Below are positions 1 to 59,955 of a stretch of 59,955 nt of DNA, piece by piece. The number at the start of each line of letters is the position of its first letter. Within the stretch, counting starts at the first letter, position 1. Below the pieces are notes generated by a model. It was given only the letters and a program-made list of their open reading frames with translations. It searched no databases and had not been told where the DNA came from. Origin of the DNA: Candidatus Parcubacteria bacterium (GTDB taxonomy: Bacteria > Patescibacteriota > Minisyncoccia > Phycocordibacterales > JBAYGS01); NCBI GenBank assembly GCA_039795895.1, contig JBDKKW010000004.1, positions 1-59,955 of the forward strand, read 5' to 3'. Both the position numbers and the translations under genes were made by a program.

Positions 1-3000
1 GGTGGTAATTGAAGCCACACTGGTGGTAGCTGCGAGACCCGCAACCACTCGAGCGTCTGCGCGGGCGTTGGTGAAGTAGAGATTTGCACCTTCGGTGAGG
101 GCGGTGGTGGTGGTTCCAGCAAGATCAGTAGCGAAAAGGGTTGTTGAGTAATACTTGTTGAGTGAACCTTGAGTGAGGGCATCGGTTGTGGTTGCAGACA
201 AACTTGTTGCAAAAAGAGTATCTGAATAGTATTTATTCGTACTTCCCTGTGCCAAAGCATCAGTGGTGGTACCTGCAATTACTGAGGCTACGCGATTGTT
301 GGTGAAGTACAAATTGGTTCCTTCAGCAAGTGCTGTGGTTGTAGTACCTGCGATAACCGAAGCTACACGAGTATTAGTGTAGTATTTATTCACTACTCCT
401 TCAGTTAAAGCATCGGTAGTGGTGCCAGCAATAACTGATGCCACACGATCGTTGGTAAAATAAAGATTTGTTCCTTCTAGGAGGGCGGTAGTTGTAGTTC
501 CCGCTAAATCAGCTGCAAAGAGGTTGGTTGAGTAGTATTTATTAATAGCACCTTGTGCCAAAGCATCAGTAGTGGTACCCGCGATTACTGTTGCAATACG
601 AGAATCAACTCGACTGTTTGTGTAGTAGAGATTGGTGCCTTCCGCAAGTGCGGTTGTAGTTGTCCCCGCAATACCAGCAGCCACTCGAGTATCAGCTCGA
701 GTATTAGTGAAGTAAAGATTTGCACCTTCAGCAAGCGCTGTGGTTGTGGTACCCGCAATCACTGAAGCTACCCGAGTATCAGTGTAGTACTTGTTGGTGG
801 TACCTTCTGCGAGAGCATCAGTAGTAGTTGCATGGAAGAAGGTGTAGAACGGGGTACCGAAGTTGGTGAGTTGAGTAGCAGAGAGTGAGAGTGCAGTTGC
901 TGAAGTCAAACCAGAGAGTGTGGTGATGTTTGGAAGTGAGGTTGTTGCTGAGAGACGATTATCAAACCGAGTAGTGGTGTAGTACAAATTTGTCCCCTCT
1001 GCGAGAGCTGTGGTGGTAGTACCAGCAAGATCTGTTGCAAAAAGATTGGTTGAATAATACTTGTTCGTACTTCCCTGTGCCAAAGCATCAGTGGTGGTAC
1101 CTGCAATTACTGAAGCTACTCGATTATTCGTAAAGTAAAGATTTGTACCCTCCGCGAGAGCTGTAGTTGTGGTGCCTGCGATACCAGTAGCCACTCGGCT
1201 GTCTGCTCGGGCGTTGGTGAAGTAGAGGTTGGTGCCTTCGGTGAGGGCGGTGGTGGTGGTTCCAGCAAGATCAGTAGCGAAAAGGGTTGTTGAGTAATAC
1301 TTGTTGAGTGAACCTTGAGCGAGAGCGTCGGTGGTGGTGCCAGAGAGAACAGAGGCGACGCGATTATTCGTAAAGTAGAGATTAGTCCCTTCTGCGATAG
1401 CAGTTGTGGTTGTTCCTGCAATACCAGCGGCAACTCGAGTATCAGCTCGTGTGTTTGTGAAATACAAGTTGGTTCCTTCCGCCAATGCAGTTGTGGTGGT
1501 ACCAGCGATCACAGAAGCCACGCGATTGTTGGTAAAGTAGAGGTTTGAACCCTCTGCAACATCAGTAGTAACTAGACCGAGTGATGATGTCGCTGTTAAG
1601 GTGTATCCGTTTGAACTATTACCCACAAAAATCTGTCCGTAGCTTGGTGCAGAAGTGAGTCCTGTACCTCCCGAAGTCACCCCAAGGGCATTAGTAAGAG
1701 CGAGAGTGGTAGCTCGCAAGACAGTTGCAAACAAGCTCGTTGAGGTTGCATTGGTGGTGGTGCTATTGAGTGCGGTGAAGTTTTGGAGAGTTGAAGAAGC
1801 GGTGGTGAGGAGGTTTCCAAAAGTACCTACACCACTTACCCATGTATTTCCAACTACCTCCAAAATATTTCCGGAAGTGGTAGTTGCACTTTCGCCGAGA
1901 ATCAAGACATTGGTGATGTCAGTTGGGAAGATGGCGAGACTGTCGGTGGTTGTTGAGAAGAAAGATCCGCCCGCACCACCGCCACTACCCACAAGATCAG
2001 TTCCCCATGTTGGCACTCCGCCAGTCATTTTCAACACCTGACCATTCGAACCTGGAGCAAGTCTCGCGAGTGAAGACACACCATCGGCATACAAGATATC
2101 CCCAGCTACGTATGAGCTCTGACCAGTGCCTCCGTATGAAGCTCCCAACACCGATGCATTCCACACACCAGAGGTAACGGTGCCGAGGGTTGAAAGATTT
2201 GCGAGTGTTGTGAGTCCCTGTAGAGATGTGGTAGCAGAAAGTCGAGCATCAAAACGATTGTTGGTGAAGTAGAGGTTAGTCCCTTCTGCCAATGCAGTTG
2301 TGGTGGTACCCGCAATCACTGAAGCTACCCGAGTATCAGTGTAGTACTTGTTGGTGGTACCTTCTGCGAGAGCATCAGTAGTAGTTGCATGGAAGAAGGT
2401 GTAGAACGGGGTACCGAAGTTGGTGAGTTGAGTAGCAGAGAGTGAGAGGTTGGCGAGGGTGGTAATTGAAGCCACACTGGTGGTAGCTGCGAGACCCGCA
2501 ACCACTCGAGCGTCTGCGCGGGCGTTGGTGAAGTAGAGATTTGCACCTTCGGTGAGGGCGGTGGTGGTGGTTCCAGCAAGATCTGCTGCAACTCGGCTGT
2601 CGGCACGAGCATTTGTGAAGTACAAATTAGTACCCTCAGCGAGTGCGGTTGTAGTAGTACCAGCAATTACTGAGGCTACGCGATTGTTGGTGAAGTAAAG
2701 ATTTGCACCTTCGGTGAGGGCGGTGGTTGTGGTACCCGCGAGACTAGTTGCAAAAAGATTGGTTGAATAATACTTGTTCGTAGTTCCCTGTGCGAGTGCA
2801 TCAGTGGTGGTACCTGCAATTACTGAAGCTACGCGATTGTTGGTGAAGTAAAGATTAGTACCCTCAGCAAGAGCGGTGGTTGTCGTTCCTGTAATACCAG
2901 CAGCGATGCGGGTATCAGCTCGAGCATTCGTGAAGTAGAGGTTTGTTCCTTCAGCAACATCGGTAGTGAGTAATCCAAGAGAAGAAGTAGCAATGTTGGT

Positions 3001-3342
3001 CAATGCAGATGTTCCTCCAGCTGACACAAGAAGACCGTATGAAAAAGTAGCAACTCCAGTACCACCACGTGAGACACCGAGAGTGCCGGTAGTATCAGTA
3101 AGTGCCACTCCAAGAGATGAAGTAGCAAGGGCGATAATAGTATTGTTTGCCCCACCAATCAAAAGTGATGATGAAGCGATTGAGGTGAGTCCTGTACCTC
3201 CCGAAGTCACCCCAAGTGCGTTGGTAAGAGCGAGAGTGGTAGCTCGCAAGACGGTTGCAAACAAGCTCGTTGAGGTTGCATTGGTGGTGGTACTGTTGAG
3301 TGCGGTGAAGTTTTGGAGAGTTGAAGATGCGGTGGTGAGGAG
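1..3342. repeat. Intragenic tandem and block repeats of the giant fibre gene
   Basis: Units of ~24-28 aa (TTTxALAEGTNLYFTNxRxxxxIAG / TTTDALAQGTTNKYYSTNLFATxLAG). DNA block duplications: 1-126 = 2458-2583, 746-891 = 2303-2448, 1655-1812 ~ 3185-3342. Confidence 0.9.
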
Positions 3343-4737
3343 ATTGCCGAAGTAGCCGGTGCCTGAAGCACTGATCGCGGTAGTTGAAGCGTAAGGGAAA
3401 ACAGAAGCAGTAGTGGTGGTTGCAGTAAAGTATGAAGCCACCACCTGACCCACGACTGAAAGCGGAGCGTATGGAGAGGTCGTACCAATCCCTAGACGAC
3501 CATTGGTGTTATCCCAAAAAAGCGCTGACGCATCATCTACAGTGGTACCTCCGGTATAGTATGCCAAAGCATTTGCAGTACCCGAGCTCACTGTGCCCGA
3601 ACCTCCACCACCACTCGTAGACAAACAAGTCCCATTTACTGCAAAACATCCCGAAGTGAGATTGATACCGCCGGCAAAAGATGAAGTAGCTGATCCGGTG
3701 ACAGAGAGGGAGTTTGATACAGAAAGATTGGTGGTGGTTGCGTTGGTTGCAGTGACATTTTGGAGCGTGGTTGAACCCGTCAACAAAAGATTCGAAAGTG
3801 AAGTGAGCCCACTCACCAAAAGTGCTGTGCCGCTACCCGACTGAGTGATTGAGACAAAAGTCGAAGCGGTCGAGGTTGAGTTGACTGCATCTGTTCGCAA
3901 AAATTGACTCGCGCTCAGACCTTCGAGTCTTCGAGCCTCAAATGCAGCCGGCACCGCACCCAAAATCTTGCGCGGAGTCATTTCTGAATCCCAAGATGGG
4001 GATACTCCTGAGCCTCCGATAGTGACCCCGAGATACAAAGTCTGATTGAAATCAACTGACGCGAGCGAAGAAATCGCACCAAGCATAACTGAAAAAAGAC
4101 CACTCGATACAGCAACTCGGTCACCACCAGTCAGACTTTCGGTCCAAATTGGCGCTCCGCCAGATGATGCGGTATACAACCCAAATTGCATGTTGTATGA
4201 GCCATCAGCCACTGCAGTCCCACCAGCATCGGTCAAATTACCCTGGTAATTTATCTCGGTATTTACTGCAGCTTCAGCGACACTTGGAGTAAAAAGTGAA
4301 AGTGCCATAGCTGGGCCACCAAATACATTCATAAACACCAACACGAGCACTACCGCTTTCAAGGTGAAGTCAGCAATTTTAGGAGACAAGACAGAGATAT
4401 TCCGCACAAAAAAGCGCTGTGCCCAATGTGAGAGCTTTACCAATGAAAAAGACTTATTTTGTGCTGATTTTACTGGATTTTTAACCAAAGAGACTGGTGA
4501 GATCTCAACCTGAGACTGTGACATCTTGAGGCGCATTTCCTCAATCAATCGCTCTTGTTCACGCTTGTGCAAAAGGAGAGATTTTTCGCACACAAACCAA
4601 TGCTTACCAACACGATGAGCTCGCACCTTTCGCTGACGGCAAAGCTGACCCACATAGTCGCTAGAATAGCCAGCAATTTCGGCACCTCGGCGCGCCGAAA
4701 CATACTTTTTTCCCCGTAAAAGAAGAGAACTCTCCAT
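1..4737 (-). CDS. Giant repetitive surface fibre/adhesin (tail-fibre-like) with N-terminal HTH domain and TM segment; 3' end lies outside the window
   Basis: Manual translation from ATG 4737 stays open to position 1 (1579 codons). It is absent from the ORF track because it has no stop in the window. N-terminus MESSLLLRGKKYVSARRGAEIAGYSSDYVGQLCRQRKVRAHRVGKHWFVCE, then a hydrophobic segment AVVLVLCFMNVFGGPAMALSLF, then an INYQGNLTD...GLFSVMLG...EMTPRKILGAVPAA domain, a GRLGIGTTSP motif and many TTTALAEGTNLYFTNxR repeats. Confidence 0.9.
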   Translation of the reverse strand, partial: MESSLLLRGKKYVSARRGAEIAGYSSDYVGQLCRQRKVRAHRVGKHWFVCEKSLLLHKREQERLIEEMRLKMSQSQVEISPVSLVKNPVKSAQNKSFSLVKLSHWAQRFFVRNISVLSPKIADFTLKAVVLVLVFMNVFGGPAMALSLFTPSVAEAAVNTEINYQGNLTDAGGTAVADGSYNMQFGLYTASSGGAPIWTESLTGGDRVAVSSGLFSVMLGAISSLASVDFNQTLYLGVTIGGSGVSPSWDSEMTPRKILGAVPAAFEARRLEGLSASQFLRTDAVNSTSTASTFVSITQSGSGTALLVSGLTSLSNLLLTGSTTLQNVTATNATTTNLSVSNSLSVTGSATSSFAGGINLTSGCFAVNGTCLSTSGGGGSGTVSSGTANALAYYTGGTTVDDASALFWDNTNGRLGIGTTSPYAPLSVVGQVVASYFTATTTTASVFPYASTTAISASGTGYFGNLLTTASSTLQNFTALNSTTTNATSTSLFATVLRATTLALTNALGVTSGGTGLTSIASSSLLIGGANNTIIALATSSLGVALTDTTGTLGVSRGGTGVATFSYGLLVSAGGTSALTNIATSSLGLLTTDVAEGTNLYFTNARADTRIAAGITGTTTTALAEGTNLYFTNNRVASVIAGTTTDALAQGTTNKYYSTNLFATSLAGTTTTALTEGANLYFTNNRVASVIAGTTTTALAEGTNLYFTNARADSRVAADLAGTTTTALTEGANLYFTNARADARVVAGLAATTSVASITTLANLSLSATQLTNFGTPFYTFFHATTTDALAEGTTNKYYTDTRVASVIAGTTTTALAEGTNLYFTNNRFDARLSATTSLQGLTTLANLSTLGTVTSGVWNASVLGASYGGTGQSSYVAGDILYADGVSSLARLAPGSNGQVLKMTGGVPTWGTDLVGSGGGAGGSFFSTTTDSLAIFPTDITNVLILGESATTTSGNILEVVGNTWVSGVGTFGNLLTTASSTLQNFTALNSTTTNATSTSLFATVLRATTLALTNALGVTSGGTGLTSAPSYGQIFVGNSSNGYTLTATSSLGLVTTDVAEGSNLYFTNNRVASVIAGTTTTALAEGTNLYFTNTRADTRVAAGIAGTTTTAIAEGTNLYFTNNRVASVLSGTTTDALAQGSLNKYYSTTLFATDLAGTTTTALTEGTNLYFTNARADSRVATGIAGTTTTALAEGTNLYFTNNRVASVIAGTTTDALAQGSTNKYYSTNLFATDLAGTTTTALAEGTNLYYTTTRFDNRLSATTSLPNITTLSGLTSATALSLSATQLTNFGTPFYTFFHATTTDALAEGTTNKYYTDTRVASVIAGTTTTALAEGANLYFTNTRADTRVAAGIAGTTTTALAEGTNLYYTNSRVDSRIATVIAGTTTDALAQGAINKYYSTNLFAADLAGTTTTALLEGTNLYFTNDRVASVIAGTTTDALTEGVVNKYYTNTRVASVIAGTTTTALAEGTNLYFTNNRVASVIAGTTTDALAQGSTNKYYSDTLFATSLSATTTDALTQGSLNKYYSTTLFATDLAGTTTTALTEGANLYFTNARADARVVAGLAATTSVASITT

Positions 4738-4745
4738 ACCCCGTA

Positions 4746-4821
4746 ATTATACTATGTGGCATATAGATTTTATATAAAATATGGGGATAAATTGCCCATT
4801 ATTTTGCATCCGAGATGGCTT
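4746..4821 (-). promoter_or_regulatory. Promoter of the giant fibre gene (leaderless -10 plus conserved upstream boxes)
   Basis: TATAAT on the minus strand at 4746-4751, 8 nt before ATG. AAAATATGGGGATAAATT (4776-4793) and CCGAGATGGCTT (4810-4821) also occur upstream of the paralog at 8499. Confidence 0.6.
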
Positions 4822-5042
4822 CATTTATGGGTTTTTTTGCAAAATCAAAAAGGTGGCTACAAACATAGATTAAAAAGATAATCGCAAAAAATAAAAATAA
4901 TGTTATCCCACTCAAAAATAAAATAAGCAAGAGTATTTTTTTGGTATCTTTTTCAAAAATACGTTCATAAATAAAGACGGTTTTCTAAAAAATAGCCCGC
5001 TAGAAAACCATCTTTCATTTTTTACGACCCAGCGAAGGCCGA

Positions 5043-6515
5043 TTAGACAGCACGAGCCGTAAGCCACAATCGAATACGGACCACAATTCCCACCAAAACC
5101 AAGAGTGGCCACCAGAGCCAGCCGATCCGCTTGAGACTACCCATCGGATCATTCATAAATCGACTAAAGAGCGACTCAGGTTTTGGTGTAGAAACCACAA
5201 GCTCCCCCGACACCTGCTTTACGCCTCGATTTGCATGGTCTAGGATTGAGATAACCATCGCAAAATTACCTCCGCGGTTTAATTTATCCACCAACGCCTC
5301 ATACTGAGTCTTGGCATTGTTTACCCGGAGCAAGAAAGTAAATACTTGATCTGGTTGCTTTAAATCTTTAATGGTCACCACCATCGTCTTCAACACTTCA
5401 GGTAATTTATTGTAATCAATCGCCACTTTAAATTGTTTTCCGCCATCAATAAATATTTTTCCATTCTCACCAAGAGTCATTTTTTCATTTTGCGTCACCA
5501 AGAAGTCAAAAAGATTGAGGCGATCGATTACAGGATCAATCGTCGGTCGAGGCGTAGCGACCGCAAACGTATCTGTCGCTTGAGCCGGAGCAGACTCACC
5601 GGCTTTGGTAATATAAATTTTTGCAATCGCACCTGAAGAATAATTACCACTCACATCTTTCGTAAATAATGTGTAGTAGTACAACTTCCCCGCCAATGCT
5701 TTAGTGTCGAGTGCTTGTTCGGCACGACCTTCATACACCACCACCCCTTCATCCGGACTGGTCGGGTAAAAATCAGTTGATCGAACCACTTTGACCAATT
5801 CGGTATCCAAACCAGAAGGATTTTGCCACGCGATCTTGGTACCAAACAAACTCTGCTCGAGCGTCAGCTTGTTTGGGTTTGCAGGAGCGGTGGTGTCTCG
5901 CGTAGCGAGCGTTGTTGCAGACTGAGACACCTGTCCAGCTCGTGCGCCGATTTCACTCACAGCTTGAACAGCAAAATAATAGGTAGTGCCCGGTACCAAA
6001 TTGGTAATCTTAAATATATGGCTCTGCTGAAGGTTATTTGAGGTGATTGATCCTCCATCGTATAGTGTCGATACACCCCAAACAAGCACTGTTTTACCCG
6101 GCTGATTGAGCTCGACATCCACCAAGAGCGCTGTATCACTTGCCCCCACCGTAATCGACTGAACAGAGAATGCGGATTGAACTAAAACACCTCCTCCACC
6201 ACCAGAAGAAGTGGTCTCCGGCGCACTTGCAGGTGGTGTTACTGGCGGAATTGGTCCCGTAATCAATCCGAGCATCTGTCGGTAACCAGCTTTAATCGCA
6301 TAGAGAATACCCTGAGACTCACCCGTCGCACTTTCTCCACCGGTATCACGTAGTCCGTAGTGAGCACTGACCGAAGTTTCATTACCCACAAAGTTGATAC
6401 TATCGGCACCGATTTGGTAATGAGTACTTGAAAGTGCGGCCTGTGCGACGCCACTCATCAGGAGACTCACCGAAAGAACGAGCGCTACTGTATATACTTT
6501 AATTAAAGATGACAT
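5043..6515 (-). CDS. Secreted, C-terminally membrane-anchored fibronectin type III domain surface protein
   Basis: Likely start MSSLIKVY at 6515 (the track's upstream extension overlaps the previous gene). Signal peptide ending AQA, FN3 signature (ITNLVPGTTYYFAVQA; DTTAPANP...YYYTLF) and a C-terminal TM helix with a basic tail. Confidence 0.8.
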   Translation of the reverse strand: MSSLIKVYTVALVLSVSLLMSGVAQAALSSTHYQIGADSINFVGNETSVSAHYGLRDTGGESATGESQGILYAIKAGYRQMLGLITGPIPPVTPPASAPETTSSGGGGGVLVQSAFSVQSITVGASDTALLVDVELNQPGKTVLVWGVSTLYDGGSITSNNLQQSHIFKITNLVPGTTYYFAVQAVSEIGARAGQVSQSATTLATRDTTAPANPNKLTLEQSLFGTKIAWQNPSGLDTELVKVVRSTDFYPTSPDEGVVVYEGRAEQALDTKALAGKLYYYTLFTKDVSGNYSSGAIAKIYITKAGESAPAQATDTFAVATPRPTIDPVIDRLNLFDFLVTQNEKMTLGENGKIFIDGGKQFKVAIDYNKLPEVLKTMVVTIKDLKQPDQVFTFLLRVNNAKTQYEALVDKLNRGGNFAMVISILDHANRGVKQVSGELVVSTPKPESLFSRFMNDPMGSLKRIGWLWWPLLVLVGIVVRIRLWLTARAV

Positions 6516-6522
6516 ACTGATT

Positions 6523-8499
6523 TTATTTTTTAAGAGGAACCAACACATAGACATATTCGTCGTCTGTCGCCTTTTTAAACACTGGTTTAATAATCCCCGC
6601 TGACCCACTCTGATCCGGATGCACCTCAACGTCATCCGAGAACGAATTCTTGATCTGACGGATGACCGCATCGGTAGACTGGTGTGTATCTTTTGGTGAC
6701 ACCACAATCCCCACTGCGGTATCGTGTGGCATAGAGACCAAATCGCCAGAGACTGGCTCGGCAACAGATGAGCTATTGTGTGTAAACCATCGAGACAAAA
6801 AGGCAAATGAAGCTTTTGGCACCAAGAGCGACTGAGCAGACTCGTAAGTTAGTGTGGCAATCGTCTTAAATTGATCTGATATCACCTGTGCAAGCTGACT
6901 GGTCCCTGATACTAAACGGGTCGTGCCTCCAGCACTCACTGTTTGTGCCAAGAAATCGTCTGTAGCCTGAGCAACCCCAGTAGCAATCCCATGGGTCACC
7001 TGTGCTAGAAGCAGTGAAGCGGTATCTTTTACAAAAAGAGTCTCGGAGACAAAATCGCGACCCATCTCCTGTACAGAAGCACTAGCAAAATCAGACGCGT
7101 ACGCGAGTGTACGACCAGTCACAAAGAATTCACCACTCAACCGAAGTGCACCCTGAGCAAATACCGCTCCGACATGTTGCAATGTGTCGCTCGATGATAG
7201 AAAGAAATCAGCATATCCGACGCCAGCGAGCTGGAGCACTTCTTCACTCACCGCCTTTTTCTGACTCAACAACTTTCCAGTATTTTGAAGCTCAGTACTA
7301 ATCATATCGCTTCGTTGAGCAAACTGTCCGCCGACAGACTGCGCGACGCCACTTGAGTAGTCAGAAAATTGTGCGAGCAGTGTTCCGGTCAAACGCATTG
7401 ATTCCGCCACCTGTGTAGAAATGTGTGCGAGTACAAGACCTATGTTTTGAAAAGTCGCACTTGTTGTGTCCGAAACAAAAGCAAATTGTGTTCCCACATG
7501 TTGCATACTCAAACTTGCGGTGTCAGAAAATTCAGCAAAAGTAATTCCAACATGTTGCAGTGATCGACTCAGATCATCAACAGCCATTCCATACGCAACT
7601 CCGCGCGCAATAAAATACTGCGAAGCGCTGTCAGTAACAAACTGATACTGTTGTCCAAACTGATTCAAACGATCACTGCCGTACGCGACAACAGCATCAA
7701 AATAATTTTGCACCGATACGGTGATGTCGACATCACCACGAACCATGTCACCAAATCCAGAAGCGAAGCGTGTTGACGCACTGACACTATTTTTTGTGCG
7801 CATATAATCACTAGCCAGTGAACCCGTTTGTGCTTCACGCACATACGTCTCAGGTATCGCGCTCGCCAACACATTCGAAACTTGTCCGACAGTAAATGCT
7901 CCAGTTGCTACACCACCATCAGTCGTTGGAAAAAATTCAGAAAAATTTTCAAGACCTCGAAGTGGGAGTACTGGCATCACCTCCGGAGCAATCGAAAGTG
8001 ATACGAGTGAAAGCTGTGCGTGCGTATAGACACCGGCAATAGCCTGACCGACTGAAGCAACAACGGCACTATCTTTTATTTGAGATCCTTCACCAATTAT
8101 CAAAAACATCAAACACACAACCAAGAGTCCTCCGATTTTTCCGACATACGACGCTACGGGTTTTGCGACCGGCACTGTCACACCAGACGACACAAATTTG
8201 ACTGGCAAAGCCGATGCGACTGTTTCCTTTTTTACCTCAACTTTTGGCTCGGGTGCAGATAGTGCGAGCTTGCGAGTACGCGACATTCTTTCTCGCATTT
8301 CTTCGGTTAGTCGTTCCTGTTCCTTTTTGTGAGACACCAGTGAACTTTCTGACACAAACCAAGACTTGCCGACCATCTCGGCATCGATCTTACCCGCACG
8401 GCAAAGTTGGCCGACGTAATCGCCAGAATAGCCAGCAATTTCGGCACCTCGTCTCGCCGAGATATAGGTTTTTCCATTAAGAACAAGCGAGCTCTGCAT
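6523..8499 (-). CDS. HTH-TM protein with 18-aa amphipathic helical repeats
   Basis: N-terminal excisionase/MerR-like HTH (YISARRGAEIAGYSGDYVGQLCRAGKI...VGKSWFVSE), TM IGGLLVVCLMFLII, and ~10 repeats of 18 aa. Confidence 0.8.
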   Translation of the reverse strand: MQSSLVLNGKTYISARRGAEIAGYSGDYVGQLCRAGKIDAEMVGKSWFVSESSLVSHKKEQERLTEEMRERMSRTRKLALSAPEPKVEVKKETVASALPVKFVSSGVTVPVAKPVASYVGKIGGLLVVCLMFLIIGEGSQIKDSAVVASVGQAIAGVYTHAQLSLVSLSIAPEVMPVLPLRGLENFSEFFPTTDGGVATGAFTVGQVSNVLASAIPETYVREAQTGSLASDYMRTKNSVSASTRFASGFGDMVRGDVDITVSVQNYFDAVVAYGSDRLNQFGQQYQFVTDSASQYFIARGVAYGMAVDDLSRSLQHVGITFAEFSDTASLSMQHVGTQFAFVSDTTSATFQNIGLVLAHISTQVAESMRLTGTLLAQFSDYSSGVAQSVGGQFAQRSDMISTELQNTGKLLSQKKAVSEEVLQLAGVGYADFFLSSSDTLQHVGAVFAQGALRLSGEFFVTGRTLAYASDFASASVQEMGRDFVSETLFVKDTASLLLAQVTHGIATGVAQATDDFLAQTVSAGGTTRLVSGTSQLAQVISDQFKTIATLTYESAQSLLVPKASFAFLSRWFTHNSSSVAEPVSGDLVSMPHDTAVGIVVSPKDTHQSTDAVIRQIKNSFSDDVEVHPDQSGSAGIIKPVFKKATDDEYVYVLVPLKK

Positions 8500-8554
8500 A
8501 CACGCTAAGTATACAAGAGTAGGTGTATCTTCCTTAGCAAAATATGGGGATAAA

Positions 8555-8588
8555 TTAAAGCCATCTCGGACAGCCGAGATGGCTTTAA
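8555..8588. terminator. Perfect 15-bp hairpin downstream of gatB, inside the promoter region of the HTH gene
   Basis: TTAAAGCCATCTCGG-acag-CCGAGATGGCTTTAA. Confidence 0.65.
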
Positions 8589-8659
8589 ATCTAGGTATTT
8601 TAATTGAGCCTTTATACTAGCTATAAAAACACGATTGGCTAAAAAATCAATAAAATTGA

Positions 8660-10099
8660 TTATTTCTTTAGCACACTTAAAAGCGCTTCACGCAAGAGCT
8701 TTGGATTCGCTGAACCCTTCGAAATCTTCATTCCCTGACCTACCAAAAACTGCAAAGACGCTTCTTTTCCGGCAACAAATTCTGCCACAGCTTCAGGGTT
8801 TTGTGCAACTATTTCGGTAGCGATTTTTTGCATGTGTGCGGGATCATTTTTCTGAATCAGACCCTTTGACTCGGCAATTATTTTTGGACTTCCACCGGAG
8901 ACATACATCACCGCGAGCGTATCTTTTGCACCTCGCGAAGACAACTCTCCTGCTTCAATCAATGCAATTAATTCTGCAAAATGCGGAGCTGTAATTTTAG
9001 ACAATGCAGACACCAATGCGTTTTCGATAGCATCTTTTTTTGCCATACCGAGTACATCCGAAATAAGATAATTCGAAGCTATTTTAATCGACTCGACTCC
9101 TGGAAGTTTTGTCGTGACGGCTTCAAAAAAATCTGCGAGTGGTTTGTTATTTACAAACACTTCGATATCAATTTCTTTCAAACCGAATTGTGTCGCGTAG
9201 CGCGCACGCTTCCCTGCTGGCAATTCTGGCATCGTCTTTTGCAACGACTCGACTGAAAACTCAGGCAACAAACTGAGCTTAAGTTTTGGTAAATCAGGAT
9301 CAGGGAAATAGCGGTAGTCATGTGAATCTTCTTTCAGTCTTTGTGAAAACGTAATCTCTTTATGCTCGTCCCAACCACGAGTTTCTTGTACAATCTTTTC
9401 CCCTTTTTCGAGTAGGTCGATGTGTCGCTTAGTCTCATGGACGATAGCTTTTTCGGCAGCGCGGAATGAGTTGATATTTTTTACTTCCACCTTGGTGCCC
9501 AGTTTTTGTGGATCAGCCGAAACAGAAATATTTGCCTCAACGCGCATCTCCCCTTTCTCCATATTGGCATCACTCGCACCAAGATACTGAAGCAAGAGCT
9601 GAAGCTCTCGCGCAAAATCTCCCGCCTCCTTGGCACCATGAATGACCGGCTCGGTCACCAGCTCCATGAGTGGTACGCCAGCACGATTGAAATCAACGAG
9701 ACTATGATCACCTTGATCGTGAATCGAAGTGGCAGTATCTTCCTCAAGATGCACGCGAGTGATTTTCACCCCGGCCAATTCCCCGCCCGAGACGAGTGGA
9801 TATTTGTACTGACTCAACTGGTAGCCTTTTGGAATATCTGGGTAGAAATAATTTTTGCGATCAAACTCGGTAAAATCAGCGAGCTTACCGCCAAGTGCAA
9901 CCCCCACCTTGAGTACATGTTCGACCGCCTTTTTGTTGATAACCGGAAGCGTTCCTGGATGCCCCATACAGACAGGACACACATTAGCATTAGGTCGAGA
10001 CTCGTCTGGGTCATTTTTTGAATGACAAAACATCTTGGTTGCCGTCTTAAGCTCGGCATGAATTTCAAGACCAACTGTGGTGATATAGTTTTTAGACAT
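8660..10099 (-). CDS. gatB: Asp-tRNA(Asn)/Glu-tRNA(Gln) amidotransferase subunit B
   Basis: GLEIHAEL, CPVCMGHPGTLP, FDRKNYFYPD, RVHLEEDT, YRYFPDPDLP motifs. Start chosen 7 nt downstream of a TATAGT -10 box. Confidence 0.97.
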   Translation of the reverse strand: MSKNYITTVGLEIHAELKTATKMFCHSKNDPDESRPNANVCPVCMGHPGTLPVINKKAVEHVLKVGVALGGKLADFTEFDRKNYFYPDIPKGYQLSQYKYPLVSGGELAGVKITRVHLEEDTATSIHDQGDHSLVDFNRAGVPLMELVTEPVIHGAKEAGDFARELQLLLQYLGASDANMEKGEMRVEANISVSADPQKLGTKVEVKNINSFRAAEKAIVHETKRHIDLLEKGEKIVQETRGWDEHKEITFSQRLKEDSHDYRYFPDPDLPKLKLSLLPEFSVESLQKTMPELPAGKRARYATQFGLKEIDIEVFVNNKPLADFFEAVTTKLPGVESIKIASNYLISDVLGMAKKDAIENALVSALSKITAPHFAELIALIEAGELSSRGAKDTLAVMYVSGGSPKIIAESKGLIQKNDPAHMQKIATEIVAQNPEAVAEFVAGKEASLQFLVGQGMKISKGSANPKLLREALLSVLKK

Positions 10100-10133
10100 A
10101 GACATCACTATACCCGAAAATATCTAAAAGAAA

Positions 10134-10158
10134 AAGCAGACCAGCTAGTGGTCTGCTT
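10134..10158 (-). terminator. Intrinsic terminator
   Basis: AAGCAGACCA-gctag-TGGTCTGCTT with an A-run on the left (U-tract on the minus strand), just after the 10170 stop. Confidence 0.6.
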
Positions 10159-10169
10159 GTGTAAGGAAA

Positions 10170-10442
10170 TTACTCATGTCGAACCTTGTGTGGTCCACTG
10201 ATGGTGAGCGACATAATTCCTGAAGTAAATTTAACCCACCTGTGTTGCACTCCAGGGAATTCCTTGGAAATTACCGTGTTCACATCAAGATGTGTGGGAG
10301 AAAAAACGCTGGTGTTTGGCCAGACAATACTCTTGGTATCTGCCAAAATCTCAATCCGAAAATCCCCTTCAAGAATTCGCTTTTCCCATTCAGGATACCG
10401 TCGACACAAAGCCTTCTTTTCCGCGTCAGTAAGTAATGACAT
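10170..10442 (-). CDS. Hypothetical protein (90 aa)
   Basis: Fills the gap between obgE and gatB, is followed by a terminator, and has plausible composition. Confidence 0.55.
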   Translation of the reverse strand: MSLLTDAEKKALCRRYPEWEKRILEGDFRIEILADTKSIVWPNTSVFSPTHLDVNTVISKEFPGVQHRWVKFTSGIMSLTISGPHKVRHE

Positions 10443-10515
10443 AGGTATAGGTCAGAGAAATTGAAAAAACAGTCTGATATGACCCTACCACAAAATATAT
10501 CGCCACGCAATATGA

Positions 10516-11496
10516 CTACGCCTTTCGAGAATCTCTTAGCAAATCAACAATTTTCTTTGAAAGTGCCTTCAGACCATCGAGATCGTAGACAGAGACAGTA
10601 AGTACAGTCGGACAAAGCTTTTTCATTTTTGAGAGTGCCTCATCGAGCACCTCCCGTGAGACGGTATCAGTCTTGGTCAAAATCACCACTTCTGGCTTTT
10701 CAATCAACACTGGATCAAACTGTTTAAGCTCCTTTCTGACCACTTTGTACACCTTCGTCACATCTGGATTTTCGAGTGAAATCAGATGGAAAAGCATCTT
10801 GGTCTGACGAACATGCTTGAGAAATTTGTGTCCCAAACCTTTACCATCAGACGCCCCTTCGATAAGTCCAGGGATGTCAGTCAAAATATAGCCGTAGATA
10901 TCACCTAGGTTTGGCTCGAGTGTGGTGAAGGCATAATTCCCCACTTTAGCACCAGCATTGGTCAGTGCATTCAAGAGACTTGATTTGCCTGCATTTGGAA
11001 GTCCGATCAATCCCGCATCCGCAATCAGCTCGAGGGTAATATGAAAATCAGCAGACTCAGCGGGATAGCCTGGAGTGGCCTGCACTGGCCTTCGATTGGT
11101 CGAGCTTTTGAAATGTTCGTTACCAAAACCACCATCACCTCCACACAAAATCTTCACCACCTCACCATCCTTAGTGAAGTGAATCACTTGACCTGTAGTA
11201 AGGTTGGTAATAATCGAGCCTACTGGAAAATCAATAATTAAATCATCACCATCGGCACCAGTCATACCACGACGACCACCGTCGCCTCCTACCGGAGCTG
11301 AAAAAGTCTTGATGTGACGATATGAAGCCAAAATACCAATATCACGAACCGCACGGACATAGACGTCCGCTCCCTTGCCCCCGTTGCCTCCAGCAGGGCC
11401 ACCCTTCTCGATAAACTTCTCCCTGCGCCAACGGACCACCCCAGAGCCTCCGCGCCCTGCTTCAATGTGTAGTGTAATGTCGTCGACGAAAGCCAT
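10516..11496 (-). CDS. obgE: Obg family GTPase CgtA/ObgE (no C-terminal OCT domain)
   Basis: Gly-rich Obg fold (GGPAGGNGGKG), GLPNAGKSS, FTTLEPNLG, DIPGLIEGA, TKTD. Confidence 0.97.
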   Translation of the reverse strand: MAFVDDITLHIEAGRGGSGVVRWRREKFIEKGGPAGGNGGKGADVYVRAVRDIGILASYRHIKTFSAPVGGDGGRRGMTGADGDDLIIDFPVGSIITNLTTGQVIHFTKDGEVVKILCGGDGGFGNEHFKSSTNRRPVQATPGYPAESADFHITLELIADAGLIGLPNAGKSSLLNALTNAGAKVGNYAFTTLEPNLGDIYGYILTDIPGLIEGASDGKGLGHKFLKHVRQTKMLFHLISLENPDVTKVYKVVRKELKQFDPVLIEKPEVVILTKTDTVSREVLDEALSKMKKLCPTVLTVSVYDLDGLKALSKKIVDLLRDSRKA

Positions 11497-11580
11497 AAAG
11501 AGAAGTTGCTAGTTATTAGTTGATAGTCTTTAGTAAAGAGAATCGAAAAAGCACTATATCATTAAAACAAGAAAAAGAAA

Positions 11581-11604
11581 AGGCGCGCCGAGTACGGCGC
11601 GCCT
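11581..11604 (-). terminator. Intrinsic terminator
   Basis: AGGCGCGCCG-agta-CGGCGCGCCT preceded by an A-rich run. Confidence 0.6.
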
Positions 11605-11613
11605 AAAGACACA

Positions 11614-11925
11614 CTATGTCCCAAGACCATACGGTATCACCTCAAGATCAAGGCAGTACCACCGACGGCTACTCAGGGAAACAATTTGTGGTGGCTCCCT
11701 CAGACTCAGACTCGTATGCTGATCATAGTGGTCGCACTGAAGCTTCAAGAAACTCTCTTTTACCTCTTGAAGTCTGGTGGGATCAAAATCACCATGTCTG
11801 TCTAGCAAGTTCACCTCATCAATCTGAAGACTAATCCTTTGATTGACACACACCACCGTGTATGCAATTCCCCGTCGAGCAGTTGTAAAAGTCTCCACCG
11901 GACGTCGAAATATCAAAGTCGCCAT
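11614..11925 (-). CDS. Hypothetical protein (103 aa)
   Basis: ATG-start ORF followed by a terminator; no recognisable motif. Confidence 0.55.
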   Translation of the reverse strand: MATLIFRRPVETFTTARRGIAYTVVCVNQRISLQIDEVNLLDRHGDFDPTRLQEVKESFLKLQCDHYDQHTSLSLREPPQIVSLSSRRWYCLDLEVIPYGLGT

Positions 11926-11992
11926 GAGTAAAGCCTTTCATTTAAAATGACTGTTCTCAAAATACCTTACCACGCCAATTAAACGAAGACAA

Positions 11993-12889
11993 CTACGCCT
12001 CAATCGCTTTTTTTGCCAAAGCTATCGCTCCCTCCTTGCTCATAGCGACTGCCATAAAACGTGCGTTATGTGCAAAAACTGCATCAAATACTCCAGAAAC
12101 TCTTACTAATTCTTGATCTCTTTTACCTGCCCAACTCAGAGGAAAATCCTTTCGATTTTTAAAATTATCATCACTTACCCTCATCGCCTTCACCACCCAT
12201 CTTCCGTGATCTCGTGGATATACCACATACAATGGCTCAGAAAATTCACGGAGTACCGCCTGTGCCGGATAATTTTTTGAAAGTATAATAATCCGCTTAT
12301 CCTCTGCAGAGGCGTAGTCAGCTAATACTAATTTCTTAGCTTCTTCCTCATCCTGCAAAAATTTAATTTTACGGGCAATGATTTTTTTAAAAAGATCTAC
12401 CGTCTCAAAAAACTTCTCATCGTGACTTGCCTGGGAATCTTTCCAAGTTGGATTACAAGCGAACACAAGTGCATTTAGACTAATCGGTTGAACACCAGAA
12501 ATAATCGATGTGCAGTAATTAATACCATTATCCGTAGCATCCGTTGGCTGGACAAACACTTCGTCAAATCGCTTTGCCACTGCCTCATTCCCCGCAATCT
12601 CCACTCCAAACCGCTTCCAAATCAATCCGAAAGCTGCGTATGGCACACCATTTTCTCTTTTGCCTGCACCACCCTCTTGATGATGATCAAAATTTTTGAC
12701 CCCGTCATTTTTCCCTCCCACATCAAGTACAATATCTCCACTCGCTATCACCTTCGGGTCACGACTACGAAACACCTTGAGCCGTGATCCATACAAAAGA
12801 GACAAGCAGGCTACCGCACAGACATCATCCGCATGAAAGCTACTATCATGCGTCACTGCCACAATCTTTTTCTGGAAGAGCCCGAACAT
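11993..12889 (-). CDS. MYG1 (UPF0160) family DHH-like exonuclease
   Basis: THDSSFHADD, RSRDP, DVGG, FDHHQ, DATDNG, FAHNARF motifs. Confidence 0.9.
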   Translation of the reverse strand: MFGLFQKKIVAVTHDSSFHADDVCAVACLSLLYGSRLKVFRSRDPKVIASGDIVLDVGGKNDGVKNFDHHQEGGAGKRENGVPYAAFGLIWKRFGVEIAGNEAVAKRFDEVFVQPTDATDNGINYCTSIISGVQPISLNALVFACNPTWKDSQASHDEKFFETVDLFKKIIARKIKFLQDEEEAKKLVLADYASAEDKRIIILSKNYPAQAVLREFSEPLYVVYPRDHGRWVVKAMRVSDDNFKNRKDFPLSWAGKRDQELVRVSGVFDAVFAHNARFMAVAMSKEGAIALAKKAIEA

Positions 12890-13296
12890 TACTGTGATTT
12901 TTTATCGAGCAATGCTTTTATATCTTTGAGTTGTGTCTCGAGCACATTCAATCGACGATCCACCGAAGCGAGCATAGTAGTTTCCATTGCCACCTCACTT
13001 TCGGTCTGATCCGCCACCTTATGCTCGTGTTTGAGACCGGAGAGAATAATCCGATCTCCAATAAAGAACGATACAAAGAGACCTGTTGAGAGCATAATCA
13101 CGCTACTCACCCCAATCGACACCCAGCTATTTTGAATATACGGCAACGCATCAGCCAAATGCCACACACCTCGCCAAAAAAGCACAATCGCCACACCCCC
13201 CAAAAAAGCGTATGGAATTGGATGATGACTCAGCTTTCCACGAACCATATCCTCAAACTTATCAAGTGCCCGATAGATACTCTTAATGGTATTCAT
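12889..13296 (-). CDS. Hypothetical membrane protein with C-terminal coiled coil
   Basis: Two TM segments (FLGGVAIVLFWRGVW; VIMLSTGLFVSFFIG); the stop overlaps the MYG1 start. Confidence 0.8.
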   Translation of the reverse strand: MNTIKSIYRALDKFEDMVRGKLSHHPIPYAFLGGVAIVLFWRGVWHLADALPYIQNSWVSIGVSSVIMLSTGLFVSFFIGDRIILSGLKHEHKVADQTESEVAMETTMLASVDRRLNVLETQLKDIKALLDKKSQ

Positions 13297-13419
13297 GAAG
13301 ATAGTATATGAAAAATAGAAGAATCAAGCAATCAACGAGCCCACAAACAATCATTGACATATTTGATATTATACAGTATCTTTGTCAGTAGATTTTCACT
13401 CACAAACCAAAGGAGCGAT

Positions 13420-13653
13420 ATGTTCATTATTCCTCATTCCCTTCCCACTTCAGGGAGGAAAGGCGCAGATAAACTTAAGGTACTCGATCGTCGGGGAGAT
13501 TTTTTACAAAAACGAATCAGTGAGTGGCCTGAAAAAGATCGTGGTTATGACAAACAAGAACTCAGTGCCCTCAAATGGGCCATCAGGCAAATCCTCACGC
13601 ATGAAAAAATTCCCATTGAGGAAACCTCTCTACCCTCGAAGCTTCCGCAGTGA
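13420..13653 (+). CDS. Hypothetical protein (77 aa)
   Basis: TTGACA at 13355, AAGGAG SD before ATG 13420, and hairpin CCAGTACTC-agcc-GAGTACTGG plus T-run downstream. Confidence 0.6.
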   Translation: MFIIPHSLPTSGRKGADKLKVLDRRGDFLQKRISEWPEKDRGYDKQELSALKWAIRQILTHEKIPIEETSLPSKLPQ

Positions 13654-13704
13654 CACAGCGCCAGTACTCAGCCGAGTACTGGTTTTTTAATTCAAAACTA
13701 AAAC

Positions 13705-14436
13705 CTACAGGACGTCCGGCTTAAAATCGTTTCGACTCCAATTCCAAAGCACGGGGTGCATCTGCACGGGTGTCAGCGAGCTATTCTTCAAAAGAGCTTC
13801 CCAAAGAGATGCAGTCTCAAGAGCGGTACTTCCCTCGGGAGCAACACCGAGCTTGATCGAGCACTGCATTACATGAGTGTCGGGAATGATGGAAATTTCA
13901 CTCATATTTAAAAGCTTTGCGTCGGTATACTGACTAATAATATACAGCCAGTAATTCGCCATCTTTGGTCCTCGCAGATGAGTAAAATGTTCACGTTTGT
14001 CTTGCTGAATCGTTTTTAAAATAACCACCACATCATTGTTTGCTGATTTCAAGAGTTCGCGTGGGTCATTTTTGTAGAAGGCGTTGAGCGTTTTTGAAAT
14101 GGCAATCCAAATATCCGTATGCTTATTTTTCTGAAGGGCCAATTTGTGTTTGACCAAATCTGCCTGGATTTTTTCTCGAGAGTGCTCAACCACCTTTTCT
14201 GGAAAAAAGAGGTAGTTGGTTTTGGGATCGTTCCAAGTAGCTAAAGCTGAACGCCACAGTGCTGGAGAGTGTCTCTGAAAATTAATACATGGGGGCAAGG
14301 TAAAATACAAATAATTTTCCCGACTACCCTTAGGTAAATCAGGATGCACCTCATGCTCCGCAAGGGTTGGAATCTTACCCGAGTGGAATAGATCGAAAAG
14401 CTTTTGGACTTGTTTGAGTTTAGGATTACTTTTCAT
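13705..14436 (-). CDS. HhH-GPD superfamily DNA glycosylase-like protein
   Basis: HhH-like LRGPKMANYW followed by IPDTHV (the D-x-H-V catalytic Asp motif); no Fe-S cysteines. Confidence 0.6.
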   Translation of the reverse strand: MKSNPKLKQVQKLFDLFHSGKIPTLAEHEVHPDLPKGSRENYLYFTLPPCINFQRHSPALWRSALATWNDPKTNYLFFPEKVVEHSREKIQADLVKHKLALQKNKHTDIWIAISKTLNAFYKNDPRELLKSANNDVVVILKTIQQDKREHFTHLRGPKMANYWLYIISQYTDAKLLNMSEISIIPDTHVMQCSIKLGVAPEGSTALETASLWEALLKNSSLTPVQMHPVLWNWSRNDFKPDVL

Positions 14437-14452
14437 TAGATTTTACCCCTTA

Positions 14453-14704
14453 TTATTCTTGTTTCCGTCGATAGTCCTCTGCCTTTTTCAAAGCATAGAA
14501 AGTCATTTCTTCCACAGAAATACCAATCATCTCCGCTACCTGCTCAATATAGTCGGGATTTGCCGACTCATTTCCCTCATAGGGAGCAAAGACAGCAATA
14601 TCGCCCAGCACATCATCAGCGGTCATACCTTGCTGTTCAGCAAGGCTCTCAATCAAGCCATCAATTCCCCTTTCTCTTTGTTCAAAATTTGGTGCGCCTT
14701 CCAT
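14453..14704 (-). CDS. Small acidic hypothetical protein
   Basis: Tightly packed ORF downstream of secA. Confidence 0.65.
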   Translation of the reverse strand: MEGAPNFEQRERGIDGLIESLAEQQGMTADDVLGDIAVFAPYEGNESANPDYIEQVAEMIGISVEEMTFYALKKAEDYRRKQE

Positions 14705-14717
14705 AAATCAAATATCG

Positions 14718-14870
14718 CTAACTAGCTTTAAACGACCGCACAACCCCCTCATAGCATTTCACACACAAGTGAAATTTTCGAACCATATCTTTTTTCGGTG
14801 GACTGAGTAAAATTCCGCCGAATTCTTTCAATTCGTCGCCACACTTATCACATTTTGGAGTAATCGCCAT
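14718..14870 (-). CDS. Small zinc-finger protein (50 aa)
   Basis: MAITPKCDKC...HLCVKC; starts 4 nt after the secA stop. Confidence 0.7.
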   Translation of the reverse strand: MAITPKCDKCGDELKEFGGILLSPPKKDMVRKFHLCVKCYEGVVRSFKAS

Positions 14871-14874
14871 AATA

Positions 14875-17337
14875 TTATTGACCGTGACACTTCTTAAACT
14901 TCTTTCCACTTCCGCAGTAACACGGGTCATTTCTACCCACCGTCGTAGTCTTTTCCTGACCTGAGTCACCAGCCTGGCCAGTGATTTCTGTCGCACGAGA
15001 TTGCGTATCAGCAAGCACTCGTGTAGGTGCACCACCCATCGTTCCGCCCGCATGAGGCAACACTTCCAGTACCTGAGCTTTGACTGCCAATTCCATTTCC
15101 TTAAACATTCGCAAGCCTTCTTTTTTGTATTCAACAAGCGGATCACGCTGACCGTAGGCACGGAGATTCACACTACTGCGGAGATAATCCATCACTTCCA
15201 AATGCTCCACCCAGAACATATCGATCGTCTGGAGCAACACCATCTTTGCAAGATTCAAAAACGCATCATTCCCCACCTCTTTTCGGCGAGCGGTGATCTT
15301 TTCCAAAACTGGAGCTTCGGCGCCTGTGAGCATCTCAGCAAGCACCACATCAACTTCAGAAATCTCTCCGAGCAACAACTTTCGACGACGAGCATAGACA
15401 ATCTTTCGTTGATGATTGAGCACATCATCATAATCAAGCACATGTTTTCGCGAATCAAAATTAAATCCTTCGATCTTGGTCTGGGCTGTTTCGAGCGAGC
15501 GTGTGAGCATCTTGTACTCAATCGCCTGATCTTCTGGCATACCGAGCTTGTTCATCATTGAACGCACTGCATCGCCGGCAAATACTCGCATCAAATTGTC
15601 TTCAAGTGACACAAAAAATTGTGTTGCACCCGGATCACCCTGACGTCCCGATCGCCCTCGAAGCTGGTTGTCGATGCGTCGCGCTTCGTGACGCTCGGTA
15701 CCGAGCACAAAGAGACCACCGAGCGCTCGCACTTCGTCTGCAAGCTCCACCTTAAACGGCTGACCCCCAAGCTTAATATCCACACCACGACCTGCGAGGT
15801 TGGTAGCAATCGTCACCGCACCCTTTTTACCCGCCTGAGCAATAATCTCACCTTCTTTTTCGTGATTTTTGGCATTGAGCACCTGATGAGGTACACCGGC
15901 TGTCGACAAATATTGCGCCAAGATTTCATTCTTTTCAATCGATGCCGTACCAATAAGTACCGGCTGACCCTTTTGATGCAATTCTTTCACCTTTCGCGCC
16001 ACTGCCTTGTATTTACCCACCTCAGTGCGATACATTTGATCATTGAGATCGATACGCTGAATCGTGCGGTTGGTCGGCACCACAGTCGTCTCAAGTCCAT
16101 ACACTTTATAAAACTCCTCGGCAGAAGTCATAGCGGTACCTGTCATACCCGAAAGCTTTTCGTACATTCGGAAGAAATTTTGGTAGGTAATAGACGCAAA
16201 AGTACGAGATTCTTTTTGAATCTTCGCACCCTCTTTTGCTTCAATCGCCTGATGCAAACCTTCAGACCAGCGTCGTCCCGGCTGGAGTCGCCCCGTGAAG
16301 GTATCGACAATAATCACCTCATCATCCTTCACCACATAGTCGACATCTTTTTGGTAGATTGCCTTCGCTCGAACTGCCGTCTCAAGATGATGCACAAATT
16401 TCACTCCACCCTCAGTGTAGAGATTCTCGATACCGAGGATCTTTTCAGTCTTTTCGATACCAGCTGGGGTGAGTGAGATCGCTTTCAATTTTTCATCCAC
16501 GGTAAAATCAACATCTCGAACAAGCTTCGACGCAATGCCCGCAAAGCGCACATACAAATCCTCAGATTCGGTCGTTGCCGAAGAAATAATCAGCGGGGTG
16601 CGCGCTTCATCGATCAAGATCGAGTCGATTTCATCGACAATAGCGTAGTGGTAGCCTCGCTCACGAATCGCCTTTGCGTCGTACTCCAAATTGTCTCGCA
16701 AATAATCAAAACCAAACTCACTGTTGGTACCATAGGTAATATCGGCACGATAGGCTTCTTGTCGTGAGCATGGACGCAAAAATTCATGCACCACTTTAAA
16801 CGAGCCGAGCAAATCGCGCTTTTCATCAAGCTCACGGTGATTTGGATCATACAAAAACGAACTGTCGTGATTGAGCACTCCAACTGAAAGTCCGAGGGCC
16901 GAATAAATCTGTCCCATCCAGACCGCATCGCGACGTGAGAGGTAGTCGTTGACTGTCACCACGTGTACCCCTTTGCCGGTAAGCGCATTGAGATAGGCAG
17001 GTAAAGTGGCTACGAGCGTCTTCCCTTCTCCGGTACGCATTTCAGCAATACCTTTGTGATGCAAGATCATTCCTCCCACAAGCTGTACATCGAAATGTCG
17101 TTCTTTGAGGGTGCGACGAGCGGATTCACGCACTACCGCAAAAGCTTCGGAGAGAAGTGAGTCGAGTGTCTCGCCTTTTGCCAAGCGGGCTTTAAATTCA
17201 GCGGTCTTGGCTTTGAGCGCCTCGTCTGAGAGCTTCTTGAGCCCTTCCTCAAGCGCGTTGATTTCAGGCACCTTCGCCAAAAAAGGCTTTAATGCCTTGT
17301 CGTTTTTGCTACCAAATAGTTTTTCTAAGCCGAACAT
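14875..17337 (-). CDS. secA: Preprotein translocase subunit SecA
   Basis: MRTGEGKT, DEIDSILIDEARTPLIIS, RRIDNQLRGRSGRQGDPG, and C-terminal SEC-C GRNDPCYCGSGKKFKKCHG. Confidence 0.98.
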   Translation of the reverse strand: MFGLEKLFGSKNDKALKPFLAKVPEINALEEGLKKLSDEALKAKTAEFKARLAKGETLDSLLSEAFAVVRESARRTLKERHFDVQLVGGMILHHKGIAEMRTGEGKTLVATLPAYLNALTGKGVHVVTVNDYLSRRDAVWMGQIYSALGLSVGVLNHDSSFLYDPNHRELDEKRDLLGSFKVVHEFLRPCSRQEAYRADITYGTNSEFGFDYLRDNLEYDAKAIRERGYHYAIVDEIDSILIDEARTPLIISSATTESEDLYVRFAGIASKLVRDVDFTVDEKLKAISLTPAGIEKTEKILGIENLYTEGGVKFVHHLETAVRAKAIYQKDVDYVVKDDEVIIVDTFTGRLQPGRRWSEGLHQAIEAKEGAKIQKESRTFASITYQNFFRMYEKLSGMTGTAMTSAEEFYKVYGLETTVVPTNRTIQRIDLNDQMYRTEVGKYKAVARKVKELHQKGQPVLIGTASIEKNEILAQYLSTAGVPHQVLNAKNHEKEGEIIAQAGKKGAVTIATNLAGRGVDIKLGGQPFKVELADEVRALGGLFVLGTERHEARRIDNQLRGRSGRQGDPGATQFFVSLEDNLMRVFAGDAVRSMMNKLGMPEDQAIEYKMLTRSLETAQTKIEGFNFDSRKHVLDYDDVLNHQRKIVYARRRKLLLGEISEVDVVLAEMLTGAEAPVLEKITARRKEVGNDAFLNLAKMVLLQTIDMFWVEHLEVMDYLRSSVNLRAYGQRDPLVEYKKEGLRMFKEMELAVKAQVLEVLPHAGGTMGGAPTRVLADTQSRATEITGQAGDSGQEKTTTVGRNDPCYCGSGKKFKKCHGQ

Positions 17338-17483
17338 TGGGGTATCATAACACAGGATAGACACTAGTAGTTAGTAGTAAGACACTAGTCAAGAAAAGAC
17401 ACATCAGGGGGAAAAGTTGCACAAAATAGCCAAAAAGAGTACTCTTGAGGGAGAAATTGCACTACTCATATACAGGAGGTTTT

Positions 17484-17789
17484 ATGGCTGAAGGTCTACG
17501 TTGCAGAGATTGTGGTTGGCAGGAAAGTGATCACATCACAGATTGGATTAGTGAACCAGAAAGAGGCAACGCCACTGGTTTTAAACACAGCCTCACGACG
17601 TGCCCAGGATTCAACCCAAACCCAAAAGAGGTTCGTGCCGCCGAAGCCCAAAGAGCTAAGGAATATGCATGGGCGGGCACTGTCGCAGAAGGACGAGCAC
17701 GGACACGCACCATTATCCTGGGAGACGTTCTCGCCGGAAGATGGGGAAAAGGTTGGCAAAAAGTAGCGAGACAAATAACCACTTACTAA
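17484..17789 (+). CDS. Hypothetical protein with CxxC/His/Cys putative Zn site
   Basis: AGGAGG SD before ATG 17484; CRDC...H...C residues. Confidence 0.6.
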   Translation: MAEGLRCRDCGWQESDHITDWISEPERGNATGFKHSLTTCPGFNPNPKEVRAAEAQRAKEYAWAGTVAEGRARTRTIILGDVLAGRWGKGWQKVARQITTY

Positions 17790-17806
17790 AAGTAGGTGGT
17801 TTTTAC

Positions 17807-18832
17807 TTAAATTCGTTCGACTTCGGGTTCGATAGTAATACCAGTCTTCTCGAAGACTATTTTGATAATTTTTTGAGCAAAGTCAGAGACTTCTTGCGCT
17901 GTGGCTCCGCCGAAATTGGTCAGCACTAGCGGTTGGTTTTGAAAGAGACCCACGTTCCCCTCTCGAGTACCTTTGAGACCACAGACGTTATCTAGGATCC
18001 AGGCGAGGGGGATTTTGAAAGTTAATAGTTGATAGTTAATAGTTGATAGCGGGAAACCAGGAAGGTTGGGCCATTTTATTTTCAAACTTTCATACTGTTC
18101 CTGAGAAATAATTGGGTTTTTAAAAAAGGAACCTGCGGTGCCAAACTTGGTGAGATCAGGAAATTTGCCCTTGCGGATTTCAAGAATCGCCTCGCGAAGC
18201 GTTGCCAGAGAAAAATCCATGATGTTCTTTCTTACTCCATATTCACCAATATCTTTGTATGCCAAATTGAGCACACCGTTTTTTTTGAGTAAGAAACACA
18301 CCCGAAGCACCACCAAAGCCCTACCCTCCGGAGTCTTAAAAAAACTGTGTCGATAGGCAAATTGACAGTCGGCATTTGAAAGTCGCTTCACCTTGAGAGT
18401 ATGTTTGTCTAGTACTTCCACCCACTCGATAGTATCTTTGACCTCTGCTCCATACGCACCAATATTTTGAATCGGCGAAGCACCGACGGTACCAGGAATA
18501 CCCGAGAGATTTTCGAGACCATAGAGTCCTTGGGCGACCGTATCAGCAACCAATCCATCCCAGCTTTCCCCCGCCTCCACAATCGCGCGAACCAGATCAC
18601 CCTTTTCTGCATACCGAATCCCTTTCAAAGCCATCTGCACCACCACGCCAGCAAAACCCTCGTCAGACACGAGCATATTGGAACCGCCACCCAAAATTAA
18701 AATGGGGGTGTTATTTTTTTGTGCTCGAGCGACCGCACTGAGTAATTCAGCTTCACTACTCGCCACCACAAACTCCCCAGCTGGTCCGCCAATTTTGAAC
18801 GTCGTATGCTCTTTGAGAAAAACTAAAGACAT
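17807..18832 (-). CDS. murB: UDP-N-acetylenolpyruvoylglucosamine reductase
   Basis: TTFKIGGPA, LGGGSN, GLENLSGIPGTVGASPIQNIGAYG, GSFFKNP, IEPEV. Confidence 0.96.
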   Translation of the reverse strand: MSLVFLKEHTTFKIGGPAGEFVVASSEAELLSAVARAQKNNTPILILGGGSNMLVSDEGFAGVVVQMALKGIRYAEKGDLVRAIVEAGESWDGLVADTVAQGLYGLENLSGIPGTVGASPIQNIGAYGAEVKDTIEWVEVLDKHTLKVKRLSNADCQFAYRHSFFKTPEGRALVVLRVCFLLKKNGVLNLAYKDIGEYGVRKNIMDFSLATLREAILEIRKGKFPDLTKFGTAGSFFKNPIISQEQYESLKIKWPNLPGFPLSTINYQLLTFKIPLAWILDNVCGLKGTREGNVGLFQNQPLVLTNFGGATAQEVSDFAQKIIKIVFEKTGITIEPEVERI

Positions 18833-18851
18833 ACCGCAATCATACACAAAA

Positions 18852-18983
18852 CAAAAGACCGGCGCGAGTACGCGCCGGTCTTTTCCCCTTGTATAGTTCC
18901 GCCGAGACACAACCGACGGGGGCGAGCTCCAAAACTAATGTCTTTAGTGAGTGCAACCGTCGGTTGTGACTTGGAACAACCTG
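18852..18983 (-). ncRNA. Candidate orphan structured small RNA with its own promoter and terminator
   Basis: TATACT -10 at 18989-18994; perfect 12-bp stem 18957-18968/18908-18919; terminator AAAAGACCGGCGCG-tact-CGCGCCGGTCTTTT at the 3' end; no credible ORF. Confidence 0.55.
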
Positions 18984-19095
18984 AGAGTAGTATATAACGG
19001 ACAACCAACAACACACAACTTACAATCAAAATGGGAGTAAAGAGAAAGAAATTTCTAATTACTAAATTATAATTTCTAAATGAAAAAAGTGGGGA

Positions 19096-19551
19096 TTAAT
19101 TACAGGCTGTACCACTTAGCGCGGCAGGAGCAGTACCACTCAGAGCATTATAAAGAACCCCGCCCGCAGTCTTATTTCTTCCCGCATTGGTACTGTCTAC
19201 ACACCAATAACCCCCACCTTTCAAAGGAGCCGCAAATGCCCAATCTGTCGCTCCGCCAGAACACGTGCCGACAGCGTTCAAAGTCGTCACCTGCGCGATC
19301 GCTTGAGCGATCAGTGAATCCTGAGTCACCCCATTAGTGCCACAGACCGCATTAAAATTACCGATATTGTTGTAAGTAATACTCGCCTGAGCTCGCATAC
19401 TATTCATGGTCTGCTTAATAGTCGCATCTGCGCCTTTGCCACGAGCAGCACCCACGGAAGTAAGTACAATTGAGGCCAAAAAGCTCATCACTGAAATGAC
19501 CACAAGAAGCTCGACGAGGGTGAATCCCCTAGATTGATAGACGAAAATCAT
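19096..19551 (-). CDS. Type IV pilin (second pilin)
   Basis: Prepilin cleavage site G|FTLVELLVVI, hydrophobic helix, Cys pairs, WAFAAPLKGGGYWCVDS. Confidence 0.92.
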   Translation of the reverse strand: MIFVYQSRGFTLVELLVVISVMSFLASIVLTSVGAARGKGADATIKQTMNSMRAQASITYNNIGNFNAVCGTNGVTQDSLIAQAIAQVTTLNAVGTCSGGATDWAFAAPLKGGGYWCVDSTNAGRNKTAGGVLYNALSGTAPAALSGTACN

Positions 19552-19593
19552 AGTACAAAAATATTATACCTAGAGTATACCATAGTCAAAAAC

Positions 19594-19621
19594 AAAAAAC
19601 ACCGCGGAACGCGGTGTTTTT
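19594..19621 (-). terminator. Terminator of the upstream pilin
   Basis: AAAAAACACCGCG-gaa-CGCGGTGTTTTT. Confidence 0.7.
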
Positions 19622-19675
19622 GTGGATTTAGTATTTTATTTAGAAGATAAAAGAATTACTATAACCCAACCGTCT

Positions 19676-20155
19676 TTACGGACAAGCTACAACATTAGCG
19701 CCGAGAGAAGAAGGTTCTGCCTTAGAAGCTCCTGTATTGTCTACGCACCAAAAACCACTACTTTTGAGCGGAGCCAACGCAGCCCAATTACTTGCAGTTG
19801 CATGACACTGTGCAGTAGTTGCACTTCCAGTACCAGCAGCAGTAGAATCAATAGTTGCACCAGTTGTACTAGCGGCAGCAGCAACATTTGTAAAGATACC
19901 CTTTACGCCCAAAACTAAGCCGAGTGAACTACATACGTCAGTGGCACTAGCTGCTGTACCCATATAAGAACTTGCGTTTGAATCATAGAACAACTCAGCT
20001 TGCGCACGTGCATTCGCCAAGTTTGCCTTTACTGCAGCATCAGCACCCTTTGATCGAGCGGTGTTGAGTGATGCCAAAACGACTGAAGAAAGAATACCGA
20101 TGATCGCAATGACCACCAAGAGTTCAATCAATGTAAAACCTTTATTTACTTTCAT
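19676..20155 (-). CDS. pilA: Type IV pilin, probable major pilin
   Basis: MKVNKG|FTLIELLVVIAIIGILSSVVLASLNTAR, WAALAPLKSSGFWCVDN, own terminator. Confidence 0.88.
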   Translation of the reverse strand: MKVNKGFTLIELLVVIAIIGILSSVVLASLNTARSKGADAAVKANLANARAQAELFYDSNASSYMGTAASATDVCSSLGLVLGVKGIFTNVAAAASTTGATIDSTAAGTGSATTAQCHATASNWAALAPLKSSGFWCVDNTGASKAEPSSLGANVVACP

Positions 20156-20197
20156 ATTATTTATATTTTTAGATTAACTTTTTTAAATTTTCTTTGC

Positions 20198-20431
20198 TTC
20201 CCTGAAATTTTTGGCCTTAAGAGTCTGTTCTGTATCTAACCGCAATAAAACTTGCCTTAGATCTGATGCTTGCCTGCTAAAATCCTCGAATTTCCGCTGC
20301 AAATCTTTCATCGCTCGTCGACAATGCGTGCATTGCCTCCTCACGCTTCAAGATTTTCGCAGTAAATTTGAGAATTTTATCTAGGCATTATCTACAGAAC
20401 AGACTCTCATTACTCCAAAAATTTCAGGGAA
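20198..20431. repeat. ~235 bp nested imperfect palindrome in the pilin 5' leader
   Basis: Perfect arms 20198-20214/20415-20431 (17 bp) and 20221-20234/20393-20406 (14 bp), plus inner imperfect arms. Confidence 0.85.
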
Positions 20432-20900
20432 CCTCGACCTTTCATGTTATTCATTACACCTACTAACCATAGGTTACCCCGCTATTATACTCCCTAGGGC
20501 CGAAAAGCGTAAAGGGGGGTGGGGACAAGGGGAAGGGCAGAAGATAAGAAGCAAGAGAGACCCATCAGAGGAGAAGACTGGGGGAAATAGAATCTAGTAG
20601 TTAGTAGTTAGACACTAGACAAATACCCCACCAAATCTTTTGGCTCCCAAATTAGGATGATGACGACCTAGTAGGCAAATCAGCAGGTTTATGGCTTGGC
20701 TATAAATCGTGCTCAATCAGAAGCGACACAAACCTTTTAGTCTCAAAATTAAGATGATTACGAGCCAATCAATTAAACTAAACCACCAAAACAGACCTGG
20801 ATACGCGAAGCCGGCGAGTATTGTGACCAAGCTGTATTTAGACATACAGCGCGGGAACAAACGGAGCCGGCGACAAAGTAGACGGGCCTGTTTTGGTGGT

Positions 20901-22112
20901 TTAGAACCCGGCGCCGGAAGAGATATTGTAGATCGGGACAAGCACCGCCGCCAAAAGAAACGCCACACCCAAGCCTAGTGACACAATCATCACCGGCTCG
21001 ATCATATCCACCAGCGTATCCACCGCATTATTCACTTCGCGAGTATAAAACGTCGCCAAGGTTTTTAGAATATTACCGAGCTCCCCTGTCTCCTCACCAA
21101 TCTTCACCATCTGCACCATAATCCCCGGAATCTCACTATGTCTCGAAAGTGCATCCGCCACCGAACTTCCCCCCTTGACTGCCTCTACCGCCTTGGTCAT
21201 CACATTTTTATACACACTATTTTCCACCACACTACCAGTGAGCTCAAGTGCCCGGATCATCGGGATACCAGAAGACAGCATCGTATTCATATTGTCGGCA
21301 ATGCGAGAGAGTGCGAGCTTGATATAGAGACTCTTGACGATCGGTATAGAGAGCTTGAATCGATCAAATGATAATTTACCCAAATCAGTCTGGATAAATC
21401 GAATAAAGAAGATGACCGATACCGCAAGCACAATCAGAATAAAGGGTGCGAAGTTTACAAAGAAATTACTGATCCCAATCACCACCGCAGTGTAAATCGG
21501 CACTTCCTGACCAGACTGCGTCAAAATCAAACTGATCTTGGGGATCACCACAGTGAGCATCAATATCATCACCGTCACAAACGTAAACATCACAAACGCA
21601 GGATAGATCAGAGCGTTCTTGGCCTTTGATGTCACTTCGTACGAGCGATCGAGGTAGTCTGCAAGGTATGCCAGCGTACTATCGAGCTTGCCCGATTCCT
21701 CACCCGCTTTAATCATATTCACATAAAAATCCGAGAAAATCTTTGGGTGTTTCGCGAGCGCTTTTGAGATTGAATTCCCGGCTTGGATATCGTCGGCAAC
21801 CTGCGTCAATGTCTTGGCGAGCAAAACATTTTCTACCTGATCAGCGAGCAATCGGAAGACGCGGAGCGCCGATACCTGTGCTTGAAAGAGCGTCGCCATC
21901 TGACGCGACAAGATCACCACATCTTTGTTTGACACTCGATCAAAAAACGTCAGACGCAAGCCCAGTCCCGCACCTTTGTCGGCCGAGACAATCGACGAAA
22001 TCACCAAACCTCGTCGCTGAAGCGAAGAGATAGCGACTTCTTGGTTGACCGCCTCAATCCCTCCGGAAGTGGGGTGGCCACTAGTGTCGATCGCGGTGTA
22101 ATTAAAAAGCAT
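20901..22112 (-). CDS. pilC: Type IV pilus platform protein PilC (GspF family)
   Basis: KAGEESGKLD, ALIYPAFV, GEETGEL, IEPVMIV; three TM segments. Confidence 0.95.
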   Translation of the reverse strand: MLFNYTAIDTSGHPTSGGIEAVNQEVAISSLQRRGLVISSIVSADKGAGLGLRLTFFDRVSNKDVVILSRQMATLFQAQVSALRVFRLLADQVENVLLAKTLTQVADDIQAGNSISKALAKHPKIFSDFYVNMIKAGEESGKLDSTLAYLADYLDRSYEVTSKAKNALIYPAFVMFTFVTVMILMLTVVIPKISLILTQSGQEVPIYTAVVIGISNFFVNFAPFILIVLAVSVIFFIRFIQTDLGKLSFDRFKLSIPIVKSLYIKLALSRIADNMNTMLSSGIPMIRALELTGSVVENSVYKNVMTKAVEAVKGGSSVADALSRHSEIPGIMVQMVKIGEETGELGNILKTLATFYTREVNNAVDTLVDMIEPVMIVSLGLGVAFLLAAVLVPIYNISSGAGF

Positions 22113-22130
22113 ACAAAAGAAGTGATTAGG

Positions 22131-23192
22131 TTACATCATTTTCTCCAAAATCTTTGGCGTCGGCGAATATCGCATTGCTGTCTCAAAAGTAATCTTGCCG
22201 TCACGCACCAACTCGATCAGAGAGCGATTCATGTCGATCATACCCTCTGCCATCCCCGTCTCAATCACTGAGTTGATTTCATGAATTCGTCCTTCGCGGA
22301 TGAGATTGGACACCGCGGAGTTGTTGATCAAAAGCTCGTAGACAGGGATCAATCCTCCTGAAATCATCGGCACCAAGCGCTGAGAAAAGATACCGGTGAG
22401 CGACCCCGCAAGCTGACTTCTGATCTGGCCCTGCTGACCAGGGGGGAACGAGTCGATAATACGGTCGATGGTCTGGCTGGCGGTGTTGGTGTGCAAGGTC
22501 GAAAGCACATAATGTCCGGTCTCAGCTGCCGTCACCGCAGTAGCAATGGTCTCAGGACCGCGCATTTCTCCAATGAGCACCACATTGATATCCTCACGAA
22601 ACATACTACGCATCGCTGTGGCAAAATCAGCCGTATCCATACGGATTTCTCGCTGATCAATAATCGACATCTTTGGCTCGTACACATACTCAATCGGATC
22701 TTCGATAGTCAAAATGTGTTCGGCACGATCTTGATTGATAGTCTCAAGAATCGCTGCGAGCGTCGTGGTCTTACCTTGCCCTACCGGACCGACCACCAAG
22801 AAGAATCCTTGTTCTTTTTTTGCAAACTGCTCGAGGATCGGCGGAAGATTGAGCTCCTTGAACATTCGAATCTTCTTGGGGATCAATCGAAGCACCATAC
22901 TCATCTTTCCTTGCTGGAAAAAGGCGTTGCCTCGAAATCGCCCCCCATCTCCAAAATCGTATGAAAAATCGATTTCTTTTGTCGACAAAAATATCTCACG
23001 ATTTACTTTGGTGAGGAGCACGTCAATCACCCCAAACATATCCTTGTTTGAAAGCGCTGGAATACGAGAGATGGTGGTCAGTACTCCCGCAACGCGAATC
23101 ACCGGCTGGCGCCCTTCTGAGATATGCAAATCAGAGCCTCCTTCTTTGACCACTACCGACATTAATTCAGCGAGTGTTTTTGAGTAATCCAT
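22131..23192 (-). CDS. pilT: Pilus retraction ATPase PilT
   Basis: SDLHI, GPVGQGKTTT, TIEDPIE, GEMRG, AAETGH, STLHT, NLIRE. Confidence 0.95.
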   Translation of the reverse strand: MDYSKTLAELMSVVVKEGGSDLHISEGRQPVIRVAGVLTTISRIPALSNKDMFGVIDVLLTKVNREIFLSTKEIDFSYDFGDGGRFRGNAFFQQGKMSMVLRLIPKKIRMFKELNLPPILEQFAKKEQGFFLVVGPVGQGKTTTLAAILETINQDRAEHILTIEDPIEYVYEPKMSIIDQREIRMDTADFATAMRSMFREDINVVLIGEMRGPETIATAVTAAETGHYVLSTLHTNTASQTIDRIIDSFPPGQQGQIRSQLAGSLTGIFSQRLVPMISGGLIPVYELLINNSAVSNLIREGRIHEINSVIETGMAEGMIDMNRSLIELVRDGKITFETAMRYSPTPKILEKMM

Positions 23193-23216
23193 AGAAAAAG
23201 ATAACGACTAAAGAAC

Positions 23217-23615
23217 CTACACCTTCCGAGCCTGATAGAGCTTGACCACCTCATCCACTACTTCGGAAGGAATAGTGGTTGCTTTGACGATATACCCCGC
23301 CACTCCGATGTCTTCGGCGCGTTTGATGTCGGATGGCTGACCTTGGTTGGTGAGCATAATCACCACTGCTTTTGGCGCAAGATTGTCTGCTTTGATTTTG
23401 GTAAGTAATTCAAGTCCATCCATTCCCGGCATTACCAAATCGAGCAAGATAATGTCTGGAGAAAAACCATCTCGAATAATTTTGAGTGCATCAGCACCAC
23501 CCACCCCCGTCTGTACTTCAAATCCGTTTTTGCCGAATTTGATCGAGTACATATTGAGCAAAAATTTGTCATCATCAACAATGAGCACTTTTACTTTTTT
23601 AGTTTCGATTACCAT
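23217..23615 (-). CDS. Single-domain response regulator (receiver)
   Basis: VLIVDDD, ILLDLVMPGMDG, MLTN, YIVK. Confidence 0.93.
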   Translation of the reverse strand: MVIETKKVKVLIVDDDKFLLNMYSIKFGKNGFEVQTGVGGADALKIIRDGFSPDIILLDLVMPGMDGLELLTKIKADNLAPKAVVIMLTNQGQPSDIKRAEDIGVAGYIVKATTIPSEVVDEVVKLYQARKV

Positions 23616-23742
23616 ATGGGTTTATTATAGCATAGCCCGCCCAATGCAAGAGTGAGAAAGTGGACAATCGAACAGACGCCTCTCCCCTAAAAACACCCCA
23701 AAGTGATTAGTTTATTTATCCCCCTAGAATCGCCATAATCTC

Positions 23743-23870
23743 TAAAACGGCTCGAAATTACCTCAGATATGAGGCGCGAGCGAGGCTTGCGACCAAAACG
23801 TATATGGAAATACGTTGCGGGAGCAAACGAGCGAAGCAACAAAATAGATGAGGTGATTTCAACCGTTTTA
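23743..23870. mobile_element. MITE/REP-like palindromic element overlapping the pilB stop
   Basis: Terminal inverted repeats TAAAACGG..GAAATTACCTCA / TGAGGTGATTTC..CCGTTTTA; the core GAGGCGCGAG...CGAAGCAACAAA is shared with 53879-53996. Confidence 0.55.
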
Positions 23871-25595
23871 CAATGCGTTCACTTCGGAAAAAGGAATCTC
23901 GCGCTTAAACGCCTTAAATATCGCATCCTCCTTCATCGTATGCATCCCCTTCGCCCGAAGCACCTTCATAATCTCCGATTCAACTGGATTTTTCAAAATC
24001 ACCTGCTCCACATCCTTGTCCATCATAAACATTTCAGTGACCGCTACGCGTCCACGAGTACCATTTGGACAATTTGCGTCAGGCGAAATCTCATACACCG
24101 TATTCCCCACCGGCATCGCTTTTCGTACCGCTTCTGGCAAGTCAGAAAATTGTTTCTCGAGCATCATCTTGAGACTACCCTCGACAGGTACCGGCTTGCC
24201 CGAGTTTGGACAGAGTGCAGACACCAAGCGCTGACCCATACCCAAGATCAGGGTCGGAGGAATCAAATACGGATCAACCCCCATATCAAGTAAGCGTGGC
24301 ACAATACCAGCAGAAGTGTTGGTGTGAATGGTTGAAAGCACCAAGTGGCCAGTGAGTGCTGCCTGAATCGCAAGCTGTGCAGTCTCTTTGTCTCGAATTT
24401 CTCCCACCAAGATAATATCTGGGTCCTGACGAAGACTAGTACGCAACCCTGATGCAAAGGTGTAGCCGATTTCAGGTCGAACTTGTGACTGATTGACCCC
24501 AGCAATCGTATACTCGATCGGATCTTCGAGACTCATAATATTTTTACCTTCGTCGTTAATCTTTTCGAGCAGGCCATACAGCGTGGTCGTCTTTCCAGAA
24601 CCTGTCGGTCCTGAAATCAAAATCAATCCGTATGGTCGCTTGATTGCTTTAAGCAACATCTCCACATTTTGAGGAGTCATACCCATGTCTTCGATCTTTT
24701 TGGTACCACGCTCTTGGTCCAAGATACGCATTACCACTTTTTCGCCGTAGTACGAAGGGAAAGTCGATACGCGAAAGTCAATTTTGTGCCCTTCAATCTT
24801 TGCCCAAAAACCACCGTCTTGCGGCTTTCTTTTTTCATCGAGCTTCATGGTCTGACAGAGGATTTTGATACGAGCCACCACCGCGCTATGCACCTTGAGC
24901 GGAAGCACGAGTGAGGTATTGAGCACTCCGTCCACACGAAAACGCACACGGACCTTGTCGGCCATTGGCTCGATATGAATATCGGACGCATTTCCCTCGG
25001 TCGCATAGCGCAAAATGGTCGCCACAATCTTGGTGACTGGCGCATCTTCGATAATACGCGTGTTTCCTTGTGCCTTGGTAGTCGCATCGACTCGCTGACT
25101 CAATACATTTTGCAAATCATCACCAGAAAACTCCGTCTCAAGCTCAGTGAGTGCCTTGGTCACCTCTCCCGAAAGCCCTTTGTATGACTGAAGCGCGGTC
25201 TTAAAATCATCTTCAGAAATCAAAAAGACGGTAAATGGCAGACCGATCTTTGCAGAAATAAAGTTGAGGGCGTCACGAGCATCAATGTCGTCAGGATCAA
25301 CAAGACCCACCTCAAGTACTCCATCTTTGAGATCAAGTGGGACAAATTTGTAATGTGTCGCTGATTCTTCTGGAATAAACTCGAGGATTTTAAATGAAAT
25401 CGGTGTATCAGAAAGACTGCGTACGGGGAGATTGAACACCTCCCCTTTTGCTACAAGCACTTCTTCACTCGAAATCCCTTTTTTGATCAAGACCTGCTCA
25501 ATACTCTCCCCAGACAAACGAGCCTCTTCTTTGATAGAGGTGATATCAGATCGTTTGATAAAATCTTTGTTCGCGAGGATATCAAGAATGCCCAT
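23868..25595 (-). CDS. pilB: Type IV pilus assembly ATPase PilB (GspE/PulE family)
   Basis: ASDIHIEP, RFRVDG, GPTGSGKTTT, LRQDPDIILVGEIRD, AALTGHLVLSTIHTN. Confidence 0.95.
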   Translation of the reverse strand: MGILDILANKDFIKRSDITSIKEEARLSGESIEQVLIKKGISSEEVLVAKGEVFNLPVRSLSDTPISFKILEFIPEESATHYKFVPLDLKDGVLEVGLVDPDDIDARDALNFISAKIGLPFTVFLISEDDFKTALQSYKGLSGEVTKALTELETEFSGDDLQNVLSQRVDATTKAQGNTRIIEDAPVTKIVATILRYATEGNASDIHIEPMADKVRVRFRVDGVLNTSLVLPLKVHSAVVARIKILCQTMKLDEKRKPQDGGFWAKIEGHKIDFRVSTFPSYYGEKVVMRILDQERGTKKIEDMGMTPQNVEMLLKAIKRPYGLILISGPTGSGKTTTLYGLLEKINDEGKNIMSLEDPIEYTIAGVNQSQVRPEIGYTFASGLRTSLRQDPDIILVGEIRDKETAQLAIQAALTGHLVLSTIHTNTSAGIVPRLLDMGVDPYLIPPTLILGMGQRLVSALCPNSGKPVPVEGSLKMMLEKQFSDLPEAVRKAMPVGNTVYEISPDANCPNGTRGRVAVTEMFMMDKDVEQVILKNPVESEIMKVLRAKGMHTMKEDAIFKAFKREIPFSEVNAL

Positions 25596-25598
25596 AGA

Positions 25599-26051
25599 TT
25601 AGTGAATTACTGCGCCTGGTTTTACAAAACCACTTGGTACCACATCCTTTACCGACGATCCTGAACTCACTGAAGATACCGAAGCCGTCATATCTACCGC
25701 ATCCACCCCGATCGGCAAGAACGGATTGTATCGGCCAATCGGCTCTTCTTGGAGCGGAATACCGAAATCTTGGAGACTCAAAAACGAAGGGTCTTTAAAC
25801 AAGGATCCTTCGAGCGTGATCGTACGCAACCCAGATAGCACCGAAATCAAATCGCTACTTATCGGAGCGTTGTTGGTCGAAGTCACTGCACCAAAACCTA
25901 TCGGCAAACTCTGGGTATCAACCGACACAAAACTAGGCGCAGTAGTACCCCCTTGTCGAGATTGAATCAAAAAGTATCCTCCACCGAGAAGTACGACAAA
26001 AATCAGTACGGCGGTAATCACATTTGCTTTGTTTTGGAAAAATGAGCCCAT
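25599..26051 (-). CDS. Pilus-associated membrane-anchored protein (PilP-position gene)
   Basis: N-terminal TM and GRYNPF motif; lies between pilO and pilB. Confidence 0.7.
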   Translation of the reverse strand: MGSFFQNKANVITAVLIFVVLLGGGYFLIQSRQGGTTAPSFVSVDTQSLPIGFGAVTSTNNAPISSDLISVLSGLRTITLEGSLFKDPSFLSLQDFGIPLQEEPIGRYNPFLPIGVDAVDMTASVSSVSSGSSVKDVVPSGFVKPGAVIH

Positions 26052-26056
26052 AGTAA

Positions 26057-26608
26057 TTATTTAAGCCAGTAAGTCTTGATCCCGATATTAAAATCGTACA
26101 TATTACCCGAATCACTAGCACTAAATCCAAGCGACACCACATCCACTAGTCGCAAACTCTTTTCCAAATCCTTGAGGAAAGCAATGAAGTTGTCGTAGGT
26201 CGCTGAGACAGTCATATCAAGCACTACCGAGCCGTACTTATTATTTTTGTCGAGGGTGGTGTCGTTTTTGGCGTCAGCAGCAATACTTGCTGCTGAAATA
26301 TTTTTTACATTTTTGACCACCACGCCACGCTGAGCTGCCAGCGCAGAAATATCGATAATCAAGCGTACATTGTCGATATTGTCTGGGAGCATTTTTTCAA
26401 GACGAGCGAGGTCGTTGGTCGGAAAGGTATTGAGTCGCTTGAGTAGGTCGTCTCGGAGAGCTTGCAATTGACGAGACTTGGTCAACGCTTCATCACGCGA
26501 AGCCTTTTGAGACTCGAGATCCTTGATCGTCTCGTACTTTGGGTTGATGTAGCCAAAAAATGCGCCGAGAGAAGCCAGTATAAGCATGAATGGTACGATG
26601 TTTTTCAT
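26057..26608 (-). CDS. pilO: Type IV pilus alignment protein PilO
   Basis: N-terminal TM, coiled coil, MLP, ATYDNFIAFLKDLEKSLRL; operon position. Confidence 0.85.
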   Translation of the reverse strand: MKNIVPFMLILASLGAFFGYINPKYETIKDLESQKASRDEALTKSRQLQALRDDLLKRLNTFPTNDLARLEKMLPDNIDNVRLIIDISALAAQRGVVVKNVKNISAASIAADAKNDTTLDKNNKYGSVVLDMTVSATYDNFIAFLKDLEKSLRLVDVVSLGFSASDSGNMYDFNIGIKTYWLK

Positions 26609-26610
26609 AG

Positions 26611-27210
26611 TTATTGTGAAGTGGTACGACTACTCTGCACCGTCTTGTATGCCAAGATTGCCGGATCAACTGAAGCGGTAAAGGTGAAGGAGACGGCCCC
26701 ACTCAAATCGAGAGACAGATCAGAGAGCAGTGGACTCTTGAGTCGTTTATCCTTTCCAAAAGAGTCTGATTGCAGTGCGATAGCAGTAAAACCAGTCGCC
26801 TGTCCCTTCATCGAAAGCGAAATCTTGTCTGGCGCCACAGTCACATCGAGTGTTTTGAAGCGGACACTTTTCTTGAGCGTTGATTTACCTAAAATATCGA
26901 AGAGTGGAGAAAGAGCAAGATGTGATCCAAGTAGTGCCTTGGCTGAAGTCAGACGCGCATCAAGACGAATCATAGTCTTGATAACGGTTGGATCAAAAGC
27001 ACCTTGGGCGCGCACCAAATCACTGTCGGCAGTGGCAATATTTTGAGTCAAATAGCGTTCGTAGAAAAAGACACCCAGCGAACCACTCAAGGCTACAAAA
27101 AAGAGTACGAGTGCAATCACGGTAAAGAAACTCACGGTCGTACGGACCGGCCCTGAGGTGGGCATCATTGGCCGTTTTGGTATAAAAGATGATTGAAGAC
27201 CAGTTTCCAT
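26611..27210 (-). CDS. pilN: PilN-like alignment protein
   Basis: SSFIPK N-terminal motif, single TM, position between pilM and pilO. Confidence 0.7.
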   Translation of the reverse strand: METGLQSSFIPKRPMMPTSGPVRTTVSFFTVIALVLFFVALSGSLGVFFYERYLTQNIATADSDLVRAQGAFDPTVIKTMIRLDARLTSAKALLGSHLALSPLFDILGKSTLKKSVRFKTLDVTVAPDKISLSMKGQATGFTAIALQSDSFGKDKRLKSPLLSDLSLDLSGAVSFTFTASVDPAILAYKTVQSSRTTSQ

Positions 27211-27290
27211 AGATTACAGATGACGCGAACGATTCGCGCACAACTGCATATAGTATACCATTGGTTTTTTGAGGAGCTATCCCCAGGGTA

Positions 27291-27420
27291 GAACAGAAGA
27301 TAAGAAGCAAGAGAGCAAGATAGATTCGAAGGAAAGAGGGGGCGCCTACGGCGCCCCCTCTTTCCTAGTCTCCCATCCAATCTCTCTTGCTTCTGCTCTA
27401 TCCTGCTTCTTATCTTCCCC
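27291..27420. repeat. Intergenic palindrome: GC hairpin with purine/pyrimidine arms
   Basis: GGAAAGAGGGGGCGCC-tac-GGCGCCCCCTCTTTCC flanked by AGAAGCAAGAGAG / CTCTCTTGCTTCT; same design at 56565-56686. Confidence 0.75.
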
Positions 27421-28541
27421 TACTGTCCTTCCTGGAGTTTTCGGAGAGCAAGCCCAATAGCCGTTGCAAATTCCGGACCTGACGTCGCCAAGACATTTGT
27501 CAAAAAGGCTGGGGTCTCGATTTTTGCAAAAGAATCAGCAAGTTCTACATCGAGAGACAACTTACGCTCAGCAAAATCTTTAATACCGACAAGAAGTGAC
27601 CCGCCTCCCGAAAGGACCAGTCGAGATACCGGCTGACCAAAACGCTGTTCATAATTTACAATCGACTTTTTTACTTCATCAAAAATATAATCAAGCGTCA
27701 GAGTACAAATATCAGCAATGCTTTTTTCGGTCTGGTTGTGTGTCAGACCTTGATTTCGCTTCATCCTTTCAGCATCATCCACACTCACCCCAAGCGAGCG
27801 AGAAATAGCAAGGGTAATGTCTTGCGACCCTCGAGACACGGTATGTGAATTTTTGAGTACACCGCGCTCCACCACATAGAGTTTGCTCGATGCGGCACCA
27901 ATATCAAGCACTGCTACCGGCGCAATCCCCTGGTCGAGCACGGCGCGAATAGTGCTGAAGGTCTCGATTTCAAAAAAACTAGAATCAAGAGTTGCTCCGG
28001 CAGTGATTTCTCGATTTTTCGTCAGCGCATCATTGTGAATCACCACGAGTAAGATATCGAGGGTCTGCATTTCACCTGAGGAAGGCTTTGGAGCCGATTC
28101 ATTTTCGCTCGACATGGTTTCATCTTTTGGAATCACTAGCCAGTCGATGGTTACTTCAGAAATCGGGACCGGTACATACTTGCGAGCCTCGATTGGTACC
28201 ATTTGAGCGAGCTGTTTGTCACTCACCGCCGGAAGCTTGATAAAGGTCACTAAGCTCGAAGACACCGGGATTGAAAGTCCGCACGAACGAGTAGTGGTCT
28301 TGGCTTCTTTGAGTAAATCATTGACCGCTTCAATAATTTTTGCCGCAGGCAAGCTCGTCGCGCGACCAATTTCTACGCCACCATACGGTCCAAGCGAAAG
28401 CGTACCGTAGGTCTCAAGCACCGCACGACCAGCTTTTTGTCTGAGCTGGACCACCTTGATCGCCGACGAACCCACGTCAATACCAAGGACACTTCGCCCC
28501 CCTTTATCAAATAGTCCGGTAATGTTACTGAAAAAAGACAT
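27420..28541 (-). CDS. pilM: Type IV pilus assembly protein PilM
   Basis: GIDVGSSAIK, EARKYVP, LDIGA, LSGGGS, AIGLALR (actin-like fold). Confidence 0.93.
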   Translation of the reverse strand: MSFFSNITGLFDKGGRSVLGIDVGSSAIKVVQLRQKAGRAVLETYGTLSLGPYGGVEIGRATSLPAAKIIEAVNDLLKEAKTTTRSCGLSIPVSSSLVTFIKLPAVSDKQLAQMVPIEARKYVPVPISEVTIDWLVIPKDETMSSENESAPKPSSGEMQTLDILLVVIHNDALTKNREITAGATLDSSFFEIETFSTIRAVLDQGIAPVAVLDIGAASSKLYVVERGVLKNSHTVSRGSQDITLAISRSLGVSVDDAERMKRNQGLTHNQTEKSIADICTLTLDYIFDEVKKSIVNYEQRFGQPVSRLVLSGGGSLLVGIKDFAERKLSLDVELADSFAKIETPAFLTNVLATSGPEFATAIGLALRKLQEGQ

Positions 28542-28583
28542 ATGATCTATAATTAGTCAGAGTATAGCACATCATTTTTCACA

Positions 28584-29267
28584 ATGATAATCCAAAAAGT
28601 CATCGATATTGCGAAAGTGGGCGTCGGAAAAATAATCGGCATTATTTTTCCGACACATCCCGACATCACCCTCCTCGAACACACAACCGCGAGTGAATTC
28701 CGTGCACTCGTCCCCAAAGCATCTCAAGGCACGATCACCGAAAAATGGATATATGCCATCTTGGGATACAGCGACCCTTTGGTACGGACGGCAATTTGGG
28801 AACTCAAATATCGAGGCAACACAAAGATTGTCGACCTATTGGCACAAGTAGTGTACGAAGAAATCGTCAGTGAGCTTTCTGACCTTGCACTCTTTTCATC
28901 GCACGAAAAAGTAATACTGATCCCCGTACCAATCAGCCCCGCTCGCTTGCGCGAGCGGGGCTGGAATCAGACGGAACTCCTCGCACAAAAACTCACTGTA
29001 CTAGACTCTGGCACCTTTTTCACCCTCGACACCAAATCCCTTTTAAAAATCAAAGACACACCATCTCAAACCAAATCGAAACATCGAGCCGAGCGCGAGA
29101 AAAATTTGAAAGGTTGTTTTAAGGTGACACACCCAGAGGCGATTGCGGACAAACACATTCTTCTACTCGACGATGTCTGCACCACTGGAAGCACCCTACG
29201 TGAAGCGAGAAAGACCCTACTTAAAGCTGGTGCGAGAGCGGTCTATGCGATCACTGTTGCTCACTAA
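28584..29267 (+). CDS. comF: ComF family competence phosphoribosyltransferase-like protein
   Basis: LKY, IPVP...RERGWNQ, R..NL, LLDDVCTTGST. Confidence 0.9.
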   Translation: MIIQKVIDIAKVGVGKIIGIIFPTHPDITLLEHTTASEFRALVPKASQGTITEKWIYAILGYSDPLVRTAIWELKYRGNTKIVDLLAQVVYEEIVSELSDLALFSSHEKVILIPVPISPARLRERGWNQTELLAQKLTVLDSGTFFTLDTKSLLKIKDTPSQTKSKHRAEREKNLKGCFKVTHPEAIADKHILLLDDVCTTGSTLREARKTLLKAGARAVYAITVAH

Positions 29268-29335
29268 TTTTGACCAATTGTCACAAACGAACCTTTGGGG
29301 TAGGATTGGAGTAGAAATGTCCTATACCCATAATT

Positions 29336-29566
29336 ATGAGCACTAAATCTCATTGGTTTCCCGCTTGGCTCGGTAGTTTTGAAAGATATCAGGAACTACT
29401 TGCTTTTCAGCAAGAACTCAACGATCCAACCTCGGCTTTAGGTAACCAATTTTCTGTTGAAGTGATCCGTACTGATGGTCAACGAATCGAAGATGTAATA
29501 GCTAAAAATCTGATTGCAAACGGAGCTGCAGTACGACTTCGAAGCAACTCCCCCGCTCACTTGTGA
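29336..29566 (+). CDS. Hypothetical protein (76 aa)
   Basis: ATG-start ORF filling the gap after comF. Confidence 0.45.
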   Translation: MSTKSHWFPAWLGSFERYQELLAFQQELNDPTSALGNQFSVEVIRTDGQRIEDVIAKNLIANGAAVRLRSNSPAHL

Positions 29567-29586
29567 GCGGTTTTATTTTGCCAATT

Positions 29587-30009
29587 CTAAGCGTCAAAGA
29601 AATTTCGTCCGGTCTTGTACGCCTCCATATACGTCTTCACTGGTTCAAAAAGCGGTGTCGGCAGATTATCCATCGCATACCAACCCCAACTCTCAACCTT
29701 ATTCGGCTCCATTACTTTCGGCTCACCACTTTTCCACTCCGCGACCAATCCGATATCAACATAATGCTTTGGTGCGTACTGTTTTAAATTGAGCAATCGA
29801 AGAAAACGCACGTTCTGAATTTCCATCCCCGTCTCCTCCATGGTTTCTCTCTGCGCACACCCAACAAAAGATTCCATATATTCAAGGTGCCCACCTGGCC
29901 ACGCATACTCGCCGACACCGTGCGAGCCCTTTCGTTTGCCCAAAAGCACCTTACCATCTTTGATAATCATCACTCCGACTCCTACCTTTGGCAGTTGTTC
30001 AGTACTCAT
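29587..30009 (-). CDS. NUDIX hydrolase (NUDT15/MutT-like)
   Basis: VGVGV...LLGKRKGSHG, PGGHLE...RETMEETG, EPNK..W.W. Confidence 0.9.
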   Translation of the reverse strand: MSTEQLPKVGVGVMIIKDGKVLLGKRKGSHGVGEYAWPGGHLEYMESFVGCAQRETMEETGMEIQNVRFLRLLNLKQYAPKHYVDIGLVAEWKSGEPKVMEPNKVESWGWYAMDNLPTPLFEPVKTYMEAYKTGRNFFDA

Positions 30010-30494
30010 AGTGTTGCAACAGTAGTTACGTTTTTATTTAAAATAGTATCCCCCTCACCGAAAGTAAATTCCCCGCGGACCAATTTCCCCGTGAGCATGT
30101 GGGGGAACCAGAACCGGTCATCTGGCCACATCTTGTCAAAAGGAATATCAGCCACAACAAACCACTCCGGCCTCATTTCCTCAGACTCAGTCGGCTCGCC
30201 TACCCACTCATCGACGGTGTACACATGCACGAGCTGATTCCACGCAGGTGTATGCGCGAAGCGAAAAGTCAGCTCAGCTACTTTATTCAAATGCATCACC
30301 TCAACCCCAATCTCCTCTTTCGCCTCTCTTTTTCCCGCAGACTCGATCGTCTCTCCCGCTTCGAGCTTGCCTCCTACGCCATTGTATCTCCCCACCCCAA
30401 ACCCCCGCTTCTTCATCGCGAGACACAACTCAGTAATTTTTCCACCATTCCGACGCACCAAAAATATAAGTGTTGTATCTTTAAGCTTTTCCAT
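30006..30494 (-). CDS. 8-oxo-dGTP diphosphatase (MTH1/NUDT1-like NUDIX)
   Basis: KKRGFGVGRYNGVGGK, REAKEE, ESEEMRPEWF, MWPDD. Start uncertain (30494-30530). Confidence 0.88.
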   Translation of the reverse strand: MEKLKDTTLIFLVRRNGGKITELCLAMKKRGFGVGRYNGVGGKLEAGETIESAGKREAKEEIGVEVMHLNKVAELTFRFAHTPAWNQLVHVYTVDEWVGEPTESEEMRPEWFVVADIPFDKMWPDDRFWFPHMLTGKLVRGEFTFGEGDTILNKNVTTVATL

Positions 30495-30552
30495 ACCAAA
30501 CATACTACTCCTTTTGTTATTTTTCGCCACTACTTTGTGACGAGATTAGACT

Positions 30553-30891
30553 TTATTTTTTCACCATACCACTGATCGTCTTCCAATGCTTTTTGAGATC
30601 GAGAGCTAGCTCGGCCACCTCTTCTTTACTTGCCTTGGCTCCACGAGCATATTTGTTGGAAACTGATTCAACAATCCGATGATACACCGGCTCAGACACC
30701 TCTTTGGCTTTTTCCAAACCTTCTACCACATCTCCCTTCATCTTGATCGCCCACGCCTTGAGATGCTTTTGATGTTTTTTGCCTTTTGGTCCCAGGAAAA
30801 AATAGGTGGTAGCTGCAATACCCGCAAGACTTGCTCCGAGTGCCACCGCCTGAGCTGTCGCCGATGTCTTTGTGATTTTCTTTTGTTTCAT
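30553..30891 (-). CDS. YtxH-like small membrane-anchored protein
   Basis: TM ALGASLAGIAATTYFFLGPKGKK followed by charged helices. Confidence 0.7.
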   Translation of the reverse strand: MKQKKITKTSATAQAVALGASLAGIAATTYFFLGPKGKKHQKHLKAWAIKMKGDVVEGLEKAKEVSEPVYHRIVESVSNKYARGAKASKEEVAELALDLKKHWKTISGMVKK

Positions 30892-30913
30892 TGTGATATA
30901 TAAATGAGTAATG

Positions 30914-31183
30914 CTAGACGTTTTCTTTGAGCGCCTTGTGTCGCTTCTTCCGCACGGGCGGAAAAAACACTCGAAAGACAATATTATTTTCAAGTCGCTC
31001 ACGGAGTTCAGATACAAACTCCTCCGACTCCTTAAATCCCCCTTTCAATGTCTCCGAAAGTCGATACAGATTTTCTCCAGCCAAAATCAAATAGCACAAG
31101 ACCACAGAAGCCAGTAGTGCAAGCACCGCTGTGGCAATAGATGCAATAAAAAAGAAGATATCGGCCTTAAAAAGAGTATCCAT
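30914..31183 (-). CDS. Small membrane protein (DUF948-like, paired with the YtxH-like gene)
   Basis: ADIFFFIASIA... TM plus short coiled coil. Confidence 0.65.
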   Translation of the reverse strand: MDTLFKADIFFFIASIATAVLALLASVVLCYLILAGENLYRLSETLKGGFKESEEFVSELRERLENNIVFRVFFPPVRKKRHKALKENV

Positions 31184-31324
31184 GGGGTAACATTTTTAAA
31201 TACACCTCTCAAGCCGAAATCAGATTGTTTGTATTACAAAATCAAATCAGGTTGTACAAAAGCACCCCCTATTGTATGCTTTATATGGTTGTAATAACTT
31301 TAACCAACTAACGACTTTACCTAT

Positions 31325-31573
31325 ATGGAACCAACAAACAACACGCAAGGAAAGTATACGCTCGGCATTATCATTCTCGTTATCCTCGTTATCGCTGGAG
31401 GCTACTTCTTCTTTAAAAAAGATAAGGCTCCTGCTACAGAAAGTACTCCGGTAGCAGAAGAAACTACCACGACTGATACGAGCGCAACAGACACTGGAAC
31501 CAAAACAACTACATCAACCACGGTCACCAAGACCCCAAGTCTTCCAGCAACTGGCTACGCACCACGACAGTAA
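31325..31573 (+). CDS. Small N-anchored Thr-rich protein ending in an LPATG sortase motif
   Basis: N-terminal TM, T/S/E-rich stalk, ...PSLPATGYAPRQ-stop; directly upstream of the sortase. Confidence 0.8.
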   Translation: MEPTNNTQGKYTLGIIILVILVIAGGYFFFKKDKAPATESTPVAEETTTTDTSATDTGTKTTTSTTVTKTPSLPATGYAPRQ

Positions 31574-31614
31574 TCGTCGACAATACGAGCTCGCGCTCAC
31601 ACAATAGATACCCC

Positions 31615-32232
31615 ATGCATTCTCGCACACTAGCGAAGCAGGTATGCACCATCATCACACTCGTGGGTATCGCTTTTGCTGTATGTGCTTTTACCTATCC
31701 TGACACACTCGGTCAGATACGTATTCGACTGAGCAGATGGAGTGAGTCTGGTACACGAACGACTGAGCTTGCTCTGCAACCCGGACTCCCCACCCTTCTC
31801 ATCCTCCCGAGACTCAATATCCGTGCGTCAGTTGAATCGATCGGCCTCACCAAAGACGGTGCACTCGACACTCCAAAAGAACCAGACATCGTCGCCTGGT
31901 TTAACGCCGGCCCTCGACCTGGAGAAAAAGGAAATGCGATTATCGACGGGCACTATGGATGGAAAGATGGTATTCCAGCGGTATTCGATTCCCTCTCTCA
32001 AACGCAAATTGGCGACAGTATTTCAATACAAGACGATCATGGCAACGTGATTACTTTTGTAGTACATAAGATACAAATCTACACCAAAGAAGACACTACT
32101 TCGGATATTTTTAATGCACAAGACAAAGATGCACACCTCGTCCTCATCACCTGCCAAGGTGCATGGAACAAGGCAAGCCAAAGTTATGCAGGGAGATTGA
32201 TCGTGTTTGCGGACAAAGTGGAGACACTGTAA
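31615..32232 (+). CDS. Class F sortase
   Basis: N-terminal TM, W...GPRPGEKGNAIIDGH (His), LITC (Cys), GRLIV (Arg). Confidence 0.92.
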   Translation: MHSRTLAKQVCTIITLVGIAFAVCAFTYPDTLGQIRIRLSRWSESGTRTTELALQPGLPTLLILPRLNIRASVESIGLTKDGALDTPKEPDIVAWFNAGPRPGEKGNAIIDGHYGWKDGIPAVFDSLSQTQIGDSISIQDDHGNVITFVVHKIQIYTKEDTTSDIFNAQDKDAHLVLITCQGAWNKASQSYAGRLIVFADKVETL

Positions 32233-32301
32233 CTCGGGTATTTTTTAATGCGCTCAGAGGGAAATTGTGCTACAGTATTTTGCGACTCGAAGAGAGTCCA
32301 C

Positions 32302-32389
32302 GGAGACGTGGTGGAGTGGTCTAACATACCTCTTTGCTAAAGAGGCAGGGCCTTTAAAGCCCTCGAGGGTTCGAATCCCTCCGTCTCCG
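32302..32389 (+). tRNA. tRNA-Ser(GCT)
   Basis: Acceptor GGAGACG/CGTCTCC, G73, anticodon arm CCTCT-TTGCTAA-AGAGG, long variable arm, GAGGG-TTCGAAT-CCCTC. Confidence 0.96.
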
Positions 32390-32391
32390 CA

Positions 32392-32582
32392 ACGTCAATG
32401 AAAAATACCGCGGAAAAGGTATTTTTCATTGACGTCATGTTTGAGACGGAGGGATTCGAAAGACGCAGACGGAGAAATTCGCAAGAATTTCTGACCGGCG
32501 AGTCGGGGTCGAGAGTACTTAGATTTTTGTGAGCAAAGCGAAACAAAAAGCTTAGTAACTCGTGACCGGATCCCTCCGTCTC
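32392..32582. repeat. tRNA-associated cassette 1 (hairpin, antisense 3' end, structured insert, sense 3'-end copy)
   Basis: 18-bp hairpin 32392-32435; 32443-32460 is the reverse complement of tRNA 32370-32387; 32570-32582 is a direct copy of the tRNA 3' end. Confidence 0.85.
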
Positions 32583-32601
32583 TTTCCCCAAGTCCCCATC
32601 T

Positions 32602-32688
32602 GGAGAGATGGATGAGTGGTTTAAATCAACGGTTTACTAAACCGTCGTTCCTTAATTGGAACCGTGGGTTCGAATCCCACTCTCTCCG
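32602..32688 (+). tRNA. tRNA-Ser(ACT), rare A34 anticodon
   Basis: Acceptor GGAGAGA/TCTCTCC, G73, anticodon arm ACGGT-TTACTAA-ACCGT, long variable arm GTTCC/GGAAC, GTGGG-TTCGAAT-CCCAC. Confidence 0.93.
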
Positions 32689-32690
32689 CA

Positions 32691-32818
32691 GGAGTTTAAA
32701 ATGAAGTTTTAAAGTGGGATTCGAAAAGCTTCTCCCATATTTTCAAACGATTCTTATCGTGCGAAAATGGGAAAGCTGTACTGCGACTGTAAGTCGAGAA
32801 ATTCCCACTCTCTCCGCA
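32691..32818. repeat. tRNA-associated cassette 2
   Basis: 32713-32725 is the reverse complement of tRNA 32669-32681; 32803-32818 is a direct copy of 32675-32690; internal hairpins lie between. Confidence 0.85.
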
Positions 32819-32888
32819 AAATAAAATCGCCAAAGGTGAGATTCACAGGCAAGATATGACCCTCTGAGGAGGTGGTATAATTGCAACC

Positions 32889-33881
32889 ATGGAAACACAA
32901 GGTGAAAACACTTCTAGACTTATTCTTAAGAACGAACCGAAATTATCTGAACACGAAGCACAGAGTACATTCAACGAGAGGCGGATAAGCCTTGTTCCCT
33001 TAGTTAGAGACTTTATTTCGACCCACGAAAGATTTAAAGACAAAGAAGTTAGTATTACATTTGCTCACAAAGGTGTTTCATCTCTGATAAGTATCATAGA
33101 GGTGGACAATGAGAAAGTTGTTTTAAAGATTCCACTAGGTGGCGGTCATTCTAGAGGTGAAGCTTTGTTTCTGAAAGTATGGGCTGAAGCAGGAGTTAAG
33201 GTACCCCACGTAATAGAAGAGGGTGTTTTGGGTGAACACGCTTACACACTAATGGAGTATGTAGACGCACCTATTTTAGGGGAAACGTATAATAAACAAG
33301 AGTGTATCGAAAAGGGAGTTTATGTTGAAATGGGAAACATGCTTCGTCTCATGCACGAACCAAAAGCAGAAGGCTACGGTCGTGTTATTGACGGAAAAGG
33401 AGAGTATGCAGAATTCACAGATTTACTTTCAGGTGAAGACCTGCAAAGAAGGGTTAAGTACGTTACAGATCACAAACTTCTTGGAGATGAGCACGGAGTA
33501 CTATCTCTTGCGTTTGAAATTCTTACTGAACATGTCCGCAGAGAGAACAAAAGCAGTTATTGTCACGACGATTTTGGTACCTACAATATGTTTGCAACAC
33601 ACCCAATTACAGTTTTTGATCCGAATCCTAGATTCAATAATCGCTATTTGGATTTGGGTCGTACCATACTACTTGGTATAGCTCACGATGGTATCTTCTC
33701 TGAAAAATTAGTTGATAGTTATTTTGAAGGTAATCCGTACGACCAAAAAGCTTTGCATGCATCAATATTACTCAATGGCTATATGAAATTTTATTATTGG
33801 AGTAAAGTAAAAAGATTCAAAAATATAAAAAACGTTCAGGATTACCTTATTAAGAATAAGCACTTGTTGATAACCACTTAA
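32889..33881 (+). CDS. Aminoglycoside phosphotransferase/choline kinase-like protein
   Basis: VVLKI, VPHV, LMEYV, Brenner motif CHDDFGTYN, VFDP, DLG; visibly AT-rich. Confidence 0.8.
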   Translation: METQGENTSRLILKNEPKLSEHEAQSTFNERRISLVPLVRDFISTHERFKDKEVSITFAHKGVSSLISIIEVDNEKVVLKIPLGGGHSRGEALFLKVWAEAGVKVPHVIEEGVLGEHAYTLMEYVDAPILGETYNKQECIEKGVYVEMGNMLRLMHEPKAEGYGRVIDGKGEYAEFTDLLSGEDLQRRVKYVTDHKLLGDEHGVLSLAFEILTEHVRRENKSSYCHDDFGTYNMFATHPITVFDPNPRFNNRYLDLGRTILLGIAHDGIFSEKLVDSYFEGNPYDQKALHASILLNGYMKFYYWSKVKRFKNIKNVQDYLIKNKHLLITT

Positions 33882-33887
33882 ACAAAA

Positions 33888-34331
33888 ATGAACAACCCCT
33901 ACAAAAACATCGGAATCGGAATCCTACTCGTAGAAGCATGCTCGCTACTAACCGGCTTTGGAAAATTTATCTACGCACTTCTTTTTATACCTGGCTTCTA
34001 CCCCATTCTCTCAGCTATAACTCTTACCGATCCATACACCACCTTCCTCTTTTATTTCTTCATGAGCTTGGACACCTTAATCAACCTCTATGGTATTTAT
34101 ATCGCACTCCACTTAATCAAGAAAAATGCATACACCAAACAACTCTTGTATTGGGTATACCTCATTGCGACCACAAAAATACTTTATTTCGTGCTCTATA
34201 TTCCAATCAAAGAATATTTAACCATCGACCTACTTATCGGAATCTTCATCCTGCTATTTGTAGCCCTAACCGACAGCAAACTCTCGCGATTCATACACGG
34301 CAAACATGTCTTCATCGAAAACAAAAAATAA
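33888..34331 (+). CDS. Hypothetical 4-TM membrane protein
   Basis: Four hydrophobic segments; tightly coupled to both neighbours. Confidence 0.7.
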   Translation: MNNPYKNIGIGILLVEACSLLTGFGKFIYALLFIPGFYPILSAITLTDPYTTFLFYFFMSLDTLINLYGIYIALHLIKKNAYTKQLLYWVYLIATTKILYFVLYIPIKEYLTIDLLIGIFILLFVALTDSKLSRFIHGKHVFIENKK

Positions 34332-35142
34332 ATTGGTTAGTGGGCTTCTCTCTACCCTCTGGTCCCACTACAAAACTCACAAACGCTCCTTCCCTTGGCG
34401 GGACACCACCGATCCCTACGCAATCATGGTCTCGGAAATAATGCTTCAGCAAACACAAGCGGACCGTGTGGTGCCAAAGTTTAATGCGTTTATAAAAAAG
34501 TTCCCCACTCCCCAGGCGCTTGCACAAGCGCCTCTCGCAGATGTACTCTCGATGTGGCAAGGGCTCGGATACAACCGCCGAGCACTCAATCTCAAACGCT
34601 CGGCTGAAGAGATAGTATCGAGTCATAAAGGTATTGTGCCAGACACTCTCGCATCGCTCGACGCTCTCCCTGGTATCGGCCCCTACACCGCCGGAGCCAT
34701 CCTCGCTTTTGCCTTCAATAAACCGACCGTCTTCATCGAGACCAACATCCGCACCGTCTTTATTCATCACTTTTTTAAAAGCTCATACGCCAAAATCCCT
34801 GACGAAAAACTACTTCCGCTCATCGAGCAAAGCTTGGACAAAAAACGACCGCGTGAGTATTACTCTGCCTTAATGGACTACGGCTCATACCTTAAATCTA
34901 TTCACCCAAACCCTAGCCGAAAAAGCACCCACCACGCCACTCAGTCAAAATTTAAAGGTTCGCATCGCGAACTCCGCGGGCAGATTTTAAAACTCGTTCT
35001 CAATCATAAAAAGATAAGTCTTGCGTCCATCCAAAAGTCACTGATCCACCACAAAAAAGCACCCGACATCAGTGATACTATCACCGAACTCGCCTCCGAA
35101 GGTCTGATCAAGAAAACCGGAAAATACATATCCGTAACATAG
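34306..35142 (+). CDS. mutY: A/G-specific adenine glycosylase (MutY-like, lacking the Fe-S Cys motif)
   Basis: R.FPWR...PYAIMVSEIMLQQTQ, WQGLGYNRRA, LPGIGPYTA, ETNIR, LMDYG. Confidence 0.88.
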   Translation: MSSSKTKNKLVSGLLSTLWSHYKTHKRSFPWRDTTDPYAIMVSEIMLQQTQADRVVPKFNAFIKKFPTPQALAQAPLADVLSMWQGLGYNRRALNLKRSAEEIVSSHKGIVPDTLASLDALPGIGPYTAGAILAFAFNKPTVFIETNIRTVFIHHFFKSSYAKIPDEKLLPLIEQSLDKKRPREYYSALMDYGSYLKSIHPNPSRKSTHHATQSKFKGSHRELRGQILKLVLNHKKISLASIQKSLIHHKKAPDISDTITELASEGLIKKTGKYISVT

Positions 35143-35144
35143 AA

Positions 35145-35171
35145 AAAACCTACCGGAATCCGGTAGGTTTT
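35145..35171. terminator. Bidirectional terminator between convergent genes
   Basis: AAAACCTACCGG-aat-CCGGTAGGTTTT. Confidence 0.75.
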
Positions 35172-35182
35172 GCGTTTTAAAC

Positions 35183-36385
35183 TTAAGTCGCAGGAGTAGG
35201 TGGCACAGGAGGTGCTACGGGCGGTGCAGGAGGAGCTTGCTGATCAAGCTTGTTCTGTGCCAGCACCCCAAGATCACCTAGCGACAACTCATTGTCCGTG
35301 AGAAGGGCAATGATCTGAATCTCTCGACGGGTCGCCTTGCTGAGCACAGCCTCCATCAGCTCGGTCAGCACATCACTGTCAGTATCATCATTTTCGAGAC
35401 AGTCGAGGTAGAGCGCAAGCAGATCATTCACATCCTCAGCGAACGTAACGAGCTTGCGGATGGCGTAGCTTTCAAGCGAACTTCCATTATCAGCGTTTTT
35501 GCGGATCTCGTCCCAGATTGCTTTGGTGAAAGGCCGCTTACCCATCTCTTCCAGGACAAGCTTTCCATCGTCTTGGTCGTCACCATCGGCACACACCTCG
35601 TAGACAGAGAGGAGCTCGTCCTGATCCTTCGCTTTCGCCAAGAGCCACGACAAGACAATTTCAAGCAGAGACTCCCACCGATTTCCGTCCTCATCTCCGT
35701 TTTGGTAAAACGCGAGTAGGTCATCAAACGACGCTGTGGTCGCCCGAAACCGATCTTCCACCTGCGCCTCAATAGGACTACCCTCAGGAGCGTCGGTATA
35801 TACCGCCGAAAGCTCTGCGAGCGTACTCGATTTTGCAAGACGCATTTCGAGCGCCTTGTTTTCGAGCACCGGATCAGAGGTGTTGTTCCAAATCTCCTCC
35901 CACTGTTTGAGCGTAGTGGCTTGCCTCTCCACTTCCGCCTCGGCCCGACGCGAGAGGTCGGAGTCCGGTAAAGCAAGTGAAAAAATCACGAGCCACTCAT
36001 CGAAAGATTTGGCTTTTTCTGCCAACTTTTCCAACGCCTTCGTCCGAACAGCTATCTCAGGCGGACAGAGGCGGGCAACGATTTCCATCTGTGGACAGGT
36101 GCCCGCAAGCTGAAACATCGATTCCACAGCCTTCAAGAAGAGTGTGTCTTTCGGTGTCAGGAATCGGGCAACAGTCTCCCAATTCACAAACGTGATAGCC
36201 AGCTTGGCAATCTTCGAAGACGCCGCTGTCTCAAGCTCACTTGCCGGAAGTGCCTGACGATAAATCGTGAGGCAATCGGAAAGACTTGTGGTGCGCATCA
36301 ACTCGTCGCGTAGATGAGCTTCCTCAGTCTGAGGATCAGTCTTTTTAGGAGGCGTACCCCCAAACAACCAGTTCCAGAGTCCCAT
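35183..36385 (-). CDS. Alpha-helical solenoid protein with ~31-aa repeats
   Basis: About 10 repeats such as AKSFDEWLVIFSLALPDSDLSRRAEAEVERQ; Pro-rich C-terminal tail. Confidence 0.8.
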   Translation of the reverse strand: MGLWNWLFGGTPPKKTDPQTEEAHLRDELMRTTSLSDCLTIYRQALPASELETAASSKIAKLAITFVNWETVARFLTPKDTLFLKAVESMFQLAGTCPQMEIVARLCPPEIAVRTKALEKLAEKAKSFDEWLVIFSLALPDSDLSRRAEAEVERQATTLKQWEEIWNNTSDPVLENKALEMRLAKSSTLAELSAVYTDAPEGSPIEAQVEDRFRATTASFDDLLAFYQNGDEDGNRWESLLEIVLSWLLAKAKDQDELLSVYEVCADGDDQDDGKLVLEEMGKRPFTKAIWDEIRKNADNGSSLESYAIRKLVTFAEDVNDLLALYLDCLENDDTDSDVLTELMEAVLSKATRREIQIIALLTDNELSLGDLGVLAQNKLDQQAPPAPPVAPPVPPTPAT

Positions 36386-36500
36386 AGTTTTACCTTTCTT
36401 TTTTGTTGCAATGAACCAATTATTTCCGAGAGAATAATAGCATAATTATAGCTATATAGTCAATAGTCTGAAAGTAGCTCAAATCCTATATACTTTGTGG

Positions 36501-38666
36501 ATGGATTTTAACTCTCTAATCGCCCCACACTTTCGCCTCAATGACTTCCAAAAAAAGGCGCTGGCGAAGCTCGGCATCAAGACTGTCGAGGATATGCTCT
36601 ACCACTTCCCGACTCGCTACGGGAATACGTCTGACATGAAAAATATCGGGAGCTTGGTCAAAGGTGAGGACGCGGTGGTCTTTGGAAAAATCAGTGGACT
36701 CAAAACCAGCAAAGGTTTCAAAACCAAAATTCCGATGGGAGATGGCACCATCACCGACGACACAGGAAAAATAAAAGCCGTGTGGTTCAATCAACCCTAC
36801 CTCGCCAAGATGACCGCCGAAGGGAGCCTGGTTCGAGTCGAGGGTAAAGTGTCAGAGAGAAAGAAAACTGGCGAGCTATACTTCTCCAATCCGAAGATTG
36901 AAACCGTCGCAAAGCTCCCTGTCGGCGTCGGCGACTCGCTCTTTGGCAACGACAGCGAAGCACACACGCTCTACCCTATCTATCCAGAATCTCGCGGGGT
37001 GACTTCCAACTGGCTCTACCACGCCGTCCAAAAAATCTTTCGATCGGGTATTCTTGACACACTCGTCGACCCCATCCCCGAAGACATACTGAAAAAATAC
37101 AACTTACCAACCCTTCGCACCGCATTGATTTGGATCCACACACCACTCTCAGACGACAACGCTCTCGCTGCTCGCAAACGTTTCGCTTTTGAAGAAATCT
37201 TTTTTATTCAGCTCGAAAAGCAAAAAGCTCGACGCGAGTATCAAAAACAAAAAGCGTTTGTGATCGAGCCGACAGCCGAAGTGGTAGAGAAATTTATTTC
37301 CCGCTTCCCTTTCCAAGCAACAGACGCCCAGAGAAAAGCAATCGAGACCACCCTCGCTGATTTTAAAAAAGGCTATGCCATGTCACGCCTACTTGAAGGT
37401 GACGTAGGCTCGGGCAAGACGGCGGTGGCGGCGACCACGGCGTATGCGACAATTGTAAGTAAGCCTGCCGGCAGGCAGTTTGGCCATCTCCAAGTTGTCT
37501 ATATGTGTCCGACCGAAATCCTCGCTTCCCAGCATTTCGAAAGCTTCATCGAATATTTTAAACATATGCCGATCAACATCGGCCTCATCACCGGATCTGG
37601 CTGTCGCAAATTCCCCTCAAAATTAAATCCTGGAGGCTGGACCGATATCTCTCGTTCACAACTCTTAAAATGGGTGGCTTCCGGCGACGTACCGATTCTC
37701 ATCGGTACCCACGCGCTGATTCAAAAAGCAGTGAAGTTTAAACACTTAGCCTATGTGATTATCGACGAGCAGCATCGCTTCGGTACTGCTCAGCGACAAA
37801 AGCTTACGATCAAAGACGGCATCACTCCGCACTTACTCTCAATGACTGCCACCCCGATTCCCCGCACACTCACACTCACGATGTACGGTGACCTCGACCT
37901 CACACTCCTTGACCAAATGCCTCACGGACGAAAACCCATCATCACCGACATTGTGCTCCCGACTGGGCGAGAAAAGATGTACGAAAAAATTCACGCCGAA
38001 CTTGAGACTGGCCGACAAGCCTATATTATTTGTCCCCGTATCGACGAACCAGACCCGACCAAAGAAATGGCACTCAATGCCAAGTCCGTAACCGAAGAAG
38101 CCAAGAGATTGAAAGCAAAAGTCTTTCAACAATACGAAATCGGCGTGCTTCACAGCAAGATGCGAGACGACGACAAAGAAGCGGTGATGGCAGATTTTAA
38201 AGCAGGAAAAATAGACATTCTCTGTGCCACATCGGTCGTGGAAGTGGGAGTAAACGTGCCCAACGCCACCGTGATTGTAATCGAAGGTGCAGAGCGTTTC
38301 GGCCTGTCACAACTCCACCAGCTCCGTGGACGCGTGATCCGAAGCAATCATCAGGCATATTGTTTTGTGTACGCAGAAAGCGCCGGAGAAAAGACCGTCG
38401 ATAGGTTGAATGCCCTCAAAACTGCAAAAAACGGATTCGAACTCGCTGAATATGACCTCAAATTCCGCGGTGCCGGATCGCTCTGGGGAGGCAAACAATG
38501 GGGAGTCTCAGACATCGCGATGGAAGCATTGCAGAATCTGAAAATGGTAGAGGCTGCACGCACCGAAGCTACTCGCCTCATCGATACCGACGAGACTCTT
38601 TCACAATTCCCTCTTATCAAAAAGCATCTTGAACATAGAGCCAAGGACAAGATTCACTTTGAGTAA
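36501..38666 (+). CDS. recG: ATP-dependent DNA helicase RecG
   Basis: RLLEGDVGSGKT, DEQHRFG, MTATPIPRT, AERFGLSQLHQLRGRV. Confidence 0.97.
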   Translation: MDFNSLIAPHFRLNDFQKKALAKLGIKTVEDMLYHFPTRYGNTSDMKNIGSLVKGEDAVVFGKISGLKTSKGFKTKIPMGDGTITDDTGKIKAVWFNQPYLAKMTAEGSLVRVEGKVSERKKTGELYFSNPKIETVAKLPVGVGDSLFGNDSEAHTLYPIYPESRGVTSNWLYHAVQKIFRSGILDTLVDPIPEDILKKYNLPTLRTALIWIHTPLSDDNALAARKRFAFEEIFFIQLEKQKARREYQKQKAFVIEPTAEVVEKFISRFPFQATDAQRKAIETTLADFKKGYAMSRLLEGDVGSGKTAVAATTAYATIVSKPAGRQFGHLQVVYMCPTEILASQHFESFIEYFKHMPINIGLITGSGCRKFPSKLNPGGWTDISRSQLLKWVASGDVPILIGTHALIQKAVKFKHLAYVIIDEQHRFGTAQRQKLTIKDGITPHLLSMTATPIPRTLTLTMYGDLDLTLLDQMPHGRKPIITDIVLPTGREKMYEKIHAELETGRQAYIICPRIDEPDPTKEMALNAKSVTEEAKRLKAKVFQQYEIGVLHSKMRDDDKEAVMADFKAGKIDILCATSVVEVGVNVPNATVIVIEGAERFGLSQLHQLRGRVIRSNHQAYCFVYAESAGEKTVDRLNALKTAKNGFELAEYDLKFRGAGSLWGGKQWGVSDIAMEALQNLKMVEAARTEATRLIDTDETLSQFPLIKKHLEHRAKDKIHFE

Positions 38667-38671
38667 TTAAA

Positions 38672-38697
38672 AAGCGCGCAACTTTCGTTGCGCGCTT
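38672..38697. terminator. Terminator between recG and the island
   Basis: AAGCGCGCAAC-tttc-GTTGCGCGCTT. Confidence 0.7.
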
Positions 38698-38704
38698 GCG
38701 ATTT

Positions 38705-39634
38705 TCAAACAGAAACGACCGCAGGTTTCGGACGGAGCCGATGATCTTCTTCTTCGGTCAATGTCTGGAACGAGTTTGGATGCCTGAGGTCAAACTCACG
38801 CACATGAACACGGTGATCCGGTTTAAAACCAGGACCTTCCATAATATCGCGAACCCTCTCAGTGAATGCCTTCTCACCTTTGACCTTGGTCGGGAGTGTC
38901 TCCCCTGAGAGCGGAATATCACGAACAATCTTTGCGCCACGCGGATGATCATCTCCCCGATCGTCAGTGTGATACTGCGACAAGAGAATCAGTCGCGTGC
39001 CCAGGAAGACCGCCTCGGACACATCATGCGTCACAAAGAACACTGTCATCTTCCGCTTCTCCCAGAGCTCAAGCAAGAAGACTTGCAAGCGTTCACGAGT
39101 CGAAGGGTCGAGCGCACCAAACGGTTCATCCATGAAGATGATATCCGGATTGGTGATCAGGGATTGGGCGATGGCCACTCGCTGACATTGTCCACCAGAG
39201 AGCTGGTGTGGGTATTTGTCCGCGTGAGCAGTCAAATCCACCTCATCAAGATACTCCATTGCTTCGGCTCGAAGTTTCTTGCGATTCTTCAGTCGATACC
39301 AGAGCGGATGAGTCAGCTCGAGACCAATCATCACATTCCCGAACACAGTAAGATGCGGGAACAATCCGTATTTTTGTGGCACCCATCCACGACGGCCGTC
39401 AGGGAACCCCACCGGCGCATCATTTACCCTCACAATTCCCTCGTATCCCAAGTCTCTGCCGAGGCAAATATTGAGCAGGGTTGTTTTACCACAACCAGAA
39501 GGACCTATTAGAGAGATAAACTCTCCAGGCGACACCTTGAGATCAACATTTTCGAGCACCGCACGAGCACCTGTCGGACTCTTGTCGTCAGAAAACCTGC
39601 GATAGAGGTTTTCAATATGAAGTTGATGATTCAT
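38705..39634 (-). CDS. ABC transporter ATP-binding protein (NitT/TauT family)
   Basis: GPSGCGKTT, LSGGQ, MDEPFGALD, VTHD. Confidence 0.95.
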   Translation of the reverse strand: MNHQLHIENLYRRFSDDKSPTGARAVLENVDLKVSPGEFISLIGPSGCGKTTLLNICLGRDLGYEGIVRVNDAPVGFPDGRRGWVPQKYGLFPHLTVFGNVMIGLELTHPLWYRLKNRKKLRAEAMEYLDEVDLTAHADKYPHQLSGGQCQRVAIAQSLITNPDIIFMDEPFGALDPSTRERLQVFLLELWEKRKMTVFFVTHDVSEAVFLGTRLILLSQYHTDDRGDDHPRGAKIVRDIPLSGETLPTKVKGEKAFTERVRDIMEGPGFKPDHRVHVREFDLRHPNSFQTLTEEEDHRLRPKPAVVSV

Positions 39635-39637
39635 AAG

Positions 39638-40480
39638 TTAATTCTCCTTTTGTTTTGTATACCACCAACAACACAACAAGATGGTTGTCCGGAGCAACCA
39701 CGTCATCACGTAGCCGAGCACCACCACCCAGAGGGCATACGGTATGATCACATCCATCGCCAAGTAGCGACGAACGAGATAAATCCGATAGCCAATGCCC
39801 GATGAAGCAGCAATTGCTTCTGCAAGAATCAGTGAATACCATGCCACACCGAGACTGACCGAGAGAATCTCGATTAGCCGAGGTATCGCTTGAGGCAAGA
39901 TGACGCGGTAGACCACATCAAGCTGTCCTGCACCAAGGGTAAATGACCGAGTGATTTGATCACCCGCGAGCTTTGACACCGCCGAGTAAATCGCAAGCGT
40001 CATTGCCGGTGCCATACTAATCACGATAAGCACCACCTTTGACAACTCTTCTACTCCGCAAACTATGAAGAGCGCGGGAAGAATCACTGGTGGTGGAATC
40101 ATATTCCAGAACCGTAGAACGGGCATCAACACAGCATCCATTCCTTTGAACAGTGCCATATTCATCCCAAACCACAGCGCCAGAAATGACGCGATACCAG
40201 CCCCGTAAGCGAGTCGTTTGAGACTGACAAACGTATCATTCCAAAACAGATAGTGACCAGTTTTGACATCCGGCTTGGTCGCCACCTCCAAAAAGGCGTG
40301 ATAGATTTTGGCCGGAGTAGGCATCAGTTTTTCATCTGGATTTTCTTGATTACGCACCGATGAGAACCAGAGGTAACAACCGACAAGTACCACAAATGGC
40401 AGGGCACCCAGCAGAACGGAGAGCTTTTCTCCAGGCTCTGCATGCATACCCCAAAACCACGGAATCCTGATTTTGTTCAT
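39638..40480 (-). CDS. ABC transporter permease (NitT/TauT family)
   Basis: Multiple TMs, degenerate EAA loop (TLGA), LAEAIAASSGIGYRI. Confidence 0.9.
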   Translation of the reverse strand: MNKIRIPWFWGMHAEPGEKLSVLLGALPFVVLVGCYLWFSSVRNQENPDEKLMPTPAKIYHAFLEVATKPDVKTGHYLFWNDTFVSLKRLAYGAGIASFLALWFGMNMALFKGMDAVLMPVLRFWNMIPPPVILPALFIVCGVEELSKVVLIVISMAPAMTLAIYSAVSKLAGDQITRSFTLGAGQLDVVYRVILPQAIPRLIEILSVSLGVAWYSLILAEAIAASSGIGYRIYLVRRYLAMDVIIPYALWVVVLGYVMTWLLRTTILLCCWWYTKQKEN

Positions 40481-40618
40481 ATGTTTTAACCTTTCATTTC
40501 GAAGAACCACTGCATACCCACTATGGGTTTCTATCTTCCATATTACATATATTCATTGTATTGTCAAGCATATTAAAACCCCAGATGCGCGAACGCACCT
40601 GGGGTTGTGAGGAGGATA

Positions 40619-41680
40619 CTACAGCTTTCCAGCCGCAGCTTCCACCATGTATTTGGGCTCAAAACGAAGCTTCACATTTCTGGTCGAGCCGAGCACGGAT
40701 CCGTCCGGGAACTGAATCCCGACGTAGTCCTTTGACCCTGCCCCATTGTAGAGGCCCCGATCGTAGCAGAAGCCACGAACGTAGTCGAGTGTAGTCTTCA
40801 ACTTCGGATCCTTCATGAACTCGACCGCCTTTGCAGGGTCGTAGAACATGTAGGTGGTCTTGAGCTGTGCACCAAACTCACTGTCTGTGCCCCCCGCACT
40901 TTTGGCCATCGAGGCGAGTGCCTGCGATGACTTGTCGCCCTGGCCGTTCATGATTTTCATCACGGCATACCAGGTAGCAGTCAGCGCACGCTTCACTCCT
41001 TCCGGCGCATCAGTGCGAACAAGCAAGACGTCCATGACCTCGCCAGGAATCTGGCTCGAGTCGAAGACTTTCGTTGCTCCTTTCGTCTGACGCACTGTCA
41101 TCAGCGGTGGATTCCAAGTGACCGTCGCCGCGTTGCCAGTCGCCGCCGTAAAAAGGGCGGCGATGTCGCTATCAGAGACGTTTTTGGTCTTCACTTTGGT
41201 GATGGGCATATTTGCCATGCCAAGCGCGCGGTAGAGCACATAGTGCGACACCGAGTTTTCGACCAGCATTACTTCCCGACCGGCGAGGTCTGCCACCTTC
41301 GTGCCGTTTTTGAGGACGATAGCGTCGTTGCCGTTGCTATAATCCCCCATAATGAGCACAGTGGAGTCCACCCCGCCGACACACGGACCGACAAGCGCGT
41401 CCATTTCGGTGATCGTCACCGCTACCACGGACTTGTCCGAGGTATAGCGGTTGATCGACTCACCGTAGTCGTTGATGAGCTCGAGCTTGATGCTGACCCC
41501 AAACTTCTTAGCCTGTTCGGCCAAGATTCCCGAGGATTCAGCATACGCCCACGGTTCCCAACCGGTATAGTGCGACCAGACCACCTTGTAAGGCGCCTGA
41601 CCCACGACCGACTGAACACCAAGCATCACGACAGCACACGCCATCACCAACACCGACATAACCGACAGTTGCTTTTTCAT
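40619..41680 (-). CDS. ABC transporter substrate-binding protein (NMT1/SsuA-like, putative urea-ABC SBP family)
   Basis: Signal peptide, WSHYTGWEPW, DYSNGNDAI, SVSHY, TWNP, FDSSQIPGE. Confidence 0.85.
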   Translation of the reverse strand: MKKQLSVMSVLVMACAVVMLGVQSVVGQAPYKVVWSHYTGWEPWAYAESSGILAEQAKKFGVSIKLELINDYGESINRYTSDKSVVAVTITEMDALVGPCVGGVDSTVLIMGDYSNGNDAIVLKNGTKVADLAGREVMLVENSVSHYVLYRALGMANMPITKVKTKNVSDSDIAALFTAATGNAATVTWNPPLMTVRQTKGATKVFDSSQIPGEVMDVLLVRTDAPEGVKRALTATWYAVMKIMNGQGDKSSQALASMAKSAGGTDSEFGAQLKTTYMFYDPAKAVEFMKDPKLKTTLDYVRGFCYDRGLYNGAGSKDYVGIQFPDGSVLGSTRNVKLRFEPKYMVEAAAGKL

Positions 41681-41721
41681 TTTCTGATTTCCTTTCGTTG
41701 AGTTGTTGAACTGAGACTTTT

Positions 41722-43020
41722 TCAGGCAGCAAGCGCTGGCCTGCCGGGAGCACTATCGATATCGAGCGTAATGACGGGTTTGGCTTTGTTTGCCTTTTCC
41801 ATCCGCTCAATCGTCTTGAACCCTTTATCCACCATCTGACGATGGCGATCAATGTTTTCCTTCATCTGACCGAGGGCATTTTGACGAAACGCGCTGATGT
41901 CATTGAAGGCACCAACCGCTTCATCCATCGCACGCTGAAGGACATCCATATTGAGCATCGAGGACGATGCCTGCTTCTGGATCGCTGCCCCTTGAGTGCG
42001 CAGAGCCGCGGCATTGTAGGTGATGAAATCTTCAGTCACCCGATTGAGATCCTCAATCTTGCCAATGATGATCTTTTGCTTGGCCAGAGCCAGAGCAACG
42101 GTCACCCCCACACGAAGTGCGGGCTCTGTCACATTGCGACAACGCTCAATCCCCCGGACCAATTCCAAATTGTTCCGGATGATGATTTCGTAGCTCATAA
42201 TCCCCTGCTGGGCAACCACGAGCTGTTGCTGGAGATCCAGCAAACGTTGACGCAAAGAGAACAGCAGTTCTTCTTGCACGAGCTTACGCTGTTCGCTTCC
42301 CTCAGGGAAACGAAGAGCTTCAGCCTCGAGTTGCTTATCAATCAAGTAACCCATCGCAATGATGCGCTGGAGCTTGATTGTCAGCTCACGCATGGCAGCC
42401 TGATCATCCCGAAGAATGTCATTGTCACGGAGCAGTTCCTTCTTGTCAGTCTCGAGAGCGACAAACAGTGAGCTGATCACGTTGCCCGCACTTTCGTAGC
42501 GGACAAAGAATTTATTCACCGGTTTGCCGACAAGTGGCAAGAAAGAGAACGCGCGTCCGAACCAGCCGGGCTCGAAGTTGAATTTGCGCGGATTAACCGC
42601 ATCAAAATTTACCTTGAGATCAGCCAGCCGACCAGCAATCTTACCCCCATCATCTCCGAGGTCCATGAGGCGACGCATCGGCTGATTGAGCATCTTGCTC
42701 GACTCAGCGAGACGATTCCCCACGTTACCACCGAATTGGGCAACTGCATCTTTGGCAGCCTTCTGACCATCAGTGGTGCCGTTGATTGAGGCGAGCAACT
42801 GATCAACAAACCGTTGAGCCTGTTGCTGATCGCCCGGATTGACCGAACCACTTTCCGCAGCAGACTTGATCTGGTCAGGAGTAAGCAATTCAAGATCCTG
42901 AGCTACTCGCGTAGCCACGGGAAGTTGAGGAGCAGGACTCTGTGCCAGAGCAGTCTTGATCATCGAGAGCGGATCCGCTTGAGAGCGTTCCGCAACCATT
43001 GTAGGAGGAGCTGAGTTCAT
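41722..43020 (-). CDS. Toxic anion resistance protein TelA/KlaA family
   Basis: Long coiled-coil protein, LLRDN, ELLFSLRQRLLDLQQQ, NNLEL.RG; start at MNSAPP after an AGGAAA SD. Confidence 0.8.
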   Translation of the reverse strand: MNSAPPTMVAERSQADPLSMIKTALAQSPAPQLPVATRVAQDLELLTPDQIKSAAESGSVNPGDQQQAQRFVDQLLASINGTTDGQKAAKDAVAQFGGNVGNRLAESSKMLNQPMRRLMDLGDDGGKIAGRLADLKVNFDAVNPRKFNFEPGWFGRAFSFLPLVGKPVNKFFVRYESAGNVISSLFVALETDKKELLRDNDILRDDQAAMRELTIKLQRIIAMGYLIDKQLEAEALRFPEGSEQRKLVQEELLFSLRQRLLDLQQQLVVAQQGIMSYEIIIRNNLELVRGIERCRNVTEPALRVGVTVALALAKQKIIIGKIEDLNRVTEDFITYNAAALRTQGAAIQKQASSSMLNMDVLQRAMDEAVGAFNDISAFRQNALGQMKENIDRHRQMVDKGFKTIERMEKANKAKPVITLDIDSAPGRPALAA

Positions 43021-43087
43021 ACTTACTGTTTCCTTTCTTTTTCTGTTTGTTGTTTTAACTTTATTTTTGTTTACCACCAACACTGAG

Positions 43088-43921
43088 TCACTTCGGATCA
43101 GACGGATCCAAAGTAATACTTGTTTCCGACCGTTTGACCAGTCGGGCGAGCGATTCGATGATAGAGTCGAGAGACGTACTGTCCCCTTGCTCGATGTGAG
43201 CAACTCTATCAATCAACTGCTCGATAGTTGTGAGCGCCATCTCGTTGTCCGCAAGCAATCGTTTGATTTCAGCCTGAGCATCATCATAGATTTTTTTGCG
43301 AAGCTTGACGGCACTAAGTGTTCGCTCATCGGCATCATCGCGTGTCAATTTTTCGAGTCGAACAATGTCTTTTGTCCAACCGCGAATATCGGCATTGCGA
43401 TGTATCGATAGCAGATCCGCAACTTGATTCAAGCTACGGAGTCCACTTGCATACACTTGTTCGGCACCCTCAAGGCACCGAACAAACATCAGTTCACCCG
43501 AGGTCAATCGACTATAGAGGATTTCCCTCAGTCGCTCTATCCCCGAACGAAAATGTTCAAGTTGTTCTGTGCCTTTGGCACAGTCAACCCCAACAAGTTT
43601 GGTTTCAAGCTCTCTCGCACGCGAAGACTGATCTTCGGCACGTAAAGCTCGTTGCTCGCGGAAGTATTCGAGAACGTGTTCATCCTTTTTTCCAAAGAAG
43701 TTCAACGCCCAACGACCTCCCGCAAAAGCCACCCCACCAGTAAAGATGAGTGCCGGTATTGCTGCCGACACTCCAAGGAATAAGCCCGTAGCACAGGCTC
43801 CGACCACTCCAATTCCCGCCGGTATTACTACCAGAGGATCCTGAAGTGTGTCCGACCTCACCTGACGCATTGCTGCGTCGAGGCTTAATTCAGCCGGACG
43901 CGATGCGTTTTGAGAATCCAT
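43088..43921 (-). CDS. TelA partner: 2-TM plus coiled-coil protein (XpaC-like position)
   Basis: Two N-terminal TMs and a helical C-terminus; directly upstream of telA. Confidence 0.65.
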   Translation of the reverse strand: MDSQNASRPAELSLDAAMRQVRSDTLQDPLVVIPAGIGVVGACATGLFLGVSAAIPALIFTGGVAFAGGRWALNFFGKKDEHVLEYFREQRALRAEDQSSRARELETKLVGVDCAKGTEQLEHFRSGIERLREILYSRLTSGELMFVRCLEGAEQVYASGLRSLNQVADLLSIHRNADIRGWTKDIVRLEKLTRDDADERTLSAVKLRKKIYDDAQAEIKRLLADNEMALTTIEQLIDRVAHIEQGDSTSLDSIIESLARLVKRSETSITLDPSDPK

Positions 43922-44107
43922 ATATTTTAATGTTTTTTGCTTCGTTTTGAGTTTTCAAGGTACTTGTACAAGACAAGTCACCCTGCTTGTTTCTGTATGA
44001 CATTATGCATAAATGCTTGAGATTGTCAAGGTTTTTGTCCCCTACTACTTGCGCAAAAGAAAAGCGCCGGAAATGCTTTTGCAAAAGCATTTTCGGCGCG
44101 CGAATGA

Positions 44108-45016
44108 CTACCTCGCAACTTCAAAGTCAAAACCAAAGATGTTGCGAGTCCCCACCCGAGAACCAGCTTGTCCATCGACCTCAATCGGCGTCACGTAGTG
44201 CCACAAAGGCGACCCGCCATCAGCCTGAAAGATCCCCTGCCCTGGCTCGAGTGTGTGCTCGAGATAGACAGTCGTCTTGTCCGGACCGTAGACGAGACTC
44301 TTTCCTCCCACAATTCCCTGTCGCAATAGCACCAAGGCCGACACGATATAGTCGGCGCCATCTTGATGAATACCTTCAGGAGAATTATCACCCGGACTAT
44401 TTTCTCGAGTGACAATACTGACTTGATGGCAGGTAATCGTCAGTGATTTAAGACAAGGTTCAACCCCACGGACGATATTTGCCAGAGCAATCAGCAATTT
44501 CTGAAACTCACCGTGGTCAGCGACACCAGGAGACATCTCAGCAAAGAATCGTGCTTTTGCTCGATAGTCATCGGTGGCTAATTTTTGTGCAAAGCCACCC
44601 ACCGGCATCCGATTGAACTGCCAGAATCCTGGTCTGGTCGGAACACACACAAATCGTGCCACCGCACGCTTGCGTGAGGGAATAATGCACTCAAACACAT
44701 CACGCTCGTCACGAGGCAACCTCGACACCAGATGCGTAATGACCCTTGATTCGTGTTCATCGATATGGAAGTCTGCGTAAAAGGCTTTAAGCAACTCAGC
44801 TTGATCCGGAAAAACTCGAGAAAGAAAACGAAGTTGCTTCGAAACATAGTCGTAGTAATCCCACGGCAGAGTCTCAAATGTTGGGAGCACATCGGTCATC
44901 AGTTTTACCTGATCGACACCAATCCCTGCGAGATTAAATAGCCGGAGTGGATGAGTAATCGGAATAGCCAATTGGTCAGACAGGGATTTTTCATCCTGAA
45001 GATACGTTACTTTCAT
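44108..45016 (-). CDS. 2OG-Fe(II) dioxygenase family protein
   Basis: PEGIHQDG (HxD), WHYVTP (distal His), C-terminal Arg. Confidence 0.85.
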   Translation of the reverse strand: MKVTYLQDEKSLSDQLAIPITHPLRLFNLAGIGVDQVKLMTDVLPTFETLPWDYYDYVSKQLRFLSRVFPDQAELLKAFYADFHIDEHESRVITHLVSRLPRDERDVFECIIPSRKRAVARFVCVPTRPGFWQFNRMPVGGFAQKLATDDYRAKARFFAEMSPGVADHGEFQKLLIALANIVRGVEPCLKSLTITCHQVSIVTRENSPGDNSPEGIHQDGADYIVSALVLLRQGIVGGKSLVYGPDKTTVYLEHTLEPGQGIFQADGGSPLWHYVTPIEVDGQAGSRVGTRNIFGFDFEVAR

Positions 45017-45170
45017 AGGTATTTTGGTTTTGATTTGAAAAAGAGCAACAAGACAACGTCTGTCTTGTGTATATTCTGGTGCGACGATACCATATAATAT
45101 TACTTATTGTCAAATGTGATTTACGAGAAATAGAAAAGCCCCGTCTCGCTTCGCGAGACGGGGCTTACGA

Positions 45171-46748
45171 TCAAAACACATCTGTTAGGAGACTAATCTC
45201 CACTCTCGGCAGACGATACCCATAGGCTCGATTACTCTCATCGGGTAGGCGCGGGAGTGGCTTACTACTCCCCAACCCTACCGCCAACATCCGATTGGAT
45301 TCGATACCATGAGTGACTTCAAGATAGCGCATCGCCGCTTCTGCCCGAGCCAGAGACAATTCCTGATTGGCTGTCGGATCGCCGACAATATCAGTGTGTC
45401 CCCGAATCCCGAGTCGAAACGCCGGATACCGCTTAATCTTTTCAGCAATTGAATCGATCACTTGCTTACCGTCAAGCGTCAGCTCATCGCTTCCGCTTTG
45501 AAACTTAATCGGCTCCACTTTCAGAGTACCCACGTCACGCAAGCGCGCCCACTGAGCAGGGGTGAGTGCCGAAAATCGACTACCATCACTACCGACCACA
45601 GGCATACCGCCGGTCACATTGGTGAATCCGACTTTGACACCAGAGGCATACAAGTCGTCGATGAAGTCGCCTTTGGTGAGCATCAACGGATTGTCTCCAG
45701 GAAGCGGGTTGCGACTAAAGTCGCCCACCTCTCGCAAGACAGTCACCACTGCATCAATCGTCTCGGCCAAGACTCGCTCCGGCCGAACGCCTTGATTTTG
45801 TGCGTGAGACACACCAAACCAAGTCTTGGCATTGTCAGTGAGACTGACCCACGACACACCATTGATCATCTGGCTCACCGAAGCACGGTCAGCGATATGC
45901 ATCTCATTACCCAACTCTTTTTCCAACTCATCAGGATGATCTCGGTACTGCTTGAGTACCCGAAAATACGTCTTGAGTAGAATGGAAACGACTTCGGGTC
46001 GATCTGCAATCGTCTTCTGGCTTGCCAAAAGAACGTCGACGATCACATGTGATGTGCGTTCACTTCCCAAGATTTTACCAACACCTTTGATCTCGAGCGC
46101 CTTGGAAACTTGTGGTTCCCAGAGCACCGCGACCGACACTTCTTTGTTCTGCAACATACGAAGTGCATCGGCCGAATCTTTTGAGGGAATCTTGAGTGGT
46201 GACTTTTTCACCCGAAGCAGTGGAATGTCGAAATCGACACCAGCCACTTTCATCAAGTGATGCGACGGAGAGTCAGGAGTGAACGCGATTTTCTTGGTCA
46301 CCTTTTCGCGAAGCGCGTCGAGTGACGCCACTTCGTTGGTGTAGGCCACCATCGCGTCCCCGCCTTTTGACTCATCAATCACCGCCACGATACTGGCGGA
46401 ATAATTGTGTGTTGCTCCGTTGAGCACATAGGAATCAACCGTCGCAACCGCGAGATTGACCGTATTTGCCGACAGAGCTTTCATCCGTGCAGGATAATCC
46501 GCCTTATCATCGACACACTCAACCAGATAGCCTTCCTGAAGCATCTCTTTCTTGAGTCGTAAAGACCTAAACGGGAAATATCCCACCCAATCATCTACCG
46601 CGATGACAATCTTGCCCTTGGTCGCTTTGGCATCGGACATATTTTTCTGCCGATACTCCGCAACGTGAGGCTGAGCAAACTTCCAGATTCCCATACCAAT
46701 AATTGAAAGCAAAACAAACCACATCGTGATTTTTGTGCTGAATTTCAT
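45171..46748 (-). CDS. Membrane-anchored substrate-binding domain fused to an OmpA-like peptidoglycan-binding domain
   Basis: N-terminal TM, DDWVGY, DESKGGDA, VLWEP; C-terminal FQSGS...GHTD...NQELSLARA...G.G...RVEI. Confidence 0.87.
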   Translation of the reverse strand: MKFSTKITMWFVLLSIIGMGIWKFAQPHVAEYRQKNMSDAKATKGKIVIAVDDWVGYFPFRSLRLKKEMLQEGYLVECVDDKADYPARMKALSANTVNLAVATVDSYVLNGATHNYSASIVAVIDESKGGDAMVAYTNEVASLDALREKVTKKIAFTPDSPSHHLMKVAGVDFDIPLLRVKKSPLKIPSKDSADALRMLQNKEVSVAVLWEPQVSKALEIKGVGKILGSERTSHVIVDVLLASQKTIADRPEVVSILLKTYFRVLKQYRDHPDELEKELGNEMHIADRASVSQMINGVSWVSLTDNAKTWFGVSHAQNQGVRPERVLAETIDAVVTVLREVGDFSRNPLPGDNPLMLTKGDFIDDLYASGVKVGFTNVTGGMPVVGSDGSRFSALTPAQWARLRDVGTLKVEPIKFQSGSDELTLDGKQVIDSIAEKIKRYPAFRLGIRGHTDIVGDPTANQELSLARAEAAMRYLEVTHGIESNRMLAVGLGSSKPLPRLPDESNRAYGYRLPRVEISLLTDVF

Positions 46749-46913
46749 AGAGTCCTTTTTGTGTTTTGAGTTTTAAAAAACTAGTGTTCTGGTGCGGATG
46801 GTAACATATATAGAAAGATTAGTCAATCACTCTCGCTGATACTTCCCCATTAAAAAATCCCCCTCCATCGATGACGGAGAGGGACTCGTGAACATACTGC
46901 AATAGACGACCGT

Positions 46914-47621
46914 TCAGAACTTGGTGGACTCAGCGAGCACCGAACTCAGACCTTTTACGAGCTGATCGGGATTCTGCGCTTCGGCGTAATACACCTTGCC
47001 GGGTTGATTGAGACTATGTCCTCCACTAATACCGAATCCGATAGTGTGGAGAATAATCGGCGAGGCAACAATCCGGTTGATGATTCCATCATCTCGGTCA
47101 CTCGCCTCACCATCAGTCACTACCACCAAGTGATATTCGCCATAGCCCAACTGTTTCTGCATCTGAGCAGACAGCTGAGCGACACCGGTTCCAATAGCTT
47201 GATACAGAGGAGTGCCACCATTAGCAACAATCTCCTGCACTGCGCCATTGAAAGCCTGGCGATTTTGTGGACCAGAGCCGAGCGGAACTCGCTCGGAAAC
47301 ACCGTGGCCATCAAAGACGAAGAGTCCAAGGTTATCTTCGGGCATGAGTAATTTCGCAAAGTTTCCGACCGCCTGCTTAGCGACCAGAATCTTCGTTGAA
47401 TTACCCGCAGCCCGACGCTCCTCCATACTCCCCGACCCGTCGAACACCACGTAGAAGTTGCGACGCAACAAGTTACTATCGAGCTTCGTGCGTGGCGCAG
47501 ACTGAATGGGTGGCGAAGCACCTGCGACAGGTGTGACCGGCGCTCCCGGAGGAGGACCGTCACACCCACCAAACAAAATGCCGAGCACAGACACCAGAAG
47601 CAAAGTAGTAATGTATTTCAT
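46914..47621 (-). CDS. vWA-domain lipoprotein
   Basis: Lipobox-like LFGGC, Pro-rich linker, MIDAS DGSGS...GGTPL...TDG, TIGFG. Confidence 0.88.
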   Translation of the reverse strand: MKYITTLLLVSVLGILFGGCDGPPPGAPVTPVAGASPPIQSAPRTKLDSNLLRRNFYVVFDGSGSMEERRAAGNSTKILVAKQAVGNFAKLLMPEDNLGLFVFDGHGVSERVPLGSGPQNRQAFNGAVQEIVANGGTPLYQAIGTGVAQLSAQMQKQLGYGEYHLVVVTDGEASDRDDGIINRIVASPIILHTIGFGISGGHSLNQPGKVYYAEAQNPDQLVKGLSSVLAESTKF

Positions 47622-47655
47622 ATCGATTTACTTTTGAAGTTTCGACACGACCACA

Positions 47656-49368
47656 CTACTTCACCGGAGCAAAGACACCTGTCTCCGCTTCCACTGGGAC
47701 GATTTTAAACTGCACGCGCATATTTTTACGCCACTCAGCTTCAGTGAGTGACGGAAGTGGCTCGCCTTTGTAGACGCCCACAGTCTCAACACCTTTCACC
47801 GGCTTGAAGCATCCGTGACCCACGGTCGTTATCTGACTTTCGTCGAGAGTCACGCCCTTGGATTTGGCAAACGCGATCAGCTCGGCACGGACCTGGTTGG
47901 CCCGCGAGAGCGACGTATTCATATTCACCTGGCGGATCTGCTTGAGCTCCACCTGAGGAACATTGCCACGAAGCGCCTGAAGATATTTGTTCGGATCAGT
48001 GTGCCCTTCAACCGTGAGGATCGCCCCACTATACGTCGAAGCGAGACTGATGACCTTTTGAAAATCATCAACGTACCCACTGACATCAAACTGCGCCATG
48101 TTGGGCTCAAACTGAACCGTGAAGGTGAACACCGCACTGAGTGTATCACCCTTCTTGGCCACCAGAGCTGCCACCATCGCCGGGTCAAAACCCGCAGTCT
48201 CCGCTTCCACCGTAGTATTGCGGAGACCAGCCTTGATACCTTCATAATCAAACTCCGCGCTCTTGAGCGGAATCCTGCTGTTCAGGAGACCGAGCTTCAC
48301 GAGTGAGGCTTGATTTTCGCCAGACACCACATCGAAACGACGCGGATACGCCGGAGTGCGGAAGAACCGCATATTTCCCGCGAAGCCAGCGAAACTGCAA
48401 TCTCCATAGAGGCCCTTGGCATCATCGATCGCATCCTTGCTATCGAGAAACACCAGAGCCGCCGAAGACATCAGTTTGTCGAAGCTCACCTTTTGAGCCG
48501 GCGTGCGAGAGAGGAGTTCGAGTTGTTCCTGCGCATTCAAAAGTGCGTGAACAAAAGACTCGACTTCAGCTTTGTGGCCTTCGAGGTAATCAGCACGAAC
48601 GGCATACACATCAGCGATGACGTGATCTGCACTTTTCGTGCTCATCAGCACCCGAGCACCATTAACAGTCTTCTCTTTGCCGTTGCCCACCTTCCCCACT
48701 CCGCCAGTCAATTCACTAGCATCGGGAGAGATGACAAACGCAGCATCGATCGAAGGGTCAGAGCGGAACGCAGCAGCTGGACTGTTGTCCGTGCCGGTAA
48801 TGTCTTTGACCCACTTGATCTTTACTTGATCGAGCGCGACACCCGCATCCGCGAGCGTCTGCACCAGGAAGTCCACGTGGGGGCCATAGGCCTGCACCAC
48901 AATAGTCTTACCTTTCAGGTCGGCAGCATCTTTGACCGATGAACGCACCACCAAGACGTCTCCGCCTTGTGACCACGTCATCTGGTAGATAACCACCGGT
49001 CGCACTCGCGGATCTTTGAGAGCCGAAAGCGCCTGATTGATCATACCGACAGTGCCCCGCAAATAGGCGGATTGGCCACTGACGTAGTTTTCAACCTGCT
49101 TCGGAAAGACGTCTTCGCGAACGAGCTTGAAATCAAGCTTCTGAAGCGCGAAGATACTTCCAGGCTGAGTCGTCACCGACCCGCCATTGGCGAGGAGGGT
49201 TGCGATATCGCCACCCCAAGTGATGACCGGCAGTTGCATCTGACCTGGCTTGACCGGACCGACGGACCCCGCGACCAGCTGGTCGAGAGGTTTGTTTTCG
49301 ATGTATTGAGCGGCACTCGCAAAGAGCGCACTCATGAGGAGCACCGACAGCATCAGCAGTTTTTTCAT
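47656..49368 (-). CDS. Secreted substrate-binding protein fused to an OmpA-like domain
   Basis: Signal peptide, ITWGGD, TWSQGGD, IADVYAVR; C-terminal VEGHTDP...SLSRA...NMRV. Confidence 0.85.
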   Translation of the reverse strand: MKKLLMLSVLLMSALFASAAQYIENKPLDQLVAGSVGPVKPGQMQLPVITWGGDIATLLANGGSVTTQPGSIFALQKLDFKLVREDVFPKQVENYVSGQSAYLRGTVGMINQALSALKDPRVRPVVIYQMTWSQGGDVLVVRSSVKDAADLKGKTIVVQAYGPHVDFLVQTLADAGVALDQVKIKWVKDITGTDNSPAAAFRSDPSIDAAFVISPDASELTGGVGKVGNGKEKTVNGARVLMSTKSADHVIADVYAVRADYLEGHKAEVESFVHALLNAQEQLELLSRTPAQKVSFDKLMSSAALVFLDSKDAIDDAKGLYGDCSFAGFAGNMRFFRTPAYPRRFDVVSGENQASLVKLGLLNSRIPLKSAEFDYEGIKAGLRNTTVEAETAGFDPAMVAALVAKKGDTLSAVFTFTVQFEPNMAQFDVSGYVDDFQKVISLASTYSGAILTVEGHTDPNKYLQALRGNVPQVELKQIRQVNMNTSLSRANQVRAELIAFAKSKGVTLDESQITTVGHGCFKPVKGVETVGVYKGEPLPSLTEAEWRKNMRVQFKIVPVEAETGVFAPVK

Positions 49369-49566
49369 AGGACTTCTTTCTTTTTGTAGTTGTGTCCACC
49401 AACAATGAGTGGAGAACAAAATGCATCTATTGCATTATGTTGTCAATGAACACTTCAGGCCTCAAGCTAGCAAGAATTATACGTTTTGTCAATAGTTACA
49501 CTACCCTACTCCATGTGAGTGTATTCAAGGTGGTTTGTTGGGGTAAGTGTGCTAGTATTTTGGTAC

Positions 49567-49642
49567 GCGCCTGTAGCTCAGTTGGTAGAGCAGGTCTCTT
49601 ATACAGACAAGGTCGGGGGTTCGATCCCCTCCAGGCGCACCA
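49567..49642 (+). tRNA. tRNA-Ile(TAT)
   Basis: GCGCCTG/CAGGCGC acceptor, A73, encoded CCA, anticodon loop CT-TAT-AC, GGGGG-TTCGATC-CCCTC. Confidence 0.92.
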
Positions 49643-49643
49643 A

Positions 49644-50315
49644 TCATTTGTTTTTCGAACCACACATTTCCGAAAGACTCTTTACCCCCATCAATACATA
49701 CTCTGCAATATCCCTATTCTCAATAATCACACTGCACGTACCATGCCCAAAACCCGTCTTGTACGTAATATCACTTAATCTGGACTCTTTTACATAGGGC
49801 TTCCTGAATTGTCTTCTTGGTATTGATAATTCTTTTGCCCAAAAAGAAATTTGTTTTTGAATATCCATATCTGAATAAAGTTGCAAACTTACTTTTACTT
49901 TTCTTTTATCTACACCAAGTGTCTCGATCCATCTCATAAAATATTTCATCATTTGTGGATTTGTATTCGTAAGTGCCATCGTTGCTTTAGTGCTTTTCCA
50001 ACCCTCTCCCCAATACAAGAAAAAACCCGTCAAAAATATCTCCCTCCGGCTTAATACTCCGATATCTTTAATTACTCGCCGAAAGACACTATCCAACCGG
50101 TCCTGCCTTTTACGCATCTTAGTATTACGACAACGCTCTATCCGCATAGGATTTAATGCTCCAAGCTCTTTAATTCTCTCTTCAGAAAGTGGCATATTTC
50201 TAAGCCAGCCACTCAGGGTACTCTTGCTGACACCTAACTCTTCTTTTATTTGAGAATAACTCATCCCCTTATTTCTCAAAGAAATCGCTTTTGATTTATC
50301 TTCAAATCGGGCCAT
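49644..50315 (-). CDS. HTH plus LAGLIDADG-like domain protein (LYWGEG family), abutting the tRNA
   Basis: N-terminal HTH (LRNKGMSYSQIKEELGVSKSTLSGW), then LYWGEG..K, TNTNP, FW; AT-rich. Confidence 0.7.
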   Translation of the reverse strand: MARFEDKSKAISLRNKGMSYSQIKEELGVSKSTLSGWLRNMPLSEERIKELGALNPMRIERCRNTKMRKRQDRLDSVFRRVIKDIGVLSRREIFLTGFFLYWGEGWKSTKATMALTNTNPQMMKYFMRWIETLGVDKRKVKVSLQLYSDMDIQKQISFWAKELSIPRRQFRKPYVKESRLSDITYKTGFGHGTCSVIIENRDIAEYVLMGVKSLSEMCGSKNK

Positions 50316-50421
50316 AAATACGTACCATAGAATAGTAAGTGGTACATTAATTATACATAGATACGGATATTGCGACCAATAAAATTATCCCCAACTAAAT
50401 AATACGTGCTAGACTACAGAC

Positions 50422-50679
50422 ATGAATACTTCTAAAAAGATCTGGTTTCGAGCAAAAAGATACGGATGGGGTTGGACACCAACAAGCTGGGAGGGGTGGG
50501 TAATTATGCTTGTATATATCATATATCTCGTGCACACATTTCGAGTGATTGACTCGATGCAACATTCCGGAAGCGATACGTTAATCAACTTCGCTCCACG
50601 ATTTATCTTTGCCACACTTATTTTGTTAGCAATTTGTTACACTAAAGGTGAGAAGCCAGGATGGCATTGGGGAAAATAG
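50422..50679 (+). CDS. Small 2-TM membrane protein
   Basis: WFRAKRYGWGWTPTSWEGW and KGEKPGWHWG motifs. Confidence 0.8.
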   Translation: MNTSKKIWFRAKRYGWGWTPTSWEGWVIMLVYIIYLVHTFRVIDSMQHSGSDTLINFAPRFIFATLILLAICYTKGEKPGWHWGK

Positions 50680-50778
50680 ACATGAGTAGTTAGTAGTGAG
50701 ACATAAGATGGGAAACCCCTGGAAATTGCTCCGCAATTTCCAGGGTCATTCCCCATTCATGAATCATAAATCTGGCTT

Positions 50779-52725
50779 CTACCCCTGATGCTCAATATCC
50801 AACTTCTTCTTCGGAATAATACCAAACGCCATAATTATTTTCTCATATTCCTCTCGCTCAATCGTCTCCACTTCAATCAGTTTGCTTGCGATCGCATCGA
50901 GGGCAGTGCGCTTCTCGGTCAAAATCTTTTCAGCCTTAGCCTTCGCCTCGCCCATAATCCGCGCCACCTCAGCATCAATATCAGCGCCAATTTTCTCGGA
51001 ATACTCTCGATCTTCAATCCCCCGACCGCCAAACAAAGGTCTCCCTCCAGAACTCTCAAGCGCAAGTACGCCAATTTTTTCCGACATGCCGTATCGAGTA
51101 ATCATCTCTCGTGCCAAAGCAGTCGAAACCTGCAAATCATTTGAAGGACCTGTGGTCACGTCACCTAACACCATCATCTCAGCCACATAACCTCCGAGCG
51201 ACACCGCAATATCATCCAAAAATTCTTTCTTCGACTGGAGCTTTCGATCTTCAAGTGGCAAGTGGAGCGTATACCCCGCCGCACGACCACGTGAAATGAT
51301 TGAGATCTTGTGTACTGGATCAGCATACGGCAATACCGAAGACACGAGAGCGTGTCCTGCCTCGTGATAGGCCGTAATTTCTTTTTCTTTTTTAGAAAGC
51401 AAATGACTCTTGCGCTCAGGACCGAGCATCACCTTTTCAATTGCTCGAATCAAATCAAACTGAGCCACTTTATTGCGATTCTCTCGTGCCGCCAAAATCG
51501 CCCCTTCATTCATGAGTGAATACAAATCCGCACCAGAAAAGCCCGGTGTTCGCTCAGCAATCACCTTTAAATTAATATCCTCAGCAAACGGCTTCTTACG
51601 AGAGTGGATAGTCAAAATCGCTTCTCGGTCAGATCGGTCAGGAAGGTCGATAGTCACTCGTCGATCAAAACGTCCCGGGCGAAGCAATGCAGGATCCAAG
51701 ACATCCGGTCGGTTGGTTGCTGCCATCACGATCACTTTCTCATTTGGCTCAAAGCCATCCATCTCTACGAGAATCTGGTTGAGTGTCTGTTCGCGTTCAT
51801 CATTACCCCCACCAACTCCTGTCCCTCGCACTCGTCCTACCGCATCAATTTCATCGACGAAAATAATCGCAGGTGAAGCTTTCTTTGCCATTTGGAATAG
51901 GTCGCGCACACGAGAGGCACCGACACCGACAAACATTTCCACAAATTCAGAACCCGAGATTGAGAAGAAAGCGACACCCGCTTCCCCCGCTACTGCTCGA
52001 GCGAGCAAGGTCTTGCCTGTACCCGGAGCACCCATGAGCAAAATACCTTTTGGAATCACCGCCCCAATCTCCAAAAATTTCTTTGGATTTTTCAAAAAAT
52101 CTACAATTTCAGAAAGCTCTTGTTTCGCCTCCTTCGCTCCTGCCACATCTTTAAAAGTGACACGCTGTTTGGTATCGGTCGGAAACGTAATACGCGCTTT
52201 TGATTGACCGAAGGTAAAGGCTTGCATACCCGAACCCTTCATTTGTCGCGATAGTGTCCAGATGAAGAAGCCGATGAGCAAAATTGGCAAGATAAACGGC
52301 AAGAGATTGAGCAACCAATATCCAATACCACTCTCACTCTTCACCTCAATCTTTACTGCGGACAATTTATCTGTCGGCACTTTGTAATTTGAAAACGTTT
52401 CAGTGAGTGATCCCTCCACCTCTTTCTTTGACTGCTTCTCTTCGCCAGTCTTGTAGATAATCGAAAGATCATCACCTGTAACAGTAATCGAGGTGACAGT
52501 GCCCTTTGCAATATCTGACGCTACCTCTGAAATAGAAATCTCAGGAATCTTTTTTTGATAATCCGAGACCGCAGAGTAGACCGAGACGATAATAAACAAA
52601 ATGAGTAGGGCCGTACTAATCTGATTCCAGATGCCTTTTGGCTGGGGCAATTTTGGACCACCGCCTTTGCCAAAGCGATTTTTACCCTTATTCTTCGGCT
52701 CGTTTTGAGTAGGTTGTGTATTCAT
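50779..52725 (-). CDS. ftsH: ATP-dependent zinc metalloprotease FtsH
   Basis: Two TMs, [27 protein letters not shown]. Confidence 0.98.
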
Positions 52726-52800
52726 AATTTAGTGTCGTAGTATATCACGATTTTCAGGAAAAAGAAAACCGCTCGGTGAGACACCGAACGGTTTGAGAAA

Positions 52801-53328
52801 TTACGCACACTTTGACGTAATCGGCTTATCGACACGCCACGGGAGACGGAAACCAAAATGACGTTCCTCAAGAGTCGCTCCACCGAGAACTTTCGGATCA
52901 AACTGAAGGTTGAGCGTCGTGCACGGGGTCAGATTTGCCTGCCTGAACAATGAGGCATCGTGTACAAAGGCCTCAGGCTCCCTATGGACCTTGTGACGCA
53001 GACTCGAGAGAGTGAAGCGTTTGTCATACGACTCCACCATCGCGAAGTGTCCACAATGCAAGCACTCAGAGAACTTATACACCGTAAAAGGCGCACGGCC
53101 ATCTTCGATCATAATCTGAGTGACTAGAGGCGGTCCCACAATCAACGAATGAAGGACGCCGGCAACCGAAGGTGTACCAACGATTGGGTACATCTTGAAT
53201 GTCCTCTTGACATTTGTTCTTCCGCAACATCGACATCCCCGAACTTTTGCTTTGAGATGCCGATCACGGAGATAGAGTCCACCTGCGACGATTGGGATTG
53301 CAATCCCCACCACCAGTTGTGTATTCAT
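52801..53328 (-). CDS. Hypothetical membrane-anchored protein with two CxxC motifs
   Basis: N-terminal TM, CRCC and CLHC; hairpin terminator ~52766-52794; TTGACA promoter near 53396-53401. Confidence 0.65.
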   Translation of the reverse strand: MNTQLVVGIAIPIVAGGLYLRDRHLKAKVRGCRCCGRTNVKRTFKMYPIVGTPSVAGVLHSLIVGPPLVTQIMIEDGRAPFTVYKFSECLHCGHFAMVESYDKRFTLSSLRHKVHREPEAFVHDASLFRQANLTPCTTLNLQFDPKVLGGATLEERHFGFRLPWRVDKPITSKCA

Positions 53329-53429
53329 TTTGTTTTCCCTTTCTATTTATTTAAAAAACTATGTTCTGAAATAAGGATACCATATCTACACCATTTGTCA
53401 AAGCACCGTCTGACTGTTACTATTTACGA

Positions 53430-53876
53430 GTGACCAATTTAGTAACCCATAAAAAAGCGCGATTTAATTATGAAATCCTCGAAAGCTTCGAGGCTGGTAT
53501 TGAACTGCTCGGTTTTGAAGTCAAAGCACTTCGTGAACACAAAGGGTCACTCGATGGTGCCTATGTCACCCTCCGTGGAGGCGAGGCGTTTTTAATCAAC
53601 TTTGACCTCCCTGCCTATCAAGAAAAAAATACACCCGAAGGCTACGATTCAAAGCGTAATCGAAAGCTCCTACTCACCAAAACAGAGATTGCGAAGCTCT
53701 CTGCCCAGGAGTCAAAGAAAGGCTTGACAATTGTGCCTATTTCGGTATATAATAAAGGAAGAAAAGTCAAGGTATCCATCGCCATCGTCCGCGGGAAAAA
53801 AGAGTTTGATAAACGTGAGACGATCAAGAAGCGGGATACAGACCGGGACATCCGGCGCACCTTGAAAAACGAATAG
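53430..53876 (+). CDS. smpB: SsrA-binding protein
   Basis: KKARFNY, EAGIELLGFEVK, RNRKLLL, GKKEFDKRETIK. Confidence 0.96.
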   Translation: MTNLVTHKKARFNYEILESFEAGIELLGFEVKALREHKGSLDGAYVTLRGGEAFLINFDLPAYQEKNTPEGYDSKRNRKLLLTKTEIAKLSAQESKKGLTIVPISVYNKGRKVKVSIAIVRGKKEFDKRETIKKRDTDRDIRRTLKNE

Positions 53877-53878
53877 AT

Positions 53879-53996
53879 AACTATCACAGACGACGCACTT
53901 CTTTGTTGCTTCGTTCCGAGACTCCCTCGTCATACTAAGTGTATGACTCAGTCGTTTCTCACTCGCGCCTCGAATTGCATTCGCCTGTGAAAGTTC
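53879..53996. mobile_element. MITE/REP-like palindromic element between smpB and tmRNA
   Basis: Ends AACTATCACAG / CTGTGAAAGTT; on the minus strand GAGGCGCGAGTGAG...hairpin...CGAAGCAACAAA, as in 23743-23870. Confidence 0.55.
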
Positions 53997-54054
53997 TCAA
54001 AGAATCATCCCTGTTAGGATTCCCCTAAAGTGCAAAAATTATTTCGCCCTTTAG

Positions 54055-54456
54055 GGGGATGATCGGCCTAGACAGGAGACTTATGTAGTATTGCGCATTG
54101 TGGAGCTCCATTAACTCCTAAATCTGATGGAAATTGTAACTGCAAAAACAGTTGCTCGAGCAAAGTCTATTGTGTCACCATTTTTTGGTGCCAAGGACCT
54201 TGCTTTCGCTTACGCATTAGCCTAAGCGACATTGACCAAGCTCTCTCCACGGGGTTTGGACCCAGTGTTATATAGTGGATTAGAATATATCTATTTTCCC
54301 GAGATACATTCGAAACTAAGGGAATCGGCGATGGTGAGTTTTGCTCATTCAATATCACACTCGCTTAAATCTGCTCACGCAGAAAAAATCAGCTATACAA
54401 TGTAGATCCAATATTAACTATTCTCTTGCACCCGAGTTCGATTCTCGGCATCTCCA
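54055..54456 (+). ncRNA. ssrA: tmRNA
   Basis: GGGGATG/CATCTCC-A acceptor with G3-U70, T arm CCGAG-TTCGATT-CTCGG, tag frame 54142-54225 ending ALA-stop, next to smpB; terminator ~54465-54489. Confidence 0.95.
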
Positions 54457-54567
54457 CTGCGTACAAAACCACCCGAAAGGGTGGTTTTGTTTAACCTTGA
54501 CATATTTATTATTAATGCTAACATGATAAGCGGAATCGTCCCTCAACAACATCAAAAAAGACTACGC

Positions 54568-54825
54568 ATGAACTACATCCCTGTAATTGGCTGGTTTACC
54601 GACTTCGCACTGAAATCTTCTCTTGCGGTGCCATTCTGGATAATCTGGTCATGGTTTGGCATCGGACAAAAGTATTTCACTTTCCTCCCTGAGCGATTTC
54701 AATCGATCCCTTTTTTGGACACCGTTGGTTTGTTTATGGTCATCCCAATCGCGCTCCACATCATCACCCCGAAGTTTGCACACGTCTCGAACGATAAAGA
54801 AAATAGTCAAACCGTAGGGTCATAA
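54568..54825 (+). CDS. Small membrane protein
   Basis: TTGACA/TAACAT promoter at 54497; MNYIPVIGWF... with two hydrophobic segments. Confidence 0.7.
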   Translation: MNYIPVIGWFTDFALKSSLAVPFWIIWSWFGIGQKYFTFLPERFQSIPFLDTVGLFMVIPIALHIITPKFAHVSNDKENSQTVGS

Positions 54826-55008
54826 TGGGTATTCTCAAAGAACACATCACCCATCACCAGTTGAGCCGCAGAGGTAAATCTCTGTGGCTTTTTTATTTAA
54901 ACTCAGCACTTTAAACGGCAATTGACAATAAATATATATTATATTAACGTACAAACAGAGTGCTCGCCTGAGCATCGTTCTTGTAAAACACGTGGACACC
55001 AAAGACAT

Positions 55009-55377
55009 ATGAAAACACGCCCTCTTACTGGGAGTATCGGACGATTAATCGCACAACGATCAAATCTTGTCAGGGAACTCAGCGACAAACTTGAAAGACT
55101 GAAGCAGGAAGAAGGTTTGCTGGCAGAGAATTTACTGGCTATTGCCCCAGAGTCTATTCAGCAATGGCTCACCGATGATTGCATCATAACCAATCTCTTT
55201 GAATACGGTCAGGCCCAAAGGAAGATCGTCTTCAATGAAAAACCTTTCGGTGACCACAACCAAGTCAAAGATTTGATCAAAACGCTCAATAAAGCCTGGA
55301 AAGGTCTGGTTGTGGTCAAACTGAACAAGAAGCCTGAGACTCACCGAGTTGGGGTCACCTTTACAGTTCTGCACTAA
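55009..55377 (+). CDS. Hypothetical protein (122 aa)
   Basis: TTGACA at 54922, N-terminal coiled coil, bidirectional hairpin ~55404-55430. Confidence 0.6.
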   Translation: MKTRPLTGSIGRLIAQRSNLVRELSDKLERLKQEEGLLAENLLAIAPESIQQWLTDDCIITNLFEYGQAQRKIVFNEKPFGDHNQVKDLIKTLNKAWKGLVVVKLNKKPETHRVGVTFTVLH

Positions 55378-55429
55378 GTGAACCATCCGCGTCTTTAAAA
55401 AATAAAGCCATCCGTCTAGGGATGGCTTT

Positions 55430-55954
55430 TTATTTCAACACGAATTTCTCCACCCTCCCCTCCTCCAAAATAATCAAAAGCCATGCAGTGTACTTTTCAG
55501 GATGGGCGCGAGCGTCTTTTTTTAAATCCACAAAAGAAATCCATTTGTATTCGTGTGCTTCTTCTGGATTAATTTTTAGGTCTTTCGCCTCACTTCTACC
55601 AACAAATACATGATCGTATTCGTGCTCAATCAGGCCGTTTGCCAAACCCTCAGCTCGATACTCAAAAGCATAGAGCTCTTTGAGCTCACAATCAAAACCC
55701 ATTTCTTCTTGAAGTCTCCGGTGCACCGCTTCTTCTATTTTCTCTCCCACTCGTGGATGACTACAGCAAGTGTTAGTCCACAATCCGCCCGAGTGGTATT
55801 TGTGTAGTGCTCGTCTCTGGAGCAAGGTCTCGCCTTTGCTGTTTACTACAAAAATCGAGAAGGCTTCGTGAAGCTTGCCTACTTTATGCGCTTCGAGCTT
55901 CTCAATCCTTCCGATGCGCTTCCCGGTCGAATCTACGAGATTAATATCATCCAT
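55430..55954 (-). CDS. idi: Isopentenyl-diphosphate delta-isomerase type 1
   Basis: K..AH..G.LH.AFS, LLQRRA..KY, WTNTCCSHP, RRLQEE, EHEYDHVF. Confidence 0.95.
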   Translation of the reverse strand: MDDINLVDSTGKRIGRIEKLEAHKVGKLHEAFSIFVVNSKGETLLQRRALHKYHSGGLWTNTCCSHPRVGEKIEEAVHRRLQEEMGFDCELKELYAFEYRAEGLANGLIEHEYDHVFVGRSEAKDLKINPEEAHEYKWISFVDLKKDARAHPEKYTAWLLIILEEGRVEKFVLK

Positions 55955-56036
55955 AAGAAACTATCATAGCATACCCGAAAGTTGTCTGTACCACATATTC
56001 GTGCTAGAATAAACGCCTAATCATAAACACTACCCT

Positions 56037-56555
56037 GTGAGTACCCCTAAAGCCCGCATCAATCATCAAATCCGCGCAACTGAACTCCGAGTGATCGGAG
56101 CAGATGGTGCCAACCTCGGCGTCCTCCCACTTGCTGAGGCAATCAAACAAGCACAAGCGCTCGAGCTCGACCTGATCGAAATCTCTCCAAACGCCGTCCC
56201 ACCAGTCGCCAAAATCATGGACTTCGGCAAGTATCAGTACCTCGAAAGCAAAAAGGAAAAGCAGGCAAAGGCGAAAGCGCATGTCATTGAGCTCAAAACC
56301 TTGCAAGTAAAGATTGGTACCGGTGATCATGACCTTGCCCTCAAAGCAAAGCGTGCTTCTGAATGGCTTCGCGAAGGTCATCGTATCAAGATGGACCTCT
56401 TCCTTATTGGCCGTTCGAAGTATATGAACATCGACTTTTTGAAAGAGCGAATGGAGCGTATTTTGAAATTCATCACTGAAGATTTCGTAGTAGTAGAACC
56501 CCCAACCAAGAGTCTCAAGGGACTGACTGCGATTATTGAGAAGAAGAAGGGATAA
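56037..56555 (+). CDS. infC: Translation initiation factor IF-3
   Basis: RINHQIRA, LDLIEISPNAVPPVAKIMDFGKY; GTG start. Confidence 0.95.
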   Translation: MSTPKARINHQIRATELRVIGADGANLGVLPLAEAIKQAQALELDLIEISPNAVPPVAKIMDFGKYQYLESKKEKQAKAKAHVIELKTLQVKIGTGDHDLALKAKRASEWLREGHRIKMDLFLIGRSKYMNIDFLKERMERILKFITEDFVVVEPPTKSLKGLTAIIEKKKG

Positions 56556-56564
56556 AATAGAGGT

Positions 56565-56686
56565 GAAGCAAGAGAGAAAAGAAGTAAGAGAGTAAAATCC
56601 GTAAAGGGAGGCGCCTTAGGCGCCTCCCTTTACGGATTTCTCTTTCTGGTCTTTCTCGCTCTCTTGCTTACCATCTCTCTTGCTTT
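56565..56686. repeat. Intergenic palindrome between infC and rpmI
   Basis: AAATCCGTAAAGGGAGGCGCC-tta-GGCGCCTCCCTTTACGGATTT with AAGCAAGAGAG / CTCTCTTGCTT arms. Confidence 0.8.
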
Positions 56687-56739
56687 TATAGGCAAGATGG
56701 TATATGATAGCCACTCATACAAACAGGCCCTAAACCTAT

Positions 56740-56928
56740 ATGAAAACCAACAAATCATACAGTAAGCGCATCAAAGTCACCAAGAACGGCAAGCTCGTCG
56801 CTCGAGTGGCTGGTCAGGGTCACTTCAACGCAAAGGAAAGTGGCAGTAATCAGATGGCAAAAAACCGATCGGTTTTGATCCATATGAGCAACAAAGCAAA
56901 GTCACGCTTCCTCCCGTCTTCTCACTAA
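56740..56928 (+). CDS. rpmI: 50S ribosomal protein L35
   Basis: MKTNKSYSKRIKVTKNGK...H; between infC and rplT. Confidence 0.92.
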   Translation: MKTNKSYSKRIKVTKNGKLVARVAGQGHFNAKESGSNQMAKNRSVLIHMSNKAKSRFLPSSH

Positions 56929-56949
56929 TTTTTTAATTTTTAAACTACC

Positions 56950-57294
56950 ATGACCCGAGTCAAAAAAGCAGTAAACGCCCTGAAAGGCCGACGAAATACA
57001 CTCAAGCTCGTAAAGGGCTATCGTTTCCGCCGAAGTACCAATGAACGTGCTGCGCAGGAAGCAATCTTCCACGCTGGTGCATACGCATTTGCACACCGAC
57101 GAGACAAGAAAGGCGACTTCCGACGACTATGGAATGTCCGTATCAGTGCTTTCGTAAAAGCAAACGGTACTTCATACAGTAAGTTTATGGGAGCTCTCAA
57201 AAAGAAAAACATCTTGGTTGACCGAAAGATTCTCTCAACCCTAGCTTCAGAATATCCAGAGACGATGAAGCGAGTAATGGCAAAAGTAGCCTAA
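56950..57294 (+). CDS. rplT: 50S ribosomal protein L20
   Basis: MTRVK, KGY, RRDKKGDFRRLWNVRI, DRKILS. Confidence 0.97.
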   Translation: MTRVKKAVNALKGRRNTLKLVKGYRFRRSTNERAAQEAIFHAGAYAFAHRRDKKGDFRRLWNVRISAFVKANGTSYSKFMGALKKKNILVDRKILSTLASEYPETMKRVMAKVA

Positions 57295-57330
57295 CTAACA
57301 AAAAACTCCCGCTCGGGAGTTTTTTGTTAG
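57295..57330. terminator. Bidirectional terminator
   Basis: CTAACAAAAAACTCCCG-ct-CGGGAGTTTTTTGTTAG. Confidence 0.8.
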
Positions 57331-57345
57331 CTTTTCTTTACCAAA

Positions 57346-58356
57346 TTATTTAAAGACACAAACAACTATCTTTGGGTGCAGATTGTTCGCGCCGGAGGTT
57401 GGAACTGTCAGATCGAGAGTTTTAACAATCTTAAACTTTGACTGAGCAAGTAGCGACTCCAAAAGAGCGTGCTCACTCGTATAGACCACAAGCACTCCTT
57501 TAGCTTTCAACACAGACTCACTATACTCAACAAAATGTGCGTACAACGCTCGCAAATCCTCCCCTTTCGAGACCTGCATACCGAAAGGCAGATCAGATGC
57601 AATGGCATCAAATTTACCCAAAGCCGGTCGAGTAGCGATATCAGCATTATGAAAAGTAACCGACTTGAGCAAACCCGCTTTCTTCACATTTTTCACCGCG
57701 AGCGCAATACTCGTACCATTGGTATCAAAACCAACCAGCTTGAGCTCGCTATTCGTAATCCCCGCCTCTACCAAAAGCGTTCCGCTTCCCGAAAAAATAT
57801 TGAGATACGACTTAGCAGAATCTAGTCGACAAAAAGTGTTCATCGCATATGCCGTGGTCGGATTCAGTCCGCCTTTAATATTGGCAACACGATAGTCTCG
57901 CACCGACAACGGCCTTGCAGTAAGACGCACCCCCACCTCCCACACTCCGAGTGATTTACCGATATACATCTCCATATCTGCCTCTTCGGCCAAGACCAAT
58001 TTGTATCGCGTGGTGATAAAGTGATGGATCTTTCGGATCTCATCAGACTGCGAACCAGCACAACTCAAATGATAGGTACGAAACGTGTCATTTTTGAGAG
58101 CGGTATCCACAAGGTCACCGAGAATTGATTTGTGATCAGAGATTTCAGATGGATTGAGTCGGTCACCTCGACGTATCGCGTAGACATTCAAAACACTTCG
58201 CAGAGCGCCCACATCCGACAAAGAAGAAGTAGCATCAAGATATATCTTTTCTGTATGCGTCTCAAACACGCGCACGTTTGGGTACTGCGCGATTTCAGCT
58301 AGCACCACTTCCTGTAGTCCAGGAACAAAGGTAAGTTTCAACAAAATAGGTGACAT
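57346..58356 (-). CDS. THUMP-type (UPF0020/Trm14-like) RNA methyltransferase
   Basis: PGLQEV, LSVRDYR, FSGSGTLLVEA, SDLPFG. Confidence 0.85.
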   Translation of the reverse strand: MSPILLKLTFVPGLQEVVLAEIAQYPNVRVFETHTEKIYLDATSSLSDVGALRSVLNVYAIRRGDRLNPSEISDHKSILGDLVDTALKNDTFRTYHLSCAGSQSDEIRKIHHFITTRYKLVLAEEADMEMYIGKSLGVWEVGVRLTARPLSVRDYRVANIKGGLNPTTAYAMNTFCRLDSAKSYLNIFSGSGTLLVEAGITNSELKLVGFDTNGTSIALAVKNVKKAGLLKSVTFHNADIATRPALGKFDAIASDLPFGMQVSKGEDLRALYAHFVEYSESVLKAKGVLVVYTSEHALLESLLAQSKFKIVKTLDLTVPTSGANNLHPKIVVCVFK

Positions 58357-58411
58357 AGACGCAATGGTACCTGACAATCTCAAATTGTCTACTATACCCA
58401 GAGACTAGTAT

Positions 58412-59773
58412 TTACTGTATCTCAACAACCTCCCCCGCTTCTGGTACCACCGCGATAACGCCCAAATTGTCTCTCAATTTTTGAGCCAAGAAAAGCGAAG
58501 ATTTTGGTTCGCCCATTGCCACAAATACTTTTTTGAGTGTCGAAGTAGTAGCAGAGACAAATTCGACGAGATGATCTGAATCTTTGTGCGATGAGTACCC
58601 TTCAATCATTTCTATTCTTGCTCGAACTGGCACCTTATCACCATTAATAATCACCTCTTTATCCGCATTTTGGATTTCTCGCCCAAGAGTGCCGAGTGAT
58701 TGGAATCCTACCAGCAAGATAGTGCTTCTTGGATCTGGCAAAAAATATTTCTCGTGATTGACCACTCGTCCACCTTGCGACATACCTCCTCCCGCAATAA
58801 TAATCTTGGTGCCTGGAGTCTTTTCAATTCCTCGGGAATCAAATCCATCCACCGTAAATTTTAACTTTGGAAATTTAAAAATATCATCACCATGAGCGAT
58901 TTCGCCCTGCACTACTGGGTTAAAGTCGCGCACTCGACGACGGTAAATATCCGTCACCTTGATCGCAAGCGGCGAGTCGAGGAAAACTGGCACCGACGGC
59001 ACCTTGCCTGACTCAACCAGCTTATTGAGCTCATACAAAATCACTTGAGTGCGCTCGAGTGAAAACGCTGGGATGACCAATGTCCCCCCGCGAGCAATTG
59101 CCTCACGAACGATTTTTTCAAACCGTGCATCACGATCACTTTTCGACTCATGGTTTCTGTCGCCATAGACACTCTCCATCACCATATAGGTCGCATCAGT
59201 GACCGGCTCAGTATCTTTGAGGAGTGGCGTCGGACTATTCCCCAAATCACCGGTAAAGACCACTTTTTCGGGACCAATCTTAAATTCATACATCGTTGAA
59301 CCTAAAATGTGTCCAGAGTCTTTCAAAAACACCGAAGCACCTCCGGGAAGCGGGATGATATCGTGATACTCAAATCCTTTCCAAAGAGAAAAAGCTTTTT
59401 CGACATCCTTCTTTTCATAGAGCGGTAGTGTCCCCTCCTTGCGCGCATTTTGGTCGATGAGCTTGAGCGCATCATCGAGCATAATCACACTGATTTCTTT
59501 GGTGACATTGGTGCTATAAATTTTGCCCGAAAAACCATCTCGGACCAATTTACCAATACGACCGATATGGTCCATATGAGCGTGAGTCACTAACAGATAC
59601 TGGATTGATTTTGGATCGTAGGAAAAAGAAGTCGAGTTGATTTGATCCGCACCGTGTTCTCCTTGAAGCAATCCACAGTCTATGAGAGCATCAAAATCGG
59701 CAGTCTTGAGTACAAAATTGGCTCCGGTGACCGTACCGGCGCCCCCAGCAAAGGTGATGGTGAAGAGGGACAT
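58412..59773 (-). CDS. MBL-fold beta-CASP ribonuclease
   Basis: DCGLLQG, THAHMDHIG, GHILGS, TGDLG, MESVYG, PAFSLER, SSHKD. Confidence 0.92.
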   Translation of the reverse strand: MSLFTITFAGGAGTVTGANFVLKTADFDALIDCGLLQGEHGADQINSTSFSYDPKSIQYLLVTHAHMDHIGRIGKLVRDGFSGKIYSTNVTKEISVIMLDDALKLIDQNARKEGTLPLYEKKDVEKAFSLWKGFEYHDIIPLPGGASVFLKDSGHILGSTMYEFKIGPEKVVFTGDLGNSPTPLLKDTEPVTDATYMVMESVYGDRNHESKSDRDARFEKIVREAIARGGTLVIPAFSLERTQVILYELNKLVESGKVPSVPVFLDSPLAIKVTDIYRRRVRDFNPVVQGEIAHGDDIFKFPKLKFTVDGFDSRGIEKTPGTKIIIAGGGMSQGGRVVNHEKYFLPDPRSTILLVGFQSLGTLGREIQNADKEVIINGDKVPVRARIEMIEGYSSHKDSDHLVEFVSATTSTLKKVFVAMGEPKSSLFLAQKLRDNLGVIAVVPEAGEVVEIQ

Positions 59774-59955
59774 TGCAGAAGTATATAGTAAAAAGTAGAA
59801 AGTATAAAGGAAAACAAATTCCTAAGTCCTAATACCTAATTTCTAAACAGGGAGAGCAATTAAAAAATCCGCCGAGGGAGCGGATATGGCGAACCAACGA
59901 TCCAATTAAATAACCCCAGATGCGAGGTGAGGTTGGGTTGGGACCCAACCTCAAG

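Follow-up and report, generated by a model that had tools for sequence, protein, structure and literature searches.

A Candidatus Parcubacteria sortase encoded next to a tiny LPATG protein that has no C-terminal membrane anchor

The textbook sorting signal has three parts, of which the hydrophobic domain and the charged tail are regarded as necessary for retaining the precursor at the membrane ahead of sortase action. Braun's lipoprotein (Lpp) carries a lipid anchor in the outer membrane, and L,D-transpeptidases attach it via its C-terminal lysine. The canonical Gram-positive signal, as outlined in the accessible part of a review that treats Staphylococcus aureus SrtA as the paradigm, is composed of LPXTG, a hydrophobic domain and a positively charged tail (PMC8225981). 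The same part of that review cites Propionibacterium acnes as the source of the first characterised class F sortase (family model NF033748). In addition, S. aureus SrtA accepts synthetic LPXTG peptides that have no hydrophobic domain and inserts them into the wall, according to the available text of a labelling study (PMC4723074).

The window analysed here is a stretch of 59,955 nucleotides from a Candidatus Parcubacteria genome, in which a sortase gene is preceded on the forward strand by a mini gene for an 82-aa putative substrate (31325..31573). A sequence-only reading of this DNA had described the mini protein as an N-terminal hydrophobic segment and a Thr-rich stalk with LPATG five residues from the end and neither a hydrophobic nor a basic tail, and both the ORF list and the translation bear this description out. 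The hydrophobic segment consists of 20 uncharged residues (residues 11-30, YTLGIIILVILVIAGGYFFF; 31355..31414), which is transmembrane (TM) length, and is flanked by K10 and by KKDK (residues 31-34). Read from the translation, it may serve as a signal anchor or else form the h-region of a signal peptide. The acidic stalk that follows (residues 35-72, 45% T; 31427..31540) is similar to the T/D-rich linkers found ahead of the motif in larger substrates, for example that of locus L028. LPATG occupies residues 73-77 (31541..31555), and general sortase chemistry, as given in the accessible part of the review (PMC8225981), predicts the scissile bond between T76 and G77. The gene then ends with the five-residue tail YAPRQ and a TAA stop (31556..31573, with TAA at 31571-31573), the C-terminal stretch with the motif being ...TPSLPATGYAPRQ / ...KTPSLPATGYAPRQ. 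Compared with a canonical signal, the motif is present, the membrane-spanning segment after it is absent, and so is the basic tail (a single Arg in five residues).

The pair shares several features with canonical sorting as described in the accessible part of the review (PMC8225981): LPxTG lies near the C-terminus, the His-Cys-Arg sortase is membrane-anchored, the two genes are adjacent, and the genome has peptidoglycan synthesis genes (PBPs and Mur ligases). Unlike in the canonical case, nothing but YAPRQ comes after the motif, the passenger consists solely of a Thr-rich stalk, and membrane retention of the mini protein, if any, would come from its N-terminus.

The sortase gene (31615..32232, forward strand) encodes 205 aa, arranged as an N-terminal TM helix (residues 4-27), a low-confidence linker (28-58) and a catalytic domain (59-201). 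Residues 64-202 matched Pfam PF04203 with 73.8 bits (cut-off 26.6; E 1.3e-20). The catalytic residues His113 (codon 31951..31953), Cys180 within LITCQG (32152..32154) and Arg194 (32194..32196) show no variation across all 65 aligned sortase domains or in alignment A1, and Cys180 aligns with the TC of PDB 4d70. The AF2 model of the protein has a pLDDT of 87.2. A Foldseek search with E <= 0.001 returned 127 PDB matches; among the matches listed all were sortases, the top E being about 1e-10, and the search does not separate the sortase classes, since C, A, E and D all scored at about 1e-10 to 1e-8. The assignment to class F made in the sequence-only reading holds insofar as NF033748 outscores every other class model by a wide margin (118.4 bits against <= 34.5), with LPXTG-type specificity expected, but the score falls below the curated cut-off of 166 bits. 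Five other CPR relatives tested also fall below it (97.9-126.8 bits), and some members of the clade differ further from class F in carrying extra domains or in being fused to substrates. On these model scores, the window sortase and its CPR relatives are a divergent CPR clade relative to class F. A comparison of the 65 aligned domains revealed no clade-specific residues explaining tail-less recognition at the thresholds used.

Chance alone rarely produces such a motif. When residues 31-82 were shuffled 200,000 times, 0.13% of the shuffles contained LP.TG, 0.04% had a motif among their final 14 residues, and 0.0015% had a motif with a trailing x-x-P. The pattern [LF]P.[TSA]G..P occurs five times in the 6429 six-frame ORFs of the genome; only two of these ORFs are credible proteins, and both sit directly upstream of sortases, one for each of the two that the genome encodes. 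The eight residues LPATGYAP are identical to the start of the canonical signal at L044 (LPATGYAP, TM segment, KKHAL). Phi-x-P after the motif glycine is common to canonical and anchor-less signals, and YAPRQ conforms to the x-x-P-R-x pattern with which other anchor-less signals end (AGPRN, IGPRR and FAPRWSK). A loose motif with a hydrophobic tail was found in a single six-frame ORF of this genome (C6 159-383, LAHTS, 74 aa), which has no basic end and was judged spurious. From this sequence evidence we regard LPATG of the mini protein as a genuine sorting motif. We consider it very improbable that the motif is fortuitous or inaccessible, either through an N-out/C-in insertion that leaves the Thr-rich part as a cytoplasmic tail or through lack of expression of the ORF. 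By the positive-inside rule this orientation would fit, as three lysines come right behind the hydrophobic segment and one precedes it; the motif would then be hidden in the cytoplasm, a point that also counts against our preferred reading given below. Moreover, there is no obvious Shine-Dalgarno-like sequence upstream of the ORF, and the promoter and terminator scan stayed at chance level, the weak promoter-like match at 31577-31605 being in line with the number of matches expected by chance. The shuffle frequencies and the identity with the L044 signal argue against a fortuitous motif, as does the position of the ORF beside a sortase in an arrangement repeated at the second sortase of the genome.

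The missing TM segment and basic tail, also claimed in the sequence-only reading, are real. The spacer between the mini gene and the sortase gene measures 41 nt (31574..31614), too short to code for a TM segment, and translation in three frames from the stop to the sortase N-terminus uncovered nothing hydrophobic, so that a C-terminal TM hidden by a sequencing error or frameshift was rejected. An independently built contig of run X1, which may be the source sample of the window, spans 31285-32331 with 0 gaps and 1 differing letter; run X2 covers only 31330-31480 here. Read-through of the stop was likewise rejected, as the sequence past TAA reads SSTIRARAHTIDTPCILAH-stop, with no TM. The sortase lies in frame behind a single stop at L029 and L033 but not at L032, L042 or in the window, and therefore no consistent read-through design is seen. 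The sortase frame is open for 46 codons 5' of its ATG, by our own arithmetic about a one-in-ten chance event, and a frameshift could in principle fuse both genes; no slippery site for a shift into the sortase frame was seen.

The survey took in about 69 related sortase genes of CPR genomes and metagenomes, and their upstream partners were classed by reading. Canonical partners, with motif, TM segment and basic tail, were present at about 41 of the 69 loci. Nine of the approximately 69 genes have an upstream partner that ends 4-9 residues past the motif (the window, L007, L009, L029, L032, L033, L042, L065 and L067). L006 (= L059) and L053 keep the motif and the TM segment with no K/R. Most related loci use canonical tails. 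This leaves the anchor-less forms in the minority, and they could in part reflect decay, which speaks against the reading favoured below. Four of the nine belong to a single genus that has conserved the short tail. In genus g118, ...GDIVPKLPNAG[AI]GPR[NR]-stop is kept in three public genomes and in the unpublished G214 while the preceding linker varies, which, at the sequence level, we list as a sign of selection. The passengers of the anchor-less partners are ordinary surface domains (Ice_binding, DUF7507 and SpaA_2). In the tree, the window sortase falls into a supported clade of 13 rows (UFBoot 95 / aLRT 82) made up of five anchor-less, two shortened, one fused and five other rows. The search for mini genes built from a TM segment, stalk, motif and stop beside CPR sortases, suggested in the sequence-only reading, yielded one more gene with a signal or TM segment, stalk, motif and stop, L007 (87 aa, ...FPNSGFPPQN-stop), along with seven larger anchor-less substrates.

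In sixteen other CPR proteins, of 508-855 aa, the motif leads directly into a sortase domain, in at least 14 of them as read; one such fusion is the 775-aa protein of L072, with LPNTG as its motif. A script parsed 12 of the 16 fusions and found linkers of 7-46 aa, none of them TM-like, with hydrophobicity peaking at no more than 1.21. Inspection by eye showed no TM segment in P0004 and P0011, a moderately hydrophobic linker in P0016 and TM segments in P0013. Taken as sequences, the fusions indicate that a motif need not be held in the membrane for the CPR sortase family to meet it. Our search of open-access papers and bioRxiv retrieved no description of natural sortase substrates without a TM segment or of natural substrate-sortase fusions. 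S. aureus SrtA, by accepting tail-less LPXTG peptides, offers by analogy a biochemical precedent for an anchor-less signal, as far as the available text of that study goes (PMC4723074). There a sortase in a living wall uses a motif with a short, non-hydrophobic C-terminal extension, as the CPR sortase would here; the labelling peptides are engineered and supplied externally at micromolar concentration, whereas the signals described here are genome-encoded and recur naturally.

The explanation that we favour, and hold to be rather likely, is that the pair consists of a sortase and its own tiny substrate, whose sorting signal functions without an anchor, as a variant of the LPXTG system. We infer its export, cleavage and acceptor as follows. 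The 82-aa protein would be exported by Sec via its N-terminal hydrophobic segment. The sortase would be N-in and membrane-anchored, with the catalytic domain outside on a flexible linker of roughly 30 residues. Cys180 would then attack the T76-G77 bond, GYAPRQ would be released, and the Thr-rich stalk would be handed to an amine of a peptidoglycan precursor. The acceptor is probably the diamino acid of the stem peptide, since no FemAB was found in the genome. It is quite improbable that the stalk is instead joined to a lysine of another protein or copy, as in a pilus-like polymer, or to the host wall, or that it is hydrolysed and released. The stalk region does offer lysines (K59, K68 and the KKDK cluster), pilin-polymerising class C sortases are among the top structural matches, and cultivated CPR bacteria live attached to host cells, as stated in the accessible part of a further source (PMC11623550). 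However, the mini protein has no visible pilin-type domain or pilin motif, the Foldseek scores do not tell the classes apart, and the genome has peptidoglycan synthesis genes. S. aureus protein A without the hydrophobic domain or the charged tail was reportedly secreted and not anchored (work attributed to Schneewind et al. in 1992/1993), and this is counted against the favoured explanation.

Nested within the favoured explanation is the covalent membrane-to-wall tether proposed in the sequence-only reading, which is possible for the mini protein. The N-terminal segment would be an uncleaved anchor, and a membrane-held stalk of about 45 residues would be bonded to peptidoglycan at Thr76. We regard this as doubtful, although several observations suit it. 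The segment has TM length and is not followed by an A-x-A site, KKDK coming directly next in the translation, while the five other stalk-only mini substrates (L007, L017, L018, L019 and L021) each have one. Five of the 16 fusions (P0001, 2, 4, 6 and 8) begin with hydrophobic segments of 18-23 residues with no nearby A-x-A, which makes it plausible that proteins of the family can be anchored at the N-terminus and sorted at the C-terminus. On the other hand, A-G-G before Y (residues 24-26) in the mini protein satisfies the -3/-1 rule, signal peptidase I is encoded in the genome, and KKDK argues for the opposite orientation. Six other anchor-less proteins (L007, L029, L032, L033, L042 and L067) and the G000 C3 protein (18-aa tail) look cleavable by eye at A-x-A sites resembling those of signal peptidase. 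Thus N-terminal anchoring is not a general compensation for the lost tail, and the earlier idea that an N-terminal TM replaces the C-terminal anchor fails as a rule while keeping a footing in the five fusions.

If the segment stays in place, the mini protein would be like Lpp, as a functional analogy only: it would be small, with one end fixed in a membrane and the C-terminal end covalently linked to peptidoglycan. It would differ from Lpp in that a TM helix would anchor it, in the cytoplasmic membrane, and sortase would make the bond through Thr. A broader proposal, which we judge unlikely, is that one clade of CPR sortases dropped the membrane-retention half of the signal, so that substrates end a few residues past [LF]Px[TA]G-x-x-P or carry a sortase domain and sort themselves, and that here the N-terminal helix was kept to give a covalent staple between cytoplasmic membrane and peptidoglycan. 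If true, a bacterium with a Gram-positive-type envelope would possess, in this staple, a counterpart of Braun's lipoprotein made by a sortase, and its membrane would be stapled to the wall in a new way.

Natural, conserved substrates without hydrophobic domain and tail, together with the fusions, would mean that retention is achieved otherwise or is needless in ultra-small bacteria; possible routes are the N-terminus, coupling to export and confinement under the wall. LPXTG-anchor models matched none of the canonical CPR tails tested. Because current annotation models miss anchor-less and even canonical CPR tails, the CPR surface proteome is under-called. This proteome includes adhesin-like proteins with an ice-binding fold, which may matter for host attachment. 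The enzymes would also be natural sortases suited to short, soluble tags and thus of interest for protein ligation.

Decay would explain the locus differently. The mini ORF, no longer a working substrate, would be a remnant of a gene for a larger surface protein whose passenger domain and TM tail have disappeared, and the sortase would be without a substrate or on its way to being lost. We find this improbable. The likeness of the stalk to the linkers of large substrates such as L028 is in keeping with it, as are the long terminal branch of the window sortase (1.14) and the lack of a homologue of the mini protein, none of the 52 word-sharing candidates of 45-144 aa reaching E <= 10. Since no homologue was found, the conservation of the mini protein itself cannot be judged. 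Against decay, the mini ORF has gene-like codon usage (log-odds 0.451 in frame, with 0.135-0.557 as the 5-95% range of real-gene chunks and negative values in the other five frames), stalk-only mini substrates recur, and anchor-less ends are conserved across g118 species. In addition, this genome (860 kb, 99% complete) has two intact sortases, each with a motif-bearing gene directly upstream. Neither G001, from the same genus, nor G002, from the same family, has the sortase; these absences and the missing homologue also count against the favoured functional pair. Upstream of the pair, two small membrane-protein genes lie on the reverse strand (joint span 30553..31183), one YtxH-like by a weak Pfam match (30553-31017 as listed) and the other for an 89-aa TM protein (30914-31183). 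Together with the mini gene and the sortase gene they fill a 1.7-kb segment that is missing from G001, which would be compatible with decay. Both have homologues adjoining the substrate-sortase pair at L064 (31% and 27% identity; E about 1e-8).

The mini gene (31325-31573, +) is an 82-aa ORF ending in TAA. Its product starts with MEPTNNTQGK, followed by an uncharged hydrophobic stretch of 20 residues (residues 11-30), KKDK, a stalk with 45% Thr (residues 35-72) and the sorting motif LPATG (residues 73-77), after which only YAPRQ precedes the stop. The ORF sequence thus agrees with the sequence-only reading, which had described a hydrophobic N-terminus, a Thr-rich stalk, LPATG and a short non-hydrophobic end. 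The codon-usage score was 0.451 in its own frame, inside the 5-95% range of gene chunks (0.135-0.557), and negative in the other five frames. When residues 31-82 were shuffled, LP.TG arose in 0.13% of the shuffles, the motif in the last 14 residues in 0.04%, and the motif with a trailing x-x-P in 0.0015%. That reading had also allowed for a sequencing error masking a C-terminal TM. Such a hidden tail was excluded: the frames between the mini-gene stop and the sortase's own N-terminus contained no hydrophobic stretch, and a separately assembled contig of sequencing run X1 covered 31285-32331 without gaps (since X1 may itself be the source sample, the contig is a check on the assembly and not on the biology).

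The sortase (205 aa; 31615-32232; PF04203, E 1.3e-20) lies 41 nt downstream. In its AF2 model, built from a 32-sequence alignment (pLDDT 87.2), residues 4-27 form a TM helix and residues 59-201 a beta-barrel domain, with a low-confidence linker between them. All listed Foldseek matches in the PDB were sortases (E about 1e-10). H113, C180 and R194 are shared by all 65 aligned relatives. Class F, to which the enzyme had been assigned, was indeed the best NCBIfam class model (118.4 bits versus 34.5 or less for the others), but the score stays under the curated cut-off of 166 bits, and we therefore call the enzyme class-F-like rather than class F on this profile. Five sortase relatives scored 98-127 bits. 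Some sortases of this family (L013:1135-1944, +; L004:1783-2937, +; L050, a 316-aa ORF; L058:836-2200, +; P0013) lacked the plain N-terminal TM architecture and carried a signal peptide and/or extra peptidoglycan-binding-repeat-like domains, precomputed as PF01471 in P0013 and judged by eye in the other four.

The genome of the window (860 kb, 99% complete) encodes two sortases. Among its 6429 six-frame ORFs, [LF]P.[TSA]G..P had five matches. Three were implausible antisense or internal ORFs, and the remaining two were located directly upstream of the two sortases, one each. The second sortase (contig C3; L002:1468-2127, -) overlaps by 26 nt with its partner, a 327-aa DUF7507-type protein (L002:2102-3085, -) that ends in ...FPNTGLPPQELEKNYCDARVSAE-stop, i.e. 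FPNTG with an 18-residue non-hydrophobic tail. Passenger kin of this protein had a canonical end (L064), half a TM (L069) or a sortase fusion (L005, P0010). A scan with loose motifs followed by up to 45 residues revealed no credible canonical signal (motif, TM and basic tail) in the genome. The only ORF whose tail is hydrophobic (C6 159-383, LAHTS, 74 aa) has no basic end and was judged spurious.

The sortase is patchily distributed among relatives. Matches were found in 11 of the 61 nearest genomes, but neither in the same-genus genome G001 nor in the same-family genome G002, and in 31 of the 401 genomes of a phylum-wide sample (E <= 1e-30), the window's own genome being counted both times. 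We examined neighbourhoods on genome contigs (8 loci), in the nearest genomes, in the phylum sample (29 loci) and on metagenome contigs (16 loci), giving about 69 distinct sortase genes including both of the window's genome (64 sortase ORFs tabulated by script; L017, L019, L025 and L026 taken by eye). About 41 had a canonical partner (motif and 25-50 residues with a TM and a K/R end), two a partner with a TM and no charged end (L006=L059, L053), two a partner with a short non-TM tail of 18 residues (the C3 protein and L069) and two an in-frame substrate-sortase fusion (L005, L022); for about 13 the partner was unrecognised or the contig too short. Nine partners, the window's mini gene included, were anchor-less and stop 4-9 residues past the motif: the window (YAPRQ), L007 (FPPQN), L009 (FPPEDVLTN), L065 (FSPNP), L067 (FAPRWSK), L029 (AGPRN), L032 (IGPRR), L033 (AGPRN) and L042 (IGPR). 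The count is eight without L042, which belongs to the unpublished genome G214, and four of the nine are not independent, being from one genus, g118. Passengers were ordinary surface modules (Ice_binding PF11999, DUF7507/DUF11, SpaA_2). Phi-x-P after the motif glycine was common to canonical and anchor-less signals, and the canonical signal of L044 opens with LPATGYAP, just as that of the mini protein does. Even canonical CPR tails (L057:1472-2440, L027:535-1488, L029:553-1437) gave no NCBIfam LPXTG-anchor match at E <= 0.01. Nothing but the ice-binding domain was named, and such substrates would escape standard annotation.

In three public g118 orthologues the linkers had clearly diverged while all shared the end ...GDIVPKLPNAG[AI]GPR[NR]-stop, which indicates that the short ending is conserved and not one assembly's accident. 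In a careful IQ-TREE analysis of 65 catalytic domains (run with a warning that the bootstrap had yet to settle fully), the window's sortase fell in a supported clade of 13 rows (UFBoot 95 / SH-aLRT 82) with five anchor-less rows, both 18-residue-tail rows, one fusion and five others, namely L056 (no upstream DNA), L058, L062 and L064 (canonical) and L008 (probably frameshifted). Because the g118 group was placed outside this clade, the tree implies at least two origins of the anchor-less form. A quick tree built earlier looked similar. The 573-aa gene upstream of the sortase at L008:2750-3050 has ...FPNSALRG... in its reading frame, and one frame over G-IAGFVLLARLALFVASV... continues into the sortase ORF; L008 is probably an assembly frameshift or a broken L005-type fusion.

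The L022 fusion, extended as L072, is a 775-aa ORF (L072:550-2877, -; G008:C1); the genome that carries it is 100% complete and belongs to the window's order. From the N-terminus the protein runs through a hydrophobic segment, an Ice_binding domain, repeat domains, ...SPKLPNTG and a hydrophilic linker of 28 residues to a complete sortase domain. Searching with its C-terminal part under a length restriction (E <= 1e-10) brought up 16 distinct CPR proteins of 508-855 aa, from records named Paceibacterota, Kaiserbacteria, Gracilibacteria and 'Patescibacteria group'; 15 of the 16 had precomputed PF11999 and PF04203. The sortase domain began 7-46 residues past the motif in the 12 proteins parsed by script, none of which had a TM-like linker (maximum 15-residue hydrophobicity 1.21 or less). 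Inspection by eye showed no TM in P0004 or P0011, moderate hydrophobicity in P0016 and TMs in P0013. These fusions indicate that the sortase family meets motifs with no membrane helix behind to retain them, and they are possibly self-anchoring, single-turnover modules. In the AF2 model of the L072 end, the LPNTG block had pLDDT 86 and its flanks 47-67 and 46-53; as contacts were not visible, this only weakly hints that the motif packs on the sortase domain.

Following the general sortase scheme as outlined in PMC8225981, Cys180 would attack the bond after Thr76 of the mini protein, GYAPRQ would be set free, and the acyl-enzyme would be resolved by an amine. The genome encodes PBPs and Mur ligases and FemAB was not found in it, so that the acceptor would likely be the stem-peptide diamino acid of lipid II. 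S. aureus SrtA is described as incorporating peptides without a hydrophobic domain into its wall (PMC4723074), so a short tail is chemically acceptable. We somewhat favour the mini protein being a functional anchor-less substrate, whichever the fate of its N-terminus. The sequence-only reading went further, to an inverted topology in which the N-terminal helix stays in the membrane and takes over retention, as a tether. The segment is of TM length and lacks the A-x-A seen in all five other stalk-only mini substrates (L007, L017, L018, L019, L021), and five fusions have anchor-like N-termini. However, cleavage at A-G-G|Y would agree with the -3/-1 rule and the genome has a gene for signal peptidase I, KKDK directly behind the segment would favour the opposite orientation by the positive-inside rule, and classical A-x-A sites occur in the C3 protein and in six other anchor-less proteins, which argues against N-terminal anchoring as a general solution (all signal-peptide readings were by eye). 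We regard the tether as unlikely. The observation behind that reading stands, as does an anchor-less signal beside an intact sortase, and its interpretation holds in part; N-terminal anchoring as a general rule and membership of class F proper are not supported. Sortases are reported to be common in CPR (PMC6744442), and the pair would be a TM-less variant of this known sorting system. Searches of open-access papers and bioRxiv yielded no description of natural TM-less sorting signals or of natural substrate-sortase fusions.

Between the NUDIX gene and tRNA-Ser(GCU) (32302-32390), G001 has 79 nt versus 1771 nt in the window (30531-32301). In the extra 1.7 kb lie the mini gene, the sortase and just two further ORFs, one YtxH-like and one encoding an 89-aa TM protein. 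This fits a gain by transfer, or a loss in G001. Since in L064 kin of the YtxH-like protein and of the 89-aa one are found next to a substrate-sortase pair, the four genes may travel as a module beside a tRNA gene. A further tRNA-Ser-type gene with a long variable arm and the anticodon ACU (A at position 34) was found at 32602-32689 (+) by ARAGORN and Rfam (59 bits). A34 serine tRNAs are unusual in bacteria. The same tRNA pair is present in G001 (L075:979-1066 and 1252-1342).

Follow-up and report, generated by a model that had tools for sequence, protein, structure and literature searches.

Elements of the CTX-phage type (IMEX) integrate through a folded, single-stranded attP that mimics dif and use XerCD, and the attC sites of integrons are strand-specific folded recombination sites, conserved in structure over sequence, with a GTTRRRY-type core site. 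To our knowledge, no known class of element writes both a mirror image and a duplicate of each of its targets. Here we describe units in which a gene's 3′ end is accompanied by both. Two of them stand behind serine tRNA genes in the forward strand of contig JBDKKW010000004.1 (positions 1 to 59,955; assembly GCA_039795895.1) of Candidatus Parcubacteria bacterium, a CPR (Parcubacteria-type) organism with an 860-kb genome and 41 tRNAs; this whole stretch of 59,955 nucleotides is referred to as the window. All features below lie on its plus strand.

The target gene of cassette 1 is tRNA-Ser(GCT) (32302..32390; ARAGORN, and 57.2 bits against the Rfam tRNA model). Its T-loop, T-stem 3′ strand and acceptor 3′ strand (S1a, 32370..32387) form the stretch that is both mirrored and duplicated, serving as one arm of inverted repeat I1 and as the reference of direct repeat D1. 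Behind the gene lies a trailer hairpin (32392..32435; inverted repeat I2) with a fully complementary 18-bp stem (32392-32409 and 32418-32435) and an 8-nt loop; it is the tip of a long S1-hairpin-antisense fold with a predicted energy of −62.6 kcal/mol (z = −13.3). The antisense block A-a (32443..32460) is the exact reverse complement of 32370-32387 over 18 nt, and it pairs as well with 32567-32582 (inverted repeat I4, 16 nt at 94%). There follow a type A core (32467..32567; match to our model R1 at 53.5 bits, E = 4.8e-10) and the duplicate of the tRNA 3′ end, S2a (32567..32582; D1 and I4), which can be read as 13 nt exact at 32570-32582 or as 16 nt at 94% over its full length. Pairing of A-a with S2a closes the cassette, and 32443-32582 is predicted to fold at −65.6 kcal/mol (z = −7.4).

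Only 19 nt downstream of S2a starts tRNA-Ser(ACT) (32602..32689; ARAGORN, Rfam tRNA 59 bits), the target gene of cassette 2. Here a small trailer hairpin (32695..32712), recognized from the sequence and from the fold of 32663-32730, precedes the antisense block A-b (32713..32725), the reverse complement of 32669-32681 (I6, 13 nt at 100%). The core is of type B (32721..32800; model R2, 75.8 bits, E = 1.7e-15), and the duplicate S2b (32803..32818; D2, 16 nt at 100%) repeats 32675-32690, running through the discriminator and two bases beyond. Thus both serine cassettes have a same-strand site behind the gene's 3′ end, an antisense block, a covarying core and a duplicate of the 3′ end. Between the repeats there is no ORF of at least 60 aa except chance frames. 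An earlier note on this DNA had located the hairpin and the antisense and sense copies at both serine tRNAs, and its coordinates proved exact to the base. It had also called the two inserts unrelated; this holds for the pair, but each is a member of a multi-copy family.

That note had named absence of the pattern from other tRNAs as a ground for refutation, but the pattern is clearly present at them. Of the genome's 41 tRNAs, 18 are followed by an exact antisense copy of their own 3′ end, 10 nt or longer, and 21 by a conserved folded core (type A or B), with no core detected behind the other 20. The genome holds 16 matches to the type A model and 12 to the type B model, and 26 of these 28 lie 32-339 nt behind a same-strand tRNA, covering those 21 genes. 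In an all-against-all control with 38 of the 41 tRNAs (three have short downstream sequence and were left out), antisense matches of at least 12 nt were found behind the own gene in 15 of 38 cases, compared to 5 of 1406 mismatched pairs of tRNA and flank; all five involve tRNAs with partly common 3′-end sequence. The own-tRNA antisense pattern is not due to chance, and the proposal that each cassette is fitted to its own tRNA is borne out.

The units have a common order: the gene's 3′ end (S1), a trailer hairpin, a block complementary to S1 (A), the core, and a second copy of the 3′ end (S2). They are about 100-250 nt long and contain no genes. The arm sequences differ from tRNA to tRNA and equal the target, and the length of S2 ranges from 3 to about 65 nt. 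Some duplicates include trailer bases (28 nt at Gly(CCC); 24 nt at Ile(TAT) in the same-genus genome G001), which indicates that the copy derives from the gene or its precursor and not from the mature tRNA. Likewise, at genes without an encoded CCA the antisense block matches the genomic trailer. A mature tRNA serving as template, in the manner of a primer-binding site, is ruled out by these trailer bases and by the lack of CCA in duplicates and antisense blocks where the gene has none. Because the pairing of the antisense block extends over the discriminator and trailer bases, the helix lacks a free 3′ end of the tRNA-like kind. A hairpin interrupts the block exactly at the junction of T-stem and acceptor (65/66) in 11 of 26 units. 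Set beside tRNA-like structures of the tmRNA TLD, viral TLS or mascRNA type, in which tRNA enzymes act on the free 3′ end of an acceptor/T-arm mimic, the A:S2 helix has the tRNA's 3′ strand and a side hairpin at that junction, whereas its antisense block is a true complement and covers the discriminator.

In the Leu(TAG) unit both arms carry the same 4-nt deletion relative to the tRNA and keep their mutual pairing; there, and at Ser(GCT) in genome G032, changes in one arm are matched in the other and depart from the tRNA. We considered whether the units are duplicated tRNA genes and rejected this: the antisense block complements the 3′ strand exactly and does not copy the tRNA's 5′ strand, as is evident from the Asp block, which has an A opposite U69 where the tRNA has a G, and from the non-palindromic T-loops of Tyr (present in antisense), His, Thr and Met. 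S1, trailer, hairpin and A together form long near-perfect palindromes that include trailer bases; that of Phe is perfect over 26 bp, and those of His, Tyr and Asp come close to this. A and S2 have roughly the same boundaries. At the other extreme, short-arm units have complementarity of only 5-7 nt, downstream of a T-run hairpin.

Both cores have strong covariation support. The type A core consists of two hairpins, the first enclosed by a 3-bp helix and a tandem G-A motif and the second long, with a conserved G-U pair; 97.8% of alignment cells are paired, 17 of 19 pairs have changed on both sides, and none of 500 shuffles scored as high. Of 72 sequences, 64 retain the G-U pair, and this conservation assigns the fold to the tRNA strand. 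The type B core is a long hairpin, a GTACTG linker and a short hairpin with a TGTAA loop (93.6% paired; 16 of 17 pairs changed on both sides). Among 151 sampled genomes of the order, type A is found in 122 (up to 28 copies per genome) and type B in 92 (up to 31); outside the order, only 4 of 149 sampled genomes have type A. In all, the sampled genomes hold about 900 type A and about 700 type B matches, patchily distributed at 0 to about 30 copies per genome, and at least nine (G004, G008, G009, G011, G017, G037, G038, G053 and G057) have no match to either model. Several unrelated core families use the common arm design.

Beyond tRNAs, no Rfam model matched in 31500-33500 (at E up to 1), at five other cassette loci (at the gathering threshold) or at two orphan loci (at E up to 0.1); the sub-threshold hits, far below gathering scores, were to long-hairpin models (microRNA precursors), plastid models overlying tRNA genes and a few weak sRNA models. 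Known small ribozymes were considered as well, but hammerhead-like junction motifs do not fit by eye and no Rfam ribozyme model matched. A literature search at the level of titles and abstract openings found no description of such tRNA-tail units. With neither an Rfam match nor a describing paper, the family is apparently undescribed.

Comparison of relatives reveals turnover. In G001, tRNA-Ser(GCT) has an A2-type core and another trailer hairpin between the same arms, and tRNA-Ser(ACT) has two tandem units; the T-stem 3′ strand of the latter gene is CTCGC there and CCCAC here, and both arms track the change. Across 28 tRNA-Ser(GCT) loci, six have no cassette, six have a Ser-specific type A variant, three another type A, one an inverted type A, one A2, five type B, four a phage-type module and two an unclear remnant. 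Six families retain the Ser(GCT)-specific variant, whose long hairpin shows compensatory changes. Tandem arrays also occur at Asp, Glu(CTC), Leu(CAA), Val(TAC) and Thr(GGT), decayed copies exist, and one orphan unit has tRNA-Asn arms although the tRNA-Asn gene is 11 kb away. The units behind tRNA-Lys(TTT) and tRNA-Val(TAC) are identical at 131 of 138 positions (95%), from the first base after the tRNA through ..GACCACA, whereas the tRNAs themselves agree at 57 of 74 positions and the next 40 nt at 15 of 40. Of the seven differences between the two units, one falls within the antisense block of 5 nt, where each unit matches its own tRNA. This pattern points to recent copying. Gene conversion between cores could also produce near-identical cores with different arms.

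Targets are not limited to tRNA genes. In G146 and G097, type A cores stand behind topA (Zn_ribbon_Top1); the antisense block matches 11-12 nt within the coding region, about 70 nt upstream of the stop codon, and after the core comes a decayed repeat of some 60-80 nt from the end of topA. No clean pair of empty and filled alleles with alignable flanks was found at any one locus, and no excised form. The tRNA-Ile(TAT) locus lacks a unit in G000 and carries type B plus type A in G001; this comparison is not a clean one, since about 1.07 kb of unrelated DNA occupies the site in G000.

The family is thus found, within one CPR/Parcubacteria-type order, at the 3′ tails of tRNA genes and more rarely at those of protein genes. 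The two serine cassettes are a type A and a type B member of this large family of gene-less fold-back modules, which are probably mobile and selfish. We are rather confident that the units are mobile as such, given the turnover between relatives, the tandem arrays, the orphan and decayed copies, the 95%-identical units and the topA copies. Whether insertion itself writes A and S2 from the target, as opposed to slow co-evolution, we judge to be evenly balanced. Among the three ideas put forward in the earlier note, a tRNA-templated mini mobile element fits best: recurrence, turnover between sister species, arrays and the protein-gene copy favour it. Against it, neither a free form nor a transposase of the families searched was found.

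By the mobile-module reading, a module would insert at a gene's 3′ end or immediately downstream of it, and the gene would stay intact because this end is duplicated. A single strand, either RNA or ssDNA, may close on itself through A:S2 or fold back on the gene through A:S1. We tentatively suggest, by analogy, that the intermediate is such a folded single strand, in which S-hairpin-A would mimic the target duplex as the folded attP of CTX phage or an integron attC does, or else that the units arise by replication with fold-back template switching. More speculative still is the idea of a protein-less, target-matched new kind of mobile element, in which the antisense block either acts as a guide or is synthesized from the target by fold-back. 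One small core could then settle behind almost any tRNA gene, and even protein genes, rebuilding the gene's end each time; the movers would be host replication or repair enzymes, or an unrecognized enzyme acting in trans. In a bolder variant, a closed RNA form bearing the tRNA's acceptor strand would itself be handled by tRNA enzymes.

One close parallel is that with CTX-type IMEX. There, a folded strand with a site and its inverted copy gives the order target (S), loop, antisense, element, S, which is the order seen here, and tandem arrays are possible; the corresponding feature in the window is the pair of perfect S1/A inverted copies (18 bp and 13 bp), with the long fold given above for cassette 1. 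However, the units target more than 20 tRNA tails and the end of topA and not dif; they are gene-less at 100-250 nt, and neither Rep or phage genes nor a free form came to light. Like integron cassettes, the units have a conserved folded structure and are stacked at one site, but they lack a GTTRRRY-type core site and apparently also an integron integrase and attI, the genome having a single tyrosine recombinase; their arms copy the target gene, and their cargo is a small folded core in place of an ORF. MITEs and REP/REPIN repeats are also gene-less, multi-copy, hairpin-forming and patchy among relatives. In contrast to these, the "terminal inverted repeat" of a unit consists of target sequence and changes from site to site; the duplication is of variable length, and neither a parent IS nor a RAYT-type gene occurs in the genome.

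Other systems resemble the units in single features. Group II introns, through EBS-IBS pairing, carry a sequence, in some cases bipartite, that is complementary to the flanking target; unlike them, the units measure about 100-200 nt, lack ribozyme domains and any Rfam match, have a duplicated target end and have no linked reverse transcriptase. The hallmarks of a retroelement, be it a retron, a group II intron or a tRNA-primed element, are missing, as there is neither a linked reverse transcriptase nor a primer-binding site complementary to a mature CCA end. In an alternative fold the tRNA's 5′ part pairs with S2, and the unit then resembles a large T-loop insertion, recalling archaeal tRNAs with T-loop introns or split and permuted tRNAs. 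However, the upstream tRNA is complete without splicing, and the host is bacterial, as its tmRNA gene shows. A splicing-type T-loop intron was rejected, as no tRNA splicing endonuclease was found in the genome.

We also searched for enzymes and carriers. The genome has no matches to IS200-type Y1 transposase (Y1_Tnp), IS110 transposase or TnpB. It encodes one reverse transcriptase; reverse transcriptases occur in 62 of the 151 genomes of the order and do not track cassette load, with G026, G014 and G018 being cassette-rich without one and G008, G037 and G057 cassette-free with one. One gapped motif for type A and one exact string of 24 nt for type B had no match in IMG/VR viral contigs, which is weak evidence because these patterns are narrow.

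An unlikely alternative is that the units are tRNA-like RNA modules useful to the host, carried in read-through or polycistronic tRNA transcripts, with the A:S2 helix mimicking the acceptor and T stems. RNase P and 3′ trimming enzymes would then excise the unit, or the unit would insulate or process neighbouring tRNAs. A scan of 32150-32950 found neither promoter nor terminator; the lack of a promoter-like site and the start of tRNA-Ser(ACT) so close behind S2a suggest, from the sequence, that cassette 1 is probably transcribed as part of a di-tRNA precursor. Contigs from relatives' RNA libraries cover both cores, at depths of about 3-170 compared to thousands for tRNAs, and one of 768 nt spans a tRNA, 109 nt and a type A core. 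This coverage is a weak hint of transcription, because DNA carry-over is possible and, with contigs only, uncovered bins are uninformative. No RNase Z above the family cut-off is present in the genome, which also fits this alternative. So do several structural features: the side hairpin at 65/66 lies where the D and anticodon domains would leave, the arms at Leu(TAG) and at Ser(GCT) of G032 co-vary away from the tRNA, and the G-U pair, together with covariation, assigns the fold to the tRNA strand. Indeed, the retained Ser(GCT) variant, the Leu(TAG) deletion and the 65/66 side hairpin indicate selection on the folded strand, and a host-useful RNA explains these three as well as a mobile element does. 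The patchiness is harder to reconcile with host use, as about half of the tRNAs here and whole genomes elsewhere do without a core. In addition, many units outside the serine pair sit behind T-run hairpins that by eye resemble intrinsic terminators, the pairing of discriminator and trailer leaves no free tRNA-like 3′ end, topA units contain a decaying copy of coding sequence, and unrelated core families use one arm design.

It is very improbable that the units are cis-acting RNA switches, in which A would pair with the tRNA's 3′ half and block its folding, or pair with the downstream copy and release it, thereby tuning maturation. The underlying observation, that the antisense strand can pair with either partner, is upheld by folding, which predicts both states for both serine tRNAs. 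For tRNA-Ser(GCT) with its cassette, the A:S1 form is predicted at −134.6 kcal/mol and the canonical tRNA with closed cassette at −130.5, which is near-isoenergetic; for tRNA-Ser(ACT) the values are −81.2 and −74.1. Also in favour of a switch, the two serine units have no T-run terminator between tRNA and antisense block. What the earlier note called a mutually exclusive RNA switch gained no further support beyond these two states, and the T-run hairpins, the match to the trailer and the patchiness oppose a dedicated regulator. Specifically, short-arm units have little to pair and lie behind a T-run hairpin, and at genes without an encoded CCA the block matches the genomic trailer and not the mature CCA end. 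The Rfam scans gave no ligand- or signal-sensing element, topA has the same design, about half of the genome's tRNAs and many genomes of the order have no unit, and the same tRNA in relatives may have none or a different one.

We give hardly any credence to the idea that the units are scars of integrase islands or prophages, either attL and attR left side by side after a deletion or att cassettes mobilized in cis by phage integrases. Like integrative and cis-mobilizable elements of tRNA genes, the units leave the gene intact, show tandem accretion and repeat the 3′ end directly from the T-loop to the end or beyond, as classical tRNA att sites do; at the serine cassettes, direct repeats of 13-16 nt flank the insert. 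The phage-type module seen at four of the 28 tRNA-Ser sites of relatives also favours this reading. Unlike such elements, however, the units are tiny and have no integrase in or beside them (the genome's sole tyrosine recombinase, a Phage_integrase match, is on another contig). Their inserts are conserved folded cores with strand-specific covariation and not double-stranded arm sites, the antisense block is not expected at attL or attR, the duplicate varies in length, and more than 20 targets in an 860-kb genome would need as many integrase specificities. The suggestion of decoy att sites finds no support.

Nor do we see much prospect for a mere by-product of replication, with fold-back or template switching at tRNA terminator hairpins producing a sense-antisense-sense triplication, comparable to inverted-triplication rearrangements, and no dedicated element: the long palindromes with their trailer bases, the roughly coinciding A and S2 boundaries and the lack of an enzyme fit this, but it leaves unexplained the sharply bounded conserved cores in their hundreds, the side hairpin at a fixed junction and the 95%-identical whole units behind different tRNAs.

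In an 860-kb genome, about one tRNA gene in two is followed by such a module, and most sampled genomes of a CPR order have them; the modules mark tRNA tails as regions where CPR genomes are prone to change. If the modules are mobile, they insert at many targets without a recognizable recombinase, and each target is both mirrored and duplicated in the process. As functional RNAs, they would constitute a new abundant class tied to tRNA expression in bacteria apparently without RNase Z. In either case the units confuse annotation, because they resemble tRNA fragments, false att sites and false prophage borders. We found no kb-sized islands marked by distant tRNA tails; matches of this kind were local copies, isoacceptors or sequence-related tRNA genes. 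Separately, one antisense match to the tail of tRNA-Ser(CGA), on contig C2, may be a prophage end.

At both serine tRNAs, the repeat finder reproduced every repeat element listed in the earlier note. Behind tRNA-Ser(GCT) (32302-32390, called by ARAGORN and Rfam) lie an 18-bp hairpin (32392-32409 paired with 32418-32435), a perfect 18-nt reverse complement of the gene's own T-loop-to-acceptor stretch (32443-32460 against 32370-32387) and, past a folded core, a sense copy (32567-32582, 13 nt exact). tRNA-Ser(ACT) (32602-32689, called by the same two tools) is followed by an antisense copy of 13 nt (32713-32725) and a sense copy of 16 nt (32803-32818), both perfect. With antisense and sense blocks paired, the two closed units have predicted folds of -65.6 kcal/mol (z = -7.4) and -34.7 kcal/mol (z = -4.0), and tRNA tail, hairpin and antisense block together are predicted to form a very stable fold-back (-62.6 kcal/mol, z = -13.3). 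Because tRNA-Ser(ACT) starts 19 nt past the first sense duplicate with no promoter-like site nearby, the first cassette is probably transcribed inside a di-tRNA precursor. The anticodon of tRNA-Ser(ACT), with A34, is unusual for bacteria. The gene follows tRNA-Ser(GCT) by 186-212 nt in this genome, in the same-genus genome G001 and in G373, and occurs at greater distance in loci of G087, G142 and G056; this presence across relatives marks it as a conserved gene and not a decaying copy.

Absence of the pattern at other tRNAs, which the earlier note had listed as counting against its reading, is not what this 860-kb genome (31 contigs, 99% complete; the window is contig C4) shows: for 18 of its 41 tRNA genes, the 450 nt downstream contain a perfect reverse complement of 10 nt or more from the gene's own 3′ end, and most of these have a sense copy further downstream too. 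As a control, antisense matches of 12 nt or longer were compared all against all for the 38 tRNAs whose flanks were long enough: 15 of the 38 matched their own flank, versus 5 of 1406 mismatched pairs. Recurring insert sequences were recognised by printing the flanks of all tRNAs. The insert behind tRNA-Ser(GCT), type A, reads AGMCGGAG, hairpin, CGAGKCRGGGTCG, long hairpin, GTGACC, its first hairpin being enclosed by a 3-bp helix (GAC/GUC, GCC/GGC or AGC/GCU) and a tandem G-A motif; in the insert behind tRNA-Ser(ACT), type B, a GTACTG linker joins a long hairpin to a short one whose loop reads TGTAA. Covariance models built from these sequences (R1 for type A, R2 for type B) find 16 and 12 copies. 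Of these 28, 26 follow a tRNA on the same strand at a distance of 32-339 nt, and 21 of the 41 tRNAs have at least one. Tyr, Gly(CCC) and Gly(GCC) have arms with cores undetected by either model, and tandem arrays stand at Asp, Glu(CTC), Leu(CAA), Val(TAC) and Thr(GGT). Two cassettes are orphans: one (C2:62092-62177) has arms for tRNA-Asn(GTT), a gene 11 kb off, and a decayed sense duplicate, and the other (C1:38670-38735), a type B variant, is intergenic with no tRNA nearby. The tmRNA gene (54055-54457) is followed by a plain terminator and no cassette.

Both cores are supported as conserved folds by covariation. In 72 non-identical type A sequences, drawn from about 50 genomes, 97.8% of cells are paired and both sides change in 17 of 19 pairs, a level of covariation reached in 0 of 500 shuffles; among 23 type B sequences, 93.6% of cells pair and both sides change in 16 of 17 pairs. 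Fitting the alignments to the models favours the structure in these figures, and slid-partner controls drop to 23-57% paired. One G-U pair is retained in 64 of the 72 type A sequences, which places that fold on the tRNA strand. Neither core has a match in Rfam, as searched at 31500-33500, at five other cassette loci and at two orphan loci.

The full unit runs from the gene tail through a trailer hairpin (frequently with a T run), the antisense block and the core to the sense duplicate. In 11 of the 26 units of this genome the antisense block has two parts: a first piece of 8-9 nt complementary to the gene's last 9 nt, an 8-9-bp tetraloop hairpin placed exactly at the junction of T-stem and acceptor stem, and a second piece of 10-17 nt complementary to the T-loop and the 3′ strand of the T-stem. 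The block reaches T54/G53 in every case. The duplicate starts at positions 56 to 61 and ends at the discriminator or beyond; the repeat at Gly(CCC) is 28 nt long and includes 8 trailer bases, and that at tRNA-Ile(TAT) of G001 is 24 nt long and includes the encoded CCA and 4 trailer bases. As read from these sequences, the antisense block is a true complement of the 3′ strand, because U69 faces A in the Asp block and G in the tRNA, and because non-palindromic T-loops (Tyr, His, Thr, Met, Val) appear in antisense; the same two observations rule out a copy of the tRNA 5′ strand. A short-arm form, in which the tRNA is followed by a T-run hairpin, 5-7 nt of antisense, a type A core and a 3-4-nt repeat, makes up 14 of the 32 cores of type A from relatives whose fetched stretch included a tRNA. 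Many of the trailer and side hairpins before the cores (loci L031-L070 and those of this genome) have variable, compensating stems and a constant loop, ACTGCT or a close variant, which suggests a recognition site.

Several units appear to have been copied recently. Those behind Lys(TTT) and Val(TAC), on different contigs, are identical at 131 of 138 positions, counted from the first base past the tRNA as far as ..GACCACA; the tRNAs themselves share 57 of 74 positions and the next 40 nt share 15. One of the seven differences falls within the 5-nt antisense block (CGCAC versus TGCAC), each version matching its own tRNA. Arg(TCG) and Ser(GGA) are followed by type B cores that are near-identical from the T-loop complement on but have wholly different left-hand adaptors. 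We consider it probable that the units are gene-free fold-back modules that are mobile and insert at the 3′ ends of genes.

Within the order Phycocordibacterales, type A occurs in 122 and type B in 92 of 151 sampled genomes (at most 28 and 31 copies per genome, respectively), and at least 9 genomes of this sample match neither model. In a sample of the phylum, type A was found in 6 of 151 genomes, 2 of them in the order, leaving 4 of 149 outside it. Turnover between relatives is evident: in G001, tRNA-Ser(GCT) has a different trailer hairpin and another core type, A2, with the same arms, and tRNA-Ser(ACT) has two tandem units, A2 then B, its T-stem 3′ strand reading CTCGC, not CCCAC, with both arms changed likewise. 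Across 28 tRNA-Ser(GCT) loci of the order, six have no cassette, five have type B, four a phage-type module and two unclear remnants; a Ser-specific variant of type A, whose second hairpin is extended, occupies six (six genomes, six families), other type A three, A2 one and an inverted type A at a contig end one. In this last locus (L086, G026:C87), a reversed type A core comes after tRNA-Ser(GCT), its trailer hairpin and the antisense block, as though a convergent unit of tRNA plus cassette adjoined the serine unit. The tRNA-Ile(TAT) gene (49567-49642) has no cassette here and in G001 a type B unit followed by a type A unit; in this genome, instead, about 1.07 kb of unrelated DNA (49643-50712) separates it from a terminator and downstream gene common to both genomes. 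A distinct conserved module, roughly 200 nt long and containing a GC hairpin and repeats of the motif AAGTTCGAACCGA, stands behind tRNA-Ser(TGA) (C14:20679-20923) and behind tRNA-Ser(GCT) in four relatives (L078, L080, L090, L100); it is probably the attachment region of a serine-integrase phage family.

Targets are not limited to tRNAs. Two genomes from different families, G146 and G097, have a type A core behind a gene with C-terminal topoisomerase zinc ribbons. There the antisense block complements 11-12 nt of the coding sequence some 70 nt ahead of the stop codon, and a decayed copy of the gene end follows the core (alignment scores 40 and 53 versus maxima of 32 and 31 in 200 shuffles). 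The cassette design is thus not tied to tRNA biology as such, and this weakens all tRNA-specific functional readings.

The main rival, which is compatible with mobility, is that the units have an RNA role useful to the host. Several observations speak for selection on the folded strand: the long hairpin of the Ser-specific variant is kept by compensatory changes across six families; the Leu(TAG) unit has the same 4-nt deletion, compared with the tRNA, in its two arms, which nevertheless remain complementary to one another; and in G032 CCCAC stands in both arms against CCCGC in the tRNA, in contrast to G006, where the antisense block matches the tRNA and the duplicate has decayed. The di-tRNA context points the same way, as do RNA-library contigs of relatives, in which both cores are covered at low depth and one contig joins a tRNA to a type A core, although possible DNA carry-over limits their reading as transcription. 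For a cis-acting, mutually exclusive RNA switch at the tRNA-Ser genes, as the earlier note had suggested, the two states exist on paper, in predicted folds. For tRNA-Ser(GCT) plus its unit, the predicted minimum (-134.6 kcal/mol) places the antisense block on the tRNA's own tail and the tRNA 5′ strand on the duplicate, and canonical tRNA plus closed cassette is predicted at -130.5 kcal/mol; the corresponding states for tRNA-Ser(ACT) are at -81.2 and -74.1. However, no signal-sensing element was found, and the broader distribution of the units speaks against a dedicated regulator. As to processing, the genome has a type A RNase P RNA (C3:34148-34508) and no RNase Z above the NCBIfam cut-off (best match 19 bits, 469-aa frame at C4:59561-59713), despite which most of its tRNA genes lack an encoded CCA.

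We file the units as probable miniature mobile elements at gene 3′ ends. An integrating single strand whose sense-hairpin-antisense part folds as a copy of the target duplex would yield the order tRNA, hairpin, antisense block, core and duplicate, and tandem arrays too. CTX-phage integration uses this logic of a folded single strand mimicking the target duplex, and integron attC sites resemble it more loosely. Alternatively, fold-back priming at the terminator hairpin with template switches would give the sense-antisense-sense order. A folded single-strand or fold-back intermediate is a tentative and rather doubtful proposal, and neither route alone explains how one core has arms for more than 20 targets. 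Two narrow core motifs, a gapped type A pattern and an exact 24-nt type B string, gave no match in IMG/VR, and a full-text literature search, judged from listings and abstract openings, returned no published description of the units; there is a real chance of novelty in mechanism. No mobilising enzyme was found. In this genome, searches for Y1 and IS110 transposases, TnpB and a splicing endonuclease were negative; a single tyrosine recombinase and a single reverse transcriptase are present. About 400 nt separate the reverse-transcriptase gene (C2:25137-25595) from the type A unit that follows tRNA-Ala(TGC) (C2:24618-24720), probably by coincidence, because reverse transcriptases, present in 62 of the 151 genomes of the order, are unrelated to cassette load.

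Follow-up and report, generated by a model that had tools for sequence, protein, structure and literature searches.

A serine tRNA gene with the anticodon ACU is present in the genome of a member of the Parcubacteria and probably encodes a non-inosine A34 tRNA that reads the codon AGU by Watson-Crick pairing, alongside the standard tRNA-Ser(GCU). The gene lies in a stretch of 59,955 nucleotides, analysed here over its whole length and called the window, which is contig C4 of a source genome (G000) of 860,145 bases in 31 contigs with a completeness of 99.33%. We also consider it reasonably likely, as one joint statement, that tRNA-Ser(ACU) represents a natural and long-conserved exception in which an unedited A34 reads AGU alone in a split codon box and the presence of the gene co-evolves with AGU usage, and that this tRNA is used in roughly one in five genomes of a single Parcubacteria order, in scattered Patescibacteria outside it and in many phages. 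If true, this exception would allow the avoidance of unmodified A34 elsewhere to be studied in a natural setting.

The scarcity of unmodified A34 tRNAs across life is an open question that tRNA-Ser(ACU) would make testable on natural molecules. According to the available part of a 2021 review, A34 is 'universally missing' from the Ser-Arg split box (PMC8007984). The available text of a 2026 preprint by Raval et al. describes split-box A34 genes as just sporadic in GtRNAdb genomes, states that the authors' own experiments 'sharpen the paradox' of A34 absence and, within that text, makes no mention of Patescibacteria or candidate phyla (bioRxiv 10.64898/2026.05.15.725136). In a literature search covering Ser-ACU/ACT, A34 in Patescibacteria and missing tRNA genes, partly judged by titles and the starts of abstracts, we found no description of a natural bacterial or phage tRNA-Ser(ACU); Figures S10-S12 and Table S2 of the preprint may list sporadic Ser(ACT) predictions. 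Shared by phages and a clade of bacteria free of TadA, and conserved in structure, Ser(ACU) is a natural counter-example to the absence of A34 from split boxes, and Ser(ACU) genes in CPR and phage genomes should not be dropped as errors during annotation.

The tRNA-Ser(ACU) gene is real and represents neither an error nor a dead gene. It occupies about positions 32602..32688 of the plus strand, where ARAGORN calls a tRNA-Ser(act) (32602-32689, anticodon at tRNA position 35) and the Rfam family RF00005 matches over its full model (1-71) at 32602-32688 with 59.0 bits, compared with a gathering score of 29, and an E value of 3.2e-10. The Rfam alignment forms a cloverleaf with all four helices and without a single non-canonical pair flagged. 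The acceptor stem as read from the sequence consists of 7 pairs (GGAGAGA/TCTCTCC), the variable arm is long, the discriminator is a G at 32688 and CCA is not encoded. Both the sequence and ARAGORN place the anticodon ACT at 32636..32638, with A34 at 32636, inside the anticodon loop TTACTAA (32634-32640, plus strand) in which U33, U36 and A37 are present. A long variable arm and G73 are serine identity elements, and the anticodon is not. The discriminator G is invariant in 49 of 49 aligned Ser(act) copies, so the serine identity features are present. ARAGORN, Rfam and the sequence all agree with the preliminary description of the gene, made from the sequence alone, as an intact class II serine tRNA with G73 and paired stems.

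Apart from the rarity of the anticodon, nothing suggests that the gene is a pseudogene or that a copy of Ser(GCT) was misassembled or misread. Across 32624-32689, a contig from a DNA run (possibly that of the source sample) shows 0 differences from the window, and one DNA run and three RNA-library runs give no second letter for position 32636. A sequencing slip at this A can be dismissed, a conclusion for which the same loop in 83 other genomes of the order is the more telling evidence. The gene is carried by 84 of 401 order genomes and by many viral contigs, compensatory changes affect 18 of 25 pairs in its stems, and the ACT genes of the order mostly group apart from the GCT clade. An origin by error or decay is thus exceedingly improbable and, given the 84 of 401 genomes and the covariation, refuted for practical purposes. 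Around the gene, a simple consensus scan of 32150-32900, of a kind that is uninformative for CPR, found no promoter or terminator. In a permissive Rfam search of 32200-32900, all matches besides the two tRNAs fell below their family gathering scores and consisted of microRNA-precursor, plastid UTR and sX4 models placed on long hairpins or on the antisense strand of the tRNAs.

Judged by the substitutions among its homologues, the structure of tRNA-Ser(ACU) is under selection. We aligned 49 distinct Ser(act) genes over 90 columns, with the cloverleaf drawn from the first sequence. Standard pairs make up 99.5% of 1212 cells in the 49 copies versus 79.3% after shuffling, and the compensatory changes in 18 of 25 pairs are double-sided. 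The covariation score is 0.581 versus 0.182 for shuffled alignments, with 0 of 500 shuffles as high and slid controls at 0.056-0.103. All five pairs of the variable stem show covariation. All 49 copies have, without variation, a canonical anticodon loop with U33 and A37 and the canonical T-loop GTTCGAATC; because the search pattern partly fixed both loops, this set gives no measure of their conservation. Copies derived from BLAST, which were chosen without the pattern, show the same anticodon loop.

Ser(act) is concentrated in the order of the source genome and scattered across the phylum. After a BLAST search against 61 relatives, ARAGORN identified Ser(act) in 13 of the best 30 loci; all BLAST matches of at least 82% identity are Ser(act), and the weaker ones are Ser(tga), Ser(gct) and Ser(gga). 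An order-wide pattern defined by nothing but the anticodon loop and the T-loop (TTACTAA and GTTCGAATC, 24-42 bases apart) is present in 84 of 401 order genomes, 80 of 362 high-quality genomes and 53 of 223 genera, which settles the question of whether the gene is absent from all related genomes. Read backwards as a control, the pattern gave 6 matches. Three of 88 forward matches are not tRNA-like, each in a genome that also holds a good match, and ARAGORN called Ser(act) at 30 of 30 fetched loci. Across a phylum-wide sample the pattern matches 18 of 401 genomes: 4 of 8 in the same order, 1 of 16 in the same class and 13 of 377 in other classes, where ARAGORN rejected two of the 13 and about 11 of 377 genomes are left. 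Because the pattern requires exact loops, these counts are lower bounds and a missing match does not equal absence. With 317 of 401 order genomes lacking a pattern match, the gene is dispensable at clade level. In 29 of 53 distinct genomes, the Ser(act) locus has a Ser(gct) gene no more than about 1.5 kb away, in the same orientation in 12 cases and on the other strand in 17, which indicates that the A34 gene is an addition to the G34 gene and not a substitute for it.

The partner gene in the window is the standard AGY reader tRNA-Ser(GCU), located at about 32302..32390 of the plus strand (ARAGORN; Rfam 57.2 bits), with Ser(act) following 212 bases after it. The two share a class II serine body, G73 and the codon box, and are 63% identical in G000 when the anticodon loop is masked, in line with the earlier statement that a well-diverged Ser(GCT) stands alongside. 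The anticodon stem of the Ser(UGA) of G000 is identical to that of Ser(ACU), and the mean identity of ACT genes is mildly higher to Ser(UGA) (0.66) than to GCU genes (0.585). In a poorly resolved tree of 104 serine tRNAs, built on 80 columns without the anticodon loop, one set with a support of 99 unites 34 of the order's ACT genes with three long-branch GCT genes. A separate clade is formed by 27 GCT genes, the ACT genes are not nested in this main GCT clade, and the genes closest to them with another anticodon are Ser(tga) genes, the one in G000 among them. With only 80 columns, the tree does not allow a single origin of the ACT genes or a parent isoacceptor to be named.

Inosine at A34 is unlikely in G000, given that TadA was not found and that the sole deaminase-fold gene sits beside thyA. 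Two Pfam deaminase models identify one and the same gene, C5:1381-1941, which lies head to head with thyA (thymidylate synthase) and overlaps its start. Its best NCBIfam match is ComEB at 27 bits (cut-off 219), with an E value of 0.015 for the TadA model, and it is probably a divergent dCMP deaminase. Searches with Pfam, NCBIfam and a TadA model thus revealed no TadA in this 99.33%-complete genome; the TadA model gave no match in G000 and exceeded its cut-off in 0 of 121 order genomes. Some match to it was obtained in 17 of the 121, nine of them with 53-80 bits and below the cut-off. These homology searches cover recognisable deaminases, and an unrelated deaminase, another modification of A34 or a small gene hidden in an assembly gap is outside their reach. 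Among carriers of Ser(act), 0 of 20 have a TadA-like match, compared with 17 of 101 genomes without the gene pattern, a difference that is not significant (Fisher two-sided p 0.07), and mutual exclusion of TadA-like genes and Ser(act) is not claimed. The nine TadA-like deaminases of 53-80 bits belong to G063, G027, G014, G085, G034, G080, G048, G115 and G041, all in the 121-genome sample in which no credible Arg(ACG)-type tRNA pattern was found; this pattern occurs in 1 of the 121 order genomes, in a stretch that is not tRNA-like. Relatives carry Arg(gcg) according to ARAGORN on the fetched loci. In the available text of Shulgina and Eddy, tRNA-Arg(ACG) is apparently missing from CPR and GCG is used instead (PMC8629427).

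It is quite unlikely that tRNA-Ser(ACU) is a functional tRNA whose A34 is converted to inosine or another base by an unrecognised enzyme, so that it would read beyond AGU. Such a conversion would be in keeping with the statement, in the available part of one paper, that nearly all known genome-encoded A34 tRNAs are deaminated (PMC11066159), and candidate enzymes could be sought in the one deaminase-fold gene of G000, the substrate of which is unproven, or among the TadA-like deaminases of nine order genomes. Inosine in Ser(ACU), unlike in Arg(ACG), would however misread AGA, an arginine codon that accounts for 5.1 per 1000 codons in the long ORFs of G000 and has its own tRNA-Arg(UCU). The substrate loop of TadA is UACG. 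The loop of Ser(ACU) is UACU, so that neither the enzyme nor an ACG-type loop is found here. The neighbourhood of thyA and the ComEB/dCMP deaminase score of the only candidate also argue against conversion, as does, at a non-significant p of 0.07, the lack of any of the 20 sampled carriers among the 17 TadA-matching genomes. In two RNA libraries from wastewater, contigs spanning 32618-32690 show 4-7 differences from the window, which indicates that they come from relatives, and list no change at 32636. The lack of A>G at this position only hints at an unedited A, as the RNA-library contigs, which extend over both serine tRNA genes, may contain DNA, drop minor variants and are no proof of transcription, ends or levels. 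An ACU anticodon was also not deaminated in E. coli: in the available text on an orthogonal ACU tRNA, cDNA carried only T opposite A34, excluding inosine despite the presence of E. coli TadA (PMC11066159).

An unmodified A34 that is dedicated to AGU, as put forward in the preliminary description, consequently stands as the best-supported reading and is supported in part, on indirect evidence: no TadA or Arg(ACG) was found, the stems covary, carriers show a link to AGU preference and published reporter data exist for an ACU tRNA. In this tRNA, SerRS would most likely carry out charging through the long variable arm and G73 despite the ACU anticodon, which plays no part in serine identity; G000 contains one SerRS gene with an N-terminal arm domain (75.2 bits). 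In an organism without TadA, A34 would stay adenosine or at least never become inosine, and on the ribosome ACU and AGU would form three Watson-Crick pairs, resulting in AGU-only reading. tRNA-Ser(GCU) would still read AGC, plus AGU by wobble, and Arg(UCU) and Arg(CCU) would read AGA and AGG. The benefit could be faster or cleaner decoding of AGU, which accounts for 70% of AGY codons in G000.

The tRNA set of G000 places ACU in a split box in which every codon has its own tRNA. ARAGORN identified 41 tRNA genes, including five for serine (cga, gga, tga, gct, act), three for arginine (cct, tct, tcg) and Ile(gat) and Ile(tat), and act is the only anticodon among the 41 that starts with A. The box it serves is not four-fold, AGU being shared out in a Ser/Arg box that also contains Arg(UCU) and Arg(CCU), and with ACU, GCU, UCU and CCU all present AGN is the only box in G000 with a cognate tRNA per codon. 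The set of wobble-modification genes is reduced and not minimal. A TilS model found nothing in the G000 genome and MnmE gave only weak GTPase-domain matches, and neither TadA nor these two were found; MnmA (398.7 bits), Tgt (459.3 bits) and TsaD (352.9 bits), the last for t6A37 next to U36, are above their cut-offs. The wider suggestion of a modification-poor, Watson-Crick-based decoding accordingly holds for TadA, TilS and MnmE and fails for MnmA, Tgt and TsaD, and only one NNY pair is served by A34 among the 41 tRNAs. With TilS not found, AUA is probably read by a UAU anticodon and not by lysidine-modified CAU; the tRNA-Ile(TAT) lies at 49567-49642 of the window (67.1 bits), and AUA amounts to 6.9 per 1000 codons in G000. 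Neither Arg(GCG) nor Arg(ACG) was found by BLAST or relaxed ARAGORN in the 31 contigs of the assembly, and CGT and CGC are common codons. CGN reading could be explained either by Arg(UCG) serving all four codons or by an arginine tRNA gene in an assembly gap. Two tRNA-Trp(cca) genes are located on C1 and C18, and the window also contains a tmRNA at 54055-54459 (110.1 bits) with the predicted tag peptide ARAKSIVSPFFGAKDLAFAYALA.

Carriers of Ser(act) show a modest link to AGU usage. The 702 long ORFs of G000 contain 3325 AGT and 1422 AGC codons (70% AGT), a bias that is the second strongest U preference of the 16 NNY pairs. For a comparison between genomes, we used 20 same-family pairs of a carrier and a non-carrier, chosen before codons were counted, with up to 40 kb per genome, and measured AGU preference by subtracting the proportion of T-ending codons among all other NNY codons from the proportion of AGT among AGY codons. 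In these partial genomes, analysed with a crude ORF caller, 16 of 20 pairs show the stronger preference in the carrier, with a median difference of +0.06 (Wilcoxon p 0.008; sign test p 0.012). When both members of a pair had to contribute 60 or more AGY codons, the carrier was higher in 14 of 17 pairs. Four of the 20 pairs go in the opposite direction, and in one carrier (G055) AGU makes up just 37% of AGY codons. Eight presumed translation genes on contig C11, named by eye as L2, L23, L4, L3, S10, EF-Tu, EF-G and S12 with only S10 confirmed, contain 13 AGT and 3 AGC codons, and these 16 AGY codons are too few to serve as a test of translational selection.

Comparison with known A34 tRNAs shows which properties are particular to Ser(ACU). 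In Mycoplasma, the A34 of tRNA-Thr(AGU) is unmodified. Natural bacterial A34 besides Arg(ACG) comprises, in the available parts of two sources, this Mycoplasma tRNA and Leu(AAG) or Thr(AGU) in some Firmicutes (PMC8007984; bioRxiv 10.64898/2026.05.15.725136). Like these, Ser(ACU) is genome-encoded and kept over evolutionary time in small genomes, and TadA is unneeded in both cases if A34 stays unmodified. Unlike Ser(ACU), the Mycoplasma and Firmicutes tRNAs serve four-fold boxes in which misreading is harmless and often replace the G34 gene; Ser(ACU) belongs to a split Ser/Arg box and coexists with Ser(GCU) in a genome in which TadA was not found. The available preprint text reports a TadA homologue in 88% of species with non-ACG A34 tRNAs (bioRxiv 10.64898/2026.05.15.725136). 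The tRNA-Arg(ACG) of most bacteria, which operates with TadA, likewise has a gene-encoded A34 and an ACN anticodon. Its A34 becomes inosine and reads CGU, CGC and CGA.

Engineered ACU tRNAs of E. coli, either an orthogonal tRNA from M. jannaschii or a native-backbone tRNA-ANN, have the same anticodon as Ser(ACU). With ACU in the orthogonal tRNA, Schmitt et al. observed, in the part of their paper available, a reassignment of 9.4% at AGU and 0.36% at AGG, with AGC and AGA under the detection limit (PMC11066159). According to the available text of Raval et al., overexpressed split-box A34 tRNAs tend to be costly in E. coli and tRNA-ACU is beneficial (bioRxiv 10.64898/2026.05.15.725136). As far as these partly available sources go, the split-box A34 anticodon that is tolerated in the laboratory, being AGU-specific and beneficial in E. 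coli, is thus the one conserved here, and reading of AGU, lack of inosine and lack of a fitness cost, which were measured for the engineered tRNAs, would be expected for Ser(ACU). The engineered tRNAs are constructs in a foreign or mutated body, and Ser(ACU) is a natural gene with its own conserved body.

Ser(ACU) genes are also found in phages. At least 120 viral stretches among IMG/VR contigs match a stricter pattern (GTTTACTAAAC .. GTTCGAATC). All 80 viral loci listed were confirmed as Ser(act), usually among genes for Asn, Gln, Thr, Glu, Tyr and Ile(tat), the last being present in seven of the Ser(act) arrays among these loci, and none of the 80 has Ser(gct) within 300 bases. The phage genes share the anticodon stem-loop GTTTACTAAAC and the class II serine body with the window gene, are organized in tRNA arrays and have, among the 80 loci listed, bodies at most 85% identical to it. 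A recent phage origin of the window gene is therefore unsupported, the best of the 80 viral copies listed being 85% identical.

Spread by phages or other elements, with the gene kept by transfer or as an insertion target and contributing little to decoding in the host, is an unlikely explanation for its presence. It would account for the patchy distribution (53 of 223 genera, mixed within families), for the viral contigs, at least 120 in number, with Ser(act) in tRNA arrays at 80 of 80 loci listed, and for the structured elements behind the gene that copy tRNA 3' ends. It would also fit the finding that all 87 bases of the window Ser(ACT) are shared with its counterpart in G052 (100% identity), which belongs to another family, and that the copy in G001, from the same genus, is 95% identical. 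The flanks of the G052 locus (L002, G052:C5:46751-49837) are unlike those of the window, and its GCT gene is 86% identical to that of G000. This identity and the patchy distribution could be a result of horizontal transfer or gene conversion, neither of which is an argument against function, as mobility and function can coexist. Against a merely accessory gene, the flanking genes are ordinary chromosomal ones without an integrase among them, the best of the 80 viral copies listed is just 85% identical, and linkage to Ser(GCT) is seen in 29 of 53 genomes versus 0 of 80 viral loci listed. The codon-usage association and the strict conservation of structure point to a use in translation.

Upstream of the serine tRNA pair are genes for PilM, a phosphoribosyltransferase, two NUDIX proteins and, directly upstream, a sortase, and downstream follow a kinase-fold gene, an HhH-GPD glycosylase gene and RecG. 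The sortase gene is a loose hint of a role outside translation, and the available part of the 2021 review proposes non-canonical roles for 'missing' tRNAs (PMC8007984). A function as amino-acid donor for the cell wall or as regulatory RNA, with no AGU decoding, is nevertheless very unlikely, considering that the anticodon loop, U33, A37 and the T-loop are canonical and, partly fixed by the pattern, invariant in 49 copies, that gene presence tracks AGU usage and that phages hold the gene in tRNA arrays of the decoding type.

Both serine tRNA genes of the window are followed by structured trailer elements that look like members of a family of small insertions targeting tRNA 3' ends. Trailer element A, outside the tRNA and behind tRNA-Ser(GCU) (about 32391..32585, plus strand), forms a hairpin and contains a conserved core between an inverted (32441-32460) and a direct (32570-32585) copy of the Ser(GCU) 3' end. 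Its predicted fold over 32436-32590 has an energy of -66.8 kcal/mol (z -6.5), and a homologue of 77% identity is located behind the Ser(ACT) of G052. Trailer element B, behind tRNA-Ser(ACU) (about 32690..32817, plus strand), carries an inverted (~32713-32728) and a direct (~32797-32817) copy of the Ser(ACU) 3' end around a conserved core, with a fold z of -4.0 and an 86% homologue behind the Ser(ACT) of G026. The core of element B recurs with 85% identity behind the tRNA-His of G000 (C14:12704-12794), where it is flanked by copies of the tRNA-His 3' end. Relatives appear to lack element A, as expected of an insertion: contigs from the RNA-library runs X19 and X20 fuse a Ser(GCT)-like gene with one resembling Ser(ACT), leaving out 217 bases (32391 to 32609), with 18 other letters between the two serine genes at the X20 joint, and in G055 Ser(gct) and Ser(act) are only 7 bases apart.
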